53,551 nt of DNA, taken from assembly GCA_016840065.1 (NCBI GenBank), contig JAEOTB010000055.1:1-53551 (forward strand). The letters run 5' to 3'. Positions 1 to 53,551 of the stretch are shown piece by piece. Numbering within the stretch: the stretch's first letter is position 1; each line of letters starts with the position of its first letter. The translations under genes and the position numbers were made by a program. A model generated the notes under the pieces. The model was given only the letters and a program-made list of their open reading frames with translations, did no database searches and was not told the origin of the DNA. This DNA comes from Candidatus Hermodarchaeota archaeon (GTDB taxonomy: Archaea; Asgardarchaeota; Hermodarchaeia; Hermodarchaeales; Hermodarchaeaceae).

Positions 1-1
1 G

Positions 2-196
2 CGCATATTATCTATAGCAAGAACAACAGGATATACTTGTACTGCTGTTGCTCGAATTGTACTTCAAGGGAAATTCGAAGAAAAAGGGGTCATCCCTCCA
101 GAACTATTAGGAAAACATCCAGAAGTCTATCACCAAGTTATTGAATATCTACGGAAGAGAGATGTGATGTTTAAGGAGACTATCGAAGAACTGTAA
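2..196 (+). CDS. C-terminal fragment of a saccharopine dehydrogenase-family oxidoreductase (gene starts before the window)
   Basis: Manual translation of frame 2: RILSIARTTGYTCTAVARIVLQGKFEEKGVIPPELLG...EEL*. The S-x-A-R-T-T-G-Y and GV-x-PPE motifs are typical of the saccharopine dehydrogenase C-terminus. Confidence 0.7.
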   Translation, partial: RILSIARTTGYTCTAVARIVLQGKFEEKGVIPPELLGKHPEVYHQVIEYLRKRDVMFKETIEEL

Positions 197-262
197 GACA
201 CACCAACCGAAAGCACAGACTAATAAACACAATAAACCGAGGTCGAATGAAACGAGGCTCAA

Positions 263-1171
263 ATGTTGGATATCAATAGCCACCGAATAACATTGAAACA
301 CCCCTTTGACCTAGACGCCACAATTGACTCCTGGATTTTCCCAGATATCCAACCAGCCCCTGAACATAAAATCCAAAACCAGCTAGCACGGTGCATCACC
401 ATTGAAGGGAAGACTGTACCGGTACGAGTGACACAACAAAGGAAGGGACAAAAACCAATACTGATGATCGAATGGCCAACTACCTGGAAAGGAAAAAACG
501 CATTAATTCAGCGAGTGAGGTACCTTTTGGGAATGGATGTGGATACAACCCATGTGCTAGCATCTCTTCGAGCAGACCCTGTAATCGGACACCTTGCCGA
601 CCCATTAGAAGGATTACGCCCTTATACACAGCCCTCTCTCTTTGAAGCGCTGGTGAAGGCGATACTGCAGCAGCAAATAAGTTACAGGCTAGCCTATCAG
701 TTGATACGTGACCTTGTGCTCGCTTATGGTTCTAGTTGTCGACTTGGAGAGTTGGAACTCTGGGATTTCCCAACAGCCCAGCGATTGGTAAGTTTATCTG
801 AGGAAGAGCTTCGTGCCCATAGAGTAGGCTACAAGGCGAAATTTATACTGGAGCTTAGCAAACGGATTGTATCAGGGGAGTTTGACCTGGAGGTTCTTAC
901 AAAGGAAAATACAGCAGTGGTGCTGCAAGCCCTTGACGCACTACCGGGTGTGGGGCCTTGGACAGCTGAACTCACAGCCCTTAGCGGATTGCGTCGACTT
1001 GAGGTTTTTCCCTATGATGACCTGGTAGTTCGAAACCTTATCTCAAAGCTCTACTTGAGGGGAGCATCAGTCAAAAGGAAAGATGTAGAAAAACTAGCTG
1101 AACGATGGGGTAATCAGGCACCAGGGGTTCTCTATTTCCTGATGGCGGCACAAGTACTGAATCTCATTTGA
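263..1171 (+). CDS. alkA: DNA-3-methyladenine glycosylase II (AlkA, HhH-GPD family)
   Basis: FEALVKAILQQQIS, HhH motif LPGVGPWTAE, catalytic FPYDD. Confidence 0.9.
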   Translation: MLDINSHRITLKHPFDLDATIDSWIFPDIQPAPEHKIQNQLARCITIEGKTVPVRVTQQRKGQKPILMIEWPTTWKGKNALIQRVRYLLGMDVDTTHVLASLRADPVIGHLADPLEGLRPYTQPSLFEALVKAILQQQISYRLAYQLIRDLVLAYGSSCRLGELELWDFPTAQRLVSLSEEELRAHRVGYKAKFILELSKRIVSGEFDLEVLTKENTAVVLQALDALPGVGPWTAELTALSGLRRLEVFPYDDLVVRNLISKLYLRGASVKRKDVEKLAERWGNQAPGVLYFLMAAQVLNLI

Positions 1172-1187
1172 TAGGAATTACTACCTC

Positions 1188-2816
1188 TTATGAACCAGAT
1201 GTTTTTTCCTTCTGGAGACGAGTAATTGCTTCCTGAACCGCCCTATGGACACCCGCATCCTCCTCCATTTCGAGTGCTTGTGTTAGAGGGGCAATTGCAC
1301 TTGGGTCACCAATCTCAGTCAATGCTGAGGCTGCCCCCCAACGAACCCCAGAATCCGCATCGCTCAAAGCTCGGACGAGGGGTGTTACAGCGCGTTTATC
1401 TTTGATTGCTCCTAGAGCCGAGGCTGCCCCCCAACGAACCCCAGAATCCGCATCGCTTAAAGCTTGTATTAGGGGTTCAACCGCTTGGGGGTTTCTGAGC
1501 CCTCCTAGTGCGGCAGCTGCTCCCCAGCGGACTGATGAGTCCGAGTCCTTCAGTGCTTGTACTAGTGCCTGAACAGCTCGAATATCCCTAATCCCACTAA
1601 GAGCACTTACGGCACCCCAGCGAACATCCCGAGACCCCTCCTTCAAGCAATGTAGCAGGGGCTCAATGGCTGGTTCACCGATTGAACTTAGAGCCTCTAC
1701 TACTCCTAGTCGTAATGCGACTCTTTCATCTTCTAATGCTTTAAGAAGGTGTTCGATTCCTGGAACTCCAATTTTTCCGAGGGCGGAGGAGATTCGCCAT
1801 CTGGAAGCATCATCTTGTACATTGGCCAAAGCTTCTAGAAGTTGCTTTATTGCTGGAACACCAATTTTTGCTAGAGAAGACACTGCACTCCATTGTACAA
1901 TACTGGATTCGTCATTCAGTTTGTGAACCAAGGGGATTACTGCCCTTGGATCACCGATTTTACCAAGAGTGACTATCGAGGCCCACCTTACATGCCATTC
2001 AGGATCCTCAAGACATCGAATGAGGGGGCCTACAGATTTCAAATCAATAATTTTCGCAAGAGCTTTTGCGGCAGCCCATCTGACTTGCCAATCTCTATCT
2101 AGCAATGCATGAATAATGGCGTCAAGGGTTCGCTCATCCTGAATCTTTGCCAATACTTCAATAGCGCTCCAACGCATCGTATTATCTGGGTTGTTTAAAA
2201 CCCGGAGAAGGTGATCAACAGCGGGCTTTCCTATCTTGCCTAATGCCTCTATAACACCAAGTCTGACTCGGCTTGCTTCATCGTTCAGAAGAGGGATTAG
2301 GAATGCCACTGACCTTGCATCTCTAATTTTACCCAGGGCAACAGCTGCTTGCCATCGGCAGTGCCAATCCTCGTCTTTGAGAACTCCGAGCAGTGGTTCT
2401 ACAACTCTCGGGTCCTTAAGTTTCCCTAAAACTTCAGCTGCTTTTTCTCGAACCCCAACAATAGGATCCTTTAGAGCCCTTGATAAAGCGTCGATGGCCT
2501 GTGATTCTCCGAGTTCACCGAGAGCACCAACAGCCGCCCAACGTACTCGCCAGACTTTATCTTTCAATAATTTGAGGAGGTGTTCAGTGGCTCTGGAATC
2601 GCCAATCTGACCTAGTGATACTGCTGCCATCCATCTTACTCCGGAGTCCTTATCTCCAAGGCTTTCAATCAGTGATTCTAAACCTTCTCTTGCTCTAAGT
2701 TGCCCTATGTCTTCAGCTGCTTTCCTTCGTGCCTGTGCGTCACCCTTTCTCAATGCATCCAGTAAGTAGGCAACGCGTTTCTCTGAACTCATCAGACTTC
2801 CCCAAACATTTCTCAT
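1188..2816 (-). CDS. HEAT-repeat (PBS-lyase type) alpha-solenoid protein, about 17 repeats
   Basis: 31-aa repeats D-x-D-x-x-VRW-x-AA-x-ALG-x-IGD-x-RAV-x-PLI-x-AL over the whole length. The start may be the second Met (MSSEK). Confidence 0.9.
   Translation of the reverse strand: MRNVWGSLMSSEKRVAYLLDALRKGDAQARRKAAEDIGQLRAREGLESLIESLGDKDSGVRWMAAVSLGQIGDSRATEHLLKLLKDKVWRVRWAAVGALGELGESQAIDALSRALKDPIVGVREKAAEVLGKLKDPRVVEPLLGVLKDEDWHCRWQAAVALGKIRDARSVAFLIPLLNDEASRVRLGVIEALGKIGKPAVDHLLRVLNNPDNTMRWSAIEVLAKIQDERTLDAIIHALLDRDWQVRWAAAKALAKIIDLKSVGPLIRCLEDPEWHVRWASIVTLGKIGDPRAVIPLVHKLNDESSIVQWSAVSSLAKIGVPAIKQLLEALANVQDDASRWRISSALGKIGVPGIEHLLKALEDERVALRLGVVEALSSIGEPAIEPLLHCLKEGSRDVRWGAVSALSGIRDIRAVQALVQALKDSDSSVRWGAAAALGGLRNPQAVEPLIQALSDADSGVRWGAASALGAIKDKRAVTPLVRALSDADSGVRWGAASALTEIGDPSAIAPLTQALEMEEDAGVHRAVQEAITRLQKEKTSGS
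1327..1457. repeat. Exact 38-bp direct repeat inside the HEAT gene, 93-bp period
   Basis: gaggctgccccccaacgaaccccagaatccgcatcgct at 1327-1364 and 1420-1457, encoding SDADSGVRWGAAS twice. Confidence 0.9.
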
Positions 2817-2880
2817 TCACCATAGTAGCTAATAATCTTGACTGTTCCGCATCAAAGCTGAAAATTTCCGAAGATTCTCA

Positions 2881-4104
2881 CTATTGCTTCCGAATCTTTT
2901 CCAGAGCAGTCTTCATCGCTTGGCGAACAGAGTTCTCTGATTCACTCTTCAGAGCTTGTTCTAGGGGTTTGGTTGCCTGAGGAGCACCAATCTGACCGAG
3001 AATCGCAGCAGCCTGCCATCGAACACCAATCCTTTCATCGTGTAAAGCTTTGATGAGGGGGTCGAGGGCCCGGGGTCCTATTTTGCCCAGGGCTTCTGCT
3101 ATGAATACTCGGAAACGGCTGTCTTCATCCTTCAGTGTTTCAACAAGACTTTCTGCTGCTTGGTCTCCTCCAATCATTCCTAGCGAGATGGTAGCTTCTC
3201 TACGCACTATACTATCAGAATCCGCTAATGTCCGACGTAGAGGTTCAATCGCCCTGGTATCTCCAATTAGACCCAAGGCTACAGTGGCTCTCCACCTTAC
3301 ATGCCAATCATCATCGCTTAAGGCTTCAATTAGAGGTTCAACTGCTTGTTCGTCACCGATTCTGCCTAGTGCTACAGCTGCACTCAATCTTACTTTCTGG
3401 CTGGGGTCCTTCAGAGCTTGGATCAAGGGCTCAATTGCTTGGTCACTTCCCACTTTTTGGAGTGCACCCGTGACTCCCCATCGTGTACGCCAGTCACCAT
3501 CCTTTAGGGCTTCCATTAGAGGTTCCACAGATTCAACTGACTCGACTCGTCTAAGGGCATCTGCTGCCTCGCCCTTGATATCGCTTTCATTGCTGCTCTG
3601 CAAGACTTGGAGTAGGGCTACAATAGCGGGTGTTCCTAGTTTACTTATGGCTTCGACCGCTTTGAGGCGAACCGCCCGATCCTCATCCTTTAGGCTATGG
3701 ATGAGTGGGTTTACTGCTCTTTCATCACCTATCATTCCCAGAGCAAGGGCTGCCCTCAATCTGACGCTGGTTTCTTTGTCCTTGAGGAGGAGAATGAGTG
3801 GAAACACTGCCTCCTTGTCTTTCATTTCACCCAAGGAGAGAGCAGCACAGCCCCGGACAACACTGTCCTCATCACTGAGTGTCTGAATGAGAGGGGCAAG
3901 GGCCCGTGGGTCGTTAATCATTCCAAGGCTTATGGCGGCACTCCACCTTACACTAGCTACCCTATCCTTGAGGGCACGGATCAAGGGCTCAACTGCTTTC
4001 ACGTTCTTTGTAATGCCTAGTTCTATCACTGCCCTCATTCGTGCGACGTTATCCTTCTGGTGCATCAGAATAGCTTCTAGTCGTTCTACTTCACCGTCAG
4101 ACAT
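2881..4104 (-). CDS. HEAT-repeat (PBS-lyase type) protein, about 13 repeats
   Basis: Same 31-aa repeat consensus as its tandem neighbour. Confidence 0.9.
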   Translation of the reverse strand: MSDGEVERLEAILMHQKDNVARMRAVIELGITKNVKAVEPLIRALKDRVASVRWSAAISLGMINDPRALAPLIQTLSDEDSVVRGCAALSLGEMKDKEAVFPLILLLKDKETSVRLRAALALGMIGDERAVNPLIHSLKDEDRAVRLKAVEAISKLGTPAIVALLQVLQSSNESDIKGEAADALRRVESVESVEPLMEALKDGDWRTRWGVTGALQKVGSDQAIEPLIQALKDPSQKVRLSAAVALGRIGDEQAVEPLIEALSDDDWHVRWRATVALGLIGDTRAIEPLRRTLADSDSIVRREATISLGMIGGDQAAESLVETLKDEDSRFRVFIAEALGKIGPRALDPLIKALHDERIGVRWQAAAILGQIGAPQATKPLEQALKSESENSVRQAMKTALEKIRKQ

Positions 4105-4281
4105 TGTATTCCCTTTTCGTAGATTGGTATTTCATATCGTCTTGGACTGATGGAATGATACCTGTTGTTGTAGATACTAGTTAAATTGGAATTAAAAAAG
4201 TTCCCGCCCTAATGGTGTTTCATCATTTCTGAGCATCTGGAGAGTGTTTCGGTACATTTGGTTAGTCTTTAGTTTGAAGGC

Positions 4282-4308
4282 AAACCTTATATTTAGGCAT
4301 GCCTAAAT
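4282..4308 (+). promoter_or_regulatory. BRE-TATA promoter overlapped by a DtxR/IdeR-type operator palindrome
   Basis: aaaccTTATATTT TATA box overlaps the perfect 18-bp palindrome ATTTAGGCATGCCTAAAT (4291-4308), directly upstream of a DtxR-family gene and feoB. Confidence 0.85.
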
Positions 4309-4315
4309 CTTCACC

Positions 4316-5038
4316 GTGACATCACCTCCTAAACCCCACACAGACCAAGAGTCAAAGACACAGAAAGAAAGAATGCCGAGTGCAAGCATCGAAGAATACC
4401 TAGAAGCAGTTTTCCGGCTACTAGAAACCAATCAGGAAAAATATGCAAAGACAGGAGAGCTTGCAGAACTATTGAAGGTAGCACCCGCCAGTGTGACACA
4501 GATGATTCAAAAGCTTGCCGCTCGAAAATACCTCATTTACCGAAAGGGTCAGGGGGTTCGACTAACTCAAAAGGGTAGAGAAGTAGCACTGGATGTTTTA
4601 AGGCGACATCGTGTTGCCGAGTTGCTACTTGTGGACCTTCTGGGGGTTAGCTGGGAGGAAGCCCATGAAGTGGCTTGTCAGTGGGAGCACATCCTTACTA
4701 AGGAGATGTGTGACAGGGTGTTGGTAAGACTTGGAGAGCCTACAACTTGCCCCCATGGAAACCCGATTCCCGACGGAGAAGGTAAGATATCCCAAGTTGA
4801 AACACAGGCTCTTGCTGAATTGGAGCAAGGAGAGGAGGCAATCATCGACAGTATTAGCAATGAGAACCCCAATCTCTTGCGAATAATGGCTTCGATGGGA
4901 ATGCTTCCAGGGGAGCACATCAGAGTTGTACAGATTGCACCAGGAGGCGATACACTTCTAATCGAGGTGGGAACCGCCCAATTTGCCCTTAGTCGAACCC
5001 TTGCTAAACAGATCCAGGTCAGAAAGGAACCACAATAA
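4316..5038 (+). CDS. DtxR/MntR/IdeR-family metal-dependent repressor with C-terminal FeoA (SH3-like) domain
   Basis: EEYLEAVF wHTH, RRHRVAE and ACQWEH metal sites, CPHGNPIP linker, FeoA-like tail (MASMGMLPGEHIRV). Confidence 0.93.
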   Translation: MTSPPKPHTDQESKTQKERMPSASIEEYLEAVFRLLETNQEKYAKTGELAELLKVAPASVTQMIQKLAARKYLIYRKGQGVRLTQKGREVALDVLRRHRVAELLLVDLLGVSWEEAHEVACQWEHILTKEMCDRVLVRLGEPTTCPHGNPIPDGEGKISQVETQALAELEQGEEAIIDSISNENPNLLRIMASMGMLPGEHIRVVQIAPGGDTLLIEVGTAQFALSRTLAKQIQVRKEPQ

Positions 5039-5057
5039 CTGGATAACAAGGTGACCG

Positions 5058-7301
5058 ATGATGTCCCGCCCGGAACCAAAGCGTCGCCGTCGTCGATGGA
5101 AACATCAACTTCCACCTTCAGATGAATTGAGTATCGCTCTAGTAGGAAACCCTAATGTTGGAAAGAGTGTAATCTTCAACAGCTGGACGGGACTCGGTGC
5201 AATTGTATCAAATTACCCTGGGACTACAGTCGAGATTCTAGAAGGTACCGTCTTCTTTTCAATCCATGATGTATACAAACCTGGAAGATTCCAAGAAAGT
5301 GACCTTCCTCCTTCAAGAGACAGAGAGTTGGACACCTCAGAAAGCGAACCTCAAATTGCAGATCAACCCCCAAGGCGTAGACGGCGAAGAAGGTTCAGGC
5401 GAAGGGAGAGCTCCAGTGGTTCATGTCATGGACCAGGTCGAGGGCGAAGGAGAAGAAGAAAAAGGAAAGCTGACACGCTCCGTTTGCGGATAGTAGATTT
5501 ACCAGGCTCTTACACTATAATCAGCCCAACTTCCCTGGATGAACAGGTAACGCTACGTTATCTCCAAGAAGAGCAACCAGATGCTATTGTTAACGTGCTG
5601 GACGCAACCAATCTTCAGCGAAACCTCTTAATGACAATAGCACTGCTCGAGTTTGACATACCTCTGGTAGTATGTCTCAATCAGATTGATTTAGCCCGAA
5701 AAATGGGCATAAATATCGACGTAAAAGCTCTAGAACGACTACTCGGAGTACCTGTAGTTCCCACGATTGCTTCTCAAGGAAAGAACCTCAGAGAGTTACT
5801 CAGGGTTGCTGCCAGGGCAGCCATTGGACGCCGCAGACGACGAAGACGACGAAGGATGATTTTCCCCAATGGAATAGAAGCAAAGCTTGTATCACTGGAG
5901 AAGCAGTTGGAAGCGGTAAATTTCTGTCCCATGGCGTTACCACCCAGGATTGTTTCCCAACAAATGCTTGAAGGAGAAAGCGGATGCGTCCAGTGCGCAA
6001 ATGATCACGCCCAAGGAAAGCAGGCAATTGAATATGTGGCAAGGTTACGTAAACAGATCGAGGAGGAGTTCGGACAAGATATCGTGTTAGTTCTGGGACA
6101 GAAGCGCCGGGATTATGCTAGCTATCTTGCTGAAAGAACTCAACAGGGGCAGGGCCAACGGGTCCCGCTCACGGAACGCATATCCGCAGTTCTTACCCAC
6201 AGAATCTGGGGACTACCAATAGCCGCCCTCATTCTCATAGGATCCTTACTACTGATTTTTGGTGTAGGCTTCATCTTCGATGAAACTGTCGGTACATTCT
6301 GGGATGCGGTAGTTGATCCCACAGCCTTAGCACTGTTAGGCACATGGATACCCTGGCCAATTATCCAAACCATACTATACTATGGTCTAATACTGGGCTT
6401 TCAAGGGTGGCTGTTCATCGCGGTGCCCTATGTGGTCACCTTCTATGTTCTCCTCTCAATCATGGAGGACACAGGATACATGGCCCGATTGGCCTTCCTG
6501 TTGGACGGTTTGATGCACAGAGTTGGACTTCACGGACGTGCTATTATTCCATTGTTCATGGGGATGGGGTGCAATGTTCCTGCGGTTCTGGGGAATCGTA
6601 TTCTCAACAGCAAGAAGGAGCGAGTTATTGCTGCCTTCCTAGTGGTCCTTGTTCCCTGCTCTGCCCAGCTATCGGTAATCATGGGCACAGTCGCCCGATA
6701 TGGACATATCATCTTCGCCTTCATCATATACGGTATTGTACTTGCCATCATCTTTGCACTGGGTGTCTTGTTGCAGCACACTGTTCCTGGTGAATCCTTT
6801 GGGCTGGTCATGGAGATGCCACCGCTTCGTCTTCCCCGAGCAAAAACAACTGTCAAGAAAACCTGGATCCGGTTCAAGGAGTTCGTCTACATTGCGCTCC
6901 CCTTCATCATTGTGGGCAGCGCTGTCCTTGGTATTCTTCTCGAAACCGGACTTCTGAACCTTGTGGTCGCACCCATGAGCCCACTAATTGTGGGGTGGCT
7001 TGGACTCCCAGCAATTACTGCTGCTGCCCTCATCTATGGTGTTCTGCGAAAGGAATTGACCGTGGAATTGTTACTAATCCTTGCCTCACCTCTCGGCATA
7101 GCTGCTTTCTTGACCATTAGGCAGATGTTTGTCTTTGCCCTGGTCACCACCATCTATGTGCCCTGTGTGGCAACCATAGGAGTCCTGGCTCGTGAATATG
7201 GGTGGAAGTACACAATCATAATAATGGTAACAACCATCGGGCTAGCCTTTCTAATTGGGGGTCTCGCCAACAACCTCCTAATGTTCCTAGGATATACCTA
7301 A
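5058..7301 (+). CDS. feoB: Ferrous iron transporter FeoB with Arg-rich insertions
   Basis: G1 GNPNVGKS, G2 NYPGTT, G3 DLPG, G4 NQID. Membrane-domain motifs EDTGYMARLAF, GCNVPA, VPCSAQ, MEMPP, YVPCVAT. Confidence 0.95.
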   Translation: MMSRPEPKRRRRRWKHQLPPSDELSIALVGNPNVGKSVIFNSWTGLGAIVSNYPGTTVEILEGTVFFSIHDVYKPGRFQESDLPPSRDRELDTSESEPQIADQPPRRRRRRRFRRRESSSGSCHGPGRGRRRRRKRKADTLRLRIVDLPGSYTIISPTSLDEQVTLRYLQEEQPDAIVNVLDATNLQRNLLMTIALLEFDIPLVVCLNQIDLARKMGINIDVKALERLLGVPVVPTIASQGKNLRELLRVAARAAIGRRRRRRRRRMIFPNGIEAKLVSLEKQLEAVNFCPMALPPRIVSQQMLEGESGCVQCANDHAQGKQAIEYVARLRKQIEEEFGQDIVLVLGQKRRDYASYLAERTQQGQGQRVPLTERISAVLTHRIWGLPIAALILIGSLLLIFGVGFIFDETVGTFWDAVVDPTALALLGTWIPWPIIQTILYYGLILGFQGWLFIAVPYVVTFYVLLSIMEDTGYMARLAFLLDGLMHRVGLHGRAIIPLFMGMGCNVPAVLGNRILNSKKERVIAAFLVVLVPCSAQLSVIMGTVARYGHIIFAFIIYGIVLAIIFALGVLLQHTVPGESFGLVMEMPPLRLPRAKTTVKKTWIRFKEFVYIALPFIIVGSAVLGILLETGLLNLVVAPMSPLIVGWLGLPAITAAALIYGVLRKELTVELLLILASPLGIAAFLTIRQMFVFALVTTIYVPCVATIGVLAREYGWKYTIIIMVTTIGLAFLIGGLANNLLMFLGYT

Positions 7302-7357
7302 AGATTAAAAGGTAAATACTTGAAGAAAAAATAGAGCACTCAAGGAGAAATATCAAA

Positions 7358-7507
7358 ATGTCAGAATACAGATGTCCCCTTTGCGGTACAGTCTTCGAAA
7401 AAGCACAGGCAACCGGCTGTGCAGGCTGCGCAATGGCCCGAGGCTGCGGCGCAATTGCCTGCCCGAACTGTGGTCACGAATTCGCAGCAATTCCAGAGGA
7501 AGCATAG
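7358..7507 (+). CDS. feoB-associated Cys-rich microprotein (49 aa; absent from ORF track)
   Basis: RBS AAGGAG at 7342-7347, then MSEYRCPLCGTVFEKAQATGCAGCAMARGCGAIACPNCGHEFAAIPEEA*. A T-rich stretch follows downstream. Confidence 0.85.
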   Translation: MSEYRCPLCGTVFEKAQATGCAGCAMARGCGAIACPNCGHEFAAIPEEA

Positions 7508-7706
7508 CTAGGAACGATTATTTCTAGAATCTAGCTGTGCTTCGTTTTTTCTCATTTAACTCCTCTAGTTATGGTGCAGGCCCGTTTCAGCTATCTTTAG
7601 AAGTTTAGAAGAGCTATTACTAAGAAAATGGTATTGATTCGAAGATAAAATGATATAAGTGGGTTCTACAGATAATTCGTAAGCCATACTATTTGGAGGG
7701 TATTGA

Positions 7707-9476
7707 ATGGTTAAGCCCTTGTCTGTTGAAGATGGTTTGTACAATAGGTCCAGGAAATCGGTATTAATGTTCATATTCCTTCTAATGATATTGGTGATGC
7801 CTAGCACTGTCGCTGTAAACACAAGCGAAGATAAGAAGGATATGCCGCAAACATCACATGAAAACATCCTACCAATGGGGCAATCGTTTCATACCGAGGA
7901 CCCTGATTTCGTCAATAGAGTGGATACAGAACAGCCAAGGAATTGGCGTTCTACCTTCATCGAAATCCGCAGTGATGATGACTTTGTATCGCTTGGCCTC
8001 CCTGGCAGCGGCACCGAGGGTGACCCCTACCTCATCGAGAACCTAACAATATTCGAAATCGATATCAGTGATACTACTTTTCACTTCCGTATTCAGAACT
8101 GCACACTGTCTAACCCTCCTTACAGCTCTTCTACGGCAGTTGATTTGAACCAAGTAGAGAATGCTCAAATCATAAACAACTCAATACTTGGATATAGTAG
8201 GGGCATTACGATTTCCAATTGGGGCATAGAAGGTGGCGACCGCTTAATAGAAAATAACACTATTCTTGCCACCTGGCAAGGAATTTATTTTGATTATGCG
8301 TATAATAACACTATTACCAATAATGAGATGATTTGGGGAGGAATTGAGCTATCTGGTAGACGACAAACACAGATCACTGGAAACACACTCAATGGTAAAC
8401 CCATTGTATACTGGCATGATCGTATAGGCGGTACGGTTCCAAGCGATGCAGGGCAAGTAATACTGATAAATTGTTCTTATGTTAGCATAAACGAGTTAGC
8501 ATTAGCTGATTCGTATCCAGGGATTTTCCTCTATTACTGCGATAATTCGACTATCAAAGACAACATCTTCAATAACGTGTCAAAATGCATCTATCTCAAA
8601 TATTGTACTGGAATTTCCGTTACCAACAACCTCTTCCTGAATGGGTGTTGGGATGCCATTTCCATTATTGACTCGAATGATAACAATGTGACAAACAATA
8701 TCATAGATAACGCCATAGATGATGGCATCATGGTTTACGAATGTGTAAGGACTAAAATTCAGAACAATACCTGCATAGTAACCGATGGTATAGGTATCAC
8801 CATATACAATGAACATTCCTTTAGACACGGAGAAGATGTGCTTGAGGGCAACTTTTGTCACAGTAGCCGCTATGGAATCAATGTTGAGGATTCATACTAC
8901 ACTCAAGTTCTTAATAACAATTGTAGCAACAACTCCCGAAGTGGTTTGTATTTACGCAATGCGGATGGGTGTCATGTCTTCAACAATTCTTGTACCAATA
9001 ATGGAGAGTATGGTTTAGTTTTCTACGGCGATGGTGGTCAGATTCTATTCAACAATTTAACAGGCAATGGAGATTATGGGCTAGTAATCAGCGGAAGGAG
9101 TCCTGTTATCGGTAACCTCTTCATAGATAACGGTCTAGCCGGCGCATATTCAGTTTACGAGTACCCGGACACACCAATCCAGTACAACTATTGGTCTGAT
9201 TATACTGGTTATGATACCAGCGGAGATGGAATCGGTGATATCCCCCACCCCATTCCCTGTTGGAGAACTATAGAGCATCCAAATAGATACCAACTCGGTA
9301 ATAGAGACCCATTCCCCCTAACAAGAGGGTTATCGTTGAGCGAGCGCGACAATCTGATTCGCACCCATAACATAGCAAGCGCGTTTGTACGGATCCTCTC
9401 GGGGTGTATTGTATTCTCAGTAATAGCACTCCTAGTCGTAATATATCACAGAAGGAGGAATAAGAAGAGACCTTGA
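7707..9476 (+). CDS. Membrane-anchored right-handed parallel beta-helix (NosD/CASH-like) surface protein
   Basis: Hydrophobic signal segment, GSGTEGDPYLIEN, Asn-rich xxNNxxxNN-xxGI repeats, NYWSDY...GDGIGDIP, C-terminal TM helix and basic tail. Confidence 0.85.
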   Translation: MVKPLSVEDGLYNRSRKSVLMFIFLLMILVMPSTVAVNTSEDKKDMPQTSHENILPMGQSFHTEDPDFVNRVDTEQPRNWRSTFIEIRSDDDFVSLGLPGSGTEGDPYLIENLTIFEIDISDTTFHFRIQNCTLSNPPYSSSTAVDLNQVENAQIINNSILGYSRGITISNWGIEGGDRLIENNTILATWQGIYFDYAYNNTITNNEMIWGGIELSGRRQTQITGNTLNGKPIVYWHDRIGGTVPSDAGQVILINCSYVSINELALADSYPGIFLYYCDNSTIKDNIFNNVSKCIYLKYCTGISVTNNLFLNGCWDAISIIDSNDNNVTNNIIDNAIDDGIMVYECVRTKIQNNTCIVTDGIGITIYNEHSFRHGEDVLEGNFCHSSRYGINVEDSYYTQVLNNNCSNNSRSGLYLRNADGCHVFNNSCTNNGEYGLVFYGDGGQILFNNLTGNGDYGLVISGRSPVIGNLFIDNGLAGAYSVYEYPDTPIQYNYWSDYTGYDTSGDGIGDIPHPIPCWRTIEHPNRYQLGNRDPFPLTRGLSLSERDNLIRTHNIASAFVRILSGCIVFSVIALLVVIYHRRRNKKRP

Positions 9477-9497
9477 GCATAAAGGAAATGGAGGTAA

Positions 9498-9545
9498 ACC
9501 AGTCGATCTGACTGGTGACCCCCACCTGTTTTTTCTTCATTTTTC
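9498..9545 (+). terminator. Hairpin plus T-tract terminator
   Basis: accagtc-gatct-gactggt stem-loop followed by ttttttcttcattttt, after the beta-helix gene. Confidence 0.55.
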
Positions 9546-9651
9546 GACCCTAGCTGTTAAGCTAGTTTTGATTAGATGACCCCTTTTCCAAAGGATTTTA
9601 GGTAGAGTTAACGAGAAGAGAATTGTATTGCTTCTTTGGAGGGTACATTAA

Positions 9652-10248
9652 GTGGAAGATAGTGTTTTGTTTAAAATTAGTTTTGTTGGTGGAGTCTTAC
9701 TACTTCTGGTTCCGCCAATGTTTATTCTTTTCCAACTGATATTACATTCTCATGGTTATGGGATGCTATACACTGGAATCGGGTTACTCCTTTGCAGTGT
9801 TCTATTTCTTGGTTATTGGCTGAGATACAATCAGGTTATTGGCCTTGTAGTGTTCATAGTGTCGAATGCCCTTGCGATTCCATCTTTGTTTTACGTGTCT
9901 CTTCGCTTGTTTTACTTAATTCCTCCACTGCTTCTTCCTCTAGAGTTTCTTCCCTTAACTCTCCTCGGTCTGAGTTTTCTTTTCTGGGGAATCGGTTTGA
10001 CTGTAATGGGCTACCAAAAAAGTGTTGGACCCTATACCCTTGTTGCTGGAGTTCTCTTCTTCATTTACGGAGTGATATTAGGTCTAGTGGTAACCTATGC
10101 GGGGGTAGTTGTTCATATCTTGTGGGGTTTGACCTTCAGTATTCTTAGTGTAGATTTTGGGGGCGTCACTATCATCGTTGTCGGCACTGGTGTGATTTTG
10201 GTTTTATTTGACCTTTTTGGAGAAGCCTTTCCCAAAATGAAGGGGTAA
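9652..10248 (+). CDS. Hypothetical polytopic membrane protein
   Basis: About 6 hydrophobic segments. GGAGG RBS upstream of a GTG start. Confidence 0.7.
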   Translation: MEDSVLFKISFVGGVLLLLVPPMFILFQLILHSHGYGMLYTGIGLLLCSVLFLGYWLRYNQVIGLVVFIVSNALAIPSLFYVSLRLFYLIPPLLLPLEFLPLTLLGLSFLFWGIGLTVMGYQKSVGPYTLVAGVLFFIYGVILGLVVTYAGVVVHILWGLTFSILSVDFGGVTIIVVGTGVILVLFDLFGEAFPKMKG

Positions 10249-10336
10249 CCAAAAGGCATTTAAATGAACCAAAATCCGCCCGATTTCTAGACATGAGCCA
10301 TGATTTACATGGATTTCTTGAAATGAGGTGGATGAA

Positions 10337-10495
10337 TTGACTGATGTCGCAAGTTACGACCATTATCTTCGAGTTGTTGAACGGGAAGGCTCACCCAGTG
10401 GTGTTCCTGCTTCCCGTCTTCTAGCCCAGGTAGCACGTTTGATCGCCTATGCCCGAATCAACCAGCAACCAGAAGAAGACGAATATAGAACCTAG
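10337..10495 (+). CDS. Small hypothetical protein (52 aa; absent from ORF track)
   Basis: TATA-like aaaaggcaTTTAAAT at about 10251-10265, RBS GAGGTGGA, TTG start: MTDVASYDHYLRVVEREGSPSGVPASRLLAQVARLIAYARINQQPEEDEYRT*. Confidence 0.6.
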   Translation: MTDVASYDHYLRVVEREGSPSGVPASRLLAQVARLIAYARINQQPEEDEYRT

Positions 10496-10607
10496 CGTAG
10501 AATCAATTTGGCTCATTTCCCATTCTATTTAAAAAACCCATCTAGTGCCTCAATGGGAAGTCTTTTTGTATTAAGTGAAGGAGTTAGACTAGCCTGGGTG
10601 TGAACTA

Positions 10608-12539
10608 ATGACTGTGAGACTTTCCCGTGTTGTCTTGCCTTTGATTCTGATTTTTCTATTCTTATCAGCGTTTCAACCTCCAATCCTTCCTTCAGAGAAT
10701 ATTGAAAACAGGATATCTGCACCTCCCTCAACGGGGTTCAAGGAGGGGATTGGTGAGACCCCCAGAGAGAGGAGCCTTCCTGCAGAGCGAACACCTCTTG
10801 GGCCCCTTAGTCCCATAACGAATTATACTATCGACGCGATTCTCATTGACGGCTCTCATACTGTGACCGCCTCTACTACTATCAATTACGTGAACCACGC
10901 TGGGGTCACATTTGACGAGTTGATCTTCCACCTTTACCCCAATGCTTTTGCTTCTACCCCCTTGGTTACCATACAGGATATATCGTACATGGGAGCTAGC
11001 CTAAGTTACACCGTCGGAGGGAGCGACAACACACTACTAACCGTGGACCTTGCATCACCAGGACCTGACACTCTAGCTCCTGGAAACAATGTGACACTGG
11101 AACTTCTTTACCAAATAGAGGTTCCAGAGAGTGGCAGCCGCTTTGGCTGGTATTATGAAACAAGCACAAGTCAGCCTGACTTCTACACGTATCAGATGGG
11201 CAACTGGCACCCAATTATCGCCGTTTATGATGACAGAGGATGGCACACTGTCCCCTATTCTATGGGTGGAGAGAGCTTCTATCAAGATGTCGCCACATAT
11301 GATGTGCATCTAACTGTTCCAGAGGATTTTGTGGTGGCAGCAACTGGGGAACTCCAAGGCATCACTTCTGGGTCAGGTACCCGAACCTGGCACTGGACGA
11401 CAGGTCCTGTAAGGGAGTTCACTTGGTGTGCAAGCCCTGACTTCTACACTACCAGTAGCCTAGTCAGGGGGGTCAATATCACTAGTTACTACCTATTTGA
11501 ACACGCACTAGAGGGAGAGATAGCCCTCGAAGTAGCGGAGGCTTGCATACCAATCTTTGGTGACCTGTTTGGTCCCTATCCCTGGGGGAGTCTCCAGGTC
11601 GTCGAGACAGAAATCGGTGCTCTTGGCATGGAGTACCCGCAACTCGTCATGATTGACAGGGTCTTATATGGTGATTACGATACTGATTACCTAGAGGTTG
11701 TTACTGCTCACGAGATTGGACATGAATGGTTTCCATTTATGGTTGGCACTGATAGCAATGCTGAACCGTGGATTGATGAGGGATTTGCCTCCTTCACGGA
11801 ATATGCCTACATCGAGTACTACTACAGCTACAGCGATAGGCAGTCATACCGTGGCGATGACTTTGATTATTATTGGGATTATGTCTCCGACTACGGTGAT
11901 GATTGCATTAATAATTCGATGGATTATTGGGCGTCAAACTATGGCTACTACGCTTACGTCTATGTGAAAGCCCCACTGGTCTATGATATGCTACGCTTCC
12001 AAGTTGGTAATGATACCTTCTATGAGGCTATACGCTATATCTATGAGCAGAACCTCCATAGAAACTTCCGTGCCAGTGATCTCCAGGACCTCTTCGAGGC
12101 TGCGGTTGGCTATTCACTAGACTGGTTCTTCGACCAGTGGGTCTTTGGATCAGGAGTGGTAACCCTTAACCTAGATAGTGTCAGCGTTGCTCAAGATGGA
12201 AGTAGCTGGGTTCTCTCCTTCAACATAATCCAGGAACAAATAACTCCCGTGGCGCTTTGGGTTCCCATCCAAATCGTTACCGAAGAAGGCGTGGTATCTA
12301 CTTCAGTGTGGATGGATGCGGTGGCCGTTAACACCTATAGCATAACCCTCTCGAGCTTTCCCGACCGGCTCACCCTTGACCCTGCCGACCTTCTTCTCTG
12401 CCAATACCGCAATTGGGATACAGGGGAAATCCCCCCGCGTCTTGTGATCCAGTTTTTAATGATTGGAGCAGTTGTTCTGGTAGTTATCTTCGCAGTTGCT
12501 GTTATTTTCATCTGGTACCGACGCAGACAGAAGTTTTAA
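10608..12539 (+). CDS. Secreted, membrane-anchored M1-family zinc aminopeptidase
   Basis: GMEYP (GAMEN-like), HEIGHEWF...WIDEGFA, YVKA, signal peptide, C-terminal TM helix and RRRQK. Confidence 0.92.
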   Translation: MTVRLSRVVLPLILIFLFLSAFQPPILPSENIENRISAPPSTGFKEGIGETPRERSLPAERTPLGPLSPITNYTIDAILIDGSHTVTASTTINYVNHAGVTFDELIFHLYPNAFASTPLVTIQDISYMGASLSYTVGGSDNTLLTVDLASPGPDTLAPGNNVTLELLYQIEVPESGSRFGWYYETSTSQPDFYTYQMGNWHPIIAVYDDRGWHTVPYSMGGESFYQDVATYDVHLTVPEDFVVAATGELQGITSGSGTRTWHWTTGPVREFTWCASPDFYTTSSLVRGVNITSYYLFEHALEGEIALEVAEACIPIFGDLFGPYPWGSLQVVETEIGALGMEYPQLVMIDRVLYGDYDTDYLEVVTAHEIGHEWFPFMVGTDSNAEPWIDEGFASFTEYAYIEYYYSYSDRQSYRGDDFDYYWDYVSDYGDDCINNSMDYWASNYGYYAYVYVKAPLVYDMLRFQVGNDTFYEAIRYIYEQNLHRNFRASDLQDLFEAAVGYSLDWFFDQWVFGSGVVTLNLDSVSVAQDGSSWVLSFNIIQEQITPVALWVPIQIVTEEGVVSTSVWMDAVAVNTYSITLSSFPDRLTLDPADLLLCQYRNWDTGEIPPRLVIQFLMIGAVVLVVIFAVAVIFIWYRRRQKF

Positions 12540-12676
12540 CGTGACTCTCAGATAGCTTTCCTGCTGAAAGTGACAATTCGTGGATAATAGTTCACTGCAC
12601 AAGGTATTTGTACAACAAACAAGAATATTCAACAACTAGAACTATAAGATGGTATTACAGATGCAGAGGGGAGCTT

Positions 12677-12895
12677 ATGGCGGGCAGAATAAGTAAAACA
12701 ACAATGGTCATCCTCCTTACAATCTGCATAGTAAGTTTTGTATTATTAGTAACTCTGGGACCAATTATCGGTCAGTCAATCCCAGGATTTCCTGAGGTTG
12801 TATTGGGTTCAAACATATATTGGGTGTTTGGGATTATTGTCTTCATTCCAATAATCGCGTTCTTCATAATAATTGGGTTGTACTTTGAGAAGTAG
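12677..12895 (+). CDS. Small two-TM membrane protein
   Basis: RBS gaggggag before the ATG of MAGRISK. Two hydrophobic helices. Confidence 0.65.
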   Translation: MAGRISKTTMVILLTICIVSFVLLVTLGPIIGQSIPGFPEVVLGSNIYWVFGIIVFIPIIAFFIIIGLYFEK

Positions 12896-13093
12896 GAACA
12901 TCTTTCAAGAGAGGTTTCCAAGTCAGCAGTATACACTCTATCATCAAGCTGAGGAGTGCTAGTTGTCGATGAATTGGTTGATGCTTATCCCTCGCTCTTG
13001 TGTACTTCTTCTGGGTTCACCTGGGATTCATTCTTCAACCGCTTCTACGGTCTGATATACTTTCAGATAATCCTGGAGTTATAATGTGAAGTA

Positions 13094-13288
13094 TTAAGGA
13101 AGCTGGAGCTTCTCTTTGACTACCTTCATCTCGTTTTCGAGCTTCTCTATCCGAAGCATGAGCTGCCGGATAAGAGTGTAGAGGTCAACCGTAGGAATCC
13201 GTTGCAAATCCTCTTTTCCAATAGGAAGGGGGTCGCGTCGGCGAAAGGGGTCTGGGTCATCTGGTCTGATGTCATCCATTTGAATCAC
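13094..13288 (-). CDS. Small hypothetical protein with C-terminal coiled coil
   Basis: Heptad pattern LIRQLMLRIEKLENEMKVVKEKL. Purine-rich RBS upstream. Confidence 0.65.
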   Translation of the reverse strand: MIQMDDIRPDDPDPFRRRDPLPIGKEDLQRIPTVDLYTLIRQLMLRIEKLENEMKVVKEKLQLP

Positions 13289-13338
13289 TTTCCTTTCTAC
13301 CTTTAACTAATTGTAGGGAATGCTTTATGCTTTTCCTG

Positions 13339-14250
13339 TTATAATCTGCGTAAGAACTCGGGTCGGAGGTGTCTTGCGGTCTCTGGTTGGGATAGGACAG
13401 AGTCAATCTCTTCTAGCAAACGGGGGCGATCCTTTGAGAGCACGCCACGAAGCTGCAGATAGTTTGAAGCATGATTGGTCCTAAAGACACAGCTAGTCAG
13501 GTCAGTAAGTTTATCGATGATTTGACGAAGTTCGTGGAGTGTTTCCAGAGGGTTGAGGGGATTGAAGGAGCCTTCCTGGGCTTGGGCGTGTAGTTCAGTG
13601 CCTGGTACGAGCATTAGTGTGAGAGCAGCAAGGTAGGGGGGATCAATGGCGTTGATAGTCGTGGCCGTGTGTTCGGCGTGCTCCTTGCTCCGTTCAGTAC
13701 CTCCAAGACCCAAGATGATAATCACCGAAACCTTGAGCCCAGCGTCTATCATCCGGCGGCAGGCGTCAATGTGGTCCTGATTGGTTGCCCCCTTAATCAC
13801 TCGGCGAAGAATCTCATCGTCACCAGACTCCAAGCCTATATACACCATGTCCAAGCCAGCTTCATGGAGTTGACGAAGTTCATCATCAGATTTCTGTTTC
13901 GTATTTGCTGCACTGCCATAAATGGTGATTCTTTCCAGACCTGGAAATTCCTTGTAGAGAAGCTTGAGGATGCGCTGTAGCTTTTCCGTTGAAAGGACAA
14001 GAGCGTCACCGTCTGCAAGGAAGATGCGGCGTGGTCGAACGCCCTGTACTCTTGCAAGGTGTTCTACTTCTGCTTGAAAGGTTTCAAAGGGTTTGGTGCT
14101 GAATTGCTTGGTGCGATAGCTTCCACAGAATGTACACTTGTTATGAGAGCAGCCCAGAGTTGCCTGGAGAATTAGGCTATAAGCTTCGCTGGGTGGTCTA
14201 TAAACAGGAGGCTCAAGGAAGTCTGGAGAACCGAAGAGTGGTGGGCACAT
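13339..14250 (-). CDS. Radical SAM protein
   Basis: RPPSEAYSLILQATLGCSHNKCTFC (CxxxCxxC), GLESGDD, FRTNHASNYL. Confidence 0.9.
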   Translation of the reverse strand: MCPPLFGSPDFLEPPVYRPPSEAYSLILQATLGCSHNKCTFCGSYRTKQFSTKPFETFQAEVEHLARVQGVRPRRIFLADGDALVLSTEKLQRILKLLYKEFPGLERITIYGSAANTKQKSDDELRQLHEAGLDMVYIGLESGDDEILRRVIKGATNQDHIDACRRMIDAGLKVSVIIILGLGGTERSKEHAEHTATTINAIDPPYLAALTLMLVPGTELHAQAQEGSFNPLNPLETLHELRQIIDKLTDLTSCVFRTNHASNYLQLRGVLSKDRPRLLEEIDSVLSQPETARHLRPEFLRRL

Positions 14251-14341
14251 CGTTCTGAAGCCAGTCGAAGTTGTACCTAAAGAGAGTTATGGTTCACGAG
14301 TTCTACGTCAGACAATAGTTGATGGACTTGCTGCCCACTAA

Positions 14342-14857
14342 CTAGGTGAAGTTGTCGAGAAGAAGTTGAAGGGCCGCTTTAGCGAAGTTTAGTTTGTTTT
14401 CTGTTCGCTTTCCTTCGTAAATGTTGCCTCGGGCAATTGGCTGTTCTGGGTATTGTGCTATAGCGATATAGACGGTTCCAACAGGTTTCTCAGGTTTTCC
14501 TCCTGCAGGACCGGCAATCCCTGAAATAGCCAGCCCAATATCTGTTGAAAAAACCTGGCGTGTAAGTTGAGCCATAATTAGTACTGTTTGTTCACTGACA
14601 GCCCCGTAGGTGTCTATGGTAGTTTTAGGAACATCAAGAAGTGTTTGCTTCACTGAATCTGCATAGGCGATGATGCCACCAATGAAATAATCTGAGCTGC
14701 CTGGAATCTCTGTGAGAAGGTGCCCGATGAGACCGCCTGTACAGGATTCAGCGACAGCAATAGTGAGCTGACGCTCACGCAGAATCTCACCAACAGCCTT
14801 AGCCAACGTGACAGCTTCACTGAGAAGTTCAATCCTTGAATAATCGGGAACAGGCAA
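14342..14857 (-). CDS. cinA: CinA/PncC family nicotinamide-mononucleotide deamidase
   Basis: AVAESCTGG, PGSSDYF, GAVSE, SGIAGPAGG...KPVGTV. Confidence 0.9.
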   Translation of the reverse strand: MPVPDYSRIELLSEAVTLAKAVGEILRERQLTIAVAESCTGGLIGHLLTEIPGSSDYFIGGIIAYADSVKQTLLDVPKTTIDTYGAVSEQTVLIMAQLTRQVFSTDIGLAISGIAGPAGGKPEKPVGTVYIAIAQYPEQPIARGNIYEGKRTENKLNFAKAALQLLLDNFT

Positions 14858-14984
14858 CGTTACTTCTTCCTTTGTATAGCGTTATTCTATCCTATCTTGT
14901 TAAAAAATTGTCTCAATCGAAAGGATTTTTAGCCTTTACCATCTCCTCATTCTCTATATTACCTCATGTTGGAGGCTATATATC

Positions 14985-15173
14985 ATGACTAGGAAACTTC
15001 TCCCAGATCAGATGTCCATTAAGAGTATTTGTCTGGACTGTAAACATTATGGAAGAAAAGTAGGTTCATGCACGGGTAAAAACCCCTTTGCCAAGACAGG
15101 GGATAAACACTATCTTCTCCTATCCGATAAGTCCGCTTGCTTTGGCTTTAAACAAACCCGGAAGAAAGATTAG
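14985..15173 (+). CDS. Small Cys-containing hypothetical protein
   Basis: GGAGG RBS. CLDCKHY...SC...ACFGF four-Cys pattern. Confidence 0.6.
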   Translation: MTRKLLPDQMSIKSICLDCKHYGRKVGSCTGKNPFAKTGDKHYLLLSDKSACFGFKQTRKKD

Positions 15174-15254
15174 TTCTGGTTTCAATGTTGGACCGTTTGG
15201 TCCTTTGATTTGATATTTGGGACTATTCGCTGGAGGCACTTGCCAGGGTTTGTG

Positions 15255-15443
15255 CTAGTACCTCCAAGCGCTAGGTCCGTGCTTTATTTGATAGGTCCAG
15301 GTTCTCCCACAGCAGTTACACCTTCGAAGCACACAGTGACCTCGTGTTTGGGGCTCCTTTCTAAGTATCATGGAATCTTTTTTGTAGCATTTGGGACATG
15401 CTTCGGGTAACATGGAAAAGGGTTCTTCTGATAAAACCGCCAC
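15255..15443 (-). CDS. Small zinc-ribbon protein
   Basis: CPKC-x(22)-CNCC followed by GRTW, a zinc-ribbon-like spacing. Confidence 0.55.
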   Translation of the reverse strand: MAVLSEEPFSMLPEACPKCYKKDSMILRKEPQTRGHCVLRRCNCCGRTWTYQIKHGPSAWRY

Positions 15444-15562
15444 TTCTTCTACCAGCCAGACTGTGAATCCTTATTAGACACCTCGACATTAACGCATAAA
15501 AACTACCAAAATGAGTTAAAATTTGCCTATATTTTGCATTGCAGAGCAGGAGCAGAAGGACA

Positions 15563-17416
15563 TTGGTTAAAGCAATCTTTGAACCGGATGGACGACGAGT
15601 AGAAGCCAGAGCCAAAGAATCCCTTCTCAAAATTGCCCAACAAGTAGGAATCACAATTCGCTCTGAATGTGGAGGTAAGGGCACATGTGGAAAGTGCCGT
15701 CTCCAAGTTTCACCAAAACAATCAGTTACTCCTCCTACATCAGTAGAAAAAGAGCATTTGACGGTAAAAGAGATGAAGATGGGTTATCGCCTTGCCTGTC
15801 AGGCCCTTGTAACGGGTGACTTGGATGTTCAATTGATGGTGCCACGGGAGAGTCGTATTACAAAGCGTAGGCTTCAGATCGAGGGAATCACCAACCCCGT
15901 AACACTTCGTCCAGTTGTACATGCTGTTCAGGTGTCAGTTCCTCCCGTCGATCCTACTCATCCAGTGGCTGATGATGAACGGCTAATTGAGGGATTACGG
16001 AAGCGCATTGGAGGAAAAAGGGGCTCCTGGGTTATTCCAATGTGGGTTACTAGAAGAATCCCGGAAATAATTCGAGAGTCTCTAGGTCAAGTTACTGTAA
16101 CCCTTTGGGACAAGAGAACCGTAATCGATGTAAATGCTGGAGACACTAGGGAGGACCTGTTCGGGGTTGCCCTTGATATTGGAACCTCAAAGCTAGTTGC
16201 TAGTCTACACTCCCTTGTAACTGGAAATCTTCTTGCAGTTGCTGGATTGGAAAATCCCCAAATCCGTCATGGCGAGGATATCATGTCAAGGCTCAGCTTC
16301 GCTGCCAAAGACCCTACTAACAGAGCTGTACTACAGAACCTTATCTTGGATAGCATCAACCTACTCCTAGCTCGCCTGGCACAAGAAGCAACGATTTCAC
16401 TTGATCACATCTATGAGCTAGTCGTTGTTGGCAACACGGTAATGACCAGTCTTTTCCTCGGCCTTGACACCAAGTATCTGGGGTATGGACCGTTCACCGC
16501 ACCAGCCCGGGGATATCTCAATGTTTCCTCTGATATATTGAACCTCTCTCTTCCCCCACAGGCAAACGTGCACGTCCTCCCCTGCATCGCTGGATACGTG
16601 GGAGCCGATGCTGTAGCAGACATCCTTGCTACTGGTCTCCACCGAAGGAAGAGGATGAGCCTCCTCATTGATATAGGGACCAACAGTGAAGTAGTACTAG
16701 GCAACCGCGAAGAATTAACTGCATGCTCTTGTGCCGCAGGTCCTGCCTTTGAAGGTGCTCAGATTGAACATGGTATGAAGGCTGTTTCTGGTGCAATAGA
16801 ACGTGTTTCCATCCATCCGGATTCCATGGAGGTGGAGGTCGAAACCGTCGATAACAAGCCTCCAATTGGTATCTGTGGGTCTGGTGTTGTAGATGCTGTA
16901 GCTCAGCTAGCAGAAGTAGGGCTCCTCACACCCCATGGACGTTTCACCGATTACCCGACATCGAGATTATTGCAAGATGAACGTGGTAAGAGATTCATCT
17001 TATTCGAAAGACGAGATGGGGAGAGGGAATCCACGATTACCCTATCTGAGCATGATGTAAGTCAACTGCTTCTAGCCAAAGCAGCAATCCAAACTGGATA
17101 CAGGCTAGTTCTTGATCACCATCATCTCAGTCCAGCTGACCTTGACAGGGTTTTTATCGCCGGGGCGTTTGGTAACTACCTCAACCCCGCAAGTGCTCGA
17201 GTTATAGGTCTTATACCGCGGGTTCCCTCTAACCGTGTGACCTTTGTGGGCAATGCAGCTTTAGCTGGAGCCCGTCTGGCTCTACTCTCTCGCACTCACC
17301 GGTCACAAGCAATCCGTCTTGCCAAGACCACTCACTTCCTCGACCTTGCCCGTCACCCTGACTTCAACCAAACATACACCTCCAGCCTTTTCTTACCCAA
17401 AGAAACTGAGGAATAA
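15563..17416 (+). CDS. 2Fe-2S ferredoxin plus ASKHA ATPase (RACo/AcsV-type reductive activator of corrinoid proteins)
   Basis: CGGKGTCGKC...RLACQ 2Fe-2S site. DIGTS, GEDIMSR, DIGTNSE, CAAGPAFEG, GICGSG, AGAFG, GNAAL. A TTG start at 15563 follows an AAGGA RBS; the ORF track starts at 15539. Confidence 0.9.
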   Translation: MVKAIFEPDGRRVEARAKESLLKIAQQVGITIRSECGGKGTCGKCRLQVSPKQSVTPPTSVEKEHLTVKEMKMGYRLACQALVTGDLDVQLMVPRESRITKRRLQIEGITNPVTLRPVVHAVQVSVPPVDPTHPVADDERLIEGLRKRIGGKRGSWVIPMWVTRRIPEIIRESLGQVTVTLWDKRTVIDVNAGDTREDLFGVALDIGTSKLVASLHSLVTGNLLAVAGLENPQIRHGEDIMSRLSFAAKDPTNRAVLQNLILDSINLLLARLAQEATISLDHIYELVVVGNTVMTSLFLGLDTKYLGYGPFTAPARGYLNVSSDILNLSLPPQANVHVLPCIAGYVGADAVADILATGLHRRKRMSLLIDIGTNSEVVLGNREELTACSCAAGPAFEGAQIEHGMKAVSGAIERVSIHPDSMEVEVETVDNKPPIGICGSGVVDAVAQLAEVGLLTPHGRFTDYPTSRLLQDERGKRFILFERRDGERESTITLSEHDVSQLLLAKAAIQTGYRLVLDHHHLSPADLDRVFIAGAFGNYLNPASARVIGLIPRVPSNRVTFVGNAALAGARLALLSRTHRSQAIRLAKTTHFLDLARHPDFNQTYTSSLFLPKETEE

Positions 17417-17470
17417 TAGCCGCTCTTTTAGGCAAGTTCATCTCAAAGAAGGCATTCTCAGACATGTTAG

Positions 17471-18709
17471 GTGAAAAATAAGGTGACTGATGAACCCTCT
17501 TCCAAACCACCATCTGAAGGCAGCGTTGTAGCAACATTCGGCTCAGCATCTTTTCTCAACGATATGGGTTCAGATATTGTGTATTCCATATGGCCTAGCT
17601 TTGTGTATCTCCTGATAGGGTTTGAGAATCCCTTCTTCCTCGGAGTCATTGATGGGTTGGGCAACTGGATTGTGAACATCTCCAAGGGAGCCTCAGGCTT
17701 AATCTCAGATAAGATTCAGAAAAGGAAGGTCTTCATATGGACTGGATATCTAGCCGGGGCATCATCTCGAATATTTTATGGGTTGGCACCCACATGGGAG
17801 TGGCTGGCTCCAGCGCGAATCTTAGACCGAGCGGGTAAAATAAGGGGATCCCCAAGGGACGCTCTCATCGCTGATGTTTCATCGATGGAGACGAGGGGGA
17901 GGAACTTTGGGATTCTACGTGCCCTAGACAATCTAGGCGCTGTCACGGGTATCATGATTACAATAGCCTTTGTGACCTTTGTAATGCCCTTGTTGGGGTC
18001 GCTCTACGGATTCACAGAGCTCATGAGTATTAGATTCCTATTCATGGCTGCAGCTATACCTACAATCATTGGTTCTCTCCTTGTTCTCGTAAAAATCAAG
18101 GATTATAGAAAGAAGCCCGGAAAACCAGTCTTTAGCCTTGACGGGTTCAACAGGAGTTTATCTCTGTTCATCGTGATTAGCTTCCTATTCAGTAGCGCCT
18201 TCTTCAGTTACTCTTTCATTGTGCTCTATGCGAGCCTATTCTTCACCTTTCCAGTCATTAACCCCCTACTCAATGTGACAATTGGCTACCTCATATTCAC
18301 CCTAGCAGCTGCTCTTCTCTCTGCTCCCCTTGGCAATCTCAGCGACCGCATTGGACGGCGGGGCACAATTCTTGTGGGATATGGGTTCTTTGCACTAATG
18401 TGTCTGTTGTTTGTCTTCGTTCCCAACGTCTGGACGATATTGTTGGCACTCATTTGTTATGGTGCATCCATTGGAGCTGCTGTACCTGCTCAGAAGTCTC
18501 TGGTTGCAGAGCTAGCCCCGACAGACCTTAGGGCTAGCTTTCTAGGTGTTTATCAACTTGTAACCGGCTTTGCAGCATTATTCGCCAGCGTGCTAGCGGG
18601 ATTCCTTTGGTTTCTCTTCCTTCCCCAAACGCCTTTCCTTGTAGCTCTTAGCCTTACCGTGGTTGCAGCGCTTCTCTTGCCCTTTGTGAAAGAGAAATCT
18701 TCAACCTAG
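17471..18709 (+). CDS. MFS transporter
   Basis: About 12 TM helices. Motif A: GLISDKIQKRK and GNLSDRIGRR. DRAGKIRGSPRDALIAD. Confidence 0.9.
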   Translation: MKNKVTDEPSSKPPSEGSVVATFGSASFLNDMGSDIVYSIWPSFVYLLIGFENPFFLGVIDGLGNWIVNISKGASGLISDKIQKRKVFIWTGYLAGASSRIFYGLAPTWEWLAPARILDRAGKIRGSPRDALIADVSSMETRGRNFGILRALDNLGAVTGIMITIAFVTFVMPLLGSLYGFTELMSIRFLFMAAAIPTIIGSLLVLVKIKDYRKKPGKPVFSLDGFNRSLSLFIVISFLFSSAFFSYSFIVLYASLFFTFPVINPLLNVTIGYLIFTLAAALLSAPLGNLSDRIGRRGTILVGYGFFALMCLLFVFVPNVWTILLALICYGASIGAAVPAQKSLVAELAPTDLRASFLGVYQLVTGFAALFASVLAGFLWFLFLPQTPFLVALSLTVVAALLLPFVKEKSST

Positions 18710-18734
18710 ACCTACTCGAATAAAGGCTGAGCAG

Positions 18735-20174
18735 TCAAGACTGCTCGGGGAATGGTTTGGGTTCGATGTTACCCAAGAGGAGGATGGCCATGATGACAAA
18801 GTTGAGACCAAGGGTGATGAAGAGAACGGGGATGGCACCGAATAAGGTGTAAGCAATTGCTGCGGGAATAGGGGTTATTAGGTTGGCGAGCATTATGACT
18901 ATGAAGAAGATGCTCAGCATCTTTGCTGTCTCTGACCGTGGAATGGCTTTCCGTAGATATGTGAGGATGAGGGTTCTCCACAGTATATCGTTAATGCGTT
19001 TGAAGGCAATTGCGATGAATGGTGTTCTCGTCAATGGATTGAATAGAGGAGAAATCGAAACAAGTATGTTAACGATATCAATGGGAAGCCAGTAGGGGAA
19101 CAATGGAGTAATAATCAGGAGGGTGATGCAGATTGGCATTACCGCGTATATGACTGTCATGGCTCGACGGCTACCCCGGCGATCGAAGAACCCACCCACT
19201 GTTATTGACAGGGGGATTGAAGCTGCGAGGACTACCAATATCATGAGTGTAAGGTCACCGTATGAGAAGCCTAGCCAGTCTCTCAAGTAGAACATATTCA
19301 CAAAGCCGTAGAGCCCATCACTGATCGCATCAATAATCAGAACACCCGTGAATACAGGTAGTAGGACTAGGAGAAGCTTAATGGCGTGCCAGTTCTGTTG
19401 GAAGAAGTCCTTAAAGGAGCTGGCTGTTTTACGTTCTCTTGGAATAGGTATTGCTGGTGCTAGAAAGATCGTGCGAACAAGCGCTGCCACAAGGTAACAG
19501 ATTCCTCCAACGAAGAAGATGATTTGAATGGCAGACACAAAGGAATAGCCTAAATTGAAGAGCCAGGTTAGGAGGGCAAGACCAACGAGCCCAAAGCCTA
19601 CGCTTGTTTGGAAGATGCCCATGGCAAGGCCGCTGTGTTGAGGTGATATGTTCTCGTAGATGTAGGAGGTGCTGCCGCTAGCGAAGATGGAAGAAGAAGC
19701 AATGATTAGGATGCCCATTGAAAACCAGAGAAAGGGGAAACTGATGGGGCCAAGGATGGGTACAACGATGGCAGAGACTGGAGGCGTGAAAGCGAGGAAG
19801 AAGAAACCGATACCACTCACAGCCATTGTAGCAACTGATAACCATTTTCTATTGAAATTGTCCCCAACATAACCTCCAATAAATCGAGTGAGAAGATTTA
19901 CACCGATGAACATTGATAGCATGATACCAAGTAGTATGAAGTCGATGAGTATTTCTTGGAGGTAGAGGATCATGAAGGAGTCGAGGATTATCCCGAAGAC
20001 ACCGAGAATCCATGAGGTTACCAGGTATACGCTGAAGCTTCGGTAGGTGAGTACTGAACGCAGAGAGGAAAGGAATCCTTTCTCTTTTGCTGGCGTTGGC
20101 TCCATTGGGGGAGGAGTATCAGCTGAATGCTTAGGACCTGATGCAGTGGAGGGTTTCTCTTCTTGATTGTTCAT
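18735..20174 (-). CDS. MFS transporter
   Basis: Motif A: GGYVGDNFNRK and GGFFDRRGSRR. Multiple TM helices. Confidence 0.85.
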   Translation of the reverse strand: MNNQEEKPSTASGPKHSADTPPPMEPTPAKEKGFLSSLRSVLTYRSFSVYLVTSWILGVFGIILDSFMILYLQEILIDFILLGIMLSMFIGVNLLTRFIGGYVGDNFNRKWLSVATMAVSGIGFFFLAFTPPVSAIVVPILGPISFPFLWFSMGILIIASSSIFASGSTSYIYENISPQHSGLAMGIFQTSVGFGLVGLALLTWLFNLGYSFVSAIQIIFFVGGICYLVAALVRTIFLAPAIPIPRERKTASSFKDFFQQNWHAIKLLLVLLPVFTGVLIIDAISDGLYGFVNMFYLRDWLGFSYGDLTLMILVVLAASIPLSITVGGFFDRRGSRRAMTVIYAVMPICITLLIITPLFPYWLPIDIVNILVSISPLFNPLTRTPFIAIAFKRINDILWRTLILTYLRKAIPRSETAKMLSIFFIVIMLANLITPIPAAIAYTLFGAIPVLFITLGLNFVIMAILLLGNIEPKPFPEQS

Positions 20175-20189
20175 GTGAGTTTACTCCGT

Positions 20190-20351
20190 TTAGCAGATGA
20201 ACGAGCCGTCTCTGGTCCAGTCGGATAGACGGCCTATACGGAGGGTGCTCCACATGCAAGATTCCTTTTCAACTTTTGGCTTCTTCGGGTAGGAGAATGT
20301 GAAGTTGGAGTGGTCTAGAGTTGAGGAGGGTGTTTCTATTTGGTAGTTCAT
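20190..20351 (-). CDS. Small hypothetical protein (53 aa; absent from ORF track) upstream of the MFS gene
   Basis: RBS AAGGAG, ATG start: MNYQIETPSSTLDHSNFTFSYPKKPKVEKESCMWSTLRIGRLSDWTRDGSFIC*. It ends 15 nt before the MFS start. Confidence 0.6.
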   Translation of the reverse strand: MNYQIETPSSTLDHSNFTFSYPKKPKVEKESCMWSTLRIGRLSDWTRDGSFIC

Positions 20352-20563
20352 TATGGTTGGCTCCTTTTGGTTGTGGGTGGCGGGTATGACATGAGTGACT
20401 ATATGTATTGTCTACCATTATACCTTGCCACACAAGGTATATCGAGAGATACATATATTTAAGGTTTATGGTACGATAACGAAGAACCCTACACCCCAAG
20501 CTTTCAACGTTGACAAGGCTTTTCCCCTAACAAGCCAGTAGTAAGGGAAAATCAAAACCAGAG

Positions 20564-21757
20564 GTGTACTCCTTGCTGAAGGATCTGGATAGTCTAATGG
20601 AAAAGTACAAAGTCGACGCCCTCTTCATCGAGGGCAAAAGCATTCACAAACCCAACCTATACTATGTGACCCGCTTCCTGACCGTAGACAACTGTTTCTA
20701 TGTAAAAGCACCAGGCAAACCAGGAGTAATCGCAGCAACAGAACTCGTCTGCGACCGAGCCCGAAAACTCTCATCGATAAAGGAATACCACAGCTTATCC
20801 CCAATCTATCAGAAAGCTGTTCTTGAAAAGATGGATCTATCTGAGACGGAAGAAGCCATCATATCAGAGACTATAAAGCAGCTCATGTCCACCTGTAAGG
20901 TTGTAGGTATTCCACGGGAAACCGATGCTCAAATCGTAGAGTACCTTCAACGGAGCGGGATAAAGACCAAATGCGTTAACGACCTCTTCTTGGAGGCACG
21001 TGAAACAAAGGATGCGTCCGAGCAGAAAGCGATTCAGAAGGCTAGCAGAGCAACAGAGGCCACCTTCGAGAAGGTTATTGACGTTATCAAGGATGCCAAA
21101 GTAGGAGCAAACAAGGTACTGCGCCACAAAGGAAAAGCCCTCACCGTTGGGGTCCTAAAGCGGATCATCGAACATGCTTTGGTCGACAACGCCGCGGAGA
21201 ATAGCCAGGAATCAATTGTCGCAGGGGGAAGAAGCGGTGCTGACTGGCACAACATCGGGCAACGCGCAGATAAACTCAAGGCCAATGAGCCCATCATCGT
21301 CGATATCTATCCTCGTCTCATAGAGGAACGGTATCACGCAGACATCACACGAACAGTGGTTCGTGGAAGCGTCTCTGCCAAGTTGAAGAAGATGTTCGAG
21401 GCAGTAGAATCCGCACTAGATGCTTCTATCGATGCAGCCAGGGTTGGTGGAACATCAACTGAGATGGTGGAGGCTATGGCAGATTCCCTTGATCGGGATG
21501 GGTTCGCCTCAGCTCATCGAACACCAGGGATTAAGGAGGGCATGCTTCACGGGCTTGGCCATGGCATTGGACTAGATGTCCACGAACGACCCAGACTATC
21601 TAAGAGGCCTCAGCCCATTTATGAGAATGCAGTTTTTGCAGTTGAACCAGGACTCTACTTTCTGAAAATAGGTGGAGTCCGCATCGAAGATAATGTAGTC
21701 ATCACCAAAAAGGGTGCAAAGAGGATTACAAAGCTCCCCAGAACTTTCTTCCTCTAG
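20564..21757 (+). CDS. M24 family Xaa-Pro aminopeptidase/dipeptidase
   Basis: VDIYP...YHADITRT, HGLGHGIGLDVHE, AVEPGLY, GGVRIED. Confidence 0.92.
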   Translation: MYSLLKDLDSLMEKYKVDALFIEGKSIHKPNLYYVTRFLTVDNCFYVKAPGKPGVIAATELVCDRARKLSSIKEYHSLSPIYQKAVLEKMDLSETEEAIISETIKQLMSTCKVVGIPRETDAQIVEYLQRSGIKTKCVNDLFLEARETKDASEQKAIQKASRATEATFEKVIDVIKDAKVGANKVLRHKGKALTVGVLKRIIEHALVDNAAENSQESIVAGGRSGADWHNIGQRADKLKANEPIIVDIYPRLIEERYHADITRTVVRGSVSAKLKKMFEAVESALDASIDAARVGGTSTEMVEAMADSLDRDGFASAHRTPGIKEGMLHGLGHGIGLDVHERPRLSKRPQPIYENAVFAVEPGLYFLKIGGVRIEDNVVITKKGAKRITKLPRTFFL

Positions 21758-21776
21758 CCGAATTGAAGAAATCGTG

Positions 21777-22331
21777 CTATTCGAGGGGTTCTGCATCTAG
21801 TAGGTGCGAAGGGCGGAACCGCTCCCCACAATCTGGGCACTCACCTTTGACCTTCATGAACTCCAGGTATTCGCCGTGATGTCCTTGAGCTTGGCAACTG
21901 GGACATAGAACTATTCTCTCTCCAGGATACAACTCAGCCTTACATACCACGCAGTGTCGGTGGGTTTCGATTTTCTGAGTGTGCTTGGGAGATTTGGCCA
22001 GGGATTTGTTGCAACTCCAACACTCCCTCTTTTCTAGATTGTTCCATTTGCCGCAACTAGCACATACCTTTACAGTAAGTTCATGCTCTGAAGAACGCCA
22101 ACCCCTGGGAGGTGAGACAACCCTCACTCGAGATGATTCCTCATCCGGTTGTTCCTCAGAAGATGTTTGGTAAGGAGGTGTATATCTTTCCGGCGTTGCT
22201 GGTCTTGGTCTACTGCTTCTAGACCCTCCACTAGATGGTCCACTAGCCGCCTTACAAATCCTGTAAATCACCCCGATAATGATAAAGATAATTACGATAT
22301 ATAATTCGAGGAATTCAAATTGTAAGATAAT
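21777..22331 (-). CDS. Membrane-anchored RanBP2-like zinc finger plus RING-like protein (1 module)
   Basis: CASCGKWN...CWSC and CVVC...CPSC...GH...CPDC. The frame stays open 20 codons upstream of the ORF-track start (22271) and encodes a TM helix starting at ATT. Confidence 0.75.
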   Translation of the reverse strand: MILQFEFLELYIVIIFIIIGVIYRICKAASGPSSGGSRSSRPRPATPERYTPPYQTSSEEQPDEESSRVRVVSPPRGWRSSEHELTVKVCASCGKWNNLEKRECWSCNKSLAKSPKHTQKIETHRHCVVCKAELYPGERIVLCPSCQAQGHHGEYLEFMKVKGECPDCGERFRPSHLLDAEPLE

Positions 22332-22378
22332 TTTTCACTTCCCAATTGCCTCATCACTTCTCAAAGAGATTATTGTGA

Positions 22379-23254
22379 CTAGGAGAGAGTAACTAATAAC
22401 TGGCTAGGCCGCATCCGCAGTTTGCAGATTGGGCAACCTCCCTTAGCTCTTACGAATTCATGCATGTGAGCACGATGTCCAGTTGCATGGCATTTAGGAC
22501 ATATCCCTGCTGCTTCTCCTATACTCACCCCGTAGCCGCAGACCACACAGCTGGTGATTGATTTTGTGGCGTGAGTCTGAGCAGTGGCGGTTTCAAGAGA
22601 TGTCTCACACTTCCAGCACTCCTCCTGTTCTGGACTGTTCCATTTCTTACATTTGCTGCAAACAAGTACTTTGAACCGGAAATCGATTGGGGTTCTTATG
22701 CTTCGTCCGGTCCGAGACACATGAAGAAGCTGGGCTTGTGTAAGATTCTGGTTACAACTAGGACATACGCTCTTTGTTCTGACGAAATCCATCAGATGCG
22801 CGCTGTGACCCTGAGCCTCGCAACAGGGAGTCAGAGAGATTGGATCGTCTTGGTATTGCCAGAAGGCGCAGACCGAGCAGTGGGGTTTTGTGTTAAAGGA
22901 ATGAGTGTGTTGAGTCGCCCCAGCTATTTCTCCTTTACAATGCCAGCAAGATTCCTCAACTGGGCTATTCATCTTACCACAATTGCCACAGAGAAGAACG
23001 AGAACATTTTTCCGGGCGGACTTCCATCGTCTCGGACTGGGGAGCGCATGTGGTATTGACTGTTTACTACCAGGAATAACTGTAGTAGATGGCCTTCTTC
23101 TGGGAGGAAGTGTCTGAGGTTGGGGTTGACGACCCGTGCTCGGGGGTGGGGTTTTTGGTTCACTCCCCCTCTTCTGTAAGTAGAATCTGCAGAGATAGCA
23201 TATCCCCATGATGATTGCTGAAAATATTGCGTAGGGGAGGTATACAATTTGCAA
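22379..23254 (-). CDS. Membrane-anchored zinc finger plus RING-like protein (2 modules)
   Basis: N-terminal TM helix, Pro/Arg linker, two copies of CxxCGKxN-x6-CWxC plus RING-like C/H pattern. Confidence 0.8.
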   Translation of the reverse strand: MQIVYLPYAIFSAIIMGICYLCRFYLQKRGSEPKTPPPSTGRQPQPQTLPPRRRPSTTVIPGSKQSIPHALPSPRRWKSARKNVLVLLCGNCGKMNSPVEESCWHCKGEIAGATQHTHSFNTKPHCSVCAFWQYQDDPISLTPCCEAQGHSAHLMDFVRTKSVCPSCNQNLTQAQLLHVSRTGRSIRTPIDFRFKVLVCSKCKKWNSPEQEECWKCETSLETATAQTHATKSITSCVVCGYGVSIGEAAGICPKCHATGHRAHMHEFVRAKGGCPICKLRMRPSQLLVTLS

Positions 23255-23260
23255 AGGGGA

Positions 23261-24130
23261 TTATCTCCGGGGTTGTTGCCTGGGGTGATGCGTTGTATGG
23301 GGTTTTGAAACGAGTAGGTGACTTGTTCTTAAACGCTGCCCACAGGTTGGACACTTTCCCTTAGCCTTTATTAACGCGAGTAAATGAGTTTTGTGTCCTT
23401 GGCAATGGCAATTGGGGCAAATTGCGATTAGCTCAGACGGAGTAAGCTCATAGCCGCAGGCGACGCAGCTTGGAGTGGATTTCACTATCTGAGTCTCCCT
23501 TTTTACCGCGGAGAGGGCTTTGGCGCAGCTCCAACAAGTTGTTTCGGTAGGATTATTCGCTTTCCCACATTCACAGACAAGGACCACAACTTTTTGCTCT
23601 AAGGGTTTCCATCGTCGAGAGGGTGGACGCCAATCAGGAGGAAGAACCCGAAGTAGATGAGCAGGTTTAATGCTCGCTTCGCAGCTGGGGCAAGAGCCCT
23701 TAGCTCTAACCCAATCTTGTAGGTGCTCTGTGTGCCCCTGGGAAAAGCAGCAGGGTGTTATCACAAGATGATCTCCAGAAAAAAGATAGTAAGCACAGAT
23801 AGAGCATCGTGAAGATGGGTCGAATGTGTGCAGTTGGTGTTCGAGAGAGGCTAGTGGCTTATTACAGCCCCAGCATTCTTTCTCTGAGGTGTTGTTTAAC
23901 TTGCCGCATTCACAGGTTATCGCCATGACTCGCTGCTCGGAAAGTATTTGTCGTTGTTGCCTTTGAGCAGGAGGAGTTACCGTTGTGGATCTTGCCTTTC
24001 TTTCCCCGCGCTTCTGTTCAGATGAACAGGCCTGTGCTATAGCAAGACATACTCCAACTATAATCACTACTACGATAATTATCATCAATGCGATGGTTTG
24101 ATAGTAAAGATAACTTGGTTGAAGAATCAT
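23261..24130 (-). CDS. Membrane-anchored zinc finger plus RING-like protein (2 modules)
   Basis: N-terminal TM helix and two ZnF+RING-like modules. Paralog of the two downstream genes. Confidence 0.8.
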   Translation of the reverse strand: MILQPSYLYYQTIALMIIIVVVIIVGVCLAIAQACSSEQKRGERKARSTTVTPPAQRQQRQILSEQRVMAITCECGKLNNTSEKECWGCNKPLASLEHQLHTFDPSSRCSICAYYLFSGDHLVITPCCFSQGHTEHLQDWVRAKGSCPSCEASIKPAHLLRVLPPDWRPPSRRWKPLEQKVVVLVCECGKANNPTETTCWSCAKALSAVKRETQIVKSTPSCVACGYELTPSELIAICPNCHCQGHKTHLLALIKAKGKCPTCGQRLRTSHLLVSKPHTTHHPRQQPRR

Positions 24131-24317
24131 TCATCTCTCCTTTATCTTGATTCAGTTTCTATTTCTTGGTGATATCAAGTTCTGTTGTGAAACCTCCAAC
24201 AGCCCTACTCATGGAACTGGTTACTTTAGTAATATTAGGTTTACGTTTTCTATAGAGTATTGGATTGTACGAAAGGAATTAATTTCTGTTAATATATTAT
24301 TTGAGTGGGTGTTTCTT

Positions 24318-25112
24318 GTGCCTTTCGCACAAATAGGTGATATCAAAATACATTATGAGATTGAAGGACAAGGTGACAATCTGCTACTCATTCACGGGGT
24401 CACAAGCTTCATTGGGAATTGGCGATTTGTACGCCCACATTTGAGCAAGCATTTCCATCTTGTATTACCAGATTTGCGGGGGCATGGACAATCCGACAAA
24501 CCCCTCACTCACTATTCTGTTGAGATGTTTGCCCAAGACATGATTGGACTTCTGGATGAATTGGGCATTGAGAGGTGCATTGTTGCTGGACATAGTCTCG
24601 GAGGGTTTATTTCACAGCAAGTTACATTGGATGCTCCCAAGCGAGTCCGGGCCCTTATTCTAATCTGCACTGCTCCTCGGGTTGATGTTGAAGCAGCAAT
24701 GGCACAAGTTCAGGTGTCCCAACAGCTACATGGATTACCTCCAGAACAGGTTATTGAGAAACAACTGGAACTCTATTATGAGAACCCTGGCGAATTACGG
24801 TCTACCCCAGGAATGATTGAGACCCTGAAGAAGGATATCAATCAGAGCCAGGAAAATCTAGTGAGTCATGGATACGCACAAGGTGCGGCAGTTGCATTCA
24901 ACGTGGAGGGACGATTGGACGAGATTCAGGCACCGACTCTCATAATTCAATGTGCACAAGACAAGACCTTTCCTTTGCGATGGGGTGAGTACCTTCGGGA
25001 TCATATCCCTAACGCTACGCTCAGAGTGATTAACAAGACAAGCCACTCAATTCAGATGGAACAACCTGAGAAACTAGCTCAAGCCATAGCAGAGTTCTGT
25101 AAGAGTATTTAA
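24318..25112 (+). CDS. Alpha/beta hydrolase
   Basis: LLLIHG, PDLRGHGQS, nucleophile GHSLGG, QD and H catalytic positions. Likely GTG start at MPFAQIGD. Confidence 0.9.
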   Translation: MPFAQIGDIKIHYEIEGQGDNLLLIHGVTSFIGNWRFVRPHLSKHFHLVLPDLRGHGQSDKPLTHYSVEMFAQDMIGLLDELGIERCIVAGHSLGGFISQQVTLDAPKRVRALILICTAPRVDVEAAMAQVQVSQQLHGLPPEQVIEKQLELYYENPGELRSTPGMIETLKKDINQSQENLVSHGYAQGAAVAFNVEGRLDEIQAPTLIIQCAQDKTFPLRWGEYLRDHIPNATLRVINKTSHSIQMEQPEKLAQAIAEFCKSI

Positions 25113-25136
25113 TACAGACGTTGGGAGTTTGCCTAG

Positions 25137-26237
25137 GTGGAACCACGAGAGAGAGTTCAGGCTGCGTTGAGCCATCGCCAGCCTGACAGTATTCCTATTG
25201 ACCTTGGTGGTCCAGCGAATAGCCTATCCAAATATGTCGCCGAGACTCTCGTGAAGCAGCTACACCTTCCAATACAAAAAATACCAATATGGCAAATTAT
25301 TCAAGGACAGATCGAGTTACCGGAGCCTTTGCTACAACACTTGAACGTCGATACTCGCCACATACACGGAACACCTCCAGAAAAACCACCAACCCTTACC
25401 GGTAAAACTGAAACCTTTGTAGACTGGTTGGGATTACACTACCAGAGGAAAGGACCATTCTTTGTTGTCACTGAACCACCCCTAGCTTCAGCTCGTTCAA
25501 TCAAAGATATCGATGCCTACCCTTGGCCCAAGCCCAAGGCATCATGGTTCAAGAAGGCAGCTGCACAAGCCCGTACCCATTACAAGAATGGATTCGCTGT
25601 AGTTGCCGACCCTTCGGCTCCAGGAGTATTCGAGCTGGGATGTTGGTTAATGGGTTGGACCCAGTTCCTTACAGCGCTTCTTCGAAGACCTCAATTTGCA
25701 GTCTATCTACTAGATAGGTCCTTGGAACTGCACAGACAGTTTTGGCAATGCTTCCTTGAAGCGGTGGGTGATTACACTCAAATCGTAGTACTTGGCGACG
25801 ACTATGGTATCAATACCGGACCTTTCATGGACCCAGAATTGTTCAAGCAGCTGGTGCAGCCACGCCTGAGTCAACTGGTAACCCACATCAAGGCTGTGGC
25901 ACCCGTTGCTGTAATGCTTCATTCTTGTGGTGCTATTCACTCTCTTATACCGAGTTTGATTGATGCTGACATTGATGTGTTAAGCCCCATCCAGCCCCTT
26001 GTTTATGAGATGAGAGCTGCCCAGTTAAAGGATAAGTTCGGTGAAGACCTTACGCTTCACGGAGGAATTGACCTTTACCGCCCAGAAACAACAAGCCTTG
26101 AAAGCTTACATCGGGAACTCAAGACACTTGCTACAAGTGGGGGCTATATTTTTGGATTAACTAATTCTGTATTAGATCCCTCCCAGCTAGACCACTTCTT
26201 GAGAGTTTTTACCTCTGTTAGGGAGCTTAAGATGTAG
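25137..26237 (+). CDS. Uroporphyrinogen decarboxylase / MtaA-like methyltransferase family protein
   Basis: MEPRERV..AL.HRQPD, GDDYG, LHSCG, LHGGID, GGYIF. Confidence 0.85.
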   Translation: MEPRERVQAALSHRQPDSIPIDLGGPANSLSKYVAETLVKQLHLPIQKIPIWQIIQGQIELPEPLLQHLNVDTRHIHGTPPEKPPTLTGKTETFVDWLGLHYQRKGPFFVVTEPPLASARSIKDIDAYPWPKPKASWFKKAAAQARTHYKNGFAVVADPSAPGVFELGCWLMGWTQFLTALLRRPQFAVYLLDRSLELHRQFWQCFLEAVGDYTQIVVLGDDYGINTGPFMDPELFKQLVQPRLSQLVTHIKAVAPVAVMLHSCGAIHSLIPSLIDADIDVLSPIQPLVYEMRAAQLKDKFGEDLTLHGGIDLYRPETTSLESLHRELKTLATSGGYIFGLTNSVLDPSQLDHFLRVFTSVRELKM

Positions 26238-26338
26238 CGTAATAGTAAAAGCTTATTTGCAGAAAGGATAGAAAGGGAGAGATATTAATCCTCACTAAGC
26301 CCTTGCTTTGAGGATTGAATGACTAGTGGTGTTCCCTG

Positions 26339-27790
26339 TTGATACTGCCGGCTGTCTTCGTAATGGTGCTTTTCATCGTAACAATTCTCATGATAACATT
26401 GGATATGACCGACCACACTTTGGCAGCCCTTCTGGGGGCATCAATCCTTCTCATCTTTCTGGCTCAGATTTGGCCTGTTTGGCAACCCGCAATGGTGGAG
26501 CATTTCACTCATGAGGCTGCGATAGCCCTGGCTGCGGGTAATATGGCTGAATATTCAGAATACTTAGCGTTGGCGTCAGAATATGCCACACTCGCTGGCT
26601 CCTTCAATCTCGACACCTTCTCTTTCTATTTCACTCGCTGGATAGACCTGGGCACAATCATCGTCATTCTATCGCTGATGGTCATCACAGAGATTGCCCG
26701 GGATTCAGGTCTCTTTCAATTCATCGCTGTAAAAGCTCTCAGACTAAGTGGAGGTAGTCCAAGGAAGCTCCTTATGATTTTTTGCGCCCTTACTTTCGCG
26801 ATGTCCTCAGTTCTAGCCACTACAGCATTGATAGTAGGTCCATTGACAATCCTAGCTTGTGATGCGTTAGAACAAAACCCCGTACCCTTCCTTATATCCA
26901 ATGCGATGTGTGGCAATGTCGGCGGGATTACGACGATGATATCTAGCGTTCCCTGTATGCTTGTCGCGGGTGCGACTGCTTACGATTTTGCCTGGTTTGT
27001 TATCAACCTCTTCCCGCTAGGCTTGATGCTTCTTGGGGTTACAATCTTTATAGCACTGCAGTTGTTCCGTAAGGAATTCTCCACACCAAGACCCCAGCGC
27101 GTCAGAGACCTAATGGCGCTGGATGCCTGGGATATGGTTCGGGACCGAGGAGTCTTTTACCGAACCGCTATCCTATTCATAGGTCTGGTCATCGGATTTG
27201 TCGTCTTTGGTTCCCTTGGGCTTAGTTGGCTCGTCGCTCTAGTTGGCTGCCTAATCTTTGTAGTTTTCAGTGGTGTTGGTCCCAATCGACTATTCCGTGA
27301 GGTCGAGTGGACCGCCCTATTCTTCTTCATCGGACTCTTCATGGTGGTAGGTGGACTTGAGGAGTTCGGGGTGCTTCACGCGATTGGTGAAGGAATCGCG
27401 GGGATAGTCGGTAGCAACCAGGTTCTGGCTACGGTGATGCTTTTGTGGGTAACAGGGATTACCAGTGGTGCCGTTGACAACATCCCTGTGACAGCTACTC
27501 TAATCCCGGTAGTTAGTATTGTTGGTGAAGGATTACCCGCAGGTGCTATAGGAACACTCTATGGCTCGCTCACGGTAGGTGCTGTACTCGGAGGCGCACT
27601 AACACCGATAGCTTCTGCGGCCAATGTTCTGACGATGACAGTTGCCAGGAAGGAAGGGCGACCGATTCCCTACAACAAGATGTTGGTGACTGGGGCTGTC
27701 TTGTTCTTCGTCTTCCTTGGCATCTCAACAGGTTATATGTTGTTTAGACTCGCAATGTTCCCACTGGCAGCGCCACCTAGCTTCTCCTAA
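26339..27790 (+). CDS. ArsB/NhaD (IT superfamily) permease
   Basis: SGLFQFIA, NVGG, VEWTALFFFIGLFMVVGGLE, SGAVDNIP, GGALTPIASAAN. Confidence 0.85.
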   Translation: MILPAVFVMVLFIVTILMITLDMTDHTLAALLGASILLIFLAQIWPVWQPAMVEHFTHEAAIALAAGNMAEYSEYLALASEYATLAGSFNLDTFSFYFTRWIDLGTIIVILSLMVITEIARDSGLFQFIAVKALRLSGGSPRKLLMIFCALTFAMSSVLATTALIVGPLTILACDALEQNPVPFLISNAMCGNVGGITTMISSVPCMLVAGATAYDFAWFVINLFPLGLMLLGVTIFIALQLFRKEFSTPRPQRVRDLMALDAWDMVRDRGVFYRTAILFIGLVIGFVVFGSLGLSWLVALVGCLIFVVFSGVGPNRLFREVEWTALFFFIGLFMVVGGLEEFGVLHAIGEGIAGIVGSNQVLATVMLLWVTGITSGAVDNIPVTATLIPVVSIVGEGLPAGAIGTLYGSLTVGAVLGGALTPIASAANVLTMTVARKEGRPIPYNKMLVTGAVLFFVFLGISTGYMLFRLAMFPLAAPPSFS

Positions 27791-27811
27791 CAAGGAAGAA
27801 ACACTGGGTAT

Positions 27812-27843
27812 AAAGAAAAAGGGGAGAGCGGGGAAGACCCCGC
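27812..27843 (-). terminator. GC hairpin plus U-tract terminator between convergent genes
   Basis: gcgggg-aaga-ccccgc (27828-27843), followed on the minus strand by tctcccctttttcttt. Confidence 0.6.
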
Positions 27844-27854
27844 ATGATCACATC

Positions 27855-28517
27855 CTAGTGAAGGAAGAAGTAGAGTATTCCTCCTCCTGCACCGAAAAGG
27901 AGGTAGACAGCTACTAGGGCAATGGCCTGAGCGAAGCCTGCGAACGCTAAGATTAGCAGGAGTGGCCTTGAACCGAAGATACCGCAGATTAGTTGGAGGA
28001 GATGTTCAGCCCACCTGAAGAGGGCGAACACAAAGACACCAACCACAATAAAGGCGATAATCACCAGCCACTTCAATGAGACAAACGCTATGATGAAGTC
28101 AGGAACATATAATGCGACTAGAATAGCCGCACCAATCCCTGCGGCAAGTCCAAGGAGTGCCGCCCACGATATTTTGGTGAAAGGGGTGAGGAATAAACCA
28201 AGAGCTGCCCAGCCCAACAAGATTAGCGTCAGTAAGTCCCCATAGGGATGTCCCACGCCAAAGAAGACTGGATAGAACAGGAGAGACACTAGAGAGGCTA
28301 GACAAAGGATACCAAATGGTATGCCTAGAAATCCAACTAGCCTGACGAGTCCCCGTCGCCAACCGATTGGGGGGGCTTCTGCACCGGATTCTTCTTCACT
28401 TTTGGATGGCCGTTGAGGCTCGGGCATTAGCGCATCTATAAACCAAGAGAAGGCTGAGATGGAGGCTAGCCCGAGGAACAGTGGAGTGAGGTTTGAGAGT
28501 ATCAACGTGATAGACAT
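27855..28517 (-). CDS. Hypothetical polytopic membrane protein
   Basis: About 6 hydrophobic helices. RBS GGTGGAG upstream. Confidence 0.75.
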   Translation of the reverse strand: MSITLILSNLTPLFLGLASISAFSWFIDALMPEPQRPSKSEEESGAEAPPIGWRRGLVRLVGFLGIPFGILCLASLVSLLFYPVFFGVGHPYGDLLTLILLGWAALGLFLTPFTKISWAALLGLAAGIGAAILVALYVPDFIIAFVSLKWLVIIAFIVVGVFVFALFRWAEHLLQLICGIFGSRPLLLILAFAGFAQAIALVAVYLLFGAGGGILYFFLH

Positions 28518-28812
28518 TTTTTATCTCCACCACTACTCGTTGAAAGGGGGTTGAGACCTAAAACTCTTTGTAATTTGACTTCAATATTTGTGGGAGGTTG
28601 AATACCAGTTAATCCACTTTCTCCCTTATTTTTTCAATCTCGGTTGAGATATTACCCAAATACTTGAGTACGCTGTTCATTTGTTCGATAAGTGTTTGTA
28701 ATAATTTGACCATAGCTACTTGAGATGACATGATTCATCAAATCCAACTTGTAGTGTAACTTGATGCGTATTCAGGTCTTAAAAACGCTGGGTAATTAAA
28801 GAACCTTGGAGA

Positions 28813-29475
28813 TTAATCTGAAACCTTGTAGAAGTGTTTGAGGAAGGGGAGTGTGTCGAGGAGGTTCTGACTTCGGACTACTTCTGTAGCCCGTGATGCC
28901 ACGTCGTCATGGCTAGGATTGAAGGCTATTGAAGCGCCTGAGACATTGAACATAGGGAGATCGTTGTACGAGTCTCCGATGGCGACACATCTGTTGAGGG
29001 AGATATCAAATTCTTGGACGATTCTGTGTAGGATTTCGTGTTTGTTCTCCAATCCTACAACTACGTCGACACCACAGATTAGACCTTGTCTGTCTACTAG
29101 GAGCCTATTAGCATAGCCCACATCAATGCCCAATACTTCCTGAGCTATTGAGGTAAATAGTGTCAAACCGGAGCTTATGATGGCCGTTTTTACCTTCCAG
29201 CGATGGAGTGTATCGACTAGCTCTTGGGCTCCTGAGATGAAGGTTAGCCCATCCATTGCTGCCTGTTGAAGTTCACTTATGGGAACTCCATGCCAAAGCT
29301 GGACATCGAGCTCAGCCCATCTGGCGTAACCTATCTTACCTGAATAGTAGAGATCAGCGTTTCCCTTTGCAGCCTCTAGTGTACCAAGGTGGTGGTGTAT
29401 CCAGCGCCAAGAACTGTCAAGACGGACCAGTGTTCCATCTAAATCAAAAGCAGTAAGTCCTGTTATAGATGACAA
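28813..29475 (-). CDS. serB: HAD-superfamily phosphoserine phosphatase-like hydrolase
   Basis: FDLDGTL, IISSG, K, AIGDSYND, IAFNP. Confidence 0.75.
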   Translation of the reverse strand: MSSITGLTAFDLDGTLVRLDSSWRWIHHHLGTLEAAKGNADLYYSGKIGYARWAELDVQLWHGVPISELQQAAMDGLTFISGAQELVDTLHRWKVKTAIISSGLTLFTSIAQEVLGIDVGYANRLLVDRQGLICGVDVVVGLENKHEILHRIVQEFDISLNRCVAIGDSYNDLPMFNVSGASIAFNPSHDDVASRATEVVRSQNLLDTLPFLKHFYKVSD

Positions 29476-29519
29476 AGTGTGATCCTCCCTGAATACCTAC
29501 ACCCTTCTTATTAGGCTTC

Positions 29520-30269
29520 TTAGAAATCGTCAAGTAGGGAATCGATTCCCTTTGTTGAGGGAAAGTTGATTCCAGAAGGAGTAACATCATAGGGGATTCG
29601 TCGAGTGTTGTAGTGTGGTCGGGGTGACTTGAGTATTCGTACGAACTTTTGGAGTTTGTCATGAACTTCGACAAGTGTAAGCTGTATGACGCCATCGTGT
29701 AGATGTTTGAAGCTTTCAGAAACGGTTGCGGGATGCATCTTGGGCACAAGTACAGCTAGTCCCACGCAACCCGCTAGCTTCATCAGCCGCACAGTACGTG
29801 AGGCTAGACGATGGGCTCGCTCGAAGCCAAAGTTGGTCACAGTTCCTGAGAAGCTGTCCACTATCACACGACTCGGTTGTTTCTTACGCTTTGAAATGAA
29901 ATCATAGGCTTGGTTATAGACGAACATCACCTTGTGGGGATCACTGGGATTAACCACTCGAATGGTTCCTAGTAGCTTGTCCTCTGTCTCAGACCAAAGA
30001 TCTAGGATAAGTAGCTGTTTTGCCTTGATAGCCTTATCCACATCCACACCTGAATCACTTAACCAGCTTATGACATCTTCAGCTGGTTCTTCATTGGAGG
30101 CATATACGACCAGTTCTTTGTGATCTAGTGCATACTTGATGAAGGCATAAACCAGGCTTTGGGGCTGTGTGCCGTTATCAGCCTCCAGCAGATAGCTCTT
30201 CCCTCGAAGAAGTGAACCGCCTAAGAGTTGATCAATTTCAGCAATTCCAAAGCTTCCTTCAGCAGCCAC
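29520..30269 (-). CDS. KaiC/RAD55-like RecA-fold protein with degenerate Walker A
   Basis: FGIAEIDQLLGGSL, ADNGTQPQ in place of GxxGxGKT, RVIVDS, DGVIQL, RILKS. Confidence 0.8.
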   Translation of the reverse strand: MAAEGSFGIAEIDQLLGGSLLRGKSYLLEADNGTQPQSLVYAFIKYALDHKELVVYASNEEPAEDVISWLSDSGVDVDKAIKAKQLLILDLWSETEDKLLGTIRVVNPSDPHKVMFVYNQAYDFISKRKKQPSRVIVDSFSGTVTNFGFERAHRLASRTVRLMKLAGCVGLAVLVPKMHPATVSESFKHLHDGVIQLTLVEVHDKLQKFVRILKSPRPHYNTRRIPYDVTPSGINFPSTKGIDSLLDDF

Positions 30270-30401
30270 TAGTTATGCCCCATCCTGTCAAAGATAGTTA
30301 ATGTAAGAAAAGTAGTTTGTTAAAAGTGTAACTTTGAGAATTGGTTGTTGAGGATTTCTTATAGATTTCCGCAAGAATCAGTCATTCGAGGTTCTCAGAG
30401 A

Positions 30402-31640
30402 TTAATCACCTGGGCCAGCTTGAAATTCACAGTGTTTATCGCCCTTTGCCAAGCACATTGTTTCTTGGCATCGCATGGGTTTGCCTTCTAGCTCTTCAAG
30501 CATGGCAGCTATAATTCCAGCGTGTATGAAGTCTACGGGGGCACCGAACCCTTTCATCACTTCTGCCACTGGAGATTTTCGTAGAATTATCGTGTACTCC
30601 TCACTGGTCGGATCCTTAGATATTTCCAAGTCACCGAATCCTAATAATTTGACAATCCGAGTAAAACCCTTGAGAGGATTGTCGGGATTCGCCGTTTTTA
30701 TCCTCTTTAGGAGAAGAGTTGGGGCACGCCGGACGGATTTGTAGGTTGAAGCGTAAATATCTGGACCAACCTTGGCAATGTCCTTTTCGGTAAGAAGCTG
30801 GCGAACTAGATGAGCAAGAGCTTCTGTGGGAAGAATCATGCACCGCTCACCGAAGAGCTGGAGAACCCCTTCTGCCACCTGATGTAGCCCGGTCTTCATT
30901 TCCTCTGACTTTTCAATTCCATTAAGGCTAATTGCTAACCCTGCGTCAGTTACTTCATAGGGGATGCGGCGTGTTTCAAAACCTGATAATGGAGATTTTA
31001 GTATTCGAATAAATTTCTGTAGCCTGTTATGGTGTTCTTGAAGAGTAAGCTGGATACATCCATCATAAAGATGTCTAAAGCTTTCTGAAACCGTTGGAGG
31101 ATGCATCTTTGGAATTAGAACCGACAGGCCAATTGCCTGTCCTATTTTCATCATACGGGTTGCACGGTCTGCAAGCCTATTAGCTCGTTCAAACCCAAAG
31201 GTACTCACTGCTCCTGACAGGCTCTCCATTACAACCCTTCTGGGTCTATCTTCTCTGTCTTCTAGCGCATTCTTAAACGCTTGATTGTAGGTATAGAGGA
31301 CCTTGTGAGGGTCATCGGGATTCCCGGCTCTGAGGATTCCTGGTCCATTGTCTTCGTTCTCTGACCAAAGGTCTAAGATGAGTAGTTGTTCCCCCTTGAT
31401 TGCCTTGTCTATATTGATAGAGTATTCTTTGAGTTTTACTAGGACGTCTTCAGCTGGTCCTTCATTGGTAGCGAAAACGACGAGTTCTCCCTTGGTCAAT
31501 GCGTGTTTGATGAAGGGAAATATTATGCTTTGGGGTTGAGTTCCGTTGTCAGCTTCAAGCAAGTAGCTTTTTCCACATATAAGGGAGCCACCAAGGAGCT
31601 GATCTATATCAGCAATTCCAAAACTTACATCAGGAACCAA
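30402..31640 (-). CDS. KaiC/RAD55-like (degenerate) domain fused to a V4R ligand-binding domain
   Basis: N-terminal half is paralogous to the neighbour. C-terminal LGFG...AGIIAA...CQETMCLAKGDKHCEF is a V4R signature. Confidence 0.85.
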   Translation of the reverse strand: MVPDVSFGIADIDQLLGGSLICGKSYLLEADNGTQPQSIIFPFIKHALTKGELVVFATNEGPAEDVLVKLKEYSINIDKAIKGEQLLILDLWSENEDNGPGILRAGNPDDPHKVLYTYNQAFKNALEDREDRPRRVVMESLSGAVSTFGFERANRLADRATRMMKIGQAIGLSVLIPKMHPPTVSESFRHLYDGCIQLTLQEHHNRLQKFIRILKSPLSGFETRRIPYEVTDAGLAISLNGIEKSEEMKTGLHQVAEGVLQLFGERCMILPTEALAHLVRQLLTEKDIAKVGPDIYASTYKSVRRAPTLLLKRIKTANPDNPLKGFTRIVKLLGFGDLEISKDPTSEEYTIILRKSPVAEVMKGFGAPVDFIHAGIIAAMLEELEGKPMRCQETMCLAKGDKHCEFQAGPGD

Positions 31641-31748
31641 AGTCTTCCTGCCTCAACGTCAAGACGAAATTCCTTAGTATAAGTACCATATATACTAGTA
31701 CCCTCGATAGAGGGAAACCAGAAGCTATTTGTGTTTTTCTAAAACCTA

Positions 31749-33296
31749 CTAGTGCCAAGGAAAGACATCGATGAGAGGTAAATAGGTGGGGTAGAAGAGA
31801 AAGACGTAGAGGAGGCAGTAGAGAAGGAGAATGAAGAAGAGAAGATATGTGGCGTTACGACCCTGACGGCGTAACCAGTCAATGGAGCTCTGCTCTGAAT
31901 CTTGTTCTTGTTTCATTCTTTTACTGCGGTAAGCTCCCACAAGGGCGAAGAAAATCATGCCTGAAAAAGTGAATAGGAGAACCGTCTTGAATTTTAGGAG
32001 TCCCCACCAAAAGAGGTGTGTGTAACTACCTACAGTGACGTAGAGGAGTGTGATGCCAAGGGCGGTTAGAAACAACCCTAGACGTGTGGCTCGATGTGGA
32101 CCTAATAGCACAGCGGTTGTGCGGAGCCCTGCTTGACGATCAGCATCATAGTCGGAGGCAGTGTGAACACCGTGGGTTCCTGCATAGAAGAAACCCGGAC
32201 CTATTAGGAGGAGAAGAGGAAGTGTTGGTTGAGCTGCAAGTATGATGAAGGCTGCGACTACTGCCATTGTACCAAAGGCCAGCCCAATCATGAAGAGGTC
32301 TATGAAGGGCTTTGCTTTGAGGCGAAGGGGAGGGCCTGAGTAAAGACAGCCCAGTAAAACAATACTTAGTAGCACCACAAAGAAGAGAGGAGATACTAGT
32401 ATGGCTAGTACTACGGCGACTAAGAGCATGCTAAGGGCTAGTAGAATTCCCTCACGTTTGCTGACACGTCCAGCGGCAAGGGGAAGCTTGGACTTCTCAG
32501 AATGAGCCCTGTCAGTGTCTAGGTCACCAAGCTGATTCTGGATGAAGATGAAAGAATTGAGAAGACAAATTGAGATTAGAGCGGCTGAAAAACGGAGCCA
32601 TGTAAAAGGATTGTGAAGGGGAAAAGAAGGCGGTACACTTAGAGGTGGACCTCCGAGAATGAGAAAGGATAGTGTTACAAGGAAGACTGAGCCCAGCCAT
32701 ACATTGAAGCGAGTGAGTTGAGCTAGAACCTTCCAGAAAGGCACGGAATCTGACTCATCAACAGGACTCTCATCTGAAGAGAGGGCTGCTTTACTTCTTG
32801 GTTGTTTGTAGAGATTCAGCAGAGCAGTGGCTGCTAGAACAATGGTAAGAAAGCCAGTTGTGAGGGGATTTATGGGTGGAAAGATAAAGGCCCACAATAG
32901 ATACATGAGTACGGGATTGATAGGGGCTAACTCAGGCCAAGGGTGACCTGCTTGAAGGTTCAAGAAAGTCTCTACAGTAAATGAAGCAAAAAGGAGAGCA
33001 GCTATCGCATGGATGATGCTGTCAGACCGAGTTCGCCACCAACCAAAGAGGCTGAATCGGATTAGATACATTGCAGAAGCGAAGAGGATGATGAAGAGTG
33101 GTAGGAAAAGCCCGTTTTGGTAAGCGAGATTCATGGTTACCCCTGGAACAAGTAACCCTGCGATAAATTCTATGAGCATGCCCGTGATAAGGAGGATTAT
33201 TCCTAGGATGAAATATAGGCGCTTTCTCCAGCGGTTTGCTTGCACCATGACAGACTCTAATGAATAGATGCCCCTATTTAAACTAAAGAGCCGCAA
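31749..33296 (-). CDS. UbiA-family prenyltransferase with extra N-terminal membrane domain
   Basis: NQLGDLDTD, YSGPPLRLKAKP, DYDADRQAGLRTTAVLLG. About 160 aa of additional TM helices at the N-terminus. Confidence 0.85.
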   Translation of the reverse strand: MRLFSLNRGIYSLESVMVQANRWRKRLYFILGIILLITGMLIEFIAGLLVPGVTMNLAYQNGLFLPLFIILFASAMYLIRFSLFGWWRTRSDSIIHAIAALLFASFTVETFLNLQAGHPWPELAPINPVLMYLLWAFIFPPINPLTTGFLTIVLAATALLNLYKQPRSKAALSSDESPVDESDSVPFWKVLAQLTRFNVWLGSVFLVTLSFLILGGPPLSVPPSFPLHNPFTWLRFSAALISICLLNSFIFIQNQLGDLDTDRAHSEKSKLPLAAGRVSKREGILLALSMLLVAVVLAILVSPLFFVVLLSIVLLGCLYSGPPLRLKAKPFIDLFMIGLAFGTMAVVAAFIILAAQPTLPLLLLIGPGFFYAGTHGVHTASDYDADRQAGLRTTAVLLGPHRATRLGLFLTALGITLLYVTVGSYTHLFWWGLLKFKTVLLFTFSGMIFFALVGAYRSKRMKQEQDSEQSSIDWLRRQGRNATYLLFFILLLYCLLYVFLFYPTYLPLIDVFPWH

Positions 33297-33361
33297 GAAA
33301 GAATAAAAAGGACGTTAGGAGGCAATATTGCTCTCTTCGGTTATGCAGGAAGTTATATTTC

Positions 33362-34306
33362 ATGAAACCTCGGATTGCAGTAGTTGCAATTGGTGGGAAC
33401 TCGCTCATCAGGGACAATGACCACCAAACAATTCAAGACCAATATGCTGCTGCACAAGAAACTTGCATTCATATTGCCAACCTTGTACAGCTTGGCTGGC
33501 ATGTTGCCATAACCCACGGGAATGGTCCTCAGGTGGGTTTCTGTCTTCGACGCTCGGAACTAGCTGCTGAAGAAGTTCCAGAGTCGCCCCTTCATATTTG
33601 CGGAGCTGAAACTCAAGGATCGATAGGTTACATGTTGCAGCAAATCCTTTACGGCGAGTTTCATAAACGAGGTTTGCTTCAGGACATCGTTACTCTTGTC
33701 ACCCAAGTCATCGTTAGCCAAGATGACTCAGCGTTCTCTGATCCAACCAAGCCTATTGGATCCTACATGGATGAGAAAACAGCCCAGCAAAGAGAAGCCG
33801 AGGGTTGGCAAGTTCGAGAAGTTGAAAGGGGTCGTTGGCGTCGGGTAGTTCCTTCACCAAAACCGCTAAGAATTGTCGAGGAGCCTGTGATAACCAATCT
33901 CCTGAGGGCAGGAGTTGTGGTCATAACTGCAGGTGGTGGAGGTATTCCTGTTGTTGAAGATGAAGAAGGTTGTCTAGAAGGAGTGGCTGCAGTCATAGAT
34001 AAGGATCGAGTCTCAGCCTTACTCGGGAACACCCTTGGGGCCCGGCTCCTACTCATTTCTACCAAGGTTGATAAGGTCTACATCAACTATGGTGAGCCAG
34101 GGCAAAAAGCGATTGAAACGATGAGTATATCGACAGCTCGTCGCTACCTCAAAGAGGGACACTTTAAGGCTGGTTCAATGAAGCCAAAAATCGAGTCCGC
34201 CATCACCTTTCTTGAGAATGGAGGTAAGCAGGCAATCATCACTTCTCCTGAAAACTTGACTGAGGCCTTAATCAGAAATGCAGGAACAAGAATACTTCCC
34301 GATTGA
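33362..34306 (+). CDS. arcC: Carbamate kinase
   Basis: AIGGNSL, THGNGPQVG, PTKPIG, RRVVPSP, GGGGIPV, AVIDKD, GSMKPK. Confidence 0.95.
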   Translation: MKPRIAVVAIGGNSLIRDNDHQTIQDQYAAAQETCIHIANLVQLGWHVAITHGNGPQVGFCLRRSELAAEEVPESPLHICGAETQGSIGYMLQQILYGEFHKRGLLQDIVTLVTQVIVSQDDSAFSDPTKPIGSYMDEKTAQQREAEGWQVREVERGRWRRVVPSPKPLRIVEEPVITNLLRAGVVVITAGGGGIPVVEDEEGCLEGVAAVIDKDRVSALLGNTLGARLLLISTKVDKVYINYGEPGQKAIETMSISTARRYLKEGHFKAGSMKPKIESAITFLENGGKQAIITSPENLTEALIRNAGTRILPD

Positions 34307-35175
34307 AATCGAGTCAGAGGTGGCTTGAGTTGAATGATGTGAATGACCTCTTCTGGCCCATACATCAAGCAGAGGTTTCGAGTAAAGAGTGGACGGAAGA
34401 ACTGCTTACTCGAGTAACAAAGGTTCTGAAAAAGGAACCACTGCTAATCACCCTGCCTGATGGACCTCTCGTTTTTGTTGGAGATACTCATGGAGATTGG
34501 GAGGCAACTTTGAGCATCATTGAACAATACTGGGACTCGCCCACAACCTTTGTATTTCTAGGTGACTATGTGGACCGGGGACCACGCCAAGTTGAGAATA
34601 TCAACCTTCTCTTTAGTCTCAAGTGCCAAGCCCCAGAACGTTTGATTCTTCTAAGGGGTAATCATGAGACAGAATCAATAAACCGGCGCTATGGGTTCTA
34701 CTCAGAGGTCAAGGATAAACTAGGTGATTTGACTGAGGAATACGCTCGTAGTTTCCAGGAACTTCCTCTAGCAGCTGTAAGTAATCGTCGGGGAACCTTT
34801 GCGGTACATGGCGGCATAGCTGAAGGCTTAGAGGAGATTGGGGAAATTAACGAGCTGCCACGAGAGAAGGAAATAGAGAATCATATTACCTTTCAGCTTC
34901 TTTGGAATGATCCCAAGGAGAAGATTCAGGGATTTAAACCGAATCCTAGAGGGGGCGGAAGCCGCCTGTATGGTCGTGATGTGACTGAAGAGTTCCTTGA
35001 GAGAAACGGCTTGAAATTCATTATTCGTGCTCATGAAGTGTTCGAGCAAGGGTACCATGAGTTCTTCGACGGGCTTGTTATCAGCCTATTCTCTTGTCGC
35101 TGTTATCGCAGGCCAATGGAAGGAAAGGTACTTCACATAGATAGCGATGGTGTGCAGCGACCCGTTCGAGTCTAA
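34303..35175 (+). CDS. PPP-family Ser/Thr protein phosphatase (PP1/PP2A-like)
   Basis: GDTHG, GDYVDRG, LRGNHE, VHGG, LLWNDP, IRAHE, ISLFS. Confidence 0.92.
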   Translation: MKSSQRWLELNDVNDLFWPIHQAEVSSKEWTEELLTRVTKVLKKEPLLITLPDGPLVFVGDTHGDWEATLSIIEQYWDSPTTFVFLGDYVDRGPRQVENINLLFSLKCQAPERLILLRGNHETESINRRYGFYSEVKDKLGDLTEEYARSFQELPLAAVSNRRGTFAVHGGIAEGLEEIGEINELPREKEIENHITFQLLWNDPKEKIQGFKPNPRGGGSRLYGRDVTEEFLERNGLKFIIRAHEVFEQGYHEFFDGLVISLFSCRCYRRPMEGKVLHIDSDGVQRPVRV

Positions 35176-37139
35176 CCCAATTTGACAGAGGGAATTCTTA
35201 GAATAAAGACGGTACCATAACGTCTATCTCCAGGGATACGATTACTAACCTCAACTTTTCCTTTAAAGGATGCAGCTATTTTTTCCACTAGGAGTAGAGT
35301 CAAGGGCGAGTCCTTTGCAGGGCGAAGGTCTCGGCGGAAAAGGAGATCCTTTTCTTCGTCTGGAATTACGTTTCCCTCATCGGAGAAGGTAACTTGCCAA
35401 TAGGTTACAGCAGCCCAAGTGATTTCCTTAGCTGCTACTTCAATGGTCACTTTGTTGTGGGGGTTCTTTTCAATCATGTAATGCAAGAGGTTCGTGAAAA
35501 GGTCATGAAGTAGGAGATTTGCTAATACATAGCAACCGGACCTTGGTAGCTTCGAGGGAATAGTTAATTCTCTTTGATTGAAGTGCTCCTTTACCTCCTC
35601 AGTCACTTTTGATAGAATTCTACACATGTCAACGCGAGAAAGCTCAGGAGCTTGATTCGAACCGATTTGACGGATTTTCAGTACAGAACTGATAAGCCTT
35701 TGTATCCATTTTGCCTCTTTGGTTACTCCCAAGACGTATTCACTGGCTCGGGGGTCATCCTTAAGCATCTCGGTTAGAGCTTCTGCGTTACCTTGAATCT
35801 CTTGACTTCTCTCCATTACTTGAGAGACAAGGAGTTCATCGTATTGATCCCTTTCAGAGATTACCCCTGGTTTTGAAGATCTCCTTACTCTTCTAGCTTG
35901 TTTGGCTTTATTTAACTCGAAACGGATACGTTTCATCCTCTCGATAAGAAGACGGTAATTATCTGAGAGGGATTGAAGTTCAGTAAAGAGTAAGTGACGT
36001 GGTTCCTCGTAGGCTGTTATTCCAGGTTCACTAACATCTAATACCTGTTCTTCTAGCTTCTCGAGCGGCCGAAACATAAGACCAAAGAGAAAGAAGGATA
36101 CTGCTCCTCCGAATACTAGGAGGATTCCCACAAGGGAGAAGAAACCGATCCCGATAATCTGCATCGCGATGGCTGCATCCCCCAGGGGGAGGAAAATTAA
36201 GAGAACACCTTGGATTAGAGAAACAGCAGTAATTATCAGGATTAGTAGAATTCCCATTAGAAGTGAAATTATCAATATCGTTGCAACTGCGGTGTAGCGA
36301 ACAGAGGCAGGGCGGTGTTCTGGCATATTTTCGATTGTCTGTGCAAAGATGGCCAATGCGGTGACAAGGAACATCAGATTTGAGAGAAGGAGAAGACTAT
36401 CTGACACGGAGCCAGCAAGATAGAAGACAGGAACCATTGAATGGAGAAAACCGTATTGGAAGGCAAAATGAGTATAGGCTAAGAACTGGATTGAAACTGT
36501 GATGACCAAGGTGGCTCGGCAAAGATGATCAATTAGTTCATAAGGTGTGTTCTTTGCGAAAAAGAAACTCCACGCGAATACAATGGCAAACCACCCCAAC
36601 AACATTCTAGCTCCAGCAATAAGGGCAAAGGGGACAAGGGGCACGCCAAGGAGATTCGCATTGTAAACGTGAAGAAGGAAGCCAAGGAACAGTATAACAA
36701 GTGCGATGTATCCTACGATAGAGGTAAGGCTCCGTCTGCCCCGCTGCTCTCCTGTTATTACAGCTAATCCAATAACTAGAACGATTAGTGCGAGTAATTC
36801 GAAACTAGTAGTTCCACTGGGAAAGCCTATGGAGGAACTAAGAAAGAAGACTTCGATTAGGAACCATGTAACACCGATAACATTGATAATGCCCACTAGT
36901 AGGAGCAGAATCATCAAACGCCGAATAACCTTGTTTTGATACCCTTGAAGGCAGAAGCACACACAGATGACTGCGACGTTACTTAGTAAACGAACCCCAA
37001 AGATGTAGGATAACAGAAAGGGCTGAGCACCTACAAACAAGGGAATAATTGAGAGAAATATTACAAAGGGGAGAGAAAGGGCAATGATTCCTTGATTATA
37101 GCGTTGAAGCCAGCGACTTCTTCCTATTAATTTTGACAA
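35172..37139 (-). CDS. Membrane-bound histidine-kinase-like protein with degenerate motifs
   Basis: Many TM helices, HAMP-like RPLEKL segment, HATPase-like LFTNLL...DEGNVIP..KDLLF...GTVFILRIP. Confidence 0.75.
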   Translation of the reverse strand: MSKLIGRSRWLQRYNQGIIALSLPFVIFLSIIPLFVGAQPFLLSYIFGVRLLSNVAVICVCFCLQGYQNKVIRRLMILLLLVGIINVIGVTWFLIEVFFLSSSIGFPSGTTSFELLALIVLVIGLAVITGEQRGRRSLTSIVGYIALVILFLGFLLHVYNANLLGVPLVPFALIAGARMLLGWFAIVFAWSFFFAKNTPYELIDHLCRATLVITVSIQFLAYTHFAFQYGFLHSMVPVFYLAGSVSDSLLLLSNLMFLVTALAIFAQTIENMPEHRPASVRYTAVATILIISLLMGILLILIITAVSLIQGVLLIFLPLGDAAIAMQIIGIGFFSLVGILLVFGGAVSFFLFGLMFRPLEKLEEQVLDVSEPGITAYEEPRHLLFTELQSLSDNYRLLIERMKRIRFELNKAKQARRVRRSSKPGVISERDQYDELLVSQVMERSQEIQGNAEALTEMLKDDPRASEYVLGVTKEAKWIQRLISSVLKIRQIGSNQAPELSRVDMCRILSKVTEEVKEHFNQRELTIPSKLPRSGCYVLANLLLHDLFTNLLHYMIEKNPHNKVTIEVAAKEITWAAVTYWQVTFSDEGNVIPDEEKDLLFRRDLRPAKDSPLTLLLVEKIAASFKGKVEVSNRIPGDRRYGTVFILRIPSVKLG

Positions 37140-37202
37140 CCTCGCCCACCATCTATTACCGAATTAAAACGAGAGAGAACAGATTAGCTTTAAAGCCTTT
37201 GC

Positions 37203-38333
37203 TTAGTCTCTCAACCCCTGAGCTTCTTTGATGGCTGATTCAATCTCTACTGAAAGCTTGGGACCAATCCCATGGATTGCTCGAAGCCCAGCGCGCCCCT
37301 CCTTTTCCAGGACCTCTAGTAAGTTCTTGGACTGGGCATCAACGATTCGCCCTGCTTTCCTGAGGGCGAATTCCCGAAAGCCAGTTATCCCCTTTAAGGT
37401 AAGCCGGTAGGCACGGTCGTAGAGAATTTCAGCTACTCGTAGGTTGAAGGCTAGTGGATGATCGGGTGGTATTGGTCGAGGAATGCGGTCAGAGAGCCCA
37501 TACTCTTGGCAAAGCCGTTCTACACGTCGTCCCAGATTGGCAATGTAATGTGGATGAGGAGCATAGGCTGTATTGTTTTCATAGAGCAGCTCATATTTTT
37601 CAAGGAGTTTCGGATCGTAGCGTCTAAGTGCCTCGAAAAACCATTCGCGCTGTTTGGATGCGAGCGTCAAGGACCCCACCAACACATATTGCCCGCCGTT
37701 ATTTTTTGTCTCCTGTATTACAGCTTCCAGGTTCTCCTCATTATCATAGATGTAGGGTAGCGCTGGCATCAAGGCAGTCCCAGTGTAGAGTCCTGCTTTA
37801 GCGAATTTCCGCATCGCATTGAAACGGTTCTTCACGCTTGGTGCACCAGGTTCGAAGAGTCGGCGGGTCTTATCATCTCTTGTTGTTATGATTGAGAATC
37901 CTGTAATCACGGTGATGTCTCTAGAAATCATTCGTCGAAGAATGTTGAGATCCTTAAGAACCAAGTCAGACTTTTCCAAGATGAAAACTGGGAATTCCCG
38001 GTCAAGGCAAATCTGAAGCATCCTTTTGGAGAGCCTGTAGCGCTTTTCCAAGGGTTGCCAATCACCTACACCGATTAAACCCTTAGGGGAAAGGGGAAGC
38101 TCTTTACGGAGAAGGGTTGGAGCGTTCGCCTTGACTTTAATTATTCTAGCAAAGTCAGCAGGGTTCGCGTAAGGAGTGTACTTCTCTTCTCTTGTATAGC
38201 AATATTCACATCCATGTGCACAACCTATGTAGGGATGTGCAGAATACTGTGTCCAAAACCAAGGGTCTAAGTGTTTGTGCTTGTTGACTATCCGCTTTGC
38301 CTTGTATTCCTTAACTATGATTTGCATCCACAT
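37203..38333 (-). CDS. SplB-like radical SAM protein fused to a PolX-type HhH (8-kDa) domain
   Basis: PYIGCAHGCEYCY, IKVKANAP, DWQPLE, EPGAPS..NR. C-terminal FALRKAG...IHGIGPKL. Confidence 0.85.
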   Translation of the reverse strand: MWMQIIVKEYKAKRIVNKHKHLDPWFWTQYSAHPYIGCAHGCEYCYTREEKYTPYANPADFARIIKVKANAPTLLRKELPLSPKGLIGVGDWQPLEKRYRLSKRMLQICLDREFPVFILEKSDLVLKDLNILRRMISRDITVITGFSIITTRDDKTRRLFEPGAPSVKNRFNAMRKFAKAGLYTGTALMPALPYIYDNEENLEAVIQETKNNGGQYVLVGSLTLASKQREWFFEALRRYDPKLLEKYELLYENNTAYAPHPHYIANLGRRVERLCQEYGLSDRIPRPIPPDHPLAFNLRVAEILYDRAYRLTLKGITGFREFALRKAGRIVDAQSKNLLEVLEKEGRAGLRAIHGIGPKLSVEIESAIKEAQGLRD

Positions 38334-38539
38334 TGCCCTTCCATTAGACCTGTGTTCTTTGGTAGAGCACTTAGATGTACTATCTAATAATTCCGATGCT
38401 ATTAGAGAAATTATTTTCGTCTATGGTAAATAGATTACCTTCCTTTTAGTAATTCCCAGACACACCCTCCGTTCCTCCAGCATCAAATCTAGGTAGACAA
38501 TGTTTCAATGGAGCGAAGGAATCGTTCAGGTTTTTGAGG

Positions 38540-40579
38540 TCAGCGTCTTCTCCTTATCATCCATATGACTACTACCAGACCAATGATTCCTGCTACTCCG
38601 CCTCCAATAATTAGGAGCGAAATAGGATTACTACCGACGATGAATTCATAGTAGAGTCCTCCGTTATCATCGCGACCGATGTTACCCAAAACGTCTTGCG
38701 CAGCCACATAAAGCTGAACTCGTGCACCTGCTGGAAATGGGTCAAGAGTTTCTTCATAGGTGTTTCCATAAGCCAGAGTCATTAAGCGGCTCAACCATGG
38801 CCCCATATTGACACTATAGGCGACATAGATTTGTTGAATGTCAGAACCTAGTTCCTCCTTCACAACTTGAGCCGTAACATGGACACTGTCAGTACTTAGT
38901 GGTTGCATGGGAGTATAGGTTACTCCAAAGACATTGGGTATGTAGCGTAAGACCGTCACCGAAACTTCGGATGTATTAGTGAGCCCGTTGTTATCTACAA
39001 CCCGTGCCTGAATTGTAAGAGGACCCCATCCCTGCACATCCCAGAGGTAGTAATATCGAGAATTAAGTACTGAAATCTTGGTAGTACTCCAGCTACTCCC
39101 ATTCAAACTGACCAGTACATACTTTATCGGTTCTTCATCCGGATCTGTCACATTGATCCAAATGGTACAAGTTGTGCCTTGAACAAGTTCTTCAGCGGGT
39201 AAGGGCGAATCGATGATAAGGGATATCCCCCAGTCTATTAACACCGAATGCGAGGCCCGTCCAACCCAGTCAGCATCGTCGAAGATGCGAGCATGAAACT
39301 GAATCTCTCCGTACTCCTCTGTTGCATTCCAATAATAGGTGCAGTGTGTCTCGTTGAGCCCTGAGGATATGTCAAACCAGTCGCCGCCTTCAATGGAGAG
39401 TTCTACTCGACTGATGTCATCGTAATCGTCATCGAGTTCAAGGACAATGGGCACATCATCTGCCGGGTTTATGTATCCAAGCGGGGGTAGAGGGGCAACA
39501 AATGTTGCCTCGGGGAAGCCAGGTTCTGTTGACACTATTTGGGCAAAATCTGCAACCGTAGCAGCCGCTGTTTTAGCAACGAGAGTTCCCAATTCAAAAG
39601 AATAATCGAACTGACCAATAGCATCAGCAGCGCTATGAATATAGGGTTGACCCATTCCTCCTCGTTCAAAGAACCAAACGGCTGGGTAGCCTTGTTCCCA
39701 GAAGGGTGAATGGTCACTTAATACCATGTGTGGGTTAAACCATGCATTCACTGGAGCACCCACCCAGTTTTGCCCACGGTCTTCAGCCAAGGAAGCGAAA
39801 GTCCCGCTGGCACCACCGTTGTGGATGATATCAATTTTCTCGTTTTCTGGTGCATCTGGATTATTCCAGTGAATCATGTCGAAATTTACCATTGCAGCAA
39901 CTGAGATGTTTTCATAATTCAGCATCCCAGCATAAGCCTTTGACCCGAAGAGACCCTGTTCCTCCTGATTAAACGCCAGAAAGTGGATACTATAATTATA
40001 GGTATATTGGGAGAGGGCTTGAGCCATTTCCATAACTGCAGCAACTCCTGACGCGTCATCATCAGCACCCGGCGATACTAAGGGTGTGGTGTCGAGGTGA
40101 GCACCGACAACAATTACAGCGTTGTTAAGAGAGTTACCTCCAGGTAAGATGCCGACCACGTTCGGCGAACCTCCACTGAAATCATGGATTGAAACATCTA
40201 AGCCTACATCTTCGAAGAAATCAGCTATGTAATCAACAGTTTCTGCGTTGCCTGGTTGACCTGTCATCCTACTCCCGAAGGCGCTTGTCAGCGTTGTTAA
40301 GTGACGACTGTATCCAGAAGTTGTTATCCGGTCGATTATGCCTTGGATTTCTGTTGGAGCATCAATACTCTTGGCTAGGGAAATTGACGACGTGATTGAA
40401 TCAGAGGCTCTATCGTATTGGTGGTTATCAATTAATCCACTGGATGAAATCGAGTTCATCTGTGATAATGCAAGTGGATTCGAATCACTGGCTGAAAGGC
40501 CTGTTGGAGTTAATATCAAAAACCCGCAGAGCATGAGTAACAGAAGTCCAGAATGTATCCACATCTTCTTCAAGGACAA
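38540..40579 (-). CDS. Secreted, membrane-anchored M28 aminopeptidase with Ig-like domains
   Basis: GAHLD, PGADDDASG, EEQGLFGS, NFDM, SDHSPF, IHS..D. Signal peptide, beta-rich C-terminal domains, TM helix and RRRR. Confidence 0.92.
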   Translation of the reverse strand: MSLKKMWIHSGLLLLMLCGFLILTPTGLSASDSNPLALSQMNSISSSGLIDNHQYDRASDSITSSISLAKSIDAPTEIQGIIDRITTSGYSRHLTTLTSAFGSRMTGQPGNAETVDYIADFFEDVGLDVSIHDFSGGSPNVVGILPGGNSLNNAVIVVGAHLDTTPLVSPGADDDASGVAAVMEMAQALSQYTYNYSIHFLAFNQEEQGLFGSKAYAGMLNYENISVAAMVNFDMIHWNNPDAPENEKIDIIHNGGASGTFASLAEDRGQNWVGAPVNAWFNPHMVLSDHSPFWEQGYPAVWFFERGGMGQPYIHSAADAIGQFDYSFELGTLVAKTAAATVADFAQIVSTEPGFPEATFVAPLPPLGYINPADDVPIVLELDDDYDDISRVELSIEGGDWFDISSGLNETHCTYYWNATEEYGEIQFHARIFDDADWVGRASHSVLIDWGISLIIDSPLPAEELVQGTTCTIWINVTDPDEEPIKYVLVSLNGSSWSTTKISVLNSRYYYLWDVQGWGPLTIQARVVDNNGLTNTSEVSVTVLRYIPNVFGVTYTPMQPLSTDSVHVTAQVVKEELGSDIQQIYVAYSVNMGPWLSRLMTLAYGNTYEETLDPFPAGARVQLYVAAQDVLGNIGRDDNGGLYYEFIVGSNPISLLIIGGGVAGIIGLVVVIWMIRRRR

Positions 40580-40743
40580 TTACCTCAAATATATGATACC
40601 CGAGACCGTTTGTTGATTCTTTTCTTATTTCTTTCCTTTACTGCACATTCAGCGGTCAACGATTATGGTAATGGAGAGAAACCAGCCTAAATTAGGAAGA
40701 ACTATCAATATTCTGTTACTGAAGAATCTGTGAGGTGGGAAGA

Positions 40744-41973
40744 CTATACTACAGGATCTTGTGTCTCAGAATCCTCAAGGGAGGCGGATGATGTTTGAAG
40801 GAGCGTTTCTTGGAATTGGGTAAGAACATCCTTGAATCCCTTTCGCATCTTAAGAAATAGTTCGTTACGCTGGACCTCCGTTTGGTAGATGATTTCAAGG
40901 AGTTCGCTCTTCAGGAACTTCGCGATTTCCTTATAGGACTCGACTAATTCTATCATCTGATCCTTATAGGCACTGAATTCAAGGAACAAAGATGTAGCTT
41001 GAGAAGCGCCCAAAAGCATGGCTTTATGGTCGCGAAAATGGGACGCCAAGGTTCTGATGTCCAATCCTCCCTGAATCTTGTGCATCAATTCCATCATTTC
41101 TATATGAGTGAGATTAAGGAGACTTCGGAAGAGTAGATTGTGGTGCTCTTCGAATATCCAGTGAGTTCTATCATGAAGACTGACATGTTCCTTGAATTTC
41201 TGCCGTAATTTTTGGAATTCCTGTATTTTTCTGTCGAATTCTTCCATTTCTGCTATTCCAAAAAGACCTGGTGATTCGGTAAGGATGAAGGTTGGAAACT
41301 CTCGTGAATCTTTAGCGAGGAGGGATATGGCTTCAGCAACATAGTTGATGACTTCTTCGAGGCCTTCTTCTTCCATTGCGGCATTGATTGCGTTACGAGC
41401 TTCTGACTGGAGTTGGGTAGACTTCTCTGAGGTGATATAGCGAAGAACTTCGAGGAAGCCGTACATGAACTCGCTCTGAATCATTTTGTGTATTTTTTCA
41501 AGATGTGGTAGATAGGTGATAAGGGTGTGTTGAAATTTCTCCGAAATCAGTTGGTCTTCGTAGAATTGACCCAGAAACCATTTGATACCTGAGACACCCA
41601 ATTCTTTAGACTTTATGGCTTCACGGGGATTGCTAATACTCCGTACCGTTTCATCAAATTCCTTAGTTTCTGTGATTCCAACTGATGAAAACAGTGTATG
41701 TAAGCTTCGCCGTTGATTTCGATAGTAACTGTAATATGTAACTAGGTGGTCAACGAATTCATCTATACTGTGAATGATTTGACTTCCTTCAGGAATTACT
41801 AAATGGTTTCCTGTGCCATGCTTCTCCAGAAACTTTGATACTCGTGATTCTGATTTACTACTAATCTCAGCTTTGACTTTTTCGTATTGAAAGAGGTGTG
41901 TTAAATAACGGTTAAGAAGTATACAAATTTGTTCTTGAACCTTCTCATTTGTGAGTTCTTCTTCCTGGTCCAT
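40744..41973 (-). CDS. Hypothetical all-helical protein downstream of the Rab-like GTPase
   Basis: 409-aa ORF rich in E/K/L/Q, with a GAGG RBS, 18 nt after the GTPase stop. Confidence 0.75.
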   Translation of the reverse strand: MDQEEELTNEKVQEQICILLNRYLTHLFQYEKVKAEISSKSESRVSKFLEKHGTGNHLVIPEGSQIIHSIDEFVDHLVTYYSYYRNQRRSLHTLFSSVGITETKEFDETVRSISNPREAIKSKELGVSGIKWFLGQFYEDQLISEKFQHTLITYLPHLEKIHKMIQSEFMYGFLEVLRYITSEKSTQLQSEARNAINAAMEEEGLEEVINYVAEAISLLAKDSREFPTFILTESPGLFGIAEMEEFDRKIQEFQKLRQKFKEHVSLHDRTHWIFEEHHNLLFRSLLNLTHIEMMELMHKIQGGLDIRTLASHFRDHKAMLLGASQATSLFLEFSAYKDQMIELVESYKEIAKFLKSELLEIIYQTEVQRNELFLKMRKGFKDVLTQFQETLLQTSSASLEDSETQDPVV

Positions 41974-41991
41974 AGGTTTTCCTCTTTGTTC

Positions 41992-42546
41992 TTATTCGGG
42001 AGATACTGACTGACTGCTGACCATTTCCTTCTGAAGAATCAGTTCGGAAACCTTTTCGAATGTCTCTTTTACACCTTGGTCAACCTTTGCACTGGTCTCA
42101 AAATACTTCATCCCTCTCTCGTCTATCAAGGTTTCAACATCACTTGTGGTAACTTCTCGAGTATCAGTCAAGTCAAGTTTGTTACCAACCAAGATCATGG
42201 GGATGTCTTGGCTGGCATAGCGTTGAATCTGTTCTACCCATTTTTCAACGTTCAGAAAGCTTTGTCGACGAGTAAGATCAAATACTAACACAGCACCCTT
42301 TGCGCCACGATAATAAATTGGTCGAATACCTGCGTACCGCTCCTGACCTGCTGTATCCCAAATCTGGAGCTTGACAATATGTCCATTCATGGAGAGCGTC
42401 TTAACGACAAAGTCGACACCTAATGTGCTGATATATTGGTCAGTAAAAGTGCCATAGGCGAATCTTGTAGTAAGGCTTGTTTTACCGACTTCTGCATCAC
42501 CAACAAGCACTATTTTAAAGAGGTAATCGAAATTGCCATTTGACAT
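41992..42546 (-). CDS. Rab-like small GTPase
   Basis: FDYLFKIVLVGDAEVGKTSL, STLGVDF (RabF1), KLQIWDTAGQERY (RabF2/G3), YYRGA (RabF4), LVFDLT (RabF5), GNKLD, ETSAK. Confidence 0.95.
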   Translation of the reverse strand: MSNGNFDYLFKIVLVGDAEVGKTSLTTRFAYGTFTDQYISTLGVDFVVKTLSMNGHIVKLQIWDTAGQERYAGIRPIYYRGAKGAVLVFDLTRRQSFLNVEKWVEQIQRYASQDIPMILVGNKLDLTDTREVTTSDVETLIDERGMKYFETSAKVDQGVKETFEKVSELILQKEMVSSQSVSPE

Positions 42547-42617
42547 CGTGTCTTGTCCTCATCCATTTCCGAACTGAAGTTCTCAGATATCTATTCAGTT
42601 GGTAGTCACTTAAAGAT

Positions 42618-43784
42618 TTAGTTAGGATGATATTCAAAACCACGTTGAGCTTTACGCCGGCGGAGCTTGCGTAAATCATAGAGCTTCTTCAGCTCATTGG
42701 AGGCCGTTCCCTTGGCTATACCTAATTCTTCAGCTACCACAGCTGATGTAGCCTTCTTCAGCTTGTGGATTAGGGTTAATATGTCTCGCTGAATAGCTGT
42801 TATTCCTTCAGGATCGGATGCCATGAAGGAGTCAAGTTCTATTTCCCTCTCAGATTTTGTGAATCGACTCTCATCAGATGCGCTTGGTACTAGGGTGGTC
42901 TCCTCTGGTAGACTTGGTTGTTGATGAATTATCTGAAGTACATAATCGCTGGTGATTCTGTCCCCAGCTGGATTGCCATCTTGAAAGGCATCAGTAATTA
43001 TACTCTCACAGAGCCGCAGTGTAGGTCTTGGGTAACCCCTTGTATGTTTATGGATTTTATCAATAGCTCCCAGAGTGAATGGTGAGATATCAGTACCACC
43101 AAAGTATTCAATTCGTTGGCGAATCAATTCCTCTGTTTCTTCTCGTGTTAGAACTTCAATATGACCGCCAGCAACTCTTCTTTCAAGCATCATCTTGTAG
43201 GTTACCCTTTCTGCCAGTGGTCCAAAGATGTTAGTTAAGGCCTTCTGAAAACCTGTTAGTCCAGCCATAAACAGTACAACCGCAGGCGAGTCGCTGAGGT
43301 GACGAAGCCACTGTACAGTTTTTCTTTTCTCTGCGACTACTGCTTCTGAATCACCGACCTCGATAGCAAGGGTTTGACCTTCGTCGATAAGAAGAATTAT
43401 CCGGCGATGTTTCTTTATGTAGAATTCCTGAATGTTTTCTGATAAGGAATCTATGAGATCAGGTGGAGGACCACTTTCTTTCATGGTGTTCCGAGCAACC
43501 AAATTTGTCAATGCAGAACTGAGAATTCTGGTGTCGACAGGTTCGGATATCGAGCAAGGAATCATGTTGGTTGTTGTATTCAGTTTCTGCAGGAACCAGC
43601 GTAGAACATGGGTTTTTCCAGTTCCAGCTCGTCCTTCAATAAGTATGATGTTTCCAGTTCTGAGTTGTGTCATTAAGGGGGTGATGATACGTTTCTCCCC
43701 TGCGAATACTTCAGGCATTACATCTATCCTAAAGGGGAAATCCCACCAACCCAAGCTTTTCATACGCTCGTCAATGGCAAACAT
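42618..43784 (-). CDS. ExeA-like AAA+ ATPase with C-terminal winged helix-turn-helix
   Basis: LGWWDFPF N-terminal motif, GRAGTGKT, LLIDEGQ, LAERV Arg finger, TRGYPR, tail VAEELGIAKGTASNELKKLYD. Confidence 0.85.
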   Translation of the reverse strand: MFAIDERMKSLGWWDFPFRIDVMPEVFAGEKRIITPLMTQLRTGNIILIEGRAGTGKTHVLRWFLQKLNTTTNMIPCSISEPVDTRILSSALTNLVARNTMKESGPPPDLIDSLSENIQEFYIKKHRRIILLIDEGQTLAIEVGDSEAVVAEKRKTVQWLRHLSDSPAVVLFMAGLTGFQKALTNIFGPLAERVTYKMMLERRVAGGHIEVLTREETEELIRQRIEYFGGTDISPFTLGAIDKIHKHTRGYPRPTLRLCESIITDAFQDGNPAGDRITSDYVLQIIHQQPSLPEETTLVPSASDESRFTKSEREIELDSFMASDPEGITAIQRDILTLIHKLKKATSAVVAEELGIAKGTASNELKKLYDLRKLRRRKAQRGFEYHPN

Positions 43785-43867
43785 AACATCAGTTCTCCTT
43801 ACCTGGATGGTTCACCACTGGTTGGGTTCGAGTTCATCACCTTGTTTGTGTTAGATAGGTTCGCACC

Positions 43868-44149
43868 CTAGCTTTCAGCTAAGGCTACATCTCCTAATCG
43901 TCCGAGTTGATCGTTGTAGCTAAAGGCACAACACACATTCCCTCCTCCATTATTGAAAGTCGAATCCTCCTCTCTGTTCGTTTCGCAGAGATATATGCAG
44001 TAGCTAGTATTCACGAGATTTCCAGAACGTCGACACACAATCATTTGTGATGTTGGAGCAATTAAATCTAGGACAGAATCCTGTGAATGGAGTATCTGGG
44101 ATGTTTCGAGCATAAACCTTGGTCGTACTATTTTTGATTTCTCAATCAT
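43868..44149 (-). CDS. Small Cys-containing hypothetical protein
   Basis: Strong RBS GGTGAGG. C-x11-C-x3-C...CC pattern. Confidence 0.7.
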   Translation of the reverse strand: MIEKSKIVRPRFMLETSQILHSQDSVLDLIAPTSQMIVCRRSGNLVNTSYCIYLCETNREEDSTFNNGGGNVCCAFSYNDQLGRLGDVALAES

Positions 44150-44280
44150 TTATCCTCACCTTCCTTGTGACTAGCGTAGATTATCCGTTTAGGGCTCCTG
44201 AATGAGCTGTGTTTGGCCTGTTCAGAGATTTTGTTTGCAAGCTCGTAAAATACCCTTATTTTTCCTTTTTGGAGCCCCAT

Positions 44281-44320
44281 AACATCATTCAACTTCATTA
44301 AACTTCATTCAGGTTCATTA
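44281..44320. repeat. Four tandem 10-bp imperfect repeats (consensus AACTTCATTM)
   Basis: aacatcattc aacttcatta aacttcattc aggttcatta, in the intergenic region upstream of the Cys protein/AAA/Rab genes. Confidence 0.8.
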
Positions 44321-44555
44321 AAGATATTTAGAACCCTATAAAGCTTCCTATCTCCTTGGGGATTTCTCTCTAGCCCCCCATAAATTGCCTGTTACATTAA
44401 TTATTTCATTCTGAAAGAAATTATTCCTAAACGGTGTTAATGCCCGAAATCCCTTTTTCAGTACGGAAAAGCCTTCATTTCCCCATATTGAGAATTTGGT
44501 CGGTCATTTTGCGTTCCAATGAAATGGAATGAACATCCCCTACAATCAACCCCAT

Positions 44556-45608
44556 CTAATCGAGGAGAGATACGGAAAGAGGACCAGAGGATGAGCCAAA
44601 CTCTTCGTGGAGATATCTCAGAAGTTCAAACCGTTTAGGGTTTAGGTGTAAAAGTGACTGTATATCATCAAGCGAGAGGTGAGGTGAATGTTTCCGGAAA
44701 CTTATGAAGTATCTAAGATCCTTTATCAACTCTCTGAGTTGAAACTCCAAGAATTGCCCTTGCTCGGAGAGAGATTCGCTGAGGGCTAAGGATGTTTTTG
44801 CTATATTCATCTGAAACTGGTTTGGAGGAGCCTGATACCAACACCCACCATCAGGGTCACACCTCAAGAAGAGGTAATGATCAATATACTCGGGGACTAC
44901 CATGTTCTTGAAGACTTTTTCAGTGACACCGAGGAGCGTGGATGTCTTGTGAACTTGGTGCTTACGACTCTGAAGGATTCCCCTAGTAATCTCCATATCC
45001 GTTATTGCATCCATGTGAGGGATTTTGAAGGGGAGCAACTCGTCTAGGGATTCCCTTAGTCTTGTGATATGTTCATCGCTGCAACAGACTATCACAGCTG
45101 AACCGATGAGTATATTCAAGAGAAGAATATCGAGAACTTCCCCCATAGAGCTGAGCAGGAACTCTGCAGAGGTTAGTTCTTGTTTTTCAGCTTCAAATCG
45201 AGTGTTGTGTGCAGCAAGGGCCTGTTGGATTGTTGGGATGAATTTTTCAAACATCCGGGTCCCGCCATCCCACCTTGCTAAGATGTCCTCGAATTTGTTT
45301 AGAAAGAGGACATTTAGACTGTGAAGAACCGCCTGTACTTCAAGCACATCTGCACCTGAATCGGCTAATCCTACAGTGATGATATCCTGCAAGGCGTCAT
45401 AATGGAACCGGTAAACACCAGCTTCGATGGTGCGAATTTCTTCGTCAATTGCCTCATGACCGAACTCCCTAATCGCAGTTAACAAACCTGTCAAGATTGT
45501 CTGGTCAAGCTTCACGACTGGTGAGAGAACAGAAACAAGGTTTTCACCAGAACGGAGAAAGATGAACACAGAATGGATTTTACTTGACAGGGTAACACCC
45601 CTCACCAC
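44556..45608 (-). CDS. Longin-domain protein with probable DENN/folliculin-like C-terminal region
   Basis: N-terminal IHSVFIFLRSGENLV...LTGLLTAIREFG...IRTIE longin pattern. Downstream LNILIGSAVIVCCSD...LDELLPF...LLGV resembles the cDENN core. Confidence 0.7.
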   Translation of the reverse strand: MVRGVTLSSKIHSVFIFLRSGENLVSVLSPVVKLDQTILTGLLTAIREFGHEAIDEEIRTIEAGVYRFHYDALQDIITVGLADSGADVLEVQAVLHSLNVLFLNKFEDILARWDGGTRMFEKFIPTIQQALAAHNTRFEAEKQELTSAEFLLSSMGEVLDILLLNILIGSAVIVCCSDEHITRLRESLDELLPFKIPHMDAITDMEITRGILQSRKHQVHKTSTLLGVTEKVFKNMVVPEYIDHYLFLRCDPDGGCWYQAPPNQFQMNIAKTSLALSESLSEQGQFLEFQLRELIKDLRYFISFRKHSPHLSLDDIQSLLHLNPKRFELLRYLHEEFGSSSGPLSVSLLD

Positions 45609-45731
45609 TGATTTGCCTAGAGCGATAAGAGATTAAAGTGTTTCTTACATGCTTTTACTGGAGCTTCTTTGAGTTACCCCTTTAATTTATAAAGATTATC
45701 AACTTGCTGTTGATACTGAAGGACAATAGAG

Positions 45732-46817
45732 GTGCATACTGTGACAATTGACAGAATTCTGAAGACCTTAGAAGAATTATCCGAAGCTATAGGAGTCTCT
45801 GGTTTTGAAAAACCTCCTCGTGACATGATTCAGGAGGAAATCAAGGATTTGGTTGATAAGGCTTGGGTAGACCCCCTGGGGAACCTACTAGCTATCCGCA
45901 AGGGTGAGACAAAACACCCTCGCATCCTGCTAGACGCCCATGTAGACGAAATCGGTTTCATAATCACACATGTAGATAAGCGAGGATTCCTTCGAATAGC
46001 CCCATTAGGAGGATGGGACCCAAGAACACTACCTGGGCAACGAGTCATCATTCAACCCCACGCCATTAAGGAGAAATACCCTCCACCAGTTTTCGGTGTC
46101 ATCACTGCGATGCCACCACACCTGACTTCACCAGAACAGCGAAGGAAGGTCATTCAGATAGAAGAACTCTTAGTCGATATCGGCGTAACCTCATTTGACG
46201 AAGCAAAGGAGAAGGGAGTAGTGATGGGTGTTCCTTTAACCGTGTGGCAGCCCTTCATGAGGCTCAGCGATGACTCGCTAACCGGTAAAGCATTCGATGA
46301 TCGTGTGGGCTGCACTATTCTGGTTGAAACCTTACGGCGTTTAGAGGAGGCCAAGAATAGGCAAGCGACTGTGGTCTTTAACTTTGCAATGGCAGAAGAG
46401 GTGGGAGCACGAGGAGCCAGGACTGGTGCTTATACGTTAGAACCTGATGTTGCACTTGCCCTAGAGTGTACCACTGCAGCAGATATACCAGACGTTCCAG
46501 ATCACAAATCACCTACTCGTCTTGGTGAGGGACCAGCAATAACCTTAGCCGATCGCTCTATGATCGCTCATCCCAAGGTGGTCTCCACTCTTCAACGCGT
46601 CGGAGAGAAGGAAAAGATAAGACATCAGGTGAAGAAGCCGATAATTACCGGCGGAACAGATGCGGGGCAAATTCATGTGACAAGGGGAGGTGTTCCCTCA
46701 GGGGTTGTTTCAGTTCCCTCCCGCAACATTCACTCAGCAGTTTCTGTAATTCGGCTCTCCGATATGGTCGCTGCCGTTGACCTTGTTTATGGCTTCATAC
46801 AAACTTGGAAAGAATAG
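45732..46817 (+). CDS. M42 (TET/FrvX) aminopeptidase
   Basis: GVSGFE, DAHVDEIG, GKAFDDRVG, EEVGARGA, GGTDAG, RNIHS. Confidence 0.93.
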   Translation: MHTVTIDRILKTLEELSEAIGVSGFEKPPRDMIQEEIKDLVDKAWVDPLGNLLAIRKGETKHPRILLDAHVDEIGFIITHVDKRGFLRIAPLGGWDPRTLPGQRVIIQPHAIKEKYPPPVFGVITAMPPHLTSPEQRRKVIQIEELLVDIGVTSFDEAKEKGVVMGVPLTVWQPFMRLSDDSLTGKAFDDRVGCTILVETLRRLEEAKNRQATVVFNFAMAEEVGARGARTGAYTLEPDVALALECTTAADIPDVPDHKSPTRLGEGPAITLADRSMIAHPKVVSTLQRVGEKEKIRHQVKKPIITGGTDAGQIHVTRGGVPSGVVSVPSRNIHSAVSVIRLSDMVAAVDLVYGFIQTWKE

Positions 46818-46829
46818 GAAGGAAGAAGA

Positions 46830-47261
46830 ATGTCTGAGAACAAACCACCCTCGGTGGAGGAAGTCCTTCGAGGAGAAAATATAATTTTCCTTGCGACAAA
46901 TGAAGAGAGTCAACCTCGAGTGCGTCCTGTTACGCTTATCGAAGACCATGGAGAGTTCTTTGTCTTAACGGGATCAAAGGACCAGAAAGTAGCTCAGATT
47001 AGAGCGAACGAGAAGGTGGAGTGCCTGAGATTGGTAAAGTTTGGTGAAGCTACAGGATATGTGCGATTCTCTGCAACGGCAACCATTGAGCAGGACCCAG
47101 AGTTTCGTGAACGAATAGCCAAGGTGGCATCATTCTTCAGTCAGTTCTGGGACAGCCCTACTCATCCAGGGTACACGTTGATTCACCTCCGACCAATCAG
47201 TGTAGAGTATATGAAACCAGGTGATATGGGAGCTACACCCGTGCCGGAACTCAAATTATAG
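46830..47261 (+). CDS. Pyridoxamine 5'-phosphate oxidase-like split-barrel flavin-binding protein
   Basis: LAT...PRVRPV, K..QIRANEKVE. Confidence 0.85.
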   Translation: MSENKPPSVEEVLRGENIIFLATNEESQPRVRPVTLIEDHGEFFVLTGSKDQKVAQIRANEKVECLRLVKFGEATGYVRFSATATIEQDPEFRERIAKVASFFSQFWDSPTHPGYTLIHLRPISVEYMKPGDMGATPVPELKL

Positions 47262-47276
47262 CTGGGTGGCAATTTA

Positions 47277-47708
47277 ATGACAGATGATGGACTTCCTACA
47301 CCTGAAGATATTCTACGAAGTAGACCTTTGGTATATTTTGCCACTGTTGAAGGTGAGAAACCGAGAGTACGTCCTGTTACGTTGATTGAGAATCAGGGAA
47401 GGCTCTATGTGATAACTGGAGCGAAGGATGATAAGGTGTCACAGATTCGAAGCAATAATAATGTAGAAATCGTTGCTCCCCAAAGACTGGGCGATGCTGT
47501 GGTTTTTATCCGAATATCAGCTAAAGCGGTTATTGAGGAGGATCCTGTAGAGAGAGCGAGAGTAGCGGGGGTTGTAGAATGGTTTGGTGATTATTTTAGT
47601 AGCCCTAGCAGCCCTGACTATGCTCTTATTCGCATTCAACCTGATGTTGTTTTGTACAAGAAGCCTGGCATTAGAGAACCTGTGGTAATCCCGAAGCTTT
47701 CACTTTGA
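47277..47708 (+). CDS. Pyridoxamine 5'-phosphate oxidase-like protein (tandem paralog)
   Basis: FAT...PRVRPVTLIE, KVSQIRSNNNVE. Same length as the neighbour (143 aa). Confidence 0.85.
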   Translation: MTDDGLPTPEDILRSRPLVYFATVEGEKPRVRPVTLIENQGRLYVITGAKDDKVSQIRSNNNVEIVAPQRLGDAVVFIRISAKAVIEEDPVERARVAGVVEWFGDYFSSPSSPDYALIRIQPDVVLYKKPGIREPVVIPKLSL

Positions 47709-47734
47709 TATGTGCCCAAAGAGTTGTACTCGTC

Positions 47735-48421
47735 TTGAATGGTAGTAGCCCGATTGTGAGTTTCGTTGATGTTACAAAGACCTTTGAAACACAAGAAGGT
47801 CCTGTCCATGCCCTTGAAAACATCACACTAGATGTTCAGTCAGGTGAATACCTCGCCATAGTTGGACCTTCGGGTTCCGGGAAGACGACTTTACTTAACC
47901 TTGCTGGGAGCCTTGATTATCCTAGTTCAGGGACTGTTTTCTTTCGTGGGCAAAACTTGGCGGAATTATCGCGGAGAGAAATGGCTGCGCTTCGACGACA
48001 CGAGATGGGTTTTGTATTTCAGACATGGAATCTAGTCAAAGAGCTTTCCGCGCTAGATAACATCCGATTGCCGATGGCCTTTGCAAGAGTTCCTAAACAA
48101 GAACAGATCACCAGGGCGGTTGAGCTTCTTGAACTTGTAGATTTAGCCGATAGGAAAGACCATCCTCCAGACCAGTTGAGTGGAGGGCAGCAGCAGCGTG
48201 TGGCCATCGCTCGGGCTTTAGCAAATAAGCCCAGGTTACTACTCGCTGATGAACCAACCGGAAATCTTGACGAAGAAACAGCGCAGACAATTATTAATCT
48301 ACTACGTCAGTTGAACCAGACAGAAAACGTTACTGTACTCTGTGCAACTCACGACCTCACACTCGCAGATGTAGCAGACCGAAGTGTGCGAATAGTAGAA
48401 GGTCGATTGCAGAAAGAATAA
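47735..48421 (+). CDS. ABC transporter ATP-binding protein (LolD/MacB-like)
   Basis: [42 protein letters not shown]. The start is uncertain; the ORF track gives 47705. Confidence 0.92.
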
Positions 48422-48559
48422 TGAATTTCATTTAGGAAAGAACATGCTGAATACCTGTGTCCTAGACAAAGCATAAGAGGAGGAAGTTATTTCAATATTC
48501 TCGACTAAGAGATAACGGGATTCTAGTCTTGAAGGGATTGTAGTCTAAGGTGCGCAGTT

Positions 48560-50716
48560 ATGCATAGTACCACTACTGAGAGTGAGGCAGTTGAACCGGT
48601 TTTCCCAACCTTGAAAATCGAGAACAAAGTCCTGGTTGTTAAGGGGAAAACTCTACCATTGTACAGTGGAGGTTTTGAATATTGGAGATTAGAGCGTCAA
48701 AGGTGGAAGATGTTGCTGGAGCGAATCCAGAGGCTTGGATTTCGCATAATCTCCACAAGCCTGCCATGGAGTATTCACGAAGTAAGTCCCGGTAATTTTG
48801 ACTTCGGCACACTAGATGAACGCAGAGACCTCGATTCCTTTCTTACACTCTGCAATGAACAAGATGTTCAAGTCCTTATCCGCCCGGGCCCAGGTATCAA
48901 TGTTGAACTCGCAAACTTTGGTTTTCCTGATTGGGTTGTCAAAGATCCGGCGATTCAAGCTAGGTCCGCACAGGATACACCGGTGGTAATCCCCGCTGGA
49001 CCTTCGCCCTTTCCCTTTCCGAGTTATGCTAGCACGAAATTTCATGAACTTGTCAGTAATTATCTTGACATTCTCTGCCCCTACTTAAAGCGACACATTT
49101 CAACAGATGGACCAATCATTGGTCTCCAGATTGATAATGAATTATCTATTCCCTTTATGAACGGGCCATTCAACGCCGACTACTCTCCAGGAAGTATACG
49201 TTGGTATCACGACTTCCTTCAGAAGAAATACGAAAATGTAGAGATGTTAAATGAGGCTCATCGAACGCGATGCTCATCCTTCGAACAGGTAACCCCTCCC
49301 CGGGCATTAATCGATAGGGAGCGAGAAGCCTTACCTCGTTACCTTGACTGGGTTGAATTTCAGGAGTACTACATCTCCCGAGCCCTCAACAAGATTACGA
49401 GTCTTTTTTGGGTTAGAGAGATTCGGGGCATTTTTACTTTTCATAACACGCGCAATGCTACCCCGAAACTGCCCCTCAACGTCATTCAAGTTGAGAGAGA
49501 GCTAGATATCCAAGGCGCGGGACTCTACTTGGGATGTAAGCAATATGAGCAGATAAGGAAAGGCGCCCTCTATCTGGGTGCTACCAGCCGTCTACCTTTC
49601 CTTGTAGAGGCGGGCATGGGCATTTGGCCTTGGGGTCCCCCGCTCAACCCTGAGGATCAGCAGTATGCTCTACTCGTGGGGTTGATGCACGGATTTCGCG
49701 GTTTCAACATTCAGATGCTGGTGGAGAGAGACTTCTGGTTAGGAAGCCCCATTTCACGTCTAGGACAACGGCGAGACAAGCTCTATCCCTTCCTGAATCG
49801 ACTTCTTGATGTCCTTGAAACCATCCAATTCTCATCTCTTTCAAGACCCGTGAATATTCTACTCTTGCACAATCTCGAATGTGAGCGATTGCAGGCTGTA
49901 GCAGGGAGTGCAAACTATGTTACTGATTTTCTTGGAATTCCCCCTGAACTGCTTGTAAGCGAAAACAGCTTCAATTTCACTAATACGATACAGCAAGCCT
50001 ACCCCACCTTCTGGGAAGCCCTATACATGGGACTATCACGGACAAAGATACCATTCCAAATAGGTGATACAAATCTAAACCTAGAGGACCTCTCTAAATA
50101 CAAGGTGATATTTCTCCCCACCTATGATTTTATGTCCGAGCAGCTTCAAGAAAAAATCTTGAATTATGTGGAGCAGGGTGGGACAGCAATCATCGGACCA
50201 GAAATTCCCTTCCTGGGTACAGACATGCGAACCTGCGATAGAATATCAGAAACCTGTAAATTAAGTGTTCAGAGTCCACGTCGTCCATTAATAGGCTTCT
50301 CCAGCATCCTTCGCATCGTAAAGAATGAAGTTAAGGTTGGCAGACGTACAGTTGGAATGGTGGCAAGCCATGGAAAGGGAAAAATCGTTTACCTAGGAAT
50401 CTCATTCCCAATCATCGATAACCGAGGGGATGCTGTTGAAATTGGGGAGATGCTCACATACATCTTACAGTATTTCGGTCAGCACCCCCAAGGAGACACA
50501 AAGTCACCCTCCGTTGATGAAGTCTTCCTGGGAATACGAGGGACACGCGTCATTTTTCTTTCAAATTCGACTAATCAACCTCAGAGCATAGGGATTCAAG
50601 TATCACAGAGAATCAAGTTTAACGATGCTTGGACTGGTGAGCAATTGGAGGGTCGAGGTTCTCGAGAAATTCCGTTGCCGCCATACGGCATTCGTATTCT
50701 GGAGGTGAGAAGATGA
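48560..50716 (+). CDS. GH35/GH42-type beta-galactosidase-like glycoside hydrolase
   Basis: SGGFEYWR, PWSIHE..PGNFDF, IRPGP.IN.E..NFGFPDW, acid/base QIDNE, nucleophile LVE, trimerisation-like C-terminal domain. Confidence 0.88.
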   Translation: MHSTTTESEAVEPVFPTLKIENKVLVVKGKTLPLYSGGFEYWRLERQRWKMLLERIQRLGFRIISTSLPWSIHEVSPGNFDFGTLDERRDLDSFLTLCNEQDVQVLIRPGPGINVELANFGFPDWVVKDPAIQARSAQDTPVVIPAGPSPFPFPSYASTKFHELVSNYLDILCPYLKRHISTDGPIIGLQIDNELSIPFMNGPFNADYSPGSIRWYHDFLQKKYENVEMLNEAHRTRCSSFEQVTPPRALIDREREALPRYLDWVEFQEYYISRALNKITSLFWVREIRGIFTFHNTRNATPKLPLNVIQVERELDIQGAGLYLGCKQYEQIRKGALYLGATSRLPFLVEAGMGIWPWGPPLNPEDQQYALLVGLMHGFRGFNIQMLVERDFWLGSPISRLGQRRDKLYPFLNRLLDVLETIQFSSLSRPVNILLLHNLECERLQAVAGSANYVTDFLGIPPELLVSENSFNFTNTIQQAYPTFWEALYMGLSRTKIPFQIGDTNLNLEDLSKYKVIFLPTYDFMSEQLQEKILNYVEQGGTAIIGPEIPFLGTDMRTCDRISETCKLSVQSPRRPLIGFSSILRIVKNEVKVGRRTVGMVASHGKGKIVYLGISFPIIDNRGDAVEIGEMLTYILQYFGQHPQGDTKSPSVDEVFLGIRGTRVIFLSNSTNQPQSIGIQVSQRIKFNDAWTGEQLEGRGSREIPLPPYGIRILEVRR

Positions 50717-51507
50717 GAGGAATCAGTAAAGACCTCATCTTCAACGATGTAGACAGTAAACAGTACTTGAACCTCCTTTCTGCCCTACCCCTATTCCGAG
50801 TTGAACGAGGAATACTAACACTGCTCTACAGTGAGCGAAGTGAGAAAATTCTCAATGCTATTCACTCCCGCTATGGCCTGTGGTCTGATGTAACACTACA
50901 ATTCACAAATCCCAGTGACATCGCAAAACAATTGAAGGAAAAGGAGAGCGTTGACGCTGTAATCCTCTTGGAGGAAAGGCTAGCTGGTTTTCTTCTATCA
51001 AAGATGCAAGCTGGCTATACCTCTAAAATGGACATCATCAACTATCTCAAGATAGCTCAAGAAACACTACAAGAGATGCAAGGAAAATGGTTTCATGTTG
51101 AGCCCCTTGAGTTTTGGACTCAGAACGTTTTAGCACTAGTCGGGAAAGCTCAAAACCTTCTGAACTCCCTACCAGATGGTCTGTCTCTTCTTGTTGTCTT
51201 TAGCGGTGATGAAATCTGGACAAGCCTTCTGGCCCAGAAAACAAAGGGAAAGTTAACTAGAATAACCACAATCTCCATACCTGAAATTCAGAGACTCAGA
51301 ATCAGCGATTGGCGAAGTGAATACAAACAGATACTAGAGCAGGTTAAGGAGAAGTTTGGTAAGGTATCCTTTGGCCTGTTCATGGATTCTGAAACCTTCA
51401 AGTTCCTTTTGAGAAGCAATCGTCCGCAGGAGTTCCTTCAAAAGGCTCGCCGAGAAGAACAGATAATCATCAACCCAACCCCGACTCTTTTCACCTTTCG
51501 CATGTGA
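50713..51507 (+). CDS. Hypothetical protein coupled to the glycosidase
   Basis: ATGA 4-nt overlap and GGAGGTGA RBS inside the upstream gene. Confidence 0.75.
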   Translation: MRGISKDLIFNDVDSKQYLNLLSALPLFRVERGILTLLYSERSEKILNAIHSRYGLWSDVTLQFTNPSDIAKQLKEKESVDAVILLEERLAGFLLSKMQAGYTSKMDIINYLKIAQETLQEMQGKWFHVEPLEFWTQNVLALVGKAQNLLNSLPDGLSLLVVFSGDEIWTSLLAQKTKGKLTRITTISIPEIQRLRISDWRSEYKQILEQVKEKFGKVSFGLFMDSETFKFLLRSNRPQEFLQKARREEQIIINPTPTLFTFRM

Positions 51508-51535
51508 ACCTAGCTGTAGTGTCAGTAGGAGTTCA

Positions 51536-52066
51536 CTAGCCATTCATGGCGGCACCGCAGACAGCACAGTACCGATCGTCTGAGTCGCCCATAGCGTTAC
51601 AGGAGCGGCACACCACCCTCCGGGCGTAAGGTTCGGTAGATGGGCCTCGTGGATGCCATACAGGTTGGGGAGTGGTTCTTGGAATGCCGCCAGTATCTCT
51701 GTTTTCGTTGAGAGCGAGAATTCCTGCTATCAGCGCGAACAGACCACCCAGAGCGACGAAACCTATGATACCGAAAAATATCCAGAGGATACCTGTTGAA
51801 CGGAGATTATTCTGAACGGATGAACGTGTAGCTAGAACTACAACACCTGTTATGAGCCCAAGAATACCGATAACCGCGACGATGATGAGCCTTCTCAAGG
51901 CTTGTAGATAATAACTGTGAGCCCAAGGTTGCCACATGGCTAACATTTGATAGAATTGAACATCCCACCACATGGAGGATGCATAGTTGGCACAGCCCAG
52001 GGCGCAAAGTAAACAGATAATTCCTGAGGCTAGAGCAAGGCCCTTTATTGATGAAAGTCTACTCAA
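51536..52066 (-). CDS. Membrane protein with C-terminal zinc ribbon
   Basis: Three to four TM helices, Pro-rich linker, CRSC...YCAVCGA. Confidence 0.8.
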   Translation of the reverse strand: MSRLSSIKGLALASGIICLLCALGCANYASSMWWDVQFYQMLAMWQPWAHSYYLQALRRLIIVAVIGILGLITGVVVLATRSSVQNNLRSTGILWIFFGIIGFVALGGLFALIAGILALNENRDTGGIPRTTPQPVWHPRGPSTEPYARRVVCRSCNAMGDSDDRYCAVCGAAMNG

Positions 52067-52144
52067 ACATATTCCCTCAAATTGTCAGTTACTCAATCGG
52101 AGTTCTCCATTTCTTCGCCTAAAAGTGTTATCAATCAGACCTGT

Positions 52145-52708
52145 TCATCCCCTCTTTGATGAGCCGCAGTTCACGCAGAATCGGTCATCAGGTTCCAATG
52201 GGCTACCACAGGAGGGACAGAATGAAGGGTCTTGAATTCGTGGGGATTCTTCCTCATGTACCGTTGGTTGTGTTCTTGGGACTGGGCCTGAAGTAGGAGG
52301 TCCCTGACGATCCCAGCGCTTCCAGCGTCGACTTGGGTCAGAGAGATGCCTTTGCTGGATTCGACGTCTACGTTTGCGTCGGTTATGGTGCTCTACTATT
52401 GAAAGAATCCCAGCAATGAGTATTAGTATTCCAGCGAGAGGCATAACGACGAAGCCGCTGGCAATTGAGCTAAGGATTAACCAGGTGATTCCAACTCCTA
52501 GTGGATTACTCCGTGCGAGGATTAAGAGCATCAAGGTCAACGCCGAAATAACAATTCCAACAACGGCGAAGAACGGTCGATATAAAGAAGACGAGATAAA
52601 TAGACCGAAGGATATGGGTGATAGGTTCAAGAAGGAAAGTGAACTCATTACCAGACCAAGAAGCCCACCGAAAAAGGCAAGTAAACTTGCAGTACTATTA
52701 TCACTCAG
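52145..52708 (-). CDS. Membrane protein with C-terminal zinc ribbon (paralog-like)
   Basis: TM helices, Arg/Pro linker, FCPSCG...RFCVNCG. The frame extends 20 codons upstream of the ORF-track ATG (52648) to a CTG preceded by GAGGGA. Confidence 0.75.
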   Translation of the reverse strand: MSDNSTASLLAFFGGLLGLVMSSLSFLNLSPISFGLFISSSLYRPFFAVVGIVISALTLMLLILARSNPLGVGITWLILSSIASGFVVMPLAGILILIAGILSIVEHHNRRKRRRRIQQRHLSDPSRRWKRWDRQGPPTSGPVPRTQPTVHEEESPRIQDPSFCPSCGSPLEPDDRFCVNCGSSKRG

Positions 52709-52814
52709 ATATTGTCCCTCTTTATTCTCCCATCATATTGGGAATAAAAACTTTACCAAAATTGTCTCAACTTCGCGATTGACCACGTGATTATTTCTGA
52801 TTAAACTTCTTTGG

Positions 52815-52864
52815 AAAAAAAGGAGGGTGCTTCCTTCACACAGATTCTGGTTATGGGAAGCACC
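52815..52864 (-). terminator. Hairpin plus U-tract terminator after the ARPP-1-like gene
   Basis: ggtgcttcc (52826-52834) pairs with ggaagcacc (52856-52864). A7 at 52815-52821 reads as U7 on the minus strand. Confidence 0.6.
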
Positions 52865-52915
52865 TTTTGAATGCAATTATAGAGCTTTAGTTACGCAGAT
52901 TTCTAGCCAGCTTGC

Positions 52916-53551
52916 TTAGAAGTGAGACATGCAGTAATGGACTGGTTTGCGTCGTTTGTCCCACAGCGCGTTCATGGATTGCTTTTCGCTGTGATATGTG
53001 CCAGCTGTTCCATCGACTTGGAGTTGGATGCCTAGACTACGTAGTTGCTTGAGCACCTCTTTCTGGAGCTTAGTAAGGGTCCTCTTGGGAGTTGCCTTCT
53101 CTGCGGCAATCTCTGAGGCGAACCGTGCTGTGAGCTTATCATGGAGTTCCCGGTAGGTCTCTACGCTGTCGAAGACCTCAATGGACATCAACTTACCTTC
53201 ACTGATAACTGCTAGCCCGACCTGGCGGTCCTGCGGCTTCACCTTGGAGAGCTCCTCACGCATCTTGCTAGCGGCCATGGCTTGAACATCGCTGTGCCGA
53301 GTGGAAGACTCACCAGCTGCAATGACCGGCTTACCACGGTAGCTCTTGGATTTCATCTCTTCTCGGTGCCGGCGAACCTTGTCCCAGACTGCGCCTTGAT
53401 CAGCGGTTCTGACTCCCTATGTGAGAGCGCGTACCTTTGGGGATGCTACACCGTAATGTGCTTCGTCTGTCATTATTCCATGACCAGCACTGATGGGGTG
53501 GACATCGTGGGTACAGCGGCAGGGGATTTCCATCTTTGATTTGGCTGGAAC
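52916..53551 (-). pseudogene. ARPP-1 (DUF6569)-like gene, 5'-truncated by the window edge and interrupted by one in-frame TAG
   Basis: One frame from the edge reads VPAKSKMEIPCRC...ASPKVRALT*GVRTADQGAVWDKV...QVGLAVISEGKLMSIEVFDS. The TAG is at 53417-53419. Confidence 0.6.

Follow-up and report, generated by a model that had tools for sequence, protein, structure and literature searches.

Three neighbouring, co-directional open reading frames on the minus strand of a contig from a Hermodarchaeota (Asgard) archaeon, here termed gA, gB and gC, raise the question of whether an archaeon encodes membrane-anchored ubiquitin ligases, a protein layout typical of eukaryotes. The three genes occupy positions 21777–24130 of the window, i.e., the whole stretch of 53,551 nucleotides that was analysed. 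The first-pass annotation of this DNA, made without knowledge of its source, had described an array of proteins with two, two and one finger modules, each built of a RanBP2-type zinc finger and a RING-like finger behind a membrane helix, and had proposed a family of E3-like proteins in an Asgard archaeon. The assignment of the organism proved right, the three ORFs were found at the coordinates given, and a regex scan reproduced the module counts (Table 1).

Table 1. Features of the three-gene array (window coordinates; hydrophobicity values are Kyte-Doolittle means over 19 residues)
Feature	Position	Strand	Description
gA	23261..24130	-	ORF; 289 aa: N-terminal TM anchor, basic/Pro-rich tether, two ribbon-RING modules
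gA transmembrane helix	24029..24097	-	about residues 12–34; Kyte-Doolittle 3.56
gA module 1 zinc ribbon	23864..23914	-	CxC-GKxN-x6-CWxC
gA module 1 RING, TPCC variant	23681..23806	-	42 aa; zf-RING_2 24.4 bits vs cut-off 27.3
gA module 2 zinc ribbon	23525..23575	-	regex scan
gA module 2 RING, CPxC form	23342..23467	-	module modelled: AF2 pLDDT 92.9, pTM 0.83
gB	22379..23254	-	ORF; 291-aa paralogue, TTG start, TM anchor, two ribbon-RING modules
gB transmembrane helix	23180..23248	-	about residues 3–25; Kyte-Doolittle 1.91
gB module 1 zinc ribbon	22937..22990	-	CxxC-GKxN-x6-CWxC
gB module 1 RING, TPCC variant	22754..22879	-	regex scan
gB module 2 zinc ribbon	22607..22660	-	CxxC-KKWN...
gB module 2 RING	22424..22549	-	basic residue (K) immediately behind C8, unlike all other modules
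gC	21777..22328	-	one-module paralogue; 183 aa from the most likely start, a non-canonical ATC at 22328
gC transmembrane helix	22254..22313	-	Kyte-Doolittle 2.54; in frame in G108, G109, G110
gC zinc ribbon	22011..22064	-	regex scan
gC RING	21828..21953	-	Glu at sixth ligand position; Prok-RING_1 22.9 bits vs cut-off 29.1

The gA start is shared with orthologues at 61–67% identity, which also begin with MI.Q, and the gene as called in the database (P0004) omits the first 15 codons. Only 6 nt separate the gA stop from the gB start, and orthologues of gB were found as well (G108, G109 and P0010). P0005–P0007 are metagenomic homologues. The array is neighboured by genes for an M24 peptidase and an alpha/beta hydrolase, which give no functional hint because they lie on the opposite strand, although they are syntenic across relatives.

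In each module, a C4 zinc ribbon is joined by a linker of 19 residues to a RING of 42 residues. The RINGs follow the pattern CxxC-x12-(CPxC or TPCC)-x3-GH-x13-CPxC, with a distance from C1 to C8 that is constant in all five modules, and the TPCC sequence in the first RING of the two-module proteins agrees with the original reading. Four modules carry the zinc ligands C-x2-C-x12-C-x2-C-x4-H-x2-H-x11-C-x2-C characteristic of a cross-brace RING; in the TPCC variant, ligand 3 is moved to the position right after Pro. The unusual Glu of gC lies within a conserved GHH.E, where His is expected, and may alter one of the zinc sites. Among PDB sequences, the module profile matches the eukaryotic RING-H2 ligases RNF24 (E = 1.7e-6), RNF13 (7.4e-5) and EL5 (2.3e-4). 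All three proteins score below the Pfam cut-offs, gA reaching 13.8 bits with Prok-RING_1 (PF14446; gathering cut-off in Table 1), a model restricted to the first half of the RING, and another family member, P0014, clears this cut-off with 31.1 bits.

In the AF2 model of gA module 2, the ribbon and the RING are packed as one unit, and the 50 best structural matches of this model found with VIA-align are all RING/U-box E3 domains, in agreement with Foldseek; the match to Prp19 has a Z-score of 6.5 and an rmsd of 1.6 Å over 56 residues. None of the structural Z-scores exceeds 6.5, a modest level that is typical of a domain of 55 residues. A PHD or LIM identity of the second finger, which had been named as the alternative to check, was rejected, since neither domain occurs among these 50 matches; the only LIM match of the module profile to a sequence was EPLIN at E = 0.1. 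Profile matches, the modelled fold and paralogy to an operon-encoded ligase (see below) thus bear out the second finger as a RING homologue.

The presence of ubiquitin, E1, E2, a small RING E3 and JAB in this genome, on which the ligase proposal depended, was likewise confirmed. One cluster on contig C69 encodes E1, E2 (UQ_con, 5.5e-34), ubiquitin, an 81-aa RING finger (P0009) and ESCRT-I/II, and JAB is encoded in addition to this cluster. The contig with gA, gB and gC is a different one (C30), so the two loci are not linked. The five modules have the same ligand spacing as P0009, and their relationship is evident from profile comparison (hhalign probability 98.6%, E = 5e-16; 50 bits in the genome search). 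RINGs encoded in such operons are active E3s in Caldiarchaeum subterraneum (PMC5654768) and in Helarchaeia (bioRxiv 10.1101/2023.07.25.550441). The window modules share with the small RING finger proteins (srfp) of these operons, P0009 being the copy in this genome, the 42-residue RING CxxC-x12-CPxC-x4-H-x2-H-x11-CPxC and the helix motif H-L-x-[ED]-W/F-V-[KR]-x-K-G. The srfp is a soluble, operon-linked protein of about 80 aa with a basic linchpin behind C8. In contrast, the window proteins comprise 183–291 aa, are anchored in the membrane and encoded outside the operon, and the linchpin is absent from most of their RINGs; they possess one or two modules, and every RING is preceded by a zinc ribbon and a linker of 19 residues. 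As one part of the overall explanation that we consider rather probable, gA, gB and gC would be lineage-specific paralogues of the operon small RING finger E3.

Positions that contact the E2 were marked in the Caldiarchaeum operon RING by the mutants I30Q and W58A, and the R69A mutant in the same study identified R69, which follows C8, as the basic linchpin (PMC5654768). The position equivalent to I30 (C1+2) is occupied by I/A/V/V/V in the five modules, the aromatic position of the helix equivalent to W58 by W/L/F/F/F, and Pro follows C7 in all of them. The E2-contact residues are thus retained overall, gA module 2 being the weakest case with Ala and Leu at the first two of these positions. 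At the position equivalent to R69, the basic linchpin is missing from four of the five modules, which have E, G, N and G directly after C8. A basic residue is found at C8+3 in the three CPxC-type RINGs (gA module 2, gB module 2 and gC), and it is absent from the two TPCC-type RINGs.

An N-terminal transmembrane helix had been attributed to each of the three proteins, which holds for gA and gB, whereas gC possesses this helix only if its translation begins at a non-canonical ATC. The gC helix is located upstream of every in-frame ATG, GTG and TTG, and from the GTG at 22271 the protein would have 164 aa. Three orthologues (G108, G109 and G110) retain both the open frame and the helix, so gC most probably begins at the ATC; at the aligned position, G110 has the start codon ATG, and G108 and G109 have CTG. 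The helix is followed by a Pro/Arg-rich tether of 40–60 residues, and an [RK]W motif precedes four of the five ribbons, in line with the linker "often ending in RRW" noted at first. The N-terminal flank of the helix is uncharged or acidic (uncharged in gA) and the C-terminal flank is K/R-rich, so according to the positive-inside rule the proteins are plausibly single-pass with an N-out/C-in orientation.

The genome encodes about 30 RING genes, an expansion to which gA, gB and gC belong and most members of which have membrane helices. The module of ribbon, linker and RING is confined to one Hermodarchaeota family, where it is conserved at a syntenic locus; because it is kept in 17 of the 18 genomes of this family, it represents more than a chance arrangement. 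The three-gene array arose through local duplication in one genus, and the two-RING proteins probably originated by internal duplication of the module followed by gene duplication. The literature searched contained no account of Asgard RING proteins that have a membrane anchor or tandem RINGs.

The combined evidence of sequence and structural models points, with more confidence than doubt, to gA, gB and gC as membrane-tethered RING proteins and putative membrane-bound ubiquitin ligases, the ligase role being probable because the modules are closely related to the ligase of the genome's own ubiquitin operon. Of the proposed membrane E3-like family, RING homology, membrane anchor and paralogy therefore stand, and E3 activity keeps the status of a prediction. 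Under this scenario, a single N-terminal helix would anchor each protein with the N-terminus outside and the C-terminus inside, and a disordered Pro/Arg-rich tether would hold the cytoplasmic part, one or two compact units in which a linker strand connects a C4 zinc ribbon with a cross-brace RING; each unit is expected to bind three zinc ions. The RING would dock the ubiquitin-charged E2 of the C69 operon and promote the transfer of its ubiquitin to lysines, either of the RING protein itself or of proteins in or near the membrane. Such ubiquitylation could feed ESCRT-I/II encoded beside the ubiquitin genes, and the two RINGs of one chain may act as an intramolecular pair. A more far-reaching version, in which the two RINGs of each tandem ribbon-RING protein pair within the chain and the proteins serve as dedicated membrane ubiquitin ligases that mark membrane proteins for the Asgard UEV-Vps23/ESCRT machinery, is speculative and in our opinion unlikely. 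An AF2 model of two modules, built from a 9-sequence alignment, is too poor for judging inter-module contacts (pLDDT 64, pTM 0.42).

Other explanations differ from the membrane ligase in the identity of the first finger, in the side of the membrane on which the modules reside, or in their activity. If the first finger were a ubiquitin-binding RanBP2/NZF domain, as originally annotated, each protein would be both a ubiquitin receptor and an E2-recruiting ligase, which we regard as improbable. The motif CxxCGKxN-x6-CWxC on which this assignment was based holds overall, the scan of the five modules giving CxC/CxxC-[GK]K-x-N-x6-CWxC, with deviations in gA (CxC) and gB module 2 (CKK). Three of the five ribbons show the RanBP2-like spacing C-x2-C-x3-N-x6-C-x2-C, the RanBP2-type finger of Mdm4 is the best PDB match of the ribbon profile (18 residues, E = 0.005), and MDM2/MDMX likewise have a RanBP2-type finger placed before the RING. 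However, archaeal ribbons of ribosomal L40e score nearly as well (E = 0.07), none of the five isolated ribbons matches PF00641 at E ≤ 10, and the five weak matches to PF00641 in the whole genome all lie outside the window. Both gA ribbons are C-x-C, and the leading Trp of the W-x-C signature is absent from the ribbons, in which the conserved Trp comes after the third Cys. The ubiquitin-contact motif of NZF fingers, a T-F dipeptide after the second Cys, is found in none of the five, being replaced by G-K or K-K. The weak Pfam matches of the ribbons point instead to the prokaryotic zinc ribbons DZR, Zn_Ribbon_1 and Zn_ribbon_3, an ordinary CxxCG...CPxCG ribbon directly adjoins the RING in related clusters, and the AF2 model packs the ribbon into one unit with the RING. 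RanBP2 membership of the first finger is not supported, given the failure to match PF00641, the missing signature residues and the marginal Mdm4 match. The ribbon may rather be a structural N-terminal extension of the RING, possibly with a partner-binding surface. Its resemblance to MDM2/MDMX, which share the order of a C4 finger and a RING but are soluble, reside in the nucleus and have their two fingers separated by a long spacer, is probably convergent, the match having no Pfam support.

The hydrophobic N-terminus, Pro-rich linker and Cys-rich repeats also form a layout common in surface proteins, and one might take the N-terminal segment for a cleaved signal peptide and the repeats for extracellular, disulfide-bonded domains. 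We rejected this very improbable reading on the basis of the charge distribution, the hydrophobic core being preceded by no positive charges and followed by a strongly basic stretch, and of the clear homology to the cytoplasmic RING E3; in addition, the His ligands are conserved and multi-pass relatives have an extremely basic stretch ahead of the module. A more serious, though still rather unlikely, possibility is that the ribbon-RING units are non-catalytic scaffolds, serving in interaction or oligomerisation at the membrane as the C-terminal RING/zinc fingers of GATOR2 and IFT-A do. The absence of the linchpin from most modules and the altered ligand in gC are consistent with such a role, and the C-terminal zinc-finger/RING regions of IFT-A and GATOR2 gave the longest Foldseek alignments, WDR19, IFT122, WDR24 and WDR59 being found by sequence search as well. 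These long alignments, however, have an rmsd of 13–15 Å, with only the RING part fitting by itself, whereas catalytic RING-H2 ligases and the operon E3 come closest in sequence, and the hydrophobic, aromatic and Pro positions for E2 contact are retained.

Taken as membrane-tethered ligases, gA, gB and gC have parallels in eukaryotes. RNF24, the PA-TM-RING proteins RNF13/RNF167 and plant ATL proteins (EL5), which include the best PDB sequence matches of the modules, are built of a membrane helix, a basic stretch and a cytoplasmic RING-H2 finger, a layout common to the window proteins with their finger of RING-H2 type. The ligand order is C-C-C-C-H-H-C-C in the window modules as opposed to C3H2C3 in eukaryotic RING-H2 ligases, and the anchored eukaryotic ligases have neither a zinc ribbon nor tandem RINGs. 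Two diverged RINGs per functional unit are also known from Ring1b-Bmi1, BRCA1-BARD1 and the RNF4 dimer; the structural matches include Ring1b/Bmi1 and RNF4, and strands flank the RING core in the AF2 model, but the window proteins hold both RINGs in one chain.

To our knowledge, archaeal E3 activity has so far been shown for the small soluble operon RING only, and RING ligases that reside in the membrane and are coupled to ESCRT sorting are a distinguishing feature of eukaryotic cells. If the family is active, some thirty RINGs of this genome, most of them membrane-bound, would share a single E2, which would give an archaeon a eukaryote-like E3 repertoire of the hub-and-spoke type. If the proteins indeed mark cargo for ESCRT, the ubiquitin-dependent sorting of membrane proteins through E3s residing in the membrane would predate eukaryotes, and such E3s would already have been diversifying in archaea through gene and module duplication. 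The family offers small, tractable constructs, since the 95-residue module is modelled confidently.

Three co-directional minus-strand genes, gA, gB and gC, encode proteins with an N-terminal transmembrane anchor, a Pro/Arg-rich tether and two, two and one ribbon-RING modules, respectively. The module pattern proposed in the first-pass annotation was recovered by a regular-expression scan and by alignment of the five modules (A1). In each module, an N-terminal C4 ribbon (CxC in gA, CxxC in gB and gC, then [GK]K-x-N-x6-CWxC) is joined by a 19-residue linker to a RING of 42 residues from first to last cysteine (CxxC-x12-CPxC-x4-H-x2-H-x11-CPxC), with TPCC replacing CPxC in the first RINGs of gA and gB. 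Invariant columns comprise the ribbon Cys, Asn and Trp and the RING C1, C2, Pro, C4, Gly-His, C7, Pro and C8. The hydrophobic segments (19-residue Kyte-Doolittle means of 3.56, 1.91 and 2.54 in gA, gB and gC) carry no positive charge on their N-terminal side and K/R-rich flanks on their C-terminal side; given this distribution and the positive-inside rule, the fingers are predicted to be cytoplasmic. The true start of the divergent alpha/beta hydrolase gene is probably ~55-60 codons downstream of the listed one, since its orthologue in another genome (L031:297-1091:-, G100) has its start immediately ahead of the conserved DGxKIxxExxGxG stretch; the intergenic region upstream of gA would then be ~190 bp.

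Window coordinates of the three-gene array (21777-24130) and of associated features
Feature	Position	Strand	Details
gA	23261-24130	minus	289 aa, ATG start
gB	22379-23254	minus	291 aa, TTG start; begins 6 nt past gA stop
gC	stop at 21777	minus	
gC start codon and membrane helix	22254-22334	minus	
gC tether motif	22140-22185	minus	Y-x-P-P-Y-[QE]-[TM]-[SP]-[SP]-E-E
alpha/beta hydrolase ORF	24147-25112	plus	listed from TTG at 24147

In gC, every ATG, GTG and TTG codon comes after the helix, and the gene call on record (P0011), which starts at a downstream GTG, lacks it. Although their nucleotide sequences have diverged heavily, the orthologues of three other species all keep the helix in frame. 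The aligned start codon is ATG in G110, CTG in G108 and G109, and ATC in the present genome, in each case preceded at 6 nt by a GGTGA-like motif; the downstream GTG is TTC in G109. Because of the conserved in-frame helix, the aligned start codons and the absence of this GTG from G109, a non-canonical ATC at 22328, giving a protein of 183 aa, is the most likely start. The four species of the genus all keep the tether motif (orthologous loci L026, L027 and L028) within an otherwise variable tether. It resembles PPxY/LPxY-type motifs, yet differs from them, and could serve in docking.

By both homology and fold, the second finger is a RING, as the first-pass annotation had proposed. Its ligand spacing of 42 residues is exactly that of P0009, the small RING finger (srfp) encoded in the ubiquitin operon of the same genome, and hhalign matched the five modules to P0009 over 55 columns (probability 98.6%, E 5e-16). 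Searched against PDB sequences, the module profile matches eukaryotic RING-H2 ligases (RNF24, 1.7e-6; RNF13, 7.4e-5; EL5, 2.3e-4; then RNF38 and Arkadia), the matches covering only the RING half. An alignment of 25 sequences (A3) was used to model gA module 2 with AlphaFold (pLDDT 92.9, pTM 0.83). The best rows of Foldseek and exhaustive VIA-align searches with this model were exclusively RING/U-box E3 domains, with Prp19 U-box as the top example (Z 6.5, rmsd 1.6 A over 56 residues), alongside Ring1b, Pex RINGs, CHIP, Rad18, RNF4, TRAF6, RNF38 and HRD1; the alternative of a PHD or LIM fold found no representative among them. For a domain of 55 residues, modest Z-scores such as these are expected, and the matches are unanimous.

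The assignment of the first finger to the RanBP2/NZF type is not supported. The isolated ribbons gave no match to PF00641 at E<=10 in Pfam, their weak matches being DZR, Zn_Ribbon_1 and Zn_ribbon_3, and a genome-wide PF00641 search at the same threshold returned nothing within the window. A ribbon-only profile (A5) did match the RanBP2-type finger of Mdm4, albeit marginally (E 0.005 over 18 residues), followed by archaeal and eukaryotic L40e ribbons (0.07); the ribbons lack both the leading Trp of RanBP2 fingers and the NZF T-F dipeptide. In the gA module 2 model, the pre-ribbon, linker and post-RING strands form one sheet, and the high pTM indicates that ribbon and RING make a single compact unit. 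In 37 of the 149 best related metagenomic clusters, the RING is directly adjoined by an ordinary CxxCG...CPxCG ribbon. We read the zinc ribbon as a probable structural extension of the RING, which may also have a part in binding.

The genome, a 2.59-Mb MAG of 84% completeness to which the window belongs as contig C30, encodes a complete ubiquitin system, so that its absence, named in the first-pass annotation as a counter-indication, does not apply. One cluster on contig C69 contains a ThiF-type E1, UQ_con E2 (5.5e-34), ubiquitin, the 81-aa P0009, UEV-Vps23, Vps28 and an EAP30 protein, and JAB/MPN genes are found elsewhere. The cluster (locus L005, C69:38000-52000) also includes two small ORFs (L005:6839-7363:- and L005:8944-9240:+), and a membrane protein that combines a Yip1 domain with a zinc ribbon at its N-terminus is encoded on its flank (L005:3792-4550). 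Close relatives of gB occur on contigs of Candidatus Hermodarchaeota archaeon YT_063 and H02S_Hermod_124.

Operon RINGs of the P0009 type are experimentally active E3s in Caldiarchaeum subterraneum (PMC5654768) and Helarchaeia (bioRxiv 10.1101/2023.07.25.550441), and gA, gB and gC are paralogous to this class. The Helarchaeia E1/E2/RING cascade ubiquitylates UEV-Vps23 (bioRxiv 10.1101/2023.07.25.550441). The Caldiarchaeum RING has the same two-residue displacement of C3/H4, plus an extra "C3B" Cys, and ubiquitylation is impaired by I30Q, W58A and R69A (PMC5654768). We mapped these three positions onto the five modules by alignment. The C1+2 residue is I, A, V, V and V, the helix residue is W, L, F, F and F, and Pro follows C7 in all five, making E2 docking plausible for every module. 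Of the modules, gB module 2 alone keeps a basic linchpin after C8 (K), as does P0009 (R); the other four have E, G, N and G, and the allosteric activation step is not assured. The CPxC-type RINGs (gA module 2, gB module 2 and gC) carry a basic residue two positions beyond this site; the TPCC-type first modules of gA and gB carry none there. At the expected sixth ligand His, GHH.E is conserved in gC orthologues. Ligands 3 and 4 also take the P-C-C form in two more RING paralogues of the genome (C62:953-2959 and C73:713-1789, both minus strand). In the latter, H-x2-C replaces H-x2-H, which gives position 6 the ligand type of eukaryotic RING-H2 fingers; thus, the ligand pattern ranges from archaeal to eukaryote-like forms inside one genome.

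The three proteins would recruit E2 and pass ubiquitin to membrane-proximal targets, possibly in connection with ESCRT sorting. The two RINGs of one protein may cooperate; the two-module AlphaFold model (pLDDT 64) is too poor to read RING pairing. We class gA, gB and gC, as putative E3s, with the archaeal srfp-type RING E3s, from which they differ by membrane anchor, ribbon fusion and duplication; no description of membrane-anchored or tandem RING proteins of Asgard archaea was found in the literature searched.

The other three species of the genus carry the array too, or as much of it as lies on their contigs. In the sister genus, a lone gene with a single module sits at this locus, bordered likewise by the alpha/beta hydrolase and M24 peptidase genes. 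In a midpoint-rooted module tree, where some supports are moderate, the first modules of gA and gB make up one group (94/92) and their second modules another (86/66); the sister-genus gene joins the first modules (85/82), and gC stands apart as a lineage of its own (99/92). This topology fits a scenario in which module duplication inside a gene preceded the gA/gB gene duplication.

The module is conserved across the family of this genome. Among 400 sampled Asgard genomes, with 12 candidates per genome scored, 17 of 18 genomes of that family yielded the full module (E<=1e-17), and the 381 genomes sampled from 32 other families yielded no copy. In the genome itself, the module profile matched ~28 further RING ORFs, nearly all with a C-terminal RING and at least 18 with predicted membrane helices, some of them in tandem arrays (C5, C101, C106 and C56). 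Against 1.84 billion representative proteins, it matched 1303 clusters at E<=1e-3. Among the best 149 of these, a membrane helix is present in 85, more than one RING in 19, and the ribbon-linker-RING module of the gA/gB/gC family in only 11. This family includes multi-pass forms (P0014, P0017-P0020), of which P0014 scores above the Pfam Prok-RING_1 cut-off. Membrane proteins carrying a tandem pair of srfp-type RINGs, but not the long ribbon-RING linker of this family, have also arisen in several other clusters (metagenomic representatives P0024 and P0026-P0032), so the combination of membrane anchor and tandem RINGs is a recurrent one. Another representative, P0021, is a soluble protein of 755 aa with three or four srfp-type RINGs followed by LRRs (LRR_14, 2.5e-29) and a C-terminal domain, a layout reminiscent of innate-immunity proteins.

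Follow-up and report, generated by a model that had tools for sequence, protein, structure and literature searches.

GTPases of the Rab-like, Rag-like and Arf-like types number in the dozens in Asgard genomes, and so do longin and Roadblock proteins. In these archaea, gene layout almost never reveals the GTPase to which a given regulator belongs (Tran et al. 2024, PMC10933270). The closest described arrangement is a predicted Asgard operon that combines a LAMTOR1-like Roadblock protein, a Rab-like GTPase and a DENN protein; folliculin-like longin-DENN proteins are known from Heimdallarchaea as well (both in Liu et al. 2021; bioRxiv 10.1101/2020.10.19.343400). Other Asgard Rab-like proteins have been found to lack a C-terminal Cys (PMC10933270), and a Gly-Pro motif closing the β1-β2 loop marks the GAP-type longins FLCN, NPRL2, SMCR8 and C9orf72 (Traffic 2025, PMC12290439). 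The locus described here, part of a 53,551-nucleotide window of Hermodarchaeota DNA, offers a small and testable set of such components: one protein of predicted DENN fold, a Rab-like GTPase, an orphan helical protein and an ATPase of putative DNA-binding type with a candidate DNA site. It comprises the following elements.

44556 to 45608, minus strand: ORF with a GTG start, gene of the predicted longin-DENN fold protein (P0005), 350 aa
44150 to 44555, minus strand: conserved regulatory spacer between the DENN-fold gene and the operon, read from the sequence
43868 to 44149, minus strand: ORF, gene of an acidic microprotein with four Cys, 93 aa
42618 to 43784, minus strand: ORF, gene of the ExeA-like AAA+ ATPase (P0003), 388 aa
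41992 to 42546, minus strand: ORF, gene of the Rab-like small GTPase (P0002), 184 aa
40744 to 41973, minus strand: ORF, gene of an orphan, predicted all-α acidic protein (P0001), 409 aa

An earlier note on this DNA had described five consecutive minus-strand genes, with gaps of 18-83 nt within the last four and no obvious transmembrane helix in any of the products, and had left the conservation of their order to be checked. The ORFs were found exactly at these positions, with intergenic gaps of 406, 83, 71 and 18 nt, and each has orthologues in related genomes; all five are real, conserved genes. Transmembrane helices were found in none of the five proteins, the sole strongly hydrophobic 19-mer (residues 158-176 of the 350-aa protein) lying in the core of the α/β domain in the structural model. 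The order of the five genes is kept across two genera and a hydrothermal-sediment lineage, representing three Hermodarchaeota sub-lineages. Among the genomes searched, full-length or orthologous forms of the five families are confined to one family-level lineage, which amounts to few independent observations. Across 40-46 kb of the window, G+C content is 0.42-0.44, compared to 0.46-0.48 in the flanks.

The spacer and the promoter upstream of it contain several sequence elements.

near 45686 to 45693: TATA-like box in the DENN-fold gene's own promoter
44518 to 44533, spacer: two inverted TTCATT copies (to which the coordinates refer), then a AATGACCGAC box, forming the distal element
between the distal element and the operon TATA box, spacer: AT-rich stretch
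44337 to 44342, spacer: operon TATA box, TTTATA
44281 to 44320, spacer: four 10-bp-phased AATGA(A/T) repeats

What is new at this locus is the position of the four-gene operon behind a TATA box and four AATGA repeats phased at 10 bp, with a doublet that occurs nowhere else in the genome. These repeats begin 17 nt past the TATA box, directly before the operon, a spacing which suggests that they span the transcription start; the inverted copies lie ~200 bp from the direct repeats, across the AT-rich stretch. This layout of TATA box, phased repeats and distal element is kept at equal distances in both genera, and an Rfam search of the spacer gave no match. Three phased AATGA copies occur only at this spacer in the 2.59-Mb genome, with 0.008 expected. 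Genome G000 has one copy of the doublet AATGNAGTT-N1-2-AATGNAGTT and G056 has two, each of them upstream of the AAA+-winged-helix gene, and the reversed pattern, searched as a control, was found zero times. A similar doublet (AATGGAGTT/AATGCAGTT/AATGTAGTT) stands upstream of ATPase orthologues (35-39% identity) in three Borrarchaeum/Sifarchaeum genomes, where each orthologue adjoins two stand-alone longin genes; the 7-18 kb examined at these loci showed no GTPase gene. In Borrarchaeum, the closest orthologue of the ATPase is the only gene preceded by such a doublet. On sequence grounds, the DENN-fold gene is a transcription unit separate from the operon, since the two are divided by a conserved spacer of 406 nt, the DENN-fold gene has a TATA box of its own, and in one related genome (G005) a transposon, a TnpB-type element, sits inside the spacer.

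The DENN assignment of the 350-aa protein, proposed in the earlier note, is borne out by predicted structure and not by sequence profiles. In the AF2 model (pLDDT 81), residues 8-141 adopt the ββαβββα topology of an N-terminal longin (uDENN) fold and align to the longin domain of Sec22b with Z 15.8 and an rmsd of 2.3 Å over 124 residues (VIA-align). Residues 144-350, predicted to comprise the central α/β (cDENN) and C-terminal helical (dDENN) domains, align by the same method to DENND10, the FLCN C-terminal domain (3v42) and DENND1B with Z scores of 12.8, 12.4 and 11.5, respectively, over 177-183 residues. The best Foldseek matches of the model were FLCN (6nzd_H), DENND10, C9orf72, DENND1B and FNIP2, all with a probability of 1.00, the first four being full-length matches. 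At the sequence level, no Pfam family matched at E<=0.1 except for a spurious Rad17 match, with the DENN and folliculin models silent, and NCBIfam gave no match; a PDB search with a 30-sequence profile of the family retrieved neither DENN nor folliculin chains at E<=10. Full-length orthologues were found nowhere outside the Hermodarchaeota family f1 among the 60 relatives searched. The β1-β2 loop reads R-S-G-E-N, without a Gly-Pro motif: Gly21 is invariant, and the next residue is Glu, or Leu in paralogues, and never Pro. As to the catalytic arginine finger of GAP-type longins (Arg164 in FLCN), Arg47 of the longin domain is invariant and Arg67 nearly so. Taken by its modelled fold, the protein is a candidate small-GTPase regulator.

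The neighbouring GTPase is Rab-like and devoid of a lipidation Cys, as the earlier note had it. It matches Pfam Ras at 1.3e-60, its best PDB relatives are Rab1A/B (Rab1A at 3.8e-53), and all 60 best matches listed are Rab, Ypt or Sec4 proteins. Across orthologues, the G1-G5 elements GDAEVGKTS, Thr41, WDTAGQE with the catalytic Gln68, GNKLD and ETSAK are invariant. The RabF motifs, whose definitions reportedly go back to Pereira-Leal and Seabra in 2000, are present as LGVDF, KLQIWDTAGQE, YYRGA and LVFDLT, with RabF3 divergent (RYAGIR). The protein ends in VSSQSVSPE and contains no Cys at all, and the C-terminal Cys of a geranylgeranylation motif is absent from six of six aligned orthologues. 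Its orthologues, at 64-80% identity, are confined to family f1, identity elsewhere being <=52%, and the same genome holds 24-28 paralogues.

For the 388-aa protein, sequence comparison points to an ExeA-like AAA+ ATPase (AAA_22) that carries a MarR-type winged helix of putative DNA-binding type at its C-terminus, in keeping with the AAA-winged-helix architecture claimed before. Pfam AAA_22 matches at 1.3e-11 (45.3 bits, cut-off 27), and the source annotation reads 'predicted ATPase ExeA'. The best NCBIfam match is TIGR03015 (1.2e-16, residues 45-271), which at 61 bits stays far below the equivalog cut-off of 324.5. The winged helix is indicated by a MarR_2 (PF12802) match over residues 327-379 (4e-5; 24.1 bits against a cut-off of 27) and by MarR/ZitR chains retrieved from the PDB with the family profile at E 7e-4 to 3e-3; that profile also matches clamp-loader chains and ORC1, the latter over the AAA+ module. 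The family alignment displays W..FPF, a Walker A motif GxxGxGKT, a Walker B motif LLIDEGQ and GYPR, with W13, P17, F18, G54, G56, K57, D134, G250, P252 and R253 invariant.

The two remaining operon proteins have few relatives. The 93-aa microprotein, encoded by the first operon gene in this genus downstream of a conserved GGTGAGGA ribosome-binding site, is exactly 93 aa long in 10 of the 10 orthologues examined (34-61% identity). It has four invariant Cys (C39, C51, C55 and C74) and probably binds metal; Pfam, NCBIfam and PADLOC yielded no match, and a single further Asgard family has distant relatives of the Cys core, none of them next to a GTPase gene. The 409-aa protein has only 6 related clusters among 1.84 billion representative proteins. 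Its AF2 model (pLDDT 83, pTM 0.71) consists of long helices, and fold searches with it gave no informative match. With its gene beginning 18 nt past the GTPase stop codon, it is a candidate partner or effector of the GTPase. As a fixed component, the 'effector' of the earlier note could not be upheld, as the 409-aa protein is missing in the relative G004.

To the reading that we prefer we give about an even chance: a Hermodarchaeota-specific locus made up of a separately transcribed longin-DENN gene and a four-gene operon, with a putative repeat-binding ATPase and a GTPase switch. The first unit would be the gene of the compact longin-DENN fold protein under its own transcription; the second would encode the 4-Cys microprotein, the ExeA-like AAA+-winged-helix ATPase, the non-lipidated Rab-like GTPase and the orphan helical protein, and would be driven from the TATA box that is followed by the four AATGA repeats, one per helical turn. 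The ATPase would bind these phased repeats, probably as an oligomer, and thereby autoregulate the operon, most likely by repression, because the repeat array seems to cover the transcription start. The GTPase would act as a cytosolic switch with the helical protein as its partner, and the longin-DENN protein would set the nucleotide state of this GTPase or of another of the ~28 small GTPases. It would more likely be an exchange factor than a GAP, since the Gly-Pro motif is missing and the GTPase keeps its catalytic Gln.

The functional links among the five proteins, which we infer, have to be weighed against the possibility that the genes are neighbours by descent. The AAA+-winged-helix protein would then be an ordinary local transcription factor of its own operon, and the longin-DENN protein would serve others among the ~28 GTPases, with no common pathway; we consider this a possible, if doubtful, explanation. 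In its favour, the same genomes show synteny over the entire neighbourhood, including housekeeping flanks with M42/M28 peptidases, PNPOx-like genes, a GH35 glycosidase, a radical SAM enzyme and a kinase, so that conserved order alone is no proof of a functional unit and may reflect common descent. The separate promoter of the DENN-fold gene and a spacer that tolerates transposon insertion point the same way; more distant ATPase relatives adjoin unrelated genes such as those of ABC transporters, which fits a generic local regulator, and Asgard GTPase genes generally lie outside operons with candidate regulators (Tran et al. 2024, PMC10933270). However, the four operon genes have remained contiguous, with short gaps, across ~35-65% protein divergence, and in two distant families the ATPase gene adjoins genes of longin-domain proteins. 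This genome also shows a moderate enrichment of longin genes near GTPase genes: 5 of its 16 longin ORFs have a GTPase ORF within 6 kb, compared to ~12% by chance, and in another Asgard family a longin of this type is fused to a GTPase-like domain. Of the five-gene system of Rab switch, regulator, effector and ATPase envisaged in the earlier note, the predicted folds and the gene order stood, but the DENN-fold gene forms a unit of its own, and the surrounding peptidase and glycosidase genes are equally syntenic.

An element resembling a replication origin or an iteron, where the AAA+-winged-helix protein would be of initiator type and assemble on the phased and inverted repeats flanking an AT-rich core in the manner of Orc1/Cdc6 origins or plasmid iterons, would accommodate the domain order, the profile match to ORC1, and the 10-bp-phased direct repeats with their inverted copies. 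We nevertheless think it scarcely probable: the Orc1/Cdc6 models TIGR02928 and PRK00411 score 15-19 bits on the 388-aa protein against cut-offs of 181-501, and a genome-wide TIGR02928 search retrieved, above the cut-off, a true Orc1/Cdc6 gene on another contig (C61), the 388-aa gene being unlisted. Moreover, a genome-wide search with the family gave only two further loci, the locus is chromosomal and syntenic, its flanks carry no mobile-element genes, and the repeats occupy the position of an operator. Hardly more convincing, and in our view quite unlikely, is a module for conflict or defence, with the helical protein as an effector controlled by a STAND-like NTPase and the GTPase. Such a module could explain the weak, sub-threshold matches of the ATPase P-loop region to nSTAND6, NACHT and NB-ARC, the very narrow distribution of the orphan effector-like protein and the lower G+C over 40-46 kb; yet none of the five proteins has a significant PADLOC match (the best, 2.9e-5, covers 36 P-loop residues), the genes are present in single copy and keep their synteny stably across genera instead of being patchy, and domains of nucleases, proteases or toxins were not found.

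Extending the preferred two-unit arrangement, one can ask whether phased AATGnAGTT repeats, the ExeA-like AAA+-winged-helix protein and longin proteins constitute an ancestral Asgard module common to Hermodarchaeota and Borr/Sifarchaeota. Longin and small-GTPase signalling would then act directly on a DNA-bound ATPase oligomer, forming a switch from GTPase to gene expression, not to membrane traffic, for which Hermodarchaeota would have recruited the Rab-like GTPase, the DENN domain and a private effector. We regard this idea as speculative and rather improbable. Should the DENN-fold protein turn out to act on the GTPase, DENN-type regulators would have a biochemical example beyond eukaryotes; an ATPase that binds the repeats and answers to the GTPase or to longins would mean that eukaryote-like switch proteins are used in gene control rather than in membrane traffic. 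A link of this kind between ATPase, repeats and GTPase would bear on the pre-eukaryotic roles of such proteins.

How, then, does the locus relate to known systems? Like Orc1/Cdc6 proteins at ORB origins, the 388-aa protein combines an AAA+ module with a predicted winged helix behind it, near short direct and inverted repeats around an AT-rich stretch, but it fails the family models, and its repeats lie in operator position just past the TATA box. With ExeA/GspA-type AAA_22 ATPases (COG3267; TIGR03015, XrtA/PEP-CTERM-associated ATPase) it shares W..FPF, Walker A and B and GxPR; it ends, however, in a predicted MarR-type winged helix instead of a membrane- or peptidoglycan-binding domain, and secretion or exopolysaccharide genes are not nearby. 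As in MglA/MglB-type pairs, a prokaryotic small GTPase gene lies near that of a candidate regulator of the longin/Roadblock class, although the GTPase is Rab-like and not MglA-like, and the candidate regulator is longin-DENN and not a Roadblock dimer. The predicted three-part fold of the 350-aa protein, with an N-terminal longin, a central α/β and a C-terminal helical domain, is common to DENND1B-Rab35 (3tw8), DENND10 (8p0v), FLCN-FNIP2 (6nzd, 3v42) and C9orf72-SMCR8 (7mge), and its full-length alignments to these eukaryotic DENN modules span ~300 residues. The archaeal protein differs from them in its size of only 350 aa and in an identity of 10-14% in structural alignments, from GAP-type longins in its Ser-Gly-Glu loop without Gly-Pro, and from eukaryotic DENN-module systems in that the neighbouring GTPase lacks a prenylation site and no connection to a membrane is evident.

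The nearest relative is the operon of Liu et al., which likewise places a DENN-fold gene near a Rab-like, non-Rag GTPase, the longin plus DENN architecture being that of folliculin. That operon includes a Roadblock gene; here, Pfam Robl_LC7 matches 14 loci in the genome, but none on the contig of the locus, and none of the five proteins. The DENN-fold gene lies 2.0 kb from the GTPase gene, on the same strand but not in one operon, set apart by two genes and the 406-nt spacer with its conserved promoter. The cluster further adds the genes of the AAA+-winged-helix protein, the 4-Cys microprotein and the orphan helical protein, and orthologous clusters occur in only one Hermodarchaeota family among the genomes searched. 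To call this an undescribed system, as the earlier note did, is too strong, given that both the Asgard DENN/Rab-like linkage and folliculin-like longin-DENN proteins had already been reported (Liu et al., bioRxiv 10.1101/2020.10.19.343400); we regard the locus as a lineage-specific variant of that DENN/Rab-like pairing.

The source genome is an 84%-complete metagenome-assembled genome of 2.59 Mb and marine-sediment origin, and the studied stretch is contained in four DNA sequencing runs, all from one marine-sediment study. Five minus-strand open reading frames had been reported here in the earlier note, and they are found at their noted positions, with gaps of 406, 83, 71 and 18 nt:

44556-45608, minus strand: 350-aa protein with a predicted longin-DENN fold
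43868-44149, minus strand: 93-aa four-cysteine microprotein
42618-43784, minus strand: 388-aa AAA+-wHTH ATPase
41992-42546, minus strand: 184-aa Rab-like GTPase
40744-41973, minus strand: 409-aa helical protein

All five are real genes. Orthologues with this gene order occur in two genera of one family and in a third lineage, which is from hydrothermal sediment and more divergent. As the note had it, no transmembrane helix is evident; the sole hydrophobic stretch, at residues 158-176 in the 350-aa protein, is modelled within a domain core. PADLOC returned nothing beyond P-loop-level noise for any of the five proteins. Small-GTPase genes number 24-28 in the genome and longin-domain genes at least 16, as is typical for Asgard archaea. 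G+C content is 0.42-0.44 over positions 40000-46000 of the window and 0.46-0.48 in the flanks, and at 38540-40579 on the minus strand lies a gene for a 679-aa M28 peptidase that has Ig-like domains and weakly matches the prokaryotic YEATS domain; the peptidase gene is missing from the otherwise syntenic locus of the hydrothermal lineage (L072).

The most informative new result of the analysis is the regulatory spacer between the 350-aa gene and the predicted operon formed by the other four, which contains a well-defined and apparently undescribed DNA element:

44518-44533, minus-strand reading: two inverted TTCATT copies, 10 bp apart, the first element
within the spacer, after the TTCATT pair and before an AT-rich stretch: AATGACCGAC box, completing the distal TTCATT/AATGACCGAC element
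44337-44342, minus-strand reading: TTTATA box, after the AT-rich stretch
44281-44320: four AATGA(A/T) repeats in exact 10-bp phasing, 17 nt past the TTTATA box
ahead of the 93-aa gene: leader of ~130 nt and conserved GGTGAGGA ribosome-binding site

The same set of elements, at the same distances, is present in both genera. Three phased AATGA copies occur only here in the whole genome, where 0.008 would be expected, and Rfam gave no match over 40500-45900 at E<=1. A 50-aa reading frame at 44146-44298, which extends into the start of the 93-aa gene, was discounted as a gene in the window's genus, since the sister genome shows stops and indels there. In the second genus and the hydrothermal lineage, a conserved basic reading frame of 67 aa follows the repeat array and runs 4 nt into the 93-aa gene; no conserved reading frame occupies this position in the window's genus:

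L039 10354-10557, plus strand: 67-aa reading frame
L072 7383-7586: 67-aa reading frame

The 388-aa protein belongs to the ExeA-type AAA_22 ATPases. It shows a W..FPF motif near the N terminus, Walker A and Walker B motifs (the latter LLIDEGQ in the window, LLIDDGQ in the second genus) and a GYPR motif; a linker then leads to a predicted MarR-type winged helix in the C-terminal part. A PDB sequence search with the protein alone found no match, and the family profile retrieved generic AAA+ and MarR matches only. Assignment as Orc1/Cdc6 was rejected: the models match far under their cut-offs, and the canonical gene lies on another contig (C61). Outside the family, the nearest relatives (35-39% identity) are encoded in Borrarchaeum weybense, B. 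yapensis and Sifarchaeum marinoarchaea, in all three of which the ATPase gene is transcribed away from two stand-alone longin genes, with no GTPase gene in the stretches examined. Arrays of a repeat type similar to that of the window (AATGGAGTT, AATGCAGTT, AATGTAGTT) are located just upstream of the ATPase gene in these three species. The doublet AATGNAGTT-N1-2-AATGNAGTT has a single match in the 2.59 Mb of the window's genome, which is the studied promoter, and two matches in the complete 4.2-Mb genome of B. weybense, both upstream of the ATPase orthologue, while the reversed-pattern control gave none. It is suggestive that ATPase and longin genes are adjacent in two distantly related lineages of Asgard archaea; this amounts to two independent observations only.

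We regard the phased repeats as candidate sites to which ATPases of this family bind through their winged helix. With one protomer per helical turn, an ATPase assembly would span the transcription start and autoregulate the predicted operon. As is known from other archaeal repressors, an archaeal regulator that sits directly after the TATA box usually represses.

At the Borrarchaeum locus, the region ahead of the ATPase orthologue holds a strong GC-rich hairpin and, behind it, a T-run (L049 8405-8450). The TATA box and the first repeat array come directly after them, and the hairpin has no evident plus-strand gene on its upstream side. The 251-aa protein encoded downstream of this orthologue was rejected as a relative of the 409-aa or 350-aa protein (hhalign probability <1%). 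Farther ATPase relatives (25-29% identity) precede ABC transporter genes, and repeats of the AATGA type, sought upstream of them, were not found. In Borrarchaeota-type genomes, a distant AAA_22-wHTH subfamily heads operons that also encode an ABC transporter ATPase and a membrane protein of ~545 aa:

L050 5300-8866: distant AAA_22-wHTH operon
L052 40-3824: distant AAA_22-wHTH operon
L053 1580-5156: distant AAA_22-wHTH operon

The order of the five genes is kept across three sub-lineages in which the proteins are only 35-65% identical, and the four downstream genes stay together without interruption in every case, which argues for one system. Against it, the surrounding genes (peptidase, PNPOx-like, glycosidase, radical SAM, kinase) are syntenic as well and the background level of synteny is high, and the DENN-fold gene has a TATA-like box of its own. 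In the relative G005, a TnpB-type element lies between this gene and the operon. Judged by sequence, the DENN-fold gene is a unit separate from the predicted four-gene operon. The G005 insertion is a gene for a 479-aa TnpB/OrfB-like protein with a C-terminal zinc ribbon (L032 5964-7403, minus strand), placed between the DENN-fold and 93-aa genes, and it widens the spacer to ~3 kb.

The 350-aa protein has no sequence profile match in Pfam, NCBIfam or the PDB. In a model built from an alignment of 30 orthologues and paralogues (pLDDT 81), residues 8-141 adopt a longin fold (Sec22b, Z 15.8, rmsd 2.3 A) and residues 144-350 form an alpha/beta and helical domain that matches the DENN domains of DENND10 (Z 12.8), folliculin (12.4) and DENND1B (11.5); the top full-length Foldseek matches are folliculin, DENND10, C9orf72, DENND1B and FNIP2. 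The designation 'DENN-like' therefore holds at the level of the predicted fold. A Gly-Pro motif marks GAP-type longins (PMC12290439); it is absent here, the loop sequence being Ser-Gly-Glu. Because this motif is missing and the catalytic Gln of the GTPase is intact, the protein is slightly more likely to be an exchange factor than a GAP. Co-folding with the GTPase, both as alignments, scored 0.07 against a mark of 0.32 and bears neither way. Full-length relatives are found only in the window's family, with two paralogues per genome; relatives of the longin domain are spread phylum-wide in many architectures, in another family (f2) also fused to a GTPase-like domain. These fusions are 298 aa long (L045 7661-8557 and L048 8136-9032, both minus strand) and, by sequence look, neighbour two ESCRT-III-like genes and one Vps4-like gene. 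The window's genome has one paralogue only (347 aa, 27% identical), in the region G000:C16:20300-24040 (L042 8301-12041). Downstream of the paralogue's gene come three others, for an uncharacterised 180-aa protein, a 128-aa Roadblock/LC7 protein and a protein with a NERD/Mrr-like nuclease domain, and no GTPase gene lies within 8 kb.

The GTPase is Rab-like: it matches Pfam Ras at 1e-60, the 60 best PDB matches listed are all Rab, Ypt or Sec4 (first Rab1A, 4e-53), G1-G5 are intact, and so are four of the five RabF motifs. The reported lack of a prenylation cysteine extends to the entire protein, which contains no Cys and therefore no prenylation site; Asgard Rab-like proteins of this kind are already known (PMC10933270). 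Orthologues of 64-80% identity are confined to the window's family, and best matches elsewhere reach at most 52%. A cluster denser in GTPase and longin genes than the studied locus is found at G000:C56:10579-14975 (L005, L006, L008), where four tandem Rab-like GTPase genes are interleaved on one strand with two longin-like genes of 271-272 aa.

The 93-aa frame could be taken for noise; its length is constant (exactly 93 aa in 10 of 10 orthologues examined), and it has four invariant cysteines (C39, C51, C55, C74). A small four-cysteine domain family of 75-104 aa in family f18 (e.g. L066 6817-7044, minus strand) has the same core, VDGGYC..FC ... C, in two or three copies per genome and in unrelated neighbourhoods; these distant relatives have no GTPase, AAA+ or longin neighbours. 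The 409-aa protein is acidic and all-helical (model pLDDT 83), and an exhaustive HMMER search of 1.84 billion representative proteins retrieved six clusters of relatives, all orthologues. It has no Pfam, NCBIfam or PADLOC match and no Foldseek match in the PDB at E<=0.001; the best hits of a wide VIA-align search, designed helical bundles (Z 10.7), fall below the helical-protein noise level, and neither features (0.77) nor shape (TM<=0.38) led to a match in the ESM Atlas. The relative G004 is without this gene and keeps the other cluster genes.

For Asgard archaea, Liu et al. (bioRxiv 10.1101/2020.10.19.343400) reported a predicted operon in which a DENN-domain protein and a Rab-like GTPase are encoded together with a LAMTOR1-like Roadblock protein, as well as folliculin-like longin-DENN proteins; folliculin/SMCR8-type longins in Asgard archaea feature in a 2025 study (PMC12290439). 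The literature search found no paper in which 'Asgard' and 'ExeA' appear together. What the earlier note observed is confirmed, and its interpretation is supported in part, namely in the DENN-like fold, the Rab-like GTPase, the winged-helix ATPase and the gene order; as for a candidate undescribed system, the DENN/Rab-like linkage was known (10.1101/2020.10.19.343400), while the ATPase, four-cysteine and helical-protein genes are extra. The studied locus is a lineage-specific form of an Asgard gene arrangement already known, with links among its proteins that we infer. It shares the DENN/Rab-like theme with the operon of Liu et al.; unlike that operon, it has no Roadblock gene, its DENN-fold and GTPase genes do not share an operon and its protein families are confined to one lineage. 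To the common theme it adds the AAA+-wHTH, four-cysteine and helical-protein genes, and what is new from our analysis is the cross-lineage link of repeats, ATPase and longin genes.
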